A program made the translations under genes and the position numbers. A stretch of DNA of 32,000 nt from Candidatus Paracaedimonas acanthamoebae. Its GTDB lineage: Bacteria; Pseudomonadota; Alphaproteobacteria; Caedimonadales; Caedimonadaceae. How positions within the stretch are numbered: the stretch's first letter is position 1; each line of letters begins with the position of its first letter. A model generated the notes under the pieces. It was not told where the DNA came from and searched no databases. It was given only the letters and a program-made list of their open reading frames with translations. This document shows, one piece after another, positions 1 through 32,000 of the stretch. The stretch is taken from the NCBI GenBank assembly GCA_000743035.1, contig CP008936.1, positions 540,001 through 572,000 on the forward strand, read 5' to 3'.

Positions 1-1
1 T

Positions 2-1258
2 AAAAAAGTCGCAATTTTTGAAATTCAAAATAGTCGTTTGATGGCTAGTGCAATTGCAAGTCGACTATTCTCAGCTCACCCGAGTATCGTTGCAGGCATT
101 ACAGGCACGAATGGTAAAACGTCGGTTGCTTCTTTTACGCGGCAACTGTGGGAACTCTTAGGGGCTAAGTCAGCTTCGCTTGGAACGTTAGGAGTTCAAG
201 GAACAAAGGTTGAGAAAAGTGGGCTTATTGATTTTTCTTATTCGACGCCAGATCCCTTGATTCTTTATCCCATCCTTGAAAATTTAAAACTGCAGGGTGT
301 GAATCATCTAGCAATGGAGGTATCCAGCCATGGGTTGGATATGTATCGTGCCGAACATGTTCAGTTCAAAGTAGCTGCTTTTACAAACCTAAGTCATGAG
401 CATCTTGATTATCACGGAACTATGGAAGCTTATTTCCAAGCAAAGGCACGCCTTTTTAAAGAGGTGTTAAGTTCGCAAGGAATAGCTGTTGTAAATGTTG
501 GGACGAATTTTGGTCAAGAAATTGCAAAAATTTGTGCGCAAAGAGGGTTGAATTTAGTCACCCTAGGTCATGAAAATAGTGATATTCATGTACAAAAAAT
601 TGTGACTGAATTGCAAGGAAATCAAATCTTTTTTAAAGCTTTTGGAAAAGCTTATAGCGTTTTTTTACCTTTGGTTGGTCAGTTTCAGGTTGAAAACGTG
701 TTAACTGCGTTTGCTATTGCGATAAGTACCGGAGCGCATTGTGAGGAAGCTATAAAGGTTTTAGAGAACCTTCAAGGTGTGAAAGGTCGCATGGAATTTG
801 TAGGTGAGTCGAAAGCCGGGGCTTCTATTTTTATTGACTATGCACATAAGCCACTGGCACTAGAAACAGTGTTAAAATCTCTTCGAGCACATACCCATGG
901 GCAAATTTTCGTTGTTTTTGGGTGCGGAGGAGATCGAGATCAAGCTAAACGTCCGATGATGGGAAAGATAGCAACTAACCATGCTAACTGTGTCATTATC
1001 ACGGATGATAACCCACGTTCTGAAGATCCTCAAGCAATCCGCCGCCAAATTTTAGAAGGTGCGCCTCATGCATATGAGATAGCTTCCAGAGAAGAAGCGA
1101 TAGCCTATGCTATTCAGAAGGCTAAAGCAGGAGATATTTGTTTAATTGCTGGAAAAGGGCATGAACAAGGCCAAATTATTGGATCTGTAAATTATCCCTT
1201 TTGTGATCGAAGCGTGGCACAAAATATACTCGCAAAGATGGAAGGAGATAGCAGATGA
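2..1258 (+). CDS. murE: UDP-N-acetylmuramoyl-L-alanyl-D-glutamate--2,6-diaminopimelate ligase (MurE), 5' end truncated by window edge
   Basis: The reading frame is open from base 2, with no stop before the first ATG/TTG. The Mur-ligase P-loop GITGTNGKTS lies only about 35 codons in, so the N-terminal domain is outside the window. The DNPR motif (ITDDNPRSEDP) is typical of meso-DAP-adding MurE. The gene sits directly upstream of murF with an ATGA overlap. Confidence 0.93.
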   Translation, partial: KKVAIFEIQNSRLMASAIASRLFSAHPSIVAGITGTNGKTSVASFTRQLWELLGAKSASLGTLGVQGTKVEKSGLIDFSYSTPDPLILYPILENLKLQGVNHLAMEVSSHGLDMYRAEHVQFKVAAFTNLSHEHLDYHGTMEAYFQAKARLFKEVLSSQGIAVVNVGTNFGQEIAKICAQRGLNLVTLGHENSDIHVQKIVTELQGNQIFFKAFGKAYSVFLPLVGQFQVENVLTAFAIAISTGAHCEEAIKVLENLQGVKGRMEFVGESKAGASIFIDYAHKPLALETVLKSLRAHTHGQIFVVFGCGGDRDQAKRPMMGKIATNHANCVIITDDNPRSEDPQAIRRQILEGAPHAYEIASREEAIAYAIQKAKAGDICLIAGKGHEQGQIIGSVNYPFCDRSVAQNILAKMEGDSR

Positions 1259-2682
1259 AGACAGTATGGTCTGCCCAAGATGTGGCGCAAGCTGTTGGAG
1301 CTGAAGCAAAGGGGAATTGGGTGGCAACAGGTGTAGGGAAAGATTCCAGAGAGTTGAACCCTGGAGATCTTTTTGTCGCTTTAAAAGGCCCTAAAGTTGA
1401 GGGAATTGAATACATTGAAGCTGCTTTTAAAGCAGGAGCTGTAGGAGCACTTGTTGATCAAGTGCCCGTGGGTTATGAAGAAGATTCTCGCCTTATTCTT
1501 GTTAAAGACACCTTAAAGGCGCTTAATGATTTAGCGAGCGCTGCTCGTGCTCGCTCGCAAGCAAAAGTTGTTGCAATTACAGGAAGTTTTGGCAAAACAG
1601 GGACGAAAGATGCAACAGCACTCTTATTAGGTCATTTTGGTTCCGTGCAAGCAAGCGAACGGAGTTTTAATAATCATTGGGGTGTTCCTTTTACTGTCTC
1701 AAATATTGCACCAAACCTTGATTTTGCTGTCATTGAGATGGGTATGAATCATGCGGGTGAGATTGCGCCCTTATCAAAGGTTTCGCGTCCTCATGTTGCC
1801 CTCATCACAACAATTCGAGAAATGCATATCGAGCATTTAGGGTCTCTAGAAAACATTGCGGCTGAGAAGGCTGAGATTTTTGCAGGGATGGCAGAGGGAG
1901 GGACCGCTGTTCTCAATCATGATGATCATATGTTTCCGCAAGTGGTGGCCGCGGCTAAAGCTAAAAAACTTAAAATTATTACTTTTGGATATCATCAGGA
2001 TGCAGATTGCCGTTTAATAAAATGCATGATGGATGAAGGATGGCTTTGGGCTGAAGCGATGATTGATGGTACAATTTTCTCCTATCGTATTCCTGCGGCT
2101 GGTGAACATTGGGCGCTTAATAGTTTAGGTGTTCTTGGCGTGATGAAGGCTTTAGATTTAAATGTCATAGAAGCATCAAAAGTATTTTTGAACTTAATTT
2201 TACCTGAGGGACGAGGTGTGCAGCATCAAGTAAAATTAGAACATGGCTATATTACAGTGATTGATGAAAGTTATAACGCAGGACCAGATTCAATGCGAGC
2301 AGCTCTTAAAGTGCTTGGTACTTTAGTGCCCCAAGGGACAGGGAGAAGAATAGCAATCTTAGGGGATATGCGAGAATTAGGGCCTAAAGCCCAAGAAATT
2401 CACGAAGGGCTTAAAACAGATTTAATCGCAAATAAAGTTGATCTTGTTTTTACTTGTGGCGAGAAAATGGAACATCTTCACCGTAGCCTTCCTGAGGGGA
2501 TGAGAGGAGCGCATACTTTAGAAGTTGCCGATCTTGTACCTACTGTTACCAGGTGTGCGCAAGTAGGAGATATTTTTATGGTTAAAGGTTCTAAGGGGCA
2601 GTATGCACATCGAGGGCGCATGTATGCTTTTGTAGAAGCCCTCTTAAATCTTGGTCATAAAGCTACTGCAATTGGTATTTAA
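1255..2682 (+). CDS. murF: UDP-N-acetylmuramoyl-tripeptide--D-alanyl-D-alanine ligase (MurF)
   Basis: Mur-ligase P-loop [12 protein letters not shown]. Canonical dcw position between murE and mraY. The ATG overlaps the murE stop (ATGA). Confidence 0.93.
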
Positions 2683-2684
2683 TC

Positions 2685-3773
2685 ATGTTTTATCATTTCC
2701 TTTATCCTTACGCGCCAATTTTCCAACCATTTAATATTTTCCGCTATATTACTTTTAGGACTGGCGGGGCTATTTTAACAGCTCTTCTTATTAGCTTTAT
2801 TTTTGGTCCCAAATTTATTCGTTGGCTTAAAAGTAAACAGGGTGAGGGTCAGCCCATTCGTGAGGATGGTCCAGCATCTCACTTAGTGACGAAAAAAGGG
2901 ACACCCACGATGGGGGGAGGGCTTATCCTTTTTGCTATTAGTTTTAGTGTCTTATTATGGGCGAATCTAACAGACCCTTACATATGGTCTGTGTTGTTTG
3001 TAACTTTAGGATTTGGAATATTAGGTAGTATAGATGACTACTTGAAGTTAACTAAGAGAAATTCAAAAGGACTTTCTGGTAGAAAGAAGCTTGTGTATCA
3101 AGGGCTTATCTCAAGCATTGCTTTAATCCTTATCTTGCGGGTTAGCCCAGATGAATTAACGACAATTGTATCCATACCGTTTTTTAAAAATATAGGGTTA
3201 GATCTTGGATGGATTTTTATTCCTTTTGCACTATGCGTGATGATTGGATCTTCTAATGCGGTCAATCTAACAGATGGACTTGATGGTTTGGCAATTGGTT
3301 CAGTCATGATAGCCGCTTTATGTTTTACTCTTATTACCTATTTAGTTGGGAATCATGTATTTGCTAACTACCTTCAAATTCCCTATGTTTCAGGAGCCGG
3401 TGAGCTTGCTGTAATATGTGGGGCTATTGTTGGAGCAAGTTTAGGATTTTTATGGTTTAATGCACCTCCTGCTCAAGTTTTTATGGGAGATACAGGGTCT
3501 CTGGCACTCGGAGGCGCTCTTGGTACAATAAGTATTATTACAAAACATGAACTTGTGCTCTCTATTATTGGGGGCCTTTTTGTTTTAGAAGCTGTTTCGG
3601 TCATTTTACAAGTTGGCTACTATAAAATGACAAAAAAACGTATTTTTCTTATGGCACCAATTCACCATCATTTTGAAAAAAAAGGATGGACTGAGCAAAC
3701 AATCGTGATTCGTTTCTGGATTATTGCAACTACTCTGGCTCTTATTGGTCTTTCTACATTAAAGTTAAGATAA
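2685..3773 (+). CDS. mraY: phospho-N-acetylmuramoyl-pentapeptide transferase (MraY)
   Basis: Polytopic membrane protein with MraY motifs [25 protein letters not shown] and PIHHHFE. Starts 2 nt after the murF stop. Confidence 0.95.
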
Positions 3774-3774
3774 G

Positions 3775-5157
3775 ATGATAAAAGTCACAGGATTTGAAAA
3801 TCAGAAAGTTGCCATTCTTGGTCTAGGGCGGACCGGGAGTTCTGCTGCTTTAGCTCTTAAATCAGGAAACGCTCAAGTCTTTTCTTGGGATGATAAGATC
3901 GATGCGCGTCTGCAAGCAGAGACTCATGGAGTGCCCATTTTTGATTTAGCAGCCCTTGAATGGGATCAAATTTCAGTGTTGCTCTTAAGTCCAGGAATTG
4001 CTGCCTCTCATCCATATGCTGTGAAAGCAAGCCAAGCAGGCGTTCCAATTATTTGTGATATTGAATTGCTTGTGCGTACGCACCAAGGATCTAATTTCAT
4101 TGGGGTTACCGGCACGAATGGTAAATCAACAACGACATGGCTTATTTTTCATCTTCTAAAGGCATCTAACCATCAAGTTGAAGTGGGTGGCAATATCGGT
4201 AAAGCCGCATTAGACTTGAAAGCTTTAGGGAAAAATGAGACCTATGTACTTGAATTGTCTTCTTACCAACTTGAAAGAATTTTCACGCCTTTCTTAAAGA
4301 CAGTGGTTCTTTTAAATATTACGCCAGATCACCTAGAGCGGCATGGTGATATGTCTGGATATGTGAGAGCTAAAAAACGGATTTTTGAGCTTCAAAGGGG
4401 GGGGCAAAATGTTGTCATTGGTGTTGATGATGAAGAATGCTTATCTCTATATCACAAGCTTTTAGAAAAGAAAACGCATGTGATTGTCCCTGTCTCTATA
4501 AAAACACGAGTTCCAAAAGGGGTATATGTTCTAGATGGGATCTTAATTGATGATCGAGAAGGTAAGGCAGAAAGAATTTTAAATTTAAAAACACTTCATG
4601 CTTTGCCTGGAAGCCATAATTGGCAGAATATTGCCGCTGCTTATGCGACAGTCTGTTTTGAAGGAGTTAGCAAAGAACAGTTTATAGAGGCTCTTCAAAC
4701 ATTTCAAAACCTTCCTCATCGTCTTCAGGAAGTTGCTGTCATTGATGGGATACACTTTATTAATGACAGTAAAGCCACAAATAGTGATGCGACTGCAAAA
4801 GCGTTAGCTTGTTATAATGAAGATATTTTTTGGATTCTTGGAGGACGGGCAAAAGACAATGGTCTTGATGGGCTTGAACAATACTTTCCACGCATCCAAC
4901 AGGCTTTTTTAATCGGTGAAGCAGAATCTCAATTTGCAAAACTGTTAGATGGAAAAGTTTCGTATCTTCGGTGTCACAACCTTTCAACAGCAGTTCAAGA
5001 AGCCTATTTCAAAGCGGTTTCTTATGAGAAGCGCCCTGTTTATATTTTGCTTTCTCCAGCTTGTGCAAGCTGGGATCAATTTAAGGATTTTGAGCATCGA
5101 GGGGAAGTTTTTAAAGCTTTAGTAAGCAGATTACCTAGAAAGTTAAGTATATCATGA
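3775..5157 (+). CDS. murD: UDP-N-acetylmuramoylalanine--D-glutamate ligase (MurD)
   Basis: N-terminal Rossmann-like VAILGLGRTGSSAA, P-loop GVTGTNGKSTT, and dcw position after mraY. Confidence 0.93.
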   Translation: MIKVTGFENQKVAILGLGRTGSSAALALKSGNAQVFSWDDKIDARLQAETHGVPIFDLAALEWDQISVLLLSPGIAASHPYAVKASQAGVPIICDIELLVRTHQGSNFIGVTGTNGKSTTTWLIFHLLKASNHQVEVGGNIGKAALDLKALGKNETYVLELSSYQLERIFTPFLKTVVLLNITPDHLERHGDMSGYVRAKKRIFELQRGGQNVVIGVDDEECLSLYHKLLEKKTHVIVPVSIKTRVPKGVYVLDGILIDDREGKAERILNLKTLHALPGSHNWQNIAAAYATVCFEGVSKEQFIEALQTFQNLPHRLQEVAVIDGIHFINDSKATNSDATAKALACYNEDIFWILGGRAKDNGLDGLEQYFPRIQQAFLIGEAESQFAKLLDGKVSYLRCHNLSTAVQEAYFKAVSYEKRPVYILLSPACASWDQFKDFEHRGEVFKALVSRLPRKLSIS

Positions 5158-6293
5158 CGGCGCCCTTTGCACGAACAGATAATAGCTTATTAGGTCGCTG
5201 GTGGTGGACGGTTGATCATTGGTTATTAGCGACAGTTAGCTTTTTGCTTGGGATAGGATTTTTTTTGACCATGGCTGCAAGCCCTGCTGTGGCTGAGCGC
5301 CTTCATTTGGACTCTTTTTATTTTGTAAAGCGTCATGCTCTTTATTTAATTCCTGTTTTTGCGATTATCTTTTTTGTCTCTACAATGAATATTCAAAAAA
5401 TTCGTCGTTTTTCTTTTATTGTTTATGTTATAGGCATCCTTTTTTTAATAGTTACATATTTTTTTGGCGTTGAAATTAAAGGAGCACGCCGCTGGTTAAG
5501 TTTTGGAGGTTTTTCAATTCAACCTTCAGAGTTTATTAAACCAGCTGTTGTTGTTTTAAGTGCTTGGATGTTAGCAGAGCGTGAGGTTAACTCGCAATTT
5601 CCTGGAAATGTTTTGGCTTTGTTTTTTTATGGGTTTGCTGTTGTTTTATTGCTTTTACAGCCTGATATGGGGATGGTTGTTTTAATGACAATCACGATGT
5701 TTGGGCAGCTTTTCCTGGCAGGACTTCCTGTTTTATGGGTTTTAATTACGGCTATTTTAAGCGTCGGTGGGTTATTTGGAGCTTACTTTCTTTTCCCCCA
5801 TGTTACTCAGCGAATTGATCGATTTTTAGATCGTGATACTGGTGATAAATATTCTGATCGTTATCAAATTACACAATCCTTAGAAGCCTTTATGAATGGA
5901 GGTTTTTTAGGGCAAGGTCCAGGCGAGGGAACCATCAAAAAACATTTACCTGACGCACATGCTGATTTCATCTATGCTGTGGCTGCTGAAGAGTTTGGGT
6001 TTGTTCTTTGTATAGTTATCTTAGGGCTTTTTGCCTTTCTTGTTTTAAGAACAATTAGTCGTATGCTTAATGAAAACAATTTTTTCATTGTGATTGCCGT
6101 GTCAGGACTCATTATGGAGTTAGGAATCCAAGCAATGATTAATATTGCCTCCACTTTAAGTCTTATTCCCACCAAAGGAATGACGCTTCCTTTTATCAGT
6201 TATGGAGGATCTTCGATGTTGGCTCTGGCCATGGGGTTTGGGATGGTTCTTGGCTTAACGCGCCGCCGTTTACAAGGAGAAGACCAACTATGA
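5154..6293 (+). CDS. ftsW: SEDS-family peptidoglycan glycosyltransferase / lipid II-associated division protein FtsW
   Basis: Multi-TM FtsW/RodA/SpoVE-like protein (DFIYAVAAEEFGF, PTKGMTLPFISYGGSS). Lies between murD and murG, with ATGA overlaps on both sides. Confidence 0.9.
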   Translation: MTAPFARTDNSLLGRWWWTVDHWLLATVSFLLGIGFFLTMAASPAVAERLHLDSFYFVKRHALYLIPVFAIIFFVSTMNIQKIRRFSFIVYVIGILFLIVTYFFGVEIKGARRWLSFGGFSIQPSEFIKPAVVVLSAWMLAEREVNSQFPGNVLALFFYGFAVVLLLLQPDMGMVVLMTITMFGQLFLAGLPVLWVLITAILSVGGLFGAYFLFPHVTQRIDRFLDRDTGDKYSDRYQITQSLEAFMNGGFLGQGPGEGTIKKHLPDAHADFIYAVAAEEFGFVLCIVILGLFAFLVLRTISRMLNENNFFIVIAVSGLIMELGIQAMINIASTLSLIPTKGMTLPFISYGGSSMLALAMGFGMVLGLTRRRLQGEDQL

Positions 6294-7411
6294 AAAAACC
6301 CATTATCATTATTGGTGCAGGAACAGGAGGGCATGTATTTCCAGCTATTTCACTTGCCGAAACTCTTACGGCAAAAGGAGAACAAGTTTTTATTTTAACA
6401 GATTCTCGAGCTTTTTCTTATTGGCCTGAAACTTGGAAGAATATCAAACTTCTTCCTATTCGACCTTTACGAAAGAGCTTAAAAGGCATTTTTACATTTA
6501 TTATTTCTCTGCTTACTTCTTTCTTTTTATGTTTTCGGTGGTTTTGGCGTATTAAGCCTTCAGCTGTTGTTGCTTTTGGAGGTTATCCCACTATACCAGC
6601 TCTTGGTGTTGCATTTTTTTTAAGATCTCCCGTGGTTCTACATGAACAAAATGCTGTGGTAGGACGAGTGAATTATTTATTTTCGCGTTTTGCAAAATGC
6701 CTTGCGTTTTCTTGGCCTGAAACCAAGAATTTACCTTCATATTCTTCTTTAAAACTTTTGATGACCGGTCTGCCGGTAAGGCGTACCATCGCTGAGCTTC
6801 ATAAGCGCCGTTATCATCCACCTCAAAAAAATGAAACTTTGAAAGTCTTAATTCTTGGAGGGAGTCAAGGCGCCCAAGTGTTTAATACACTCATTCCCGA
6901 AACAATAAGTCTCTTATCTAAAAATTTTCAGCGTCGGCTAGAGATTTTCCATCAATGTCGTCAAGAGATGTTACCAGCCGTAAAGTTAGCTTACCAAAAA
7001 ACCAATGTTAGCGTTGATCTTCAATCTTTTTTTAGGGATATTCCAGAACTTCTTTCAACGGTAAATTTTGTTATCAGTCGCTCAGGTGCTTCGACACTTG
7101 GAGAAGTTGCAACGGCAGGACTTCCTGCAATCTTCATCCCTTATCAACAAGCAAAAGATGATCATCAAACAGCGAATGCTTTAAATTTTGGGAGGAGAGG
7201 AGCTGCTTGGGTCATTCCTCAATCACAGTTTACCCTAAGTAGGCTTAAATATATGTTTGAAGCAGCGCTAGAAAATCCAGAAATTCTTCTTGCAGCGAGT
7301 GAAGCTTCAAATTGTCTTAAAAGTCATGAAGCTAGCCAGAAATTAGCAGATTTAATTTCGAAAATGATCTTAACACAAAATATAGCAAGCAAAAGGACTA
7401 AAATTTTATGA
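6290..7411 (+). CDS. murG: undecaprenyldiphospho-muramoylpentapeptide beta-N-acetylglucosaminyltransferase (MurG)
   Basis: N-terminal G-loop IIGAGTGGHVFPA, C-terminal GT-B motifs (ISRSGASTLGEVA, DDHQTANA), and dcw position. Confidence 0.93.
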   Translation: MKKPIIIIGAGTGGHVFPAISLAETLTAKGEQVFILTDSRAFSYWPETWKNIKLLPIRPLRKSLKGIFTFIISLLTSFFLCFRWFWRIKPSAVVAFGGYPTIPALGVAFFLRSPVVLHEQNAVVGRVNYLFSRFAKCLAFSWPETKNLPSYSSLKLLMTGLPVRRTIAELHKRRYHPPQKNETLKVLILGGSQGAQVFNTLIPETISLLSKNFQRRLEIFHQCRQEMLPAVKLAYQKTNVSVDLQSFFRDIPELLSTVNFVISRSGASTLGEVATAGLPAIFIPYQQAKDDHQTANALNFGRRGAAWVIPQSQFTLSRLKYMFEAALENPEILLAASEASNCLKSHEASQKLADLISKMILTQNIASKRTKIL

Positions 7412-8883
7412 GAATGTGCCCACAGTCAGTTGGAGTCATCCATTTTATAGGGATTGGCGGTATTGGGATGAGCGGTATTGCTGAGGTGCTTCATAGCCTT
7501 AACTATTCAGTACGAGGCAGTGATTTAACCGAAAATGCCAACGTGCATCGTTTAAAGAAGCTTGGCATCCCTGTTTTTATAGGACATGCAGCGAATCAAG
7601 TCGAAGATGCGGCGCTTATTGTTGTGTCCTCAGATATAAAGCCAGATAATATCGAGCTACTGCAAGCGCGAGTTTTATCTTTACCTGTCGTGCGGCGGGC
7701 AGAAATGCTTGCAGAACTGATGCGCTTAAAACCTTCAATTGCTGTTGCTGGAACTCATGGGAAGACTTCAACGACTTCGTTAGGGGCGACAGTGCTTGAA
7801 GCTGGAGGTCTTGACCCCACCGTTGTCAGTGGAGGCATTATCAATGCTTATGGAACGAATGCTCGGCTTGGTTCTGGCGATTGGATTATTGTTGAAGCCG
7901 ATGAATCGGATGGAACTTTCACCAAGCTTCCTGCAACGCATGCTATTGTCACCAATATCGATCCTGAGCATATGAGCCATTATGGTTCTTTCTATGCTCT
8001 TAAAGAGGCTTTTTATAGTTTTCTATCAAATATCCCTTTTTATGGCTTAGGGATTGTTTGCATAGATCATCCTGAGATTCGGGCAATGTTACCGCATCTT
8101 ACAGATAGGCGTGTTGTTACTTATGGATTATCTCAAGATGCAGACATTAGAGCAGAGCATATTGAATTTAATAGTTTTGGTTCTCAGTTTGATGTTCGTA
8201 TTTCTGAGCGGTTTTTAACGATTTGTAAGAATGCTGTACGCATAAATCATCTTCCTCGTATACATCTTTCGATGTTTGGTGAGCACAATGTTCAAAATGC
8301 CCTGTCAATCTTGGCGCTTGCTTTAGAGTTAGGAATTGATCCCACTGCAATTAATAAAGGTTTTTCAAACTTTGAAGGGGTTAAACGGCGTTTTACCAAA
8401 ACAGGGGAAGCTCATGGGATTACGATTATTGATGATTATGCTCACCATCCTATAGAAATAGAAGCCGTTCTAAAAACAGCTCGGCAAGTTTCGCAAGGAA
8501 AAATTATTGCTGTTTTACAGCCACATCGTTATTCGCGATTAAAAGAACTTTATGAGAGCTTTTGTACTTGCTTTAAAGATGCAGATCATGTGATTGTAAC
8601 GCCTGTATATGCAGCTGGTGAAGAGCCTATAATCGCTTTACATCATGTACAATTAGCAAGTGATATCATGAAACAAAGTCACAAGAAAGTCGTTGCCATT
8701 CAAGGGCAAGAGGAGCTAGCTTCTACAATTATGACGTTAGGACATTCAGGAGATATGGTTGTTTGTTTAGGAGCGGGAAGTATTTCTTCTTGGGCACAAG
8801 CTTTACCTGAAGAATTAAAACAATGGGATAAACAAGATTATTTAGCTGATATATTGACTAAAAGGGGAGATATAAATGGGTAA
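7408..8883 (+). CDS. murC: UDP-N-acetylmuramate--L-alanine ligase (MurC)
   Basis: IHFIGIGGIGMSGIAEVL N-terminus, P-loop AVAGTHGKTSTTS, DDYAHHP motif. ATGA overlap with murG. Confidence 0.93.
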   Translation: MRMCPQSVGVIHFIGIGGIGMSGIAEVLHSLNYSVRGSDLTENANVHRLKKLGIPVFIGHAANQVEDAALIVVSSDIKPDNIELLQARVLSLPVVRRAEMLAELMRLKPSIAVAGTHGKTSTTSLGATVLEAGGLDPTVVSGGIINAYGTNARLGSGDWIIVEADESDGTFTKLPATHAIVTNIDPEHMSHYGSFYALKEAFYSFLSNIPFYGLGIVCIDHPEIRAMLPHLTDRRVVTYGLSQDADIRAEHIEFNSFGSQFDVRISERFLTICKNAVRINHLPRIHLSMFGEHNVQNALSILALALELGIDPTAINKGFSNFEGVKRRFTKTGEAHGITIIDDYAHHPIEIEAVLKTARQVSQGKIIAVLQPHRYSRLKELYESFCTCFKDADHVIVTPVYAAGEEPIIALHHVQLASDIMKQSHKKVVAIQGQEELASTIMTLGHSGDMVVCLGAGSISSWAQALPEELKQWDKQDYLADILTKRGDING

Positions 8884-9808
8884 GTTGAACACTATTATAG
8901 AAAAATTACCTTCTATCCGAGGCCGGTATACGGAAGGGCCTGAGCTTTCAAGACTCACATGGTTTCGTGTTGGAGGACCTGCAGAAGTCCTCTATAAACC
9001 TGCTGATTTGGAGGATTTAAGTTTCTTCCTGAAGCATAAAACTAAGGAGATACCGGCTTTAACAATTGGAGTTGGTTCAAATCTTTTAATTCGAGATGGG
9101 GGTATCCCAGGCGTTGTCGTTCGATTGCAAGGGTTTAATAATATTGTTGTTCAAGGAAATGAAATTGAAGTTGGTGCTGGTGTCCTAGACCGTACGCTTG
9201 CTCTTGTCGCTCAAGAAGAAGGTTTGCAAAATTTGGAATTCTTAGCGGGTATCCCAGGCACTATTGGCGGGGCTTTACGTATGAATGCAGGTTGTTATGG
9301 AATAGAAATAAAGGATATTCTTGTTTCAGCTCTTGCTGTTGATAACCAAGGAAAAATTCATAAATTGACGCCTGAAGATATGGGCTTCTCTTATCGTCAC
9401 TGTAAGATCCCTCAAGATTGGATTTTTGTGGGGGCAAGATTTAAGGCAAAATCAGGTGATTCCCAAGAGATTGCAGCACGCATGGAGAAACTTCTCACAG
9501 AACGTGAAGATGCTCAACCTGTAAAATCTCGAACTGGAGGGAGCACTTTTGCGAATCCCGAAGGATATAAAGCATGGGAACTTATTGATAAGGCTGGGGG
9601 GCGTGGCCTAAAAATAGGTGGAGCTCAAGTATCTGAAAAACATTGTAATTTTCTTATCAATACAGGAGACGCAACAGCAGAAGACCTGGAGCTTTTAGGA
9701 GAAACTATAAGAGCCCGAGTTTTAGAGAATTCTGGCATTGATCTTCGGTGGGAAATTGTACGCATGGGTTTTAACAAAAATTATGAAGTGAAAGCAAAAG
9801 CTGCATGA
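8876..9808 (+). CDS. murB: UDP-N-acetylenolpyruvoylglucosamine reductase (MurB)
   Basis: FAD-binding-type N-terminus (TWFRVGGPAE, GVGSNLLIRDGG) and C-terminal RTGGSTFANP and EKHCNFLIN motifs. Overlaps the murC stop by 8 nt. Confidence 0.92.
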   Translation: MGKLNTIIEKLPSIRGRYTEGPELSRLTWFRVGGPAEVLYKPADLEDLSFFLKHKTKEIPALTIGVGSNLLIRDGGIPGVVVRLQGFNNIVVQGNEIEVGAGVLDRTLALVAQEEGLQNLEFLAGIPGTIGGALRMNAGCYGIEIKDILVSALAVDNQGKIHKLTPEDMGFSYRHCKIPQDWIFVGARFKAKSGDSQEIAARMEKLLTEREDAQPVKSRTGGSTFANPEGYKAWELIDKAGGRGLKIGGAQVSEKHCNFLINTGDATAEDLELLGETIRARVLENSGIDLRWEIVRMGFNKNYEVKAKAA

Positions 9809-10731
9809 TTAAAATGAAGAAGAGAGTTGCCGTCTTGATGGGCGGATGGAATGGGGAGCGCGATGTATCTTTATCGAGTGGTCGTGGGGTTGTCACGGCT
9901 TTGCAAGAACGAGGATATGATGTTGTTCCTATTGAACTGACTCGTAATTTACCTTCCCTCCTTGAGTTGCTGGATCCTAAGCCTGATGTTCTTTTTATGT
10001 GTGCTCTCCATGGGAAGTGGGTTGAGGATGGCTGTTTGCAAGGTATGCTTGAAATCATGGGCATCCCTTATACAAATTCAAGTCCTTTGGCATCAGCCCT
10101 TGCGATGGACAAGCCGATGGCTTTAAGAATGTTTCGAGAGGCTGAAATTCCCTGTCCAGACGGAAAAGTAGTAAAATTAACAGATCTTCTGAAAGGGGAC
10201 ATTTTATCTTTTCCTTATGTGATTAAACCTCTTCGAGAAGGTTCAAGTTTAGGGGTACATATTATTCACAATAGAAAAGATCTCTTAAAAGCTGAAGAAA
10301 CATGGCAATATGGTGATCAATGCTTGGTAGAGCCCTATATTCCTGGTCGAGAAATTCAAGTGGCAATTCTAGGTGACCGTGCGATAGGCGCTATTGAGAT
10401 CCGGCCAAAAGAGGGTTTTTATGATTACAATGCAAAGTATATTGACGGTTATACCGAACATATCATGCCTGCAGGAATCCCTGAAAAAGATTATCAAAAA
10501 GCTTTAGAATTAAGCCTAAAAGCACATAGAACGCTAGGGTGCGAGGGTGTGACGAGAGTAGACCTACGATACGATGATACGCAAAATCCTGCTAAATTTT
10601 ATGTTCTTGAGGTTAACACCCAACCTGGGTTGACGCCTTTATCATTAGTGCCTGAAATTGCGGCATATCATGGGATGAATTATGGAGACTTATTAGAATG
10701 GATGATCGAAAATCCACGATGTCCTCATTAA
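9805..10731 (+). CDS. ddl: D-alanine--D-alanine ligase
   Basis: VAVLMGGWNGERDVSLSSG N-terminus and ATP-grasp core (KPLREGSSLGV, LEVNTQPGLTPLS). ATGA overlap with murB. Confidence 0.93.
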   Translation: MIKMKKRVAVLMGGWNGERDVSLSSGRGVVTALQERGYDVVPIELTRNLPSLLELLDPKPDVLFMCALHGKWVEDGCLQGMLEIMGIPYTNSSPLASALAMDKPMALRMFREAEIPCPDGKVVKLTDLLKGDILSFPYVIKPLREGSSLGVHIIHNRKDLLKAEETWQYGDQCLVEPYIPGREIQVAILGDRAIGAIEIRPKEGFYDYNAKYIDGYTEHIMPAGIPEKDYQKALELSLKAHRTLGCEGVTRVDLRYDDTQNPAKFYVLEVNTQPGLTPLSLVPEIAAYHGMNYGDLLEWMIENPRCPH

Positions 10732-11573
10732 GTTCTCGTTCCAATCCTAGAGTAGTTACAAAGCCGCGGTTGGCAAAAAAGCGAGCTTATACATCTTTGA
10801 GCATAAAACAAAATTGGAAACTTTTATCTATCGTTGTTCTTGGGTTAAGTATTGTTCTAGCATGGGCTCCTTTCATGAATGCTCTGGATATTTTTGAGAA
10901 AAGCATAGCATTAAGAGGCCAGACCTTCTTAAAACAAATTGGCTTTCAAGTTAATGATTTAATTGTTGAAGGTCGTAGCCTGACTTCTCAGGAAGATATT
11001 CTTAAGGCCGTTAATATTCAGCGGGGGGAATCTCTTTTTGCATCAGATTTAGAAGCAATAAAAAAACGCCTTGAAGCTCTTTCTTGGGTTCGGACCGCGA
11101 CGGTACAAAGACGTTGGCCTTTTACAATTTATGTGCGTCTTGCTGAATATAGACCAATTGCTTTATGGCAACAAAAAGCCAAATTCTATTTGGTAGATGA
11201 CCAAGGTCATTATTTTAAAATTCCAAAGAATAATCCTTTTCAAAGTTTGCCTATTTTAACGGGGGAAGAAGCTCCTAAGAATGCACCTCAGTTATTTTCT
11301 ATTCTAAGGGACTTTCCTAGCATTATAGGAAGAGTAACTGGCGCTATTTATCTAGGTAAGAGACGATGGGATCTTATGTTAGATAACCGTTTGAAGCTCA
11401 AACTCAGCGAAGAAAGAATTAAGCAAAGCCTTATTCAATTCGTAAAAATGGAAGAAGGTCGTAAGATTAGTGATAAAAATATTGTTGCGATTGATTTAAG
11501 ATTTGAAGATAAAGTTTATTTTCAGTTGGCTCCTGAAGCCGCTGAAATTAAATTGTCGTCAAAACAGACATGA
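10698..11573 (+). CDS. ftsQ: cell division protein FtsQ (POTRA domain)
   Basis: Basic cytoplasmic N-terminus, one TM helice (LLSIVVLGLSIVLAWAPF), and a POTRA-like segment (VNDLIVEGRSLTSQEDILKAV...WVRTATVQRRWPFTIYVRLAEYRPIALW). Position is ddl-ftsQ-ftsA. The start could instead be the ATG at 10719. Confidence 0.85.
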   Translation: MDDRKSTMSSLSSRSNPRVVTKPRLAKKRAYTSLSIKQNWKLLSIVVLGLSIVLAWAPFMNALDIFEKSIALRGQTFLKQIGFQVNDLIVEGRSLTSQEDILKAVNIQRGESLFASDLEAIKKRLEALSWVRTATVQRRWPFTIYVRLAEYRPIALWQQKAKFYLVDDQGHYFKIPKNNPFQSLPILTGEEAPKNAPQLFSILRDFPSIIGRVTGAIYLGKRRWDLMLDNRLKLKLSEERIKQSLIQFVKMEEGRKISDKNIVAIDLRFEDKVYFQLAPEAAEIKLSSKQT

Positions 11574-11580
11574 GCGTAAA

Positions 11581-12855
11581 ATGAGTCTTTTTTCTTTTCG
11601 TAAAAATCACAAGCTAACAGTAAAAGATATAATTGCTGGTTTAGATATTGGAGCCTCTAAAGTTTCTTGTGGAATTGCGCGCTTAGATGCGAGCAGAAAA
11701 CTAAGAATTATAGGCTATGGCCATCAAGCATCCCGCGGTTTAAAAGCTGGGATGATTATAGATATGGAGGCATTAACTTCTTCTGTTGTAGGGGCTATTC
11801 ATGCTGCTGAAGAAATGGCAGAGGAGACTCTTCAAGAGGTTTTTTTAGGAGTATCACCTGCGATTACAAAGTCTCATTCTTTACGCATAGAGGCAAATAT
11901 TTCTGGTCATGCTATTGATGCGACTGATTTAAAAAAAATCTCAGCTCAAGCATGTCATGAAGTTGAGAGAGCAGGCAATCATGTAATTCATATGATTCCT
12001 ATGACTTATGATATTGATAATGCACATGACATTAAAGATCCTCGGGGAATGTTTGGTGAAACTTTACGTTCTTCAATTTCTCTTATTTCTTCCCAACCCT
12101 CAATCTTGCGTAATTTTGTAGCTTGTATCGAAAGATGTCACCTTGGGGTCGCTGGTTTTGTTTCTTCTAGTTATGCATCTGGCCTTGCAACGTTAGTAGA
12201 GGATGAATTTGAACTTGGAGCAACTGTGATTGATATGGGCGCTGGAACCACATCTATTGCTGTTTTTCATGATTCTAAGCTCTCTTATACAGATACGATT
12301 TTAGTTGGCGGGGCTCATGTCACAGCTGATATTGCGCGAGGTTTTTCGACTCCTATGATTCATGCTGAGCGCCTTAAAGCGCTTTACGGAAGCGCAATGG
12401 TTTCCTCCAATGATGAACGAGAGAAAATTGTTGTGCCTCAGATAGGAGAAGATGAAAATCATAAAGGCAGTCAAATAACAAGAGGTGAATTAGTGCGAAT
12501 AGTTCGTCCTCGGATAGAAGAAACATTTGAGCTTATAAGAGATCGGATGAAAGCCGCTGGTGTTCATAAAAATGCGGGAAAAAGGCTCGTCATAACAGGA
12601 GGGGCGAGCCAATTGGCAGGTGTTATTCAGCTTGCTAATCTTGTTCTTGAAAAGCAAGGACGTCTTGGAAAGCCCCTCCATCTTTTAGGATTGGAGCAAG
12701 GCTCAAGAAACCCAATGTTTTCAGCATGTGCCGGATTAATGATGTATGGTAAAAATACTTATGACAGTTTAAGAGAGTTTCCCGAAAAGCAAGGCCAGAG
12801 TAATATAAATCAATTTTTTGGTCAGATTGGGTACTGGTTGCGCGAGAATTTGTAG
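11581..12855 (+). CDS. ftsA: cell division protein FtsA (actin-like ATPase)
   Basis: IAGLDIGASKVSC phosphate-1 motif, DMGAGTTSIAVF, ITGGASQLAG. I chose the ATG at 11581, 8 nt after the ftsQ stop, over the upstream extension at 11503, which overlaps ftsQ. Confidence 0.9.
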   Translation: MSLFSFRKNHKLTVKDIIAGLDIGASKVSCGIARLDASRKLRIIGYGHQASRGLKAGMIIDMEALTSSVVGAIHAAEEMAEETLQEVFLGVSPAITKSHSLRIEANISGHAIDATDLKKISAQACHEVERAGNHVIHMIPMTYDIDNAHDIKDPRGMFGETLRSSISLISSQPSILRNFVACIERCHLGVAGFVSSSYASGLATLVEDEFELGATVIDMGAGTTSIAVFHDSKLSYTDTILVGGAHVTADIARGFSTPMIHAERLKALYGSAMVSSNDEREKIVVPQIGEDENHKGSQITRGELVRIVRPRIEETFELIRDRMKAAGVHKNAGKRLVITGGASQLAGVIQLANLVLEKQGRLGKPLHLLGLEQGSRNPMFSACAGLMMYGKNTYDSLREFPEKQGQSNINQFFGQIGYWLRENL

Positions 12856-12928
12856 CATTTGATTGAAATATCCTTTAGACTGCACCCATAAACTAAATTG
12901 CGATAGAATTGACAAATTGGAGAAAAAT

Positions 12929-14389
12929 ATGAGTAGAGCGATAAATCCATCAACATTACCGAACTTAGAGTTAAAACCAAAGATTACAGTTGTTGGTGTT
13001 GGTGGCGCTGGAGGCAACGCAGTTAATAATATGATCCGATCCAATTTACAAGGTGTTGAGTTCGTTGTGTGTAACACGGATGCCCAAGCTCTTGAACAGG
13101 CTTCAGCTTCTCATAGAATCCAATTAGGCACAAAAGTTACGCAAGGATTAGGAGCAGGATCCAGGCCTGAAGTTGGTCGTGCTGCCGCTGAAGAATCACA
13201 TGAAGAGTTATCTCAACTCTTAGCTGGCAGTAATATGGTCTTTATTACTGCGGGAATGGGGGGAGGTACAGGGACAGGTGCAGCTCCAGTCGTGGCCCAA
13301 TTTGCTCGCGAACAAGGTATATTAACCGTTGCCGTCGTTACAAAACCTTTTCATTTTGAAGGTCGTCACCGTATGAGAACAGCTGAGTATGGCATTGAAG
13401 AACTCGCTCAGTTTGTTGATACTCTTATTGTGATTCCCAACCAAAATCTCTTTCGTGTTGCAAATGATAGAACAACTTTTGCTGAGGCCTTTAAAATGGC
13501 GGATGATGTATTGCAATCTGGCGTACGAGGAATTACAGACCTTATGATTATGCCAGGGCTTATCAACCTTGATTTCGCTGATATTCGAGCTGTGATGATG
13601 GAAATGGGGAAAGCCATGATGGGGACGGGTGAGGCTGAAGGAGAAGGTCGGGCTATTGCAGCAGCTGAAGCAGCTATTTCCAATCCGTTGCTTGATGATG
13701 TCTCTATGAAGGGGGCGCAAGCTTTGTTGATCAATATTACGGGTGGGATGGACATGACTTTAGTTGAAGTTGATGAAGCTGCAAACCGTATTCGTGAAGA
13801 AGTTGATCCAGATGCAAATATCATTTTTGGTTCAACATTTAATGAAGAAATGAATGGCCGTATGCGTGTTTCTGTGGTGGCCACAGGGATTGAGAGTGAG
13901 GCTATGAAGGTTAGAAAAGCAGAAGAAGCAAAACAAAAGAATAATATTTCTCTAACAGCCCAAGCTGAAAAAGGAGTTGTTCAAGGTTTCTTTACACGTC
14001 GAAAAGAAGAAGAAAATGATCTTTTTAATCCAACTTATAAACCAGACACTTATGATGTAGAGCAACCAGTAGAAACACAAAGCCATGAAGAGGCTTTTAC
14101 TTCAGAAGAACCTAAGCCTCTTATTCTTGATACAGAGGAAGGACATTTAGCTGGAGAAAATAAGGAGATGGCTGCTGAAGCTCCAAGATCACGTAAACTA
14201 GGCTTTTTTGAAAGAGTTGCAGAAACGATGCGAGGATCTAAATCTCAACGATCTGAAATTGAGCCCATGATTATTACAGATTCAATTGATAGTGAAGATC
14301 AATTGTTATCTGCTCAAGAGATGGCAGCTAATACTGAACAAAAGGAATTAGAAATCCCGACCTTTTTAAGGAGAGGCGCTAAGAAATAA
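12929..14389 (+). CDS. ftsZ: cell division GTPase FtsZ
   Basis: [15 protein letters not shown] and the tubulin signature [16 protein letters not shown] long acidic linker is followed by the conserved C-terminal peptide [11 protein letters not shown]. The ATG at 12929 is preceded by GGAG at 12919; the ORF-track start at 12863 adds a non-conserved leader. Confidence 0.95.
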
Positions 14390-14430
14390 GGGTTTATTCT
14401 TTTAGAATTTTGTTCATGATAAGTTTCAAA

Positions 14431-14461
14431 AAATGCCTTATTTTAGTAAGGCATTTTTTTT
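14431..14461 (+). terminator. Rho-independent terminator after ftsZ
   Basis: Stem AAATGCCTTA (14431-14440) pairs with TAAGGCATTT (14447-14456), with a 6-nt loop, followed by a T-run to 14461. Confidence 0.7.
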
Positions 14462-14486
14462 GAGTTAAAAATTACCAGAGTAAAAA

Positions 14487-15038
14487 ATGACATTAACACT
14501 TCTTGAAACACCTCGTCTTTATTTACGTTCTCTAATGCTTGAAGATGTTGAGGATGTTTACGCTTATGCTAAAGATCCTCAAGTGAGTAAGTATGTCACT
14601 TGGGAGACTCATAAAACTCAAACAGAGACATATGAGTTTATACAAAATTTCGCGTTTAAAAAATATGCGGAAGGCGAGCTGGAGCCATACGGGATAGTTC
14701 TTAAAGAAGAGAATCGTATTATTGGCACAGTAGGGTGCAGCTGGCAGAAGAAAAAAGACAATACCATGTCAATGGGCTATGTTTTAGCGCGCGAATATTG
14801 GGGAAAGGGATTGATGACTGAAGCGGCTCAAGCGCTTTTGGATTATGCTTTTAAAAGTCAAAAACCTTACCTTATTATGGCGTGGTGCATTGCTGAGAAT
14901 AAGGCATCTTCACGCGTTATGCAAAAACTTGGAATGACGTTTGAAGGATGTCTTAGAGGTCGGATATTTCGTTATGGTAAGCATTGGGATATGGATGTCT
15001 ATTCAATTCTACAAAAAGAGTGGTTAAAAGGACTTTGA
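14487..15038 (+). CDS. GNAT-family N-acetyltransferase (RimJ/RimL-like)
   Basis: N-terminal LETPRLYLRSL...EDVEDVYAYAKDP, a core (GTVGC...GYVLAREYWGKGLMTEAAQALLDYAF) and an NKASSRVMQKLGMTFEG tail. Together these are typical of the Acetyltransf_3/RimJ-like family. Confidence 0.8.
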   Translation: MTLTLLETPRLYLRSLMLEDVEDVYAYAKDPQVSKYVTWETHKTQTETYEFIQNFAFKKYAEGELEPYGIVLKEENRIIGTVGCSWQKKKDNTMSMGYVLAREYWGKGLMTEAAQALLDYAFKSQKPYLIMAWCIAENKASSRVMQKLGMTFEGCLRGRIFRYGKHWDMDVYSILQKEWLKGL

Positions 15039-15343
15039 TTTAAAAGGGTGTTTCAGTTTTATAATAGACATGTTTTGTAAGTTTTTATTCTCTCAAAAAA
15101 GAGTTTATTTTGTGCAACTATATGAGAATAATCCTATAGTGTGTATTTCAAACATAGTGTGGACTATAGAGAAACAACGCGCAGATGTGATACGCTCCTC
15201 ATTGGCTGAGTACAGAAGATGTTCGCATGTAGCAATATTAGAAGCTATAAGATAAATTTTGTTTTCAGTAAGATATGTTTATCAGTTGGGACAGAACTGC
15301 CAATATGAAAGCTAATATTATTAACTTTTTTAACTTTTGAACG

Positions 15344-15565
15344 ATGATGTCTCATAAACTTTCTGCAACGGTCACTCAGATTCTTAATATTCTCAATGAT
15401 GGAACACTTCACACAGGTATTGATATTGGAGATGCTTTGGGAATTTCATGTACGGCTGTTTGGAAAGTTATCAAGCGGCTACAAAAGTACAACATTGATA
15501 TTCAATCTCAGCATTAAGGATATCACTTAAAAGAGCCATTAATTTTTTCTATGGTTAACGAATAA
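15344..15565 (+). pseudogene. BirA-type winged-helix (HTH_11-like) N-terminal fragment interrupted by in-frame stops
   Basis: Translation is MMSHKLSATVTQILNILNDGTLHTGIDIGDALGISCTAVWKVIKRLQKYNIDIQSQH*GYHLKEPLIFSMVNE*. The HTH followed by G-Y-x-L-x-E-P matches the biotin-repressor N-terminal domain layout. A TAA at 15515-15517 falls where BirA has the residue before GY, and a second stop is at 15563-15565. No intact ligase domain follows. Confidence 0.55.
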
Positions 15566-15669
15566 ATTAATATTAAGATAGAGTGCTTAGAAATAAGCTC
15601 AATTCCTAATCTTTTACGAAATGGTAAAAATACTTCTGGCCTTGAGCAATTAGTGCTGAGAATAAATAG

Positions 15670-15863
15670 AATACTTGGTATGAAAACCAGCGGCTTTAAG
15701 GCTTCAAAACATGGTGATGTAGAGCATTATTAATGTCTCTTTTTTAGCTAGATGTTTTTGAAAACGTAAGGTTAAAATTATCTTTATATTTGAATAGTGA
15801 CAACAGTAGGATATAGATGTCTATGCAATTTTAACACAAGAGTGGTTGCATCCTAAAAAATAA
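15670..15863 (+). pseudogene. degraded remnant of a second GNAT acetyltransferase copy (3' end)
   Basis: 15810-15863 encodes DIDVYAILTQEWLHPKK*, compared with DMDVYSILQKEWLKGL* in the intact GNAT (14988-15038), with clear nucleotide-level similarity. Upstream pieces (DVFEN... at 15751; ILGMKTSG...KHGDVEHY* at 15674-15733) resemble KLGMTFEG...KHWDMDVY but lie in other frames and carry stops (TAG at 15807). Confidence 0.55.
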
Positions 15864-16000
15864 AAAACTTTTTTTTATTCAAATTGTTGCGTAGCTTTTT
15901 ATCGATGTTTCTACTTAAAAGTAGAAAGCTATAATTCTTTTAAACTTCAATTCACCTGCTTCATTTCTTAATTTGTTCATACGGGTTTACTAATTTTATT

Positions 16001-16234
16001 GCAGGAGGGGGCTGCACGAGCTTTCAAGACTTGGAAAGTATAGAGGAGAGGGAAGCCGAAAGTCATTTATGACGACCCCCACTAATGTAGATATTAAAAG
16101 TGAAGAATTTTATCCTGGCGAGGGCTAAATTGAGGAGAAGTTCTTTTATTGAATCAATTAGTTAACAACTAATTTACGTCTTTGTTAAAGGCGCAGCTTG
16201 AGGAAATTACTCCTTTAAAAGCTGCGCTTTTTTT
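16001..16234 (+). ncRNA. candidate small transcript / structured RNA of unknown class
   Basis: A G-rich start (GCAGGAGGGGGCTGCACGAG), unusual for this AT-rich DNA. Local helices include CTTTC/GAAAG around 16021-16038, GTCA/TGAC at 16062-16073, and GGGGG (16007-16011) with a potential partner CCCCC (16076-16080). A strong plus-strand intrinsic terminator follows. No plus-strand ORF of 60 aa or more is present, and it matches no RNA family I recognise. Confidence 0.3.
16187..16234 (+). terminator. strong plus-strand intrinsic terminator convergent on the hemB operon
   Basis: A 9-bp stem GCGCAGCTT (16191-16199) / AAGCTGCGC (16219-16227) with an inner 4-bp AGGA/TCCT helix, then a T7 run at 16228-16234. 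The minus-strand side lacks a U-tract. The hairpin overlaps the last codons of the minus-strand lipoprotein ORF. Confidence 0.65.
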
Positions 16235-16446
16235 CGTTCTTCTTTGCCCTTTAAAAGATTTTTCTGATGCTCAGATTTAAGTTTCAATTCTTCTTGAGTG
16301 TGAACTTGTTGTGGGGTAAATTTATAACCTTCAGGAACAGAGTGTAAAGTTTCAAAAGGCTGCGGGTCTTCATCTTGGAAAACAAGATAAGATCCAATAC
16401 AGCCGGAAAGAGTTAAACATGACAGAGTTAAAATAATTTTCTTCAT
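16207..16446 (-). CDS. small lipoprotein of unknown function
   Basis: Signal peptide with lipobox MKKIILTLSCLTLSGC and a charged Lys/Glu-rich C-terminus. The ATG overlaps the hemB stop (ATGA), suggesting co-translation with hemB. Confidence 0.6.
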   Translation of the reverse strand: MKKIILTLSCLTLSGCIGSYLVFQDEDPQPFETLHSVPEGYKFTPQQVHTQEELKLKSEHQKNLLKGKEERKKAQLLKE

Positions 16447-17456
16447 TTTTTTAGTAACTTAGCAACATCGCATGCACCATAGGATAGAATACCATCGGCA
16501 CCAGCTCGTTTAAATGCTAGCATAATTTCAAAAAGAGTTTTCTCATAATCCACGATTCCTTGAGTTGATGCAGCTTTAAGCATAGCATATTCCCCACTGA
16601 CATGAAAAGCAAAGGTCGGTACCATAAATTTTTGCTTCACCTGGTGGATAATGTCTAAATAAGGAAGCCCTGGCTTAACCATGACAGAATCTGCACCTTC
16701 TGAGATGTCTAAAGCAACCTCGCGAAGAGCTTCACACGCATTTGCTGGATCCATTTGATACGTTTTCTTATTTTTGACCCCTAAACATTGATCTGAACCT
16801 AAAGCTTCTCTGAAAGGATTATAGAACGCGGATGCATATTTTGCCGCATAGGACATAATAGCAACATCTTGATAACCATGCGCGTCTAGATAGTGTCGTA
16901 TCGCGCCAACTCTTCCATCCATCATATCTGAAGGGGCCACAATATCTGCGCCGGCTTCTGCTTGAAGTAAAGCGTGCTTGCATAAAGCTTGCACAGTTTC
17001 ATCATTGGCGACATCATCTCCGCCTTTAATAAGTCCATCATGTCCATGACTTGTGAAGGAATCTAAGGCTGGGTCTGAAATAATTCCAAGATGCGGGTAA
17101 GATCTTTTAAGTGCTCGAATGGCTTGCAACAGCACATTCTCGGCGTTTAAAGCTTCCATTGCATGTTCACAACGCTTTTCAATGGGGATAACGGGAAAAA
17201 GAGCTAACGCTTTAATCCCTAACTCTTGAGCTTTTCCTGCTGCCTCAACAAGCTCAGTGACGGTGAAACGTACAACACCGGGCATTCCTTTAATTGTAGG
17301 TGAGAGAGTTTCTTCTCGGACAAAAGTTGGCCAAATAAGATCATTTGAACTTAAAACTGTCTCAGCAACAAGCTGGCGCATCCATTCAAAACGGCGATGG
17401 CGACGTAGTCGTGTTGTAGGAAACTGTCCAAGGAAATAAGAATTCGCAGTGCTCAA
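16443..17456 (-). CDS. hemB: porphobilinogen synthase (delta-aminolevulinic acid dehydratase)
   Basis: RLRRHRR N-terminal motif, Asp-rich metal region DPALDSFTSHGHDG, and active-site Lys contexts (VMVKPGLPYLD, SGEYAML). TTG start at 17456; the conserved N-terminus precedes the first internal Met. Confidence 0.93.
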   Translation of the reverse strand: MSTANSYFLGQFPTTRLRRHRRFEWMRQLVAETVLSSNDLIWPTFVREETLSPTIKGMPGVVRFTVTELVEAAGKAQELGIKALALFPVIPIEKRCEHAMEALNAENVLLQAIRALKRSYPHLGIISDPALDSFTSHGHDGLIKGGDDVANDETVQALCKHALLQAEAGADIVAPSDMMDGRVGAIRHYLDAHGYQDVAIMSYAAKYASAFYNPFREALGSDQCLGVKNKKTYQMDPANACEALREVALDISEGADSVMVKPGLPYLDIIHQVKQKFMVPTFAFHVSGEYAMLKAASTQGIVDYEKTLFEIMLAFKRAGADGILSYGACDVAKLLKK

Positions 17457-17614
17457 GCAAAACCTTTAACTTTTGTTTTTCTTTTCACTACCTTGATTTT
17501 TAATTGGAAACAACTTAAAAAATATTGCCAGAGGAGCTCAGGTAAAAAACTTGGTTGCATTTCATATACGATTCGTTAGGATCATGCCACGTTTTAGTTT
17601 AAAAAGGATAAAAA

Positions 17615-18955
17615 ATGTCCATCGCCAAAGCGATAACTCAAGATATCTATGAGACTTTTCAAAAACTTGCAAATGTGGAAAAGCATAGCTACCGCTATTG
17701 GCGGATCCGCATTCTTTATTCTACCATCATTGGATATGCGGCTTATTACCTTGTGAGGCAGAATTTCTCCATGGCTATGCCTGGTTTGATGGAGGAGTTT
17801 GGATATTCAAAAGTTGAGTTAGGTTGGATAGTAACAACTTTCTCAATTGTCTATGGGATTGGAAAGTTTTTTAATGGATACTTGAGTGATCGCTCAAATG
17901 CTCGCTATTTTATGTCAATTGGCTTATTTTTATCTGCCATTGTTAGCGTCTTTATGGGATTAGGCTTTGGCTTAGGAACAATGGCATTTATATGGGGAAT
18001 TAATGCTTGGTTTCAGTCCATGGGATGGCCTCCTGCAGCACGTATGCTAACGCATTGGTTTAGCCCTAAAGAATTAGGGACAAAGTGGGGGTTATGTGCT
18101 TCTTCGCATCAGATTGGAGCTGCGGTAATTTTGGTTTTGGCAGGATATCTTATTGATATCTTTGGATGGCGCTCGGCCTTTATTGTTCCTTCTGTGTTGG
18201 CATTGATTTTTTCTATTTATTTATTTAATCGTCTTCGAGATACGCCTCAAGAGGTTGGTTTACCACCTGTTGAAGAATATAAAGGTGATGGCGTTAATAA
18301 TGAATCCAGTGAAAGAATTACCATCCGTGAAGTTTTATCAGAGGTTTTTGGAAATAAACTTGTTTGGTATATAGGAATCGCAAATATGTGCCTTTATATC
18401 CCACGTATTGGTGTTTTTACCTGGGCTCCAACGTTTCTAAAAGAATTTAAAGGCGTCACTTTGCTTGTTGCTGGTTGGCAAACTGCAGGTTTTGAAGTCG
18501 CTGGGTTATTAGGAGGAATTCTTGCTGGTTGGTTTTCTGATAGAATATTTAGTGGTAGAAGAGGACCTGTTGGCGCTCTATTCCTTCTAGGTCTTTCTGT
18601 TTGTCTCCTCGCTATTTGGCTTATCCCTAAGGGGCACCCTTTCTTAGATACCTTGGCTCTGATGGTTGCGGGTTTCCTTGTTTATGGTCCGCAAGTTCTT
18701 GCAGGGGTTGCTTGTGCGGATTTGACCTCCAAAAGGGCTGTTGGGGTGGCTATTGGTTTTACAGGAAGCTTTGCTTATGCAGGTTCTGCAATTTCAGGGG
18801 TAGGAATTGGTGCTATTGTTGAAACATATGGTTGGCCTGGTGGTTTTCTTCTGTTTATTATAACATCTCTTATCGGCGCATTCTTCTTTTCCTTAACATG
18901 GAATCATCGTTCCAAGAATTTAAGTCCTGAGGAGAAGACTGAAGCGACGGATTAA
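17615..18955 (+). CDS. MFS organophosphate:phosphate antiporter family transporter (GlpT/UhpC-like)
   Basis: The N-terminal RYWRIRILYSTIIGYAAYYLVRQNFSMAMP...GKFFNGYLSDRSNAR closely follows the GlpT/UhpT/UhpC pattern (GYAAYYLVRKNF...SDRSNPR). About 12 hydrophobic segments. AAGGA RBS before the ATG. Confidence 0.85.
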   Translation: MSIAKAITQDIYETFQKLANVEKHSYRYWRIRILYSTIIGYAAYYLVRQNFSMAMPGLMEEFGYSKVELGWIVTTFSIVYGIGKFFNGYLSDRSNARYFMSIGLFLSAIVSVFMGLGFGLGTMAFIWGINAWFQSMGWPPAARMLTHWFSPKELGTKWGLCASSHQIGAAVILVLAGYLIDIFGWRSAFIVPSVLALIFSIYLFNRLRDTPQEVGLPPVEEYKGDGVNNESSERITIREVLSEVFGNKLVWYIGIANMCLYIPRIGVFTWAPTFLKEFKGVTLLVAGWQTAGFEVAGLLGGILAGWFSDRIFSGRRGPVGALFLLGLSVCLLAIWLIPKGHPFLDTLALMVAGFLVYGPQVLAGVACADLTSKRAVGVAIGFTGSFAYAGSAISGVGIGAIVETYGWPGGFLLFIITSLIGAFFFSLTWNHRSKNLSPEEKTEATD

Positions 18956-18998
18956 TAAGGTAAGTGAAAATTATTAAATTACCCTATTTATAAATATT

Positions 18999-19838
18999 TT
19001 AGAATGATTTCTGAGAATATGAAAATATCTCATTGCATTGCTCAATGATCTTATTAAGACGTATTTGAAATTCTCCTTTTGATGGCCGATACAAAGCAAG
19101 TATTCGATAATGAGAAGGCACAGGCTGCCAAGAAACAGGCTGCAATGCCGCTTTCTTTGCCAGAAAGTCTGGAAGAAATCCAACATCATTTGAGCAAGCA
19201 CATATATCTGCAATAAGAGACCAACTTGGAATACGAGCTTTTATTTGGAGAGAGTAATCATACATTTGATTCCATCTCTGAATTAACCTTAAGACTTCTA
19301 TCTGATTCTCAGGCAAGAGGACAGGACACAGAGGAATATCTGAGTGTTTTGCATAGAGTTGAAAAGAACCTAACCCTACTTCAAGAGAGGCTAATCCCTC
19401 CCATGGAGCATTATCTGGCACAAGAGCAATATCTATTTCATCGCGTAAGACCATTCCATAAGCTTTATCAGGGCGCATGAAATGGAGATCTATTGTTTCA
19501 CTCTTTAATAATGTAGGGACTATAACGCGTGCAATAGCATGTGTAGTTGCAAGACGGATAGGTTGAGGACCATGCATTGCTACGGTCTCTCGAAAATGCT
19601 TTATCCATTCTTCAAGTTTCGAAACAAGTGTTGTTCCTTTATGTATTAAACGGAATTGCCTTTTTTCATGGGTGCATAAGGATTCATTAAAAGCGGCCTC
19701 AACACGCAAAATTGCTGCACTTGCAGCGCTTTGACTTAAATTGTGAAATGAGGCTGCTTTACTTAAATTTTTTAAATGAGCAGCAGTAATGAAGAGTTCG
19801 ATATCTGCAAGACGTAAATGGCGGAGAGCTTGATTCAA
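18999..19838 (-). CDS. LysR-family transcriptional regulator
   Basis: N-terminal wHTH (LRLADIELFITAAHLKNLSKAASFHNLSQSAASAAILRVEAAF) followed by a substrate-binding-type domain. TTG start. Divergent from the nucleotide transporter gene. Confidence 0.85.
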   Translation of the reverse strand: MNQALRHLRLADIELFITAAHLKNLSKAASFHNLSQSAASAAILRVEAAFNESLCTHEKRQFRLIHKGTTLVSKLEEWIKHFRETVAMHGPQPIRLATTHAIARVIVPTLLKSETIDLHFMRPDKAYGMVLRDEIDIALVPDNAPWEGLASLEVGLGSFQLYAKHSDIPLCPVLLPENQIEVLRLIQRWNQMYDYSLQIKARIPSWSLIADICACSNDVGFLPDFLAKKAALQPVSWQPVPSHYRILALYRPSKGEFQIRLNKIIEQCNEIFSYSQKSF

Positions 19839-19852
19839 TTTATATCATTTTT

Positions 19853-19880
19853 TCCGATTAATAATATCAATTCTATCGGA
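19853..19880. promoter_or_regulatory. perfect inverted repeat TCCGAT-N16-ATCGGA in the LysR/NTT divergent intergenic region (candidate operator)
   Basis: TCCGAT at 19853-19858 and ATCGGA at 19875-19880, with an inner GAT-N7-ATC dyad at 19856-19868. It lies 15 nt upstream of the LysR start and about 57 nt upstream of the NTT start. Confidence 0.3.
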
Positions 19881-19936
19881 GATACAAAAATAAACCAATA
19901 GTGTAAAGTACCGCAACATGTTGAAAGGAGATATTG

Positions 19937-21325
19937 ATGCTTGGTTTATTGATGAAGTTATGTAGCTTTAACTTTGGAACTTTTGAAAAGGAAGAGTTCA
20001 AGAAATTTTTACGTATGGGACTAATATTTGCTTTTATTATTGGTGTCTATTGGACTCTCCGACCTTTAAAAGATTCTCTCTTTATCCAATTTGTTGACAA
20101 AATGCAGTTGCCATATGCAAAAACCATATCCGTTTTAATGCTTCTTCCTTTAGTAATGTTTTATACAAAGCTTTTAGAAAAAACCTCGAGAGAGAAGATG
20201 CTTTATATATTTCCAGCATTTTATGGCTTTGGGATTTTGTGTTTTGGAATATTAATGCTGCTTGCTCATGGTACATCAAATGAGATTAATTCTAGAGCAT
20301 TGCTTCCCTTTATTGGTACGAAAGTACTTGGATATGTTTGGTATTTCTTTGTTGAAAGTTTTGGATCTCTTGTCGTCGCCCTCTTTTGGGCTTTTGCAAC
20401 AGATACAACTGAACCCTCATCTGCAAAAAGAGGCTTTCCTTTAGTGGTTGCTATTGGACAGATGGGCGGAATTGTGTGTCCTTATGGTATCGGCGGCCTT
20501 CCTCATCGTCTCGGACTTGAAACAGATACTCTTTCAATGATCATCTTAAGCCTTCTTACTTTCTCTATTATCGCACTTGTTCAATATTTATTGAAGGCAA
20601 CCCCAAGCTCTCTTCTTAAATCATTTCAGGGAGAAAATGACCCCAAAGAAAACGTTCAGCACGAGGCTGGTTTTTTGGAAGGATTAAAGTTGTTATTATC
20701 ACATAAGTACCTTATGGGAATATTTGCGTCGAATTTTATTTATGAGTTGGTTGTAACTATTTTTGATTTCAACTTTAAACTCTCTGCTAGCACTCATTAT
20801 TCCGGTGTAGCACTCACTAATTATTTAAGTGTATATGGCTCTAGCGTGAATATTGTTTCTCTTTTTTGTCTTCTCTTCGGTATTAGCAATGTGACTCGCT
20901 TCTTAGGTGTTGGTATTGCCCTTGCAGTTATGCCCATTATTATAGGACTTGCCTTATTTAGTTTCTTAACAATTGACTCATTATCTTTCTTATTTGCATT
21001 AATGGTTGGGTCTAAAGCAATTAATTACGCTTTGAATGGCCCAGCTTTAAAACAGTTGTACATTCCTACAACAACAGATGCTCGCTTTAAAGCACAAGCT
21101 TGGATCGAAACTTTTGGATCACGAGCATCTAAAGAAGTTGCTTCTGTCTTTAATATGACTCTTAAACCATTACAAAGTATTTTTGGAGAGCTCGCTGGTA
21201 AATCCTATTACCTTGCTCTTAGCGGATTTATAGGCTTTCCATTGTTGATTTTATGGTTCATAACTGCTCTCTTTTTAGGAAGAAAGTATCGCACTGCAAT
21301 TAAAGAACAGAAGGTTATTTGTTAA
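19937..21325 (+). CDS. ATP/ADP-translocase-type nucleotide transporter (NTT/Tlc family, TC 2.A.12)
   Basis: N-terminal EEFKKFLRMGLIFAFIIGVYWTLRPLKDSLF and FWAFATDTTEPSSAKRGFPLVVAIGQMGG match hallmark NTT/Tlc motifs (the RxxKD and AKR(F)Y regions). Polytopic. The ATG at 19937 follows AAAGGAG (19924-19930); the TTG at 19934 is an alternative start. Confidence 0.85.
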   Translation: MLGLLMKLCSFNFGTFEKEEFKKFLRMGLIFAFIIGVYWTLRPLKDSLFIQFVDKMQLPYAKTISVLMLLPLVMFYTKLLEKTSREKMLYIFPAFYGFGILCFGILMLLAHGTSNEINSRALLPFIGTKVLGYVWYFFVESFGSLVVALFWAFATDTTEPSSAKRGFPLVVAIGQMGGIVCPYGIGGLPHRLGLETDTLSMIILSLLTFSIIALVQYLLKATPSSLLKSFQGENDPKENVQHEAGFLEGLKLLLSHKYLMGIFASNFIYELVVTIFDFNFKLSASTHYSGVALTNYLSVYGSSVNIVSLFCLLFGISNVTRFLGVGIALAVMPIIIGLALFSFLTIDSLSFLFALMVGSKAINYALNGPALKQLYIPTTTDARFKAQAWIETFGSRASKEVASVFNMTLKPLQSIFGELAGKSYYLALSGFIGFPLLILWFITALFLGRKYRTAIKEQKVIC

Positions 21326-21837
21326 TAGCCTCGGAATTTTTAGTAAATACACTATCAATAAACTTTCATCAATTTATAGGTGCAAATTAATGAAGTATCA
21401 AATGGTACCATAGCTCTTTTTTTTTACGGGACATTAAAAAAATCAAAATGATGGCTTGAAGACTGCCTTCAGTTATTTTGATTTCTTTCTTTCTGTTAAT
21501 TCTAATCAAGAATCAACATCAGTTACTTCATATATTAATTAGTCTTGAGCATAAGTAAATTCCAGGCTGGTAAAAAGGTGAGATTTCCTCTTGGAAAACA
21601 TATAATTCTATACTAAATTCAACAAATAGTATGTTTTTTTAATGATATGCTTTTTTAGAGGAGGGGGGGTGCAAAAATTATGCTGCTCATTCTTGACGAA
21701 AAGTACTACAAAAAAACATTGAGGGTTTTTACTCTCTAAAAGGTTTTTGAGTTTTCGAGCGCAAAGCTTGAAAAAGGGGCAAAGACAAGCTCTTTGGTCC
21801 TACGTCTCCCAGACGTGAAGCCTCCCTGTTTAAACTT

Positions 21838-21870
21838 GGCCGGGGTTTTTAACCCCGGCCCTTTTTTTTT
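21838..21870 (+). terminator. strong plus-strand intrinsic terminator with no annotated plus-strand gene nearby
   Basis: A perfect 8-bp GC stem GGCCGGGG (21838-21845) / CCCCGGCC (21853-21860) with a 7-nt loop, then a T9 run at 21862-21870. Read on the minus strand, the hairpin is followed by AAGTTTAAAC, a poor U-tract. Confidence 0.75.
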
Positions 21871-21884
21871 ATCTTAGATTTCTC

Positions 21885-23816
21885 TTAGTAATAAAGAAAA
21901 TTTGCGATCTGAGTAATTTGCTCATCGAATTCTTCATGTTGCCACCAAATGACTGGTGCAATGTCGCCTGACCGGAATTCGCGATACATAGGGGCTGCAT
22001 ACTTAAGGATCATCACTTGGTTATTAGACGGGGAAAACCAATCTTTATTGCGCATTTCAAGCTCAGTAAGATTGGTGGGGACATCAACATTTGGATTATT
22101 AAAGGTTTGTTTGATATCTGCCATATTCTTTTGATGAGATCTTGGTGTAATTAAATATGTTACCGACTTACGCACGCTATTCGTTGTCTCTCGTGAAAAT
22201 AAATACTGAATTCCTGGAATATCTTGAAGGAGTGGAAAACCAGATTTTTCGGCTTGATCTTCATGAGAGTTAATTCCACCAAGCATAAGCGTTTCACCCA
22301 GTTTCATTTCAACTGTGGTCTTCACATGGCTGGTCTGGATAGGCGTAAAGGTTTTCGTCACATCATTTGAGACGTCTGGTGTTAAACTACCGTAGACTTC
22401 AATTTCAAGCAGGACGCGGTCTCCTACTAGAGAAAGAGGAGTCACTTTAACTGTAATACCCGTTGGCGTCTTTGCAACGTTACCCCCAAACTGGCCTGTA
22501 AGACCTAAGGCGAGATCAGTACCAGCATAAAACTCTGCATGCTTGCCAACAATAGTTGTTACAGAGGGGCGATCTAGAACTTTAATGCGCTTCATTACAG
22601 CATTCGCAATATTTAAACTGTAACTAACGCTTCCAAAAGAAACACCTTGGGTAAAGAGGCGGGAGACTGAAAGAGGCGAACCACCTCCTGATATTGTTGC
22701 GGATAGATTTTGAGCCCCAGGAAAAACAGTATGGGATTGAAAATCAACGGCAGTTCTCGTCAATGTGCCATCACCATTATTAATAGTCGATGGAATGCCA
22801 TGCCCACGCGCCCTCATATGGGTGCCTGGAGCGAGTGTTAAAGAAAAGTTTTCAAGGATATTGTTTCCTTTAGCTGTTGAGGCTTCTTCACTCACTCGCA
22901 TCACAATCGCATCAATGGCAACCATTTGTGCAGGAGCTGCTGGTGCTTGAGGGGCTGCTGCAGCGGTTTGCTGTTTATTTCCATCGGAAGCACTTGCTGC
23001 ATCACCACTTGTAGCAGCGTTTGGATCTGCCGAGGCATCATCACCAGCGGCAGTATCCTCAGCTTGAGCAAGCATAATAAAGCCGCCATCGTATAAACGT
23101 TTCCATTCATCAACACGGCGCTTTGCCAATTGAGCTTGGGACTTATTCTCAGCTAAGCTCTCATACTTTTTTAAATAAGTATCGGCTTCTTGGGATTTTC
23201 CTGAGGCGGCCATAATTATGCCTGCAGTGCGATACGCGTCTGCTTTGTTGGGAGCCGCTTTAATATACCGTTCAATGGCAGCTTGAGCTGTTTTGATGTC
23301 ACCAAGATAATATGAAGCTGAAGCCAGTTCATATAAAGCAGGGAGGTTATTCGGTTCAATCAATAGAACGTTGGCAAACTCTTCTTGGGCACTTTTGTGA
23401 TCTTTTTGCTGTCTCTTAACACGACCTAGCTGTAAGGAAGCAATACTGTTTGAAGGATCAAATTTGAGAGCTTGGTTATAACCTGCTTCTGCAATTTCAA
23501 GCTGAGACACATCACCTTTACGAGCGATAAGTTGATAGGTCATGGCATTAAGCGTATGGAGCCAGGAGTTGGTAGGATCATCTACAAGAGCAATATTAAA
23601 GGCTTGTGAAGCTTCGGTGTAGTTTCCAGCCATTAAAGCTTGAATTCCTTCTTTAACAAGCACTTTTTCTTCTGAATGAGACTTCTCAGCAAGGATTTGT
23701 TCCAGAGATTTTCCTTGAGCCATTGATTTCTCATGAGAATTTGATGCGGGCTCATCCGCGCAACCCGCAAGAACAAGCACAGCCATAGCGGTTAAAGATA
23801 AGTGTAATTTTTTCAA
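21885..23816 (-). CDS. outer-membrane lipoprotein: N-terminal TPR domain fused to a secretin core domain
   Basis: TTG start preceded by GGGAGGGG. Lipobox LVLAGC (Cys19). Several TPR-like repeats (YTEASQAFNIALVDDPTNSW, AEAGYNQALKFDPSNS, AQEEFANVLLIEPNNLPALYELA, AQAAIERYIKAAPNKADAY). An Ala/Pro/Asp-rich linker. A secretin core running from MVAIDAIVMRVSEEAS to GFPLLQDIPGIQYLFSRETTNSVRKSVTYLITPR. The C-terminus ends in aromatic residues (FLYY). Confidence 0.8.
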   Translation of the reverse strand: MKKLHLSLTAMAVLVLAGCADEPASNSHEKSMAQGKSLEQILAEKSHSEEKVLVKEGIQALMAGNYTEASQAFNIALVDDPTNSWLHTLNAMTYQLIARKGDVSQLEIAEAGYNQALKFDPSNSIASLQLGRVKRQQKDHKSAQEEFANVLLIEPNNLPALYELASASYYLGDIKTAQAAIERYIKAAPNKADAYRTAGIIMAASGKSQEADTYLKKYESLAENKSQAQLAKRRVDEWKRLYDGGFIMLAQAEDTAAGDDASADPNAATSGDAASASDGNKQQTAAAAPQAPAAPAQMVAIDAIVMRVSEEASTAKGNNILENFSLTLAPGTHMRARGHGIPSTINNGDGTLTRTAVDFQSHTVFPGAQNLSATISGGGSPLSVSRLFTQGVSFGSVSYSLNIANAVMKRIKVLDRPSVTTIVGKHAEFYAGTDLALGLTGQFGGNVAKTPTGITVKVTPLSLVGDRVLLEIEVYGSLTPDVSNDVTKTFTPIQTSHVKTTVEMKLGETLMLGGINSHEDQAEKSGFPLLQDIPGIQYLFSRETTNSVRKSVTYLITPRSHQKNMADIKQTFNNPNVDVPTNLTELEMRNKDWFSPSNNQVMILKYAAPMYREFRSGDIAPVIWWQHEEFDEQITQIANFLYY

Positions 23817-23896
23817 GGTCCCCTCCCTTAATTAAGAAAAATTAATTAAAATTTTACATAAGCCTAAAGAAAAAAAAGAAGTTGTAAAGAGACTTT

Positions 23897-24415
23897 TTAA
23901 TTATTAGTTGTTTTTTCTAGAAATTTTTGCGCAACAAAAGGAGAAACAAAAGGCGTTACATCGCCACCTAATTGGGCAACTTCTTTAATCATGCTTGAAG
24001 AAATAAATTGATATCGTTCTGAGGCCATGAGAAAAATGGTCTCAAGTTCAGGTGAAAGCGAAGTGTTCATGCCAACAAGCTGTAATTCATATTCAAAATC
24101 TGAAACGGCTCTTAATCCTCGAATGAGAGTGCGAGCACCGACTTTCTTTGCAAAGTTGACGAGTAAGGTATCAAAAGTTTGAACTTCAATATTATTGAGG
24201 TTTTTCTCTGCAGAGAGCGCCTCAACTTCATGTTGCACAAGTTGAAAGCGTTCTTGTAAGGAAAAAGTGGGATTTTTTCCAGCATTTACAGCGATAGCAA
24301 TAATAATTTTATCAAAAAGCAGGGCAGCGCGCTGGATAATATCTCGATGACCTTTCGTGATGGGGTCAAAAGTCCCTGGATAAACAGCGATTTGTTGAGG
24401 AGATTTTTGTGACAT
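23897..24415 (-). CDS. coaD: phosphopantetheine adenylyltransferase
   Basis: VYPGTFDPITKGHRDII nucleotidyltransferase motif and ISSSMIKEV near the C-terminus. Typical length of about 170 aa. Confidence 0.93.
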   Translation of the reverse strand: MSQKSPQQIAVYPGTFDPITKGHRDIIQRAALLFDKIIIAIAVNAGKNPTFSLQERFQLVQHEVEALSAEKNLNNIEVQTFDTLLVNFAKKVGARTLIRGLRAVSDFEYELQLVGMNTSLSPELETIFLMASERYQFISSSMIKEVAQLGGDVTPFVSPFVAQKFLEKTTNN

Positions 24416-24420
24416 TCAAC

Positions 24421-25830
24421 TTATTCTTTTTTTAAAGATGACGTAAGCTCAACATTTCCTTGAGGATCTATCGTAAAAGTTGCACCTTCTATAAGGTTAG
24501 GATTGTCTCTTAGTTGGCCTGCAGACTTGTTGAAATTAAGAGTCAAATTAGGATCATAAGATCTATTTGCTCGATTATTGCGATAGTCATATAAAACATG
24601 AGCAATGAAAGTAAGACCGTCCTCTAGACACTTATTAATAGCCATTTTTCTAGGAAGTCCTTGTTTTGTATGCTCCCCCATCAAGTTAACGAGTATAGCT
24701 GGAACGTATGTTGGTGTCTGTTCTTTCCGATAAATAAGAGGATCATATTCAGATGAAATAAGGGCTTTTTGAGTTGGGGTAAGGCGCGTAAAGGTGTCTT
24801 GAAGAGCTGCACCATCTTCTGTCGTATAAAGCCGCATCATTGCGCCCATGCGCGCTAGTAGAAATGTCGTATTTGAAGTTTTGTCTAATCCTAACCATTC
24901 AGCGCGCTTGGATAAGTACCTCTTCAGGGCTTCTTGTTCTGAATGGTCTGCAAGCTCATGCAAACCATCTTTGATTGCAAAGATAGTTTTAAAAGTATTT
25001 TCTGTCATCACCTTAGAGCCAACGTTATCTTCATGTCCACGCGCAGCACTGACATCACAAATATGGGTCAAAATTTCAAAGTCAAATTCTTGAGGATTAT
25101 CTGCGAGAATGCCAGATTCCTTTAATTTTGTTAGAATTTCAGGGCCACCCTCGACATGAGTAACATGCCCTAGATGAACAAGACCTTTTGTCTTCTTGAT
25201 GTGCTTTTGTTGTGTTGGTGTCAATATTTGAAAGGTAGAGAAAATTTCTGGACATTTTTCCAGGCATTCATCTAAGAAAAGATCATGATCTGCTTCAGTA
25301 ATGTGGTATTTTTGAGCTTTTTCATGAGCCACTTTGGTTTTACCCATATCTCCTAAAATAAGATTAATTTCAAGCATTTGCAGCACTTGAGGATCTTTTT
25401 GAATAATTGTTTGAGCAAAATGGTGCAGCTTTTGAAAGGAATCGCGCGTAAGTTTTTCGGCTGTAGGTTGTAGACTTGTAAAGCGCTCATATGCAATATC
25501 ACTGCCATCCGCGATTAGATAGAGGCAAACAAGACTTAAAATTGTTCTTTCAAATTCAGGATAGTGAGCGCCTGTAATTTTCTTTGACCAGCTATGTGGG
25601 AATTGTTCAATTTTTCCTTCTTGAGTGTGCTGAACATTTTTATCTAGCAACCATTCAAGCTCAGGATATGTTGTGATTTTTGATTTTGCCCATTCTTCAG
25701 AACCCAGAGTTTCTAAGCTTGAGAGAGGTGACGTCGAAGATGAAGAGGGATAAGTGGGTTGAGATAGAAAGGAAAACAGAAAGAAAAATGAAGCTAAATA
25801 AAGTTTTTTTCTAAAAGTTTTATACTGCAT
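24421..25830 (-). CDS. exported protein of unknown function (Sec-type signal peptide)
   Basis: ATG preceded by AAGGGGGA. Signal-like N-terminus MQYKTFRKKLYLASFFFLFSFLSQP followed by a Ser-rich stretch. It has no family I can name. It contains a C-x5-R string (HICDVSAARG) and a His/Asp cluster (HITEADHD, HLGHVTH). The stop lies 5 nt before the coaD start. Confidence 0.7.
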   Translation of the reverse strand: MQYKTFRKKLYLASFFFLFSFLSQPTYPSSSSTSPLSSLETLGSEEWAKSKITTYPELEWLLDKNVQHTQEGKIEQFPHSWSKKITGAHYPEFERTILSLVCLYLIADGSDIAYERFTSLQPTAEKLTRDSFQKLHHFAQTIIQKDPQVLQMLEINLILGDMGKTKVAHEKAQKYHITEADHDLFLDECLEKCPEIFSTFQILTPTQQKHIKKTKGLVHLGHVTHVEGGPEILTKLKESGILADNPQEFDFEILTHICDVSAARGHEDNVGSKVMTENTFKTIFAIKDGLHELADHSEQEALKRYLSKRAEWLGLDKTSNTTFLLARMGAMMRLYTTEDGAALQDTFTRLTPTQKALISSEYDPLIYRKEQTPTYVPAILVNLMGEHTKQGLPRKMAINKCLEDGLTFIAHVLYDYRNNRANRSYDPNLTLNFNKSAGQLRDNPNLIEGATFTIDPQGNVELTSSLKKE

Positions 25831-25911
25831 CAGTAATCCCCCTTAGTACAAACGTTTACCACTCATAAAAGCTATAAATGTTTCTGAGAGGGATTACAAT
25901 GCCTTTTCTTC

Positions 25912-28665
25912 TCAAGGATTAGAAGAGGTTAATTCAACATTTTCACTTTCTTCATTCCCCGAGACGTTCTCGTCTTCCTCTTCCTCATTCCCTTGGTTTG
26001 GAATGCGGGCAACCGAGACAACTTGTTCTTTATTATCCACTCTGAAAAGCATCACGCCTTGGGCTTGACGGCCGCAAATACGAATATCTTTTACAGGAAG
26101 ACGGATAAGCTGACCTGTATTCGTCACCAGCACAAGTTGATCATCTCCTTCAACCACGAAGGAAGCAACGATCTTACCAGTTTTTGATGTGAGTTTGGTA
26201 TTCGTTACCCCTTGAGCTCCACGATTAGTCACGCGGAATTCATAGGCTGATGTCCGCTTGCCCATCCCGTTTTCTGTGACTGAGAGAATGAATTGTTCAT
26301 TAGCCTCTAGTTCAGCAAATCGTTCAGGTGAGAGGTCAAAGGTTGAGCCTTCTGAGATTTCTTCTGTTTCTTCTATTTCAGTTTCATCTCCACCACGTAA
26401 TTTGCGTGATTGGCGAATATACGCATCCCGTTCTTCAATTGTGGCGCGGGCACTTTCAAGGATGCTCATGGAAATAACGCGATCCCCTGATGCAAGGCGA
26501 ATTCCGAGCACGCCTGTCGAGCTGCGGCTTGCAAAGACGCGGAGGCTTTCAACAGGAAAGCGGACGCTGCGTCCTTCTTTTGAGGATAGCAACAGATCTT
26601 GATGATTATGGCATGCGCGAACAGCAATGAGTTGTTCACCATCCTCCAGTTTCATCGCAATTTTTCCGTTGGCTCTGACGTTTAAGAAATCATCGATTGA
26701 GTTACGACGTACAGTTCCTGAAGAGGTTACAAACACAAGAGACATATTCTTCAGTTCTTCTGGATCTTTAGGCAACGGAAGGACGGTGGCAATCGTCTCA
26801 CCTTGCTCAAAAGGCAGAACGTTAATAATGGGCTTTCCTAAAGATTGAGGTGTGCCTTGTGGAAGTTGATAAACTTTTAGCATGAAGGCTTTTCCGCCTG
26901 AAGAGAAGAAGAGAACAGGTGTATGCGTATCGGCCACCACAACATCACGAACAAAATCTTCTTCTCGTGTGGACATTCCAGAACGACCGCGGCCACCGCG
27001 TTTTTGCGCCCGATAGGTGGAAAGAGGCACGCGTTTAATGTAGCCATTTTGACTGACGGTGACGACCATATCTTCGCATTGGATCAGGTCTTCAATATCA
27101 AATTCACCTAAAGCCTCTTCAATTGTTGTGCGGCGAGGGGTGGCAAATTGCTCTTTTACTTCAGTAAGCTCTTGGCGCATAAGGGCATAAAGCTTGTCTC
27201 GTGAGGCAAGGGTAATAAGGTATTCTTTAATCTGATCAACAATTTGTTGAAGTTCATCAGCAATTTTATCGCGCTCAAGACCTGTTAAACGATGAAGTCT
27301 TAAATCGAGGATCGCTCTGGCTTGGGCTTCTGAAAGGCGATACGTCCCATTGCTAAAAGTATTCCCAGGCTCAGCAACCAGTTCAATTAAAGGAGCTACA
27401 GAAGCCGCAGGCCAGGTACGGTTCATCATTTGCTCGCGGGCTGTTTGAGGGTCTGCAGCATTCTTGATAAGGGCAATCATCTCATCAATATTGGCGACCG
27501 CAATGGCAAGACCAATTAAGAGGTGCGCCCGTTCACGTGCTTTTTTAAGCTCAAACTTAATGCGGCGAACAATAACATCTTCACGAAATTCAATGAAAGC
27601 CTTAATGACGTCTTTTAACCCCATTTGACGAGGTTGGCCTTTATCAAGCGCAAGAGCATTAACCCCAAAAGAAGTCTGAAGCGGAGTATGGCGATAAAGT
27701 TGATTGAGAACGACGTCCGGTACAGCATCTCGTTTAAGCTCAACAACAACGCGAACACCTTCACGATCGGATTCATCGCGAAGATCTGAAATACCTTCAA
27801 TAGTTTTCTCTTTGACGACCTCAGCCATGCGCTCAATCATGCGCGCTTTATTCACTTGATAAGGAACTTCAGTGATAATAATGGCAGTACGATCTTTACG
27901 AATTTCTTCAATTTGAACGCGTCCCCGCATAATAACTGAACCACGTCCCGTATGGGCAGCTTCCCGAATTCCCGCACGCCCTAAAATCACAGCCCCCGTT
28001 GGGAAATCAGGCCCAGGAACATAGTGAAGAAGTTCATCCACCGTAATGTCAGGGTTATCAATATAGGCAAAACAAGCATCAATAACTTCCCCTAAATTAT
28101 GAGGGGGAATGTTGGTGGCCATACCCACAGCAATACCTCCAGCTCCATTGACCAAGAGGTTTGGAAAACGGGACGGTAAAACGCTCGGTTCGGTTGTGCT
28201 GCCATCATAGTTTGGCTTAAAATCAACGGTTTCTTTTTCAATGTCTTCAAGCAAGAATTGTGAAACTTTGGCAAGGCGTGCTTCGGTATAACGTTCAGCC
28301 GCAGGAGGATCGCCATCCATGGAGCCAAAGTTTCCTTGACCGTCAATGAGCGGCAGACGCATGGAGAAATCTTGGGCTAAGCGTGCTAAGGCTTCGTAAA
28401 TTGGTGCGTTACCATGCGGGTGATATTTCATCATCACATAACCAACCGCACTTGCGGATTTACGGTAGGGGCGATCAGGATTATTTCCGGATTCTTTCAT
28501 CGCGTAAAGAATGCGTCGGTGGACAGGCTTCAAGCCATCACGTACATCTGGAAGAGCACGGCTTACGATCACGCTCATCGCATAATCGAGATAAGAGCGC
28601 CGCATCTCCTCTTCGAGCGAAACGGGGGTAATGTCTGTGCTTAAGGGACTAGTGGCTTGCGTCAA
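25912..28665 (-). CDS. gyrA: DNA gyrase subunit A
   Basis: [45 protein letters not shown], the catalytic-Tyr context [10 protein letters not shown], beta-pinwheel C-terminal domain repeats, and an acidic tail. TTG start with an AAGGAG SD 7 nt upstream. Confidence 0.97.
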
Positions 28666-28698
28666 GGCCCAACTCCTTATTCAAGAAATAGTTCATTA

Positions 28699-29181
28699 TT
28701 AAAAAGGGATCTCGTCGTCAAGATCTGGTTCAGCGTGATGATTTTGTGATGTCACGGCACTTGGCTCATAAGAGAAACCGCCACCATAGGAAGGCTCGCT
28801 TAAGGAAGAGGTTGTTGCGCCACCCTCTGAGCGGCTATCAAGCATGGTGAGCTCACCTCTAAATTTAGGGAGGACGATTTCTGTCGTATAGCGTTCTTGA
28901 CCGCTTTGATCTGTCCATTTGCGTGTCTGAAGTTGGCCTTCAAGAAAGACTTTGGCCCCTTTACGCAGGTATTTTTCACAGACTTCAGTTAAGCGATCAT
29001 TAAACACAACAACGCGATGCCATTCAGTCCGGTCTTTTCGTTCCCCTGTCGCACGATCTTTCCATGCTTCAGAAGTCGCAATCGAAAGCTGAACAATCTT
29101 TGTGCCGTCTTGAGCATGACGCACTTCAGGGTCTCGCCCAAGGTTGCCCACAAGAATGACTTTATTTACTGAACCTGCCAT
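28699..29181 (-). CDS. ssb: single-stranded DNA-binding protein
   Basis: OB-fold N-terminus MAGSVNKVILVGNLGRDPEV, TEWHRVVVF, a Gly/Ser-rich linker and the canonical acidic tail DLDDEIPF. I chose the ATG at 29181 (GAGG SD 6 nt upstream) over the 14-codon upstream extension. Confidence 0.93.
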   Translation of the reverse strand: MAGSVNKVILVGNLGRDPEVRHAQDGTKIVQLSIATSEAWKDRATGERKDRTEWHRVVVFNDRLTEVCEKYLRKGAKVFLEGQLQTRKWTDQSGQERYTTEIVLPKFRGELTMLDSRSEGGATTSSLSEPSYGGGFSYEPSAVTSQNHHAEPDLDDEIPF

Positions 29182-29303
29182 AAGAAACCTCATCAATGAA
29201 TGGTGTTTCTCTTTATAAGACATTCAGACGTGGTTGGCTATCGTAAAATGCAGTAAAAGTTTAGATTATTTGAACTTAGAGTATTTAGCGTGATTTATAA
29301 TTA

Positions 29304-30911
29304 TCATTGAGCATTGTATTCCCCACGGTCCCATAAAATATGAAGTAAGAAGAGAGGGATATTGTAAAAACGGGTAATATTATTGTCATCCATAAATTTT
29401 AGAATTTTGTCTTCATCCCAACCATACAGATGACCAACTTGAAGAGCGTCAAGAACACGCGTCTTGCCGTAGCCTTTATATTCATCTGAAGCCGCATTAT
29501 TTTGCGCATGAGGAGGTTCAAAAACGATGCGAAAACTTTTGCCATTCCCAAAATCAATGACAATGGCCCGTTTTCCATGTTTTAAGTTCTTAAGAGAGGC
29601 TTTTCTCTTAAGAGAATCATTTGTTAATATCTTTATAAGTCCTTGAATTTCTTTATTAATTTCGGATTCCTTGATCGTTGTTGCTTGGCGATAAGCTTGA
29701 ATGCGGGTTAAAGCTTCCTGACGTTCTAGATCTTTTGGAGTTGGCTGAGGCGCCGGTGCAGGTAGCTGCGGATGCAGAGGAGCAGCCGCATGATGAGGAG
29801 TCTGGTGTCGAGGTCTCCTCGTCGCAAGAGGTTGCTGAGGCGCCGGTTGAGGTACCATGTGCGCAACAGGTAACGGTGCTACTACTGCTGCAGGTGGTTG
29901 TTGGATCTGAGGAGCAGCTGCGTGATGAGGCTGTGGCACCTGCAGCAGCTGTGCAGGTTGAGGTAAGTGAGCTAAGAGTGGTTGATGCCCTTGTGGTGCT
30001 CCAGCCTGGTGGGATTGAGGTGTTGCTGGTTGTTGTAAAAGGCGCTCAATAATCTGAGAATTTCTTTTTAAATAAGCTTGAGAACCACTGATAATATTGC
30101 TGAATATCTGAAAAACTCCGTTAATTGCTTGGGCATCTCCATGCATTTGAAGAAAACGATAAATTGCCCACTGAGTAGAGGTTAAAGATTGATGATAGAT
30201 AGGTAGAAAAAAACCAGGCATAATTTCAAGCCCTGGCCCCCGCCAGTAATGAAAAAGTTTATTTGCAGCCGTGACTTCGCACATCCCATCAAGAATTCCT
30301 AAAACAGGAATATCGCTGCGTGCTTGCCCAGTCGTATAGGTGTGTCTGAGCTCATTTAAATTGTAGATGAGGCCTGCTACATACATGCTTGCAACGAATG
30401 CCGTATTCAATGGCTCATCTGACAAATTGTGTTGGAAAATCGTGTAAATTGCCCCTACCTTTAAAGCAGCATTGATAAGGCTTTGAGTTTGTCTTAAAAA
30501 AGCGCGTGTTAGTCGAATATTTTCTTGGGCAGCGCGTTCAACTTTTTCTGACTGTTGTAACGCCATTTTTCCTTTTTTGTGTCCTCTGCCTGTCGAAATG
30601 TGTTGAGCTTTTGCAACCGATTCACCATACCATTCCAGGCAGTAACGACCCAGAGTCATAAGGCTTGAAGTGAGATAATAGGTGCTTAGCACATTTATAG
30701 CATCTGGAATATCGTCATTCTCAGTCAGCGAAGATGCTGCATAGGAGGTACCAAGTGCGACCAGTCCATACCCAAGGCGTTTAATTTCTCGAGTCCAGTT
30801 TCTAGAACTTTTTTCTATTTTTGTTTCATCTAAAATTTCTTGATGAGAAGCTTTTGTGAGAGGGTTAAAACAAAATGCTATCATTAAAAGAAAGGGAAAT
30901 ATTTTTTGCAT
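29304..30911 (-). CDS. hypothetical protein: signal/anchor N-terminus, unknown about 290-aa domain, Pro/Gln/Ala/His-rich repeat linker, about 140-aa C-terminal globular domain
   Basis: Long uninterrupted ORF with a hydrophobic N-terminus MQKIFPFLLMIAFCFNPLTKA. The low-complexity segment is QQPATPQSHQAGAPQGHQPLL...HHAAAPQIQQPPAAVVAP...HHAAAPLHPQLPAPAPQPTP. The C-terminal part (KHGKRAIVIDFGNGKSFRIVFEPPH...YKGYGKTRVLDALQ) looks globular. I recognise no family. Confidence 0.7.
   Translation of the reverse strand: MQKIFPFLLMIAFCFNPLTKASHQEILDETKIEKSSRNWTREIKRLGYGLVALGTSYAASSLTENDDIPDAINVLSTYYLTSSLMTLGRYCLEWYGESVAKAQHISTGRGHKKGKMALQQSEKVERAAQENIRLTRAFLRQTQSLINAALKVGAIYTIFQHNLSDEPLNTAFVASMYVAGLIYNLNELRHTYTTGQARSDIPVLGILDGMCEVTAANKLFHYWRGPGLEIMPGFFLPIYHQSLTSTQWAIYRFLQMHGDAQAINGVFQIFSNIISGSQAYLKRNSQIIERLLQQPATPQSHQAGAPQGHQPLLAHLPQPAQLLQVPQPHHAAAPQIQQPPAAVVAPLPVAHMVPQPAPQQPLATRRPRHQTPHHAAAPLHPQLPAPAPQPTPKDLERQEALTRIQAYRQATTIKESEINKEIQGLIKILTNDSLKRKASLKNLKHGKRAIVIDFGNGKSFRIVFEPPHAQNNAASDEYKGYGKTRVLDALQVGHLYGWDEDKILKFMDDNNITRFYNIPLFLLHILWDRGEYNAQ
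29745..29930. repeat. imperfect direct repeats in a GC-rich island inside the 535-aa ORF
   Basis: CTGAGGCGCCGGTGCAGGTA (29745-29764) matches CTGAGGCGCCGGTTGAGGTA (29835-29854). GAGGAGCAGCCGCATGATGAGG (29777-29798) matches GAGGAGCAGCTGCGTGATGAGG (29909-29930). The spacing between the paired blocks differs (about 32 versus about 74 nt). Confidence 0.6.
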
Positions 30912-31076
30912 GGAAGTAATGCCTTGTTTGAAATTTGAAGAAATTTAAAATATAAGTGCTAATTAGTCAATAAATTTTTCAAAAATTACCAGCAAATGAA
31001 AAAATATTGTCTTTAACACCTTCTTTATGGGCAAAAAACAACGAGGCGCTTCTGGAGCAGCAACAAAAATTTAAGC

Positions 31077-31370
31077 TTATTTCTTTAAGACACCTTCTTT
31101 AAGGATATGTGAGGCACGAAATGAAATGGTTTTACGCGGCGTAATCATCACTTCTTTGCCTGTTTTTGGATTGCGTCCGATACGATTATTTTTTTGACGG
31201 ACATTAAAGCTTCCAAAGGACGAAAGCTTAAGCTCGCCGTCTTCAACAAGGCCCACAATCATTTGCTCAAGGATCTGTTCGAGGAGCTCCATGGAACGGT
31301 GGCGTGGGAAGCCCACATTTTCTGCAATGGCTTCACTAATCTCAGCGCGTGTAAGAGTTTTTTCTGGCAT
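31077..31370 (-). CDS. ihfA: integration host factor subunit alpha
   Basis: KTLTRAEISEAIAENVGF...LKLSSFGSFNVRQKNNRIGRNPKTGKEVMITPRKTISFRAS follows the IHF-alpha pattern (R-x-K-N-x-R-x-GRNPKTG). Start set at the ATG at 31370 (MPEKTLTRAE); the ORF-track start at 31406 adds 12 non-conserved residues and remains possible. Confidence 0.85.
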   Translation of the reverse strand: MPEKTLTRAEISEAIAENVGFPRHRSMELLEQILEQMIVGLVEDGELKLSSFGSFNVRQKNNRIGRNPKTGKEVMITPRKTISFRASHILKEGVLKK

Positions 31371-32000
31371 CCTTCTCTTCTCCCAATAGTTATTTTGATA
31401 ACTCATTGTATCTACATGGTATTATAACGTCAAATAGAATCTTAAGTTTTGGCAGATCGTCAAGCTTTTGAAATCTGTTGTCGGGTATTGATTGCGAATG
31501 AGATTGATGACGCCATCCAAGAACGTCTACTGATTCCTTGGCACGCTCTTTCTAATTTGTAAAATCTTACAGGTATTTCCTAAGCTAAAAAGCCTGTGCA
31601 AGAATGAGCATTAGTTTTATGCAAATTTATTGATTAATAATTTGATTTTTAACGATTAATTTCCTCTCTTTTAAGTTGAATTTTCTTGATTTTTGTACGC
31701 GTTTATGGTAGTCTTGTAAGTAGATGGTAAGAGATGAAAATGACTTCCTTGTCGGTCTTTAAAAAAGTCCACAATCCTCTTCAAAAAATTCTCTAAATCC
31801 GTCCATTAAAAATAAAACTTGAGTCTAAAAACTCATTTAAGACCAATGAACGCTCTTTTTGAGCGAATGCCCTTTCTTTGCCGGGTGAAAAGTCAGAGGG
31901 TGGGCACGGAAAAGGAGAGGGGTTGGTGGAGGATAAAGAGGATTGAAAAGTTTTGGTTTGTTATTCCCAGCCTCTCTCTTGTTATCCCTGCGACCCAGGC

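What the first reader, a model, noticed from the sequence alone, without database searches (positions are those of the whole stretch)
21885..23816. Orphan lipoprotein fusing a TPR (pilotin-like) domain to a bare secretin core
Seen in the sequence: a lipobox (LVLAGC), about 180 aa of TPR-like repeats, an Ala/Pro/Asp-rich linker (residues about 250-297; 22926-23069), then directly a secretin core ending in GFPLLQDIPGIQYLFSRE...YLITPR, plus an about 80-aa tail ending FLYY. I see no N0/N1-type periplasmic domains, which normally couple secretins to an inner-membrane platform. No T2SS, T4P, Tad or T3SS gene lies in this 32-kb window; the neighbours are coaD and a noncoding stretch. Established knowledge: separate TPR lipoproteins (PilF/PilW, Tgl, TadD) act as pilotins for secretins, and lipidated secretins such as HxcQ can self-pilot. 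Inference: this may be a self-piloting minimal secretin in which the TPR module replaces the N-domains. That would be a stand-alone outer-membrane conduit in a reduced symbiont genome.
Basis: partly seen in the sequence, partly recalled or inferred. Interest (0 to 1): 0.7.

Follow-up and report, generated by a model that had tools for sequence, protein, structure and literature searches.

The report
Lipoprotein secretin with fused TPR domain
The gene encodes an outer-membrane pore protein (a secretin) with a built-in helper domain and none of the usual coupling domains. It belongs to a large, undescribed family and is probably the missing outer part of a scattered pilus or secretion machine, not a free-standing channel.

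Summary
ORF 21885-23816 (-) encodes a 643-aa lipoprotein: LAGC lipobox, about 200 aa of TPR, a disordered Ala/Pro-rich linker, a complete secretin core from residue 298, and a conserved 83-aa tail ending FLYY. No N0/N1/N3-type domain is detectable. No T2SS, T4P, Tad or T3SS gene lies in the window.

The organism is Ca. Paracaedimonas acanthamoebae (Holosporales). The gene is under strong purifying selection.

The architecture is not an oddity of one symbiont. It defines a large family with no description found in the papers searched: 781 clusters at 50% identity, and 158 species genomes across Alpha-, Beta- and Gammaproteobacteria and Desulfobacterota.

The "stand-alone conduit" inference is not supported. 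Relatives carrying the same gyrA-coaD-secretin synteny also encode a type IV filament operon with no secretin of its own (PilB/GspE-like ATPase, PilC/GspF-like platform, two prepilins). In several relatives the prepilin pair lies 0.6-3.5 kb from the TPR-secretin. Published TXSScan work reports "incomplete type IV pili" in most Holosporales.

Best reading: this is the outer-membrane secretin of that scattered machine, with a fused pilotin. Free-living subfamilies sit beside giant lectin-domain proteins or TAXI and pentapeptide-repeat genes. That leaves room for a more novel role.

The parts
21885..23816 (-). CDS for the TPR-secretin lipoprotein (643 aa plus stop). Identical to AIL12709.1 / IM40_02925, 'hypothetical protein', Ca. 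Paracaedimonas acanthamoebae.
   Evidence: dN/dS 0.10-0.11 against orthologues in L001 and L002
23821..23829 (-). Shine-Dalgarno sequence AAGGGAGGG, 4 nt upstream of the TTG start.
   Evidence: read directly from the sequence
23760..23816 (-). Signal peptide and lipobox (residues 1-19, L-A-G-C, with Ala at +2). Predicted lipidation and Lol sorting to the outer membrane.
   Evidence: lipobox in 63/68 members; the sorting rule comes from established knowledge
23088..23672 (-). TPR domain (residues 49-243, about six helix pairs). Pilotin-like in architecture.
   Evidence: Pfam TPR families; weak PilW and Tgl matches below cut-off; pLDDT above 90 and all-helical; dN/dS 0.06-0.08
22926..23087 (-). 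Ala/Asp/Pro-rich disordered linker (residues 244-297).
   Evidence: pLDDT 31-35; length 28-178 aa across the family; dN/dS 0.38-0.47
22137..22925 (-). Secretin core (residues 298-560). The Pfam Secretin match covers residues 409-559 (22140-22592).
   Evidence: dN/dS 0.07-0.11
21888..22136 (-). Conserved helical C-terminal tail (residues 561-643; motifs R-x-K-D-W-F and E-F-R-T-G-D, ending F-L-Y-Y). Matches no Pfam family. Occupies the position of an S-domain.
   Evidence: 80-94 aa in all members and 55/68 end in Y or F; dN/dS 0.07-0.09
21838..21860 (.). G+C-rich hairpin (GGCCGGGG...CCCCGGCC) 25 nt after the stop codon, flanked by an A-run and a T-run. Terminator-like; the consensus scan reports it on the + strand.

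Best explanation
The gene encodes the outer-membrane secretin of a reduced, genomically scattered type IV filament machine. That machine is related to T2SS and type IVa pili and is inherited in Holosporales and related Alphaproteobacteria. Its pilotin has been fused to the secretin and its periplasmic N-domains have been lost.

Proposed mechanism, with the basis of each step:
1. The precursor is exported by Sec, lipidated at Cys19 and carried by Lol to the inner leaflet of the outer membrane. Basis: inferred from the sequence and established sorting rules.
2. The TPR domain acts as a built-in pilotin, held beside the barrel by a flexible linker of about 54 aa. It may clasp the conserved aromatic C-terminus of the tail, in the same or the neighbouring protomer, as TadD clasps the RcpA C-terminus. 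Basis: inference by analogy.
3. Residues 298-560 assemble into the usual 12-15-mer gated double beta-barrel. Basis: homology.
4. A fibre built from two prepilin-type proteins is driven through or against this gate. The drive comes from a PilB/GspE-like ATPase carrying an MshEN domain and a PilC/GspF-like platform, both encoded elsewhere. The result would be a pilus or expelled periplasmic cargo. Basis: the genes are shown in relatives but are only inferred for this genome.
5. How the channel couples to the inner membrane without an N0 domain is unknown.
For: The protein is a bona fide secretin that meets no specific subfamily cut-off.

The type IV filament operons of relatives contain no secretin gene:
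- L084: T2SSE+MshEN, T2SSF, genes of 496, 184 and 158 aa, then two prepilins.
- L087-L089: the same core in a MAG labelled Ca. Paracaedimonas acanthamoebae.
- L093.

The TPR-secretin shares a contig with these operons. On Ga0370205_000031 it is about 200 kb away and sits in uvrA-ssb-gyrA-coaD-secretin synteny, matching the ssb-gyrA-coaD-secretin order of the window. On JAIEMB010000021.1 it is about 35 kb away.

The prepilin pair lies 0.6-3.5 kb downstream of the TPR-secretin in L007, L010 and L092. Two of these, L007 and L010, came from the genome scan; in the neighbour-joining order L007 lies next to the window protein's group. A Terasakiella contig carries both genes.

The ATPase and platform score as PilB/GspE and GspF/PilC but below the equivalog cut-offs, so the system is divergent.

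TXSScan on published Holosporales genomes, including this one (GCA_000743035.1), reports incomplete type IV pili in most of them (PMC9992710).

Purifying selection acts on the TPR, core and tail, and is relaxed only in the linker.

Pilotin precedent: the TadD TPR groove binds the last residues of RcpA.
Against: - The partner genes were not shown in this genome. None is in the window. The 120 best ATPase hits include none from the 1,722,347-bp record, though the word filter may have lost it. No close match was found on PLSDB plasmids.
- All structurally characterised secretin-platform couplings that I know of use N0/N1 domains, and these are absent here.
- In 80 genome loci no ATPase or platform gene lies within 10 kb of the secretin.
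- Three other subfamilies have unrelated conserved neighbours: TAXI plus pentapeptide-repeat genes, Jacalin-tailed giant proteins, and Ricin-B giant proteins. The family's core function may therefore not depend on a filament.
- Co-occurrence was seen in a handful of genomes. It was not tested statistically.
Confidence: 0.5

Rival explanations
1. An autonomous secretin channel. The TPR-secretin works without any inner-membrane platform, as a self-assembling gated outer-membrane pore. It lets large Sec-exported periplasmic proteins leave the cell: lectin-domain giants in free-living relatives and unknown effectors in the symbiont. This is.
For: - N-domains are absent throughout the family.
- No T2SS or T4P gene lies within 10 kb in 78 of 80 loci.
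- Genes directly beside the secretin are enriched for proteins of at least 800 aa: 26/151 against 44/876, odds ratio 3.9.
- Independent families of signal-peptide proteins with Jacalin, Ricin-B, Tectonin, DM9 or beta/gamma-crystallin domains lie immediately next to the secretin, mostly on the same strand.
- Nothing from the isolate's record appeared in the ATPase hit list.
Against: - To my knowledge no platform-independent secretin has been described, and an ungated, unpowered route for proteins of 900-2600 aa has no precedent.
- Holosporales relatives do have a secretin-less filament operon, and some have pilin genes beside the secretin.
- The loci used for the enrichment test are phylogenetically non-independent.
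- The Holosporales clade shows no lectin-giant neighbour.
Confidence: 0.2
2. An outer-membrane channel for a non-protein substrate. One version is polymer (exopolysaccharide) export, by analogy with TPR-plus-barrel exporters such as PgaA, BcsC and AlgK/AlgE. The other is solute or macromolecule uptake that feeds a TAXI-type periplasmic binding protein.
For: - The order of TPR followed by an outer-membrane barrel mirrors synthase-dependent EPS exporters. BcsC and PgaA give weak TPR matches.
- Secretins are reported as slime nozzles, and a periplasmic pentapeptide-repeat protein co-purifies with cyanobacterial PilQ (PMC12475490).
- A TAXI binding protein lies immediately upstream in 17 loci and a periplasmic pentapeptide-repeat protein immediately downstream in 25 loci. 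cNMP-binding, GGDEF and symporter genes often lie nearby.
Against: - No glycosyltransferase or synthase appears among the recurrent neighbours.
- The TAXI and pentapeptide genes are absent from the window, with no remnant by tblastn, and from the Holosporales clade.
- The TPR is lipid-anchored at the outer membrane, whereas the BcsC and PgaA TPR domains reach into the periplasm.
Confidence: 0.1
3. The missing outer-membrane component of the atypical Holosporales type VI secretion system, which is reported to lack a clear TssJ lipoprotein.
For: Reviews describe the T6SS as the conserved secretion system of the group and say it lacks some membrane-complex parts (PMC11909080; PMC8163844). This protein is an outer-membrane lipoprotein conserved in the group.
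Against: - No T6SS gene lies near the secretin in any of the 80 loci.
- The family is common in bacteria where it sits in unrelated contexts.
- To my knowledge secretins have never been linked to T6SS, and a TssJ-like gene has been reported in Ca. Bodocaedibacter.
Confidence: 0.03
4. A decaying relic of a lost secretion system, with no present function.
For: The host genome is reduced, the gene's location looks orphan, and a pseudogene-like stretch lies elsewhere in the window (15039-16206).
Against: The frame is intact with a strong ribosome-binding site. dN/dS is 0.06-0.11 in all three folded parts. The gene is conserved full-length across the group.
Confidence: 0.02

Closest known systems
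HxcQ liposecretin (Pseudomonas aeruginosa Hxc T2SS). Cited from Viarre et al. 2009 through the reference list of PMC12475490 and from my own knowledge.
   Same: The secretin is itself an N-terminally lipidated lipoprotein, so it can reach the outer membrane without a separate pilotin.
   Different: HxcQ keeps the N0-N3 periplasmic domains, has no TPR module, and is encoded inside its T2SS operon.
TPR-lipoprotein pilotins paired with their secretins: TadD-RcpA (PDB 8odn; PMC10499894), PilF/PilW-PilQ and Tgl-PilQ.
   Same: The pilotin is an outer-membrane lipoprotein of about six TPRs. The TadD groove binds the extreme C-terminus of the secretin's S-domain. Here the TPR and a conserved C-terminal tail lie in one chain.
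   Different: Here the pilotin and the secretin are a single polypeptide joined by a disordered linker. Sequence matches to PilW (49 bits against a cut-off of 154) and Tgl (41 against 225) are generic TPR matches. RcpA, PilQ and GspD all retain N-domains.
GspD (T2SS) and PilQ (T4aP) secretins.
   Same: They share the secretin core (Pfam PF00263). The best solved matches are PulD 6hcg, ExeD 6i1x, E. coli GspD 5wq7 and PilQ. The likely partner ATPase and platform are of GspE/PilB and GspF/PilC type.
   Different: Scores are far below the family cut-offs: GspD 66 against 351, PilQ 69 against 284. There is no N0, N1, N2, N3 or AMIN domain. The gene is not in the operon.
Acidithiobacillus caldus 'type II secretion system protein' secretin (PDB 8jvb and 9wfd).
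   Same: It is the top Foldseek match (E = 7e-17). The profile alignment starts at the very first strand of the core, query position 304.
   Different: Identity is 16%. It has about 156 residues N-terminal to the core that are not TPR. No paper on it could be found in the library.
[quoted passage not shown]
   Same: A periplasmic pentapeptide-repeat protein is associated with a secretin. In 25 loci of the free-living subfamily such a gene directly follows the TPR-secretin.
   Different: No pentapeptide-repeat gene lies in the window or in the Holosporales clade. The physical association is untested for this family.
TPR-plus-beta-barrel exporters: PgaA, BcsC, PelB, and Slam (T11SS).
   Same: The domain logic is a periplasm-facing TPR followed by an outer-membrane barrel in one chain.
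   Different: The barrels are unrelated monomeric 16-18-strand porins, whereas a secretin is a multimeric barrel. Their TPR domains are not lipid-anchored. This is analogy only.

Membership tests
Secretin superfamily (Pfam PF00263) | C-terminal secretin domain above the gathering score | tested here: met
   93.1 bits against a cut-off of 27.5, E = 1.8e-26; all 68 family members match; Foldseek hits to solved secretins at E = 1e-17 to 1e-12
Secretin superfamily | SDS- and heat-resistant 12-15-mer ring in the outer membrane | not testable with these tools
   Needs multimer modelling or biochemistry; only a monomer model was possible
T2SS secretin GspD (TIGR02517) | Full-length match above the equivalog cut-off, including the N0-N3 domains | tested here: not met
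   66.2 bits against 351.35; only profile positions 335-588 of 600 match; no Secretin_N or STN family
T2SS secretin GspD | Encoded with gspC-M, and N0 binds the GspC HR domain | tested here: not met
   No Gsp homologue other than the secretin itself in the window or within 10 kb in 80 loci
T4aP secretin PilQ (TIGR02515) | Match above cut-off; AMIN and N0/N1 domains; pilMNOPQ operon | tested here: not met
   69.2 bits against 284.35, C-terminal part only; no AMIN family
MSHA secretin MshL (TIGR02519) | Equivalog-level match | tested here: not met
   48.2 bits against 250.2. The partner ATPase does carry an MshEN domain. That domain also scores within the PilB and GspE models, so it does not identify the system as MSHA.
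Tad secretin RcpA/CpaC | N-terminal pilus-formation (VirB9-like) domain, a separate TadD pilotin, and a tad operon | tested here: not met
   No such domain found. RcpA 8odn matches only over the core. The partner ATPase is PilB/GspE-like and its TadA-family model score is weak, despite the PGAP name 'TadA'.
T3SS secretin SctC (TIGR02516) | Equivalog-level match and a T3SS locus | tested here: not met
   48.2 bits against 238.45
Liposecretins (HxcQ type) | Lipobox cysteine at the mature N-terminus of the secretin | tested here: met
   L-A-G-C19; conserved in 63/68 members. Lipidation itself was not tested.
Class-1 TPR pilotins (PilF/PilW, Tgl, TadD) | Outer-membrane lipoprotein of about six TPRs | tested here: met
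   Lipobox plus a helical repeat domain at residues 49-243
Class-1 TPR pilotins | Family-specific sequence match (PilW TIGR02521, Tgl NF033762) | tested here: not met
   49.4 against 154 and 40.9 against 225; unrelated TPR proteins score similarly
Class-1 TPR pilotins | Required for outer-membrane localisation and multimerisation of the secretin; the groove binds the secretin's C-terminus | not testable with these tools
   Only an analogy with TadD-RcpA. The conserved aromatic C-terminus is compatible with it.
Type IV filament machine (T2SS/T4P-like) as the host system | ATPase, platform and prepilins present in the same genome as the secretin | tested here: inconclusive
   Met in relatives on the same contig, in L007, L010 and L092, and in a MAG with the same species label. 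Not testable for this genome beyond the 32-kb window. The literature says most Holosporales have incomplete type IV pili.

The most novel reading that the evidence does not exclude
The TPR-secretins are a distinct secretin class that needs no N-domain coupling. A lipid-anchored, self-piloted pore would work as an autonomous, or only loosely filament-assisted, outer-membrane exit for very large Sec-exported lectin-type proteins. These would be two-gene cargo-secretin modules in free-living Proteobacteria. Holosporales symbionts would have kept the pore as a minimal route for host-directed proteins.
Probability: 0.15. Interest if true: 0.85.

Novelty: new variant of a known kind. Interest (0 to 1): 0.55.

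Why it matters
As far as I know, every secretin studied so far is joined to its inner-membrane machine through N-terminal periplasmic domains, and most need a separate pilotin. This family fuses the pilotin and discards every N-domain. It comprises at least 781 clusters at 50% identity, spread over several proteobacterial classes.

If it serves a filament machine, it shows that coupling can work in another way, and it would be a compact model for secretin assembly. If it works alone, it is a new secretion route.

For Holosporales biology, it identifies the probable outer-membrane part of the "incomplete type IV pilus" set. It also points to a second envelope-spanning apparatus besides the T6SS that could act on the host.

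The repeated pairing with giant lectin-domain proteins, and with TAXI and pentapeptide-repeat genes, gives testable cargo and partner candidates in culturable bacteria such as Herminiimonas, Limnobacter, Thalassospira, Terasakiella and Glaciecola.

Tried and rejected
- Hidden N-domains. Pfam at E <= 1 for this protein, Pfam over 68 members, and the AlphaFold2 secondary structure found none.
- A degraded pentapeptide-repeat or TAXI gene in the 559-bp gap downstream. tblastn of all neighbour families against the window gave nothing better than E = 0.035, and that hit lies elsewhere in the window. The gap contains only a terminator-like hairpin.
- RNA genes in the window. Rfam and ARAGORN found none.
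- Direct lookup of the Thalassospira homologue's context. It is not on record.
- Genome scan with the 15-sequence alignment. The scan was repeated with 7 sequences.
- Literature. Searches for orphan secretins, TPR-secretin or pilotin fusions, Paracaedibacter with secretin or T2SS, and the A. caldus structure found no description of this architecture.
- Finding the ATPase in the isolate. It is not among the best 120 hits and has no close match on plasmids, so the question is left open.
- The T6SS-component idea was rejected because there is no genomic association.
- Large genes downstream of the secretin in L012 and L047 are AddAB-type nucleases or helicases (UvrD-type helicase and PD-(D/E)XK nuclease domains), not cargo.
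Full report
**1. The observation.**
The ORF at 21885-23816 on the minus strand is real. It is 643 aa with a TTG start. An AAGGGAGGG ribosome-binding site lies 4 nt upstream, and a G+C-rich hairpin lies 25 nt after the stop.

The product has a signal peptide ending in the lipobox L-A-G-C19. Pfam TPR families match between residues about 110 and 225. Pfam Secretin (PF00263) matches at residues 409-559 with 93 bits against a cut-off of 27.5.

An AlphaFold2 model built on 68 homologues gives four parts:
- a confident all-helical repeat domain at residues 49-243 (pLDDT above 90);
- a disordered stretch at 247-293 (pLDDT about 31-35);
- a beta-rich core running from residue 298 to 560;
- a partly helical tail to residue 643.

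Foldseek places the core among solved secretins of T2SS, T4P, T3SS, Tad and phage pIV at E = 1e-17 to 1e-10. Sequence searches of the PDB agree.

No N0/N1/N3-type family (Secretin_N, STN, AMIN, BON, pil_N) is found at E <= 1. None appears among the families matched by 68 members.

**2. The setting.**
The protein is identical to AIL12709.1 (IM40_02925, "hypothetical protein") of Candidatus Paracaedimonas acanthamoebae, on a 1,722,347-bp record.

The window holds housekeeping genes: the murE-to-ftsZ cluster, a GNAT acetyltransferase, hemB, a GlpT-like transporter, a LysR regulator, a divergent NTP/NDP-exchanger-like gene, the secretin, coaD, a DUF6829 protein, gyrA, ssb, an unknown 535-aa ORF and HU. 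phmmer with E. coli GspC/E/F/G/L/M/O finds nothing in the window. So "no partner in 32 kb" is confirmed.

The gene is not decaying. Against its orthologues in L001 and L002, dN/dS is 0.06-0.08 in the TPR, 0.07-0.11 in the core and 0.07-0.09 in the tail. In the linker it is 0.38-0.47.

**3. A large family, not a one-off.**
A word-indexed search found about 78 full-length homologues with the same TPR-plus-Secretin architecture. An exhaustive profile search of 1.84 billion cluster representatives found 781 proteins at E <= 1e-30. The best 150 all match end to end and are about 530-810 aa long, apart from two fragments of about 440 aa.

A scan of one genome per GTDB species found 158 relatives. 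The 80 kept include Holosporales and other alphaproteobacterial MAGs, Rhodospirillales (Terasakiella, Roseospirillum), Burkholderiales (Herminiimonas, Limnobacter, Aquabacterium, Polaromonas), Gallionellales, Glaciecola and Colwellia, and Desulfuromonas and Desulfobacter. Thalassospira homologues came from the protein search.

Shared features:
- lipobox in 63/68 members;
- TPR of about 200 aa;
- linker of 28-178 aa;
- core of 229-288 aa;
- tail of 80-94 aa, with 55/68 ending in Tyr or Phe.

NCBIfam has no model for the family. All matches are partial and far below cut-off. Public names are "hypothetical", "tetratricopeptide repeat protein" or "GspD". Nine literature searches found no description of the architecture.

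**4. Neighbours in 80 loci.**
I clustered all ORFs of the loci and annotated the recurrent clusters. In a neighbour-joining order the contexts follow subfamilies.
- (a) A mixed Beta/Gamma/Alpha/Delta group has a TAXI-type binding protein (PF16868) immediately upstream in 17 loci. A signal-peptide or lipoprotein pentapeptide-repeat protein (PF00805) follows 0-35 nt downstream in 25 loci. cNMP-binding, GGDEF and symporter genes are often nearby.
- (b) Burkholiales members have a signal-peptide protein of about 930 aa ending in a Jacalin lectin domain directly upstream (11 loci).
- (c) Rhodospirillales members lie beside proteins of about 2,200 aa with Ricin-B domains (6 loci). Two further loci have Tectonin, DM9 and beta/gamma-crystallin proteins.
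- (d) The Holosporales group, which includes the window, sits among housekeeping genes. Five loci of its sister group of alphaproteobacterial MAGs have a divergently transcribed hybrid histidine kinase upstream.

Genes directly beside the secretin are enriched for products of at least 800 aa: 26/151 against 44/876, odds ratio 3.9. The loci are not independent, so this is only indicative. No recurrent neighbour is a T2SS, T4P, Tad, T3SS or T6SS gene, and none is a glycosyltransferase.

**5. The turn: partner genes exist in relatives.**
The Gsp screen gave two marginal GspG hits. These proved to be a tandem pair of prepilin-type genes (…K-A-F-S-L-V-E-L-A-I-S-L-V-I-I-G…) lying 0.6 kb downstream of the TPR-secretin in L007 and L010. 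L007 lies next to the window protein's group in the neighbour-joining order; L010 was too short to be placed. The same pair lies 3.5 kb downstream in L092.

This pilin type has 1,559 homologues; the few that carry a source name are alphaproteobacterial MAGs. One homologue lies on the same 291-kb contig as the secretin homologue P0018, which is 47% identical to the window protein. There the pilin pair adjoins genes of 158, 184 and 496 aa, a T2SSF platform and a T2SSE ATPase with an MshEN domain. No secretin is nearby. About 200 kb away on that contig, the TPR-secretin sits in uvrA-ssb-gyrA-coaD-secretin order, matching the ssb-gyrA-coaD-secretin order of the window.

A second genome has the ATPase-platform operon 35 kb from its TPR-secretin on one contig. 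A Terasakiella contig carries both the pilin pair and the TPR-secretin.

The ATPase search returned MBN9412331.1 from a MAG labelled Ca. Paracaedimonas acanthamoebae. Its context is rnpA, ATPase, platform, a 412-aa unknown, then two prepilins on the opposite strand, again with no secretin. A TPR-secretin 78% identical to the window protein (MBN9413340.1) carries the same organism label.

The ATPase scores as PilB (474 bits) or GspE (444 bits), and the platform as GspF or PilC, all below the equivalog cut-offs. The three following genes match nothing.

Dittmer et al. ran TXSScan on all published Holosporales genomes, this one included. [quoted passage not shown]

**6. Interpretation.**
The most economical reading is that the TPR-secretin is the outer-membrane part of this divergent, scattered type IV filament machine. 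"Orphan" then describes only where the gene sits.

The fused-pilotin idea is plausible. The N-terminal lipid anchor would place the TPR at the inner leaflet of the outer membrane. The linker of about 54 aa can reach the base of the barrel, where the core's N-terminus lies. That puts the TPR beside the barrel, where pilotins sit, and not beneath it, where N-domains sit.

In RcpA-TadD, the groove of a PilF-like TPR lipoprotein binds the last four or five residues of the secretin, and this contact is essential for assembly (PMC10499894). The conserved aromatic C-terminus here suggests the same contact within one chain or between neighbours. This step is inference. I could not inspect inter-domain contacts in the model.

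How the channel is aligned with the platform without an N0 domain is unexplained. The unknown operon genes are candidates.

**7. What remains open.**
I could not scan the rest of this genome. None of the 120 best ATPase hits comes from the isolate's record, and no close copy is on a PLSDB plasmid. The isolate might therefore lack the ATPase, or the word filter may have dropped it.

The free-living subfamilies, with giant lectin-domain neighbours or TAXI and pentapeptide-repeat neighbours, never have filament genes within 10 kb. A pentapeptide-repeat protein has been found to co-purify with a cyanobacterial PilQ ring (PMC12475490). An autonomous or differently partnered mode of action for the family is therefore not excluded. 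I give it about 0.15-0.2.

**8. Verdict.**

This is a new variant of a known kind: a widespread secretin subfamily for which I found no published description. Interest is moderate to high for secretin and secretion-system specialists, and useful for Holosporales biology.

Noticed in passing
window 24421-25830 (-): A 469-aa DUF6829 (PF20717, E = 2.6e-33) protein with a hydrophobic, signal-like N-terminus is inserted between gyrA and coaD, upstream of the secretin on the same strand. It is present in L002 (5800-7194) but absent at this position in L001, L086 and L094. This is a lineage-specific insertion and a possible secreted effector.
   Followed up: partly
window 15039-16206: A gene-poor, low-GC stretch (GC 0.305 at 15001-16000) with no ORF of 100 aa or more. 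A 57-aa HTH_11 fragment at 15344-15517 resembles the N-terminus of a BirA-type repressor and is probably a pseudogene remnant.
   Followed up: partly
window 19934-21325 (+): The NTP/NDP exchange transporter-like protein matches TIGR00769 at only 75 bits against a cut-off of 387. It is a divergent Tlc-type transporter and lies convergent with the secretin gene.
   Followed up: no
window 29304-30911 (-): A 535-aa ORF with no Pfam match lies next to ssb. A 527-aa gene with no Pfam match occupies the same place in the relative L094. In L086 uvrA lies beside ssb.
   Followed up: no
window 16207-16446 (-): A small 79-aa predicted lipoprotein (…L-S-G-C) overlaps the hemB start by 4 nt. A 79-aa gene follows hemB in L094 and L095 as well.
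   Followed up: no
L022, L025, L026, L038, L039, L041, L043, L060 (secretin at about 10001-11900 in most): A conserved three-gene cassette in free-living Proteobacteria: TAXI binding protein (PF16868), TPR-secretin, periplasmic pentapeptide-repeat protein (PF00805). Gaps are 0-35 nt. cNMP-binding, GGDEF, symporter or PBP-MscS genes are often nearby.
   Followed up: partly
L042 7211-9955, L045, L050, L053, L061, L062, L065, L073, L077, L078; L028 1482-9491, L032, L055, L058, L064; L029, L031: Giant signal-peptide proteins lie directly beside the TPR-secretin and are candidate cargo. They are about 930 aa with a C-terminal Jacalin domain, about 2,200-2,670 aa with Ricin-B, or carry Tectonin, DM9 or beta/gamma-crystallin domains.
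   Followed up: partly
L014, L016, L017 (gene upstream of the secretin, e.g. L016 2893-4086): A eukaryote-like LRR_6 (RNI-type) leucine-rich-repeat protein lies upstream of the TPR-secretin in three alphaproteobacterial MAGs, directly in L016 and one small ORF away in L014 and L017.
   Followed up: no
L084 11339-13854; L089 12923-14161; L093 12890-15105: Genes of 412-496 aa, about 185 aa and 128-158 aa follow the ATPase and platform genes of the filament operon. They match no NCBIfam model and have no Pfam hit on record. They are possible alignment or coupling subunits for a secretin that lacks N0.
   Followed up: partly
P0074, P0076, P0078 (alignment A1, columns about 447-497): The most distant family members carry an extra Cys-containing motif (W-F-D-C … L-P-A-L-P-A-P-C) just before the secretin core. 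It is absent from the window protein.
   Followed up: no
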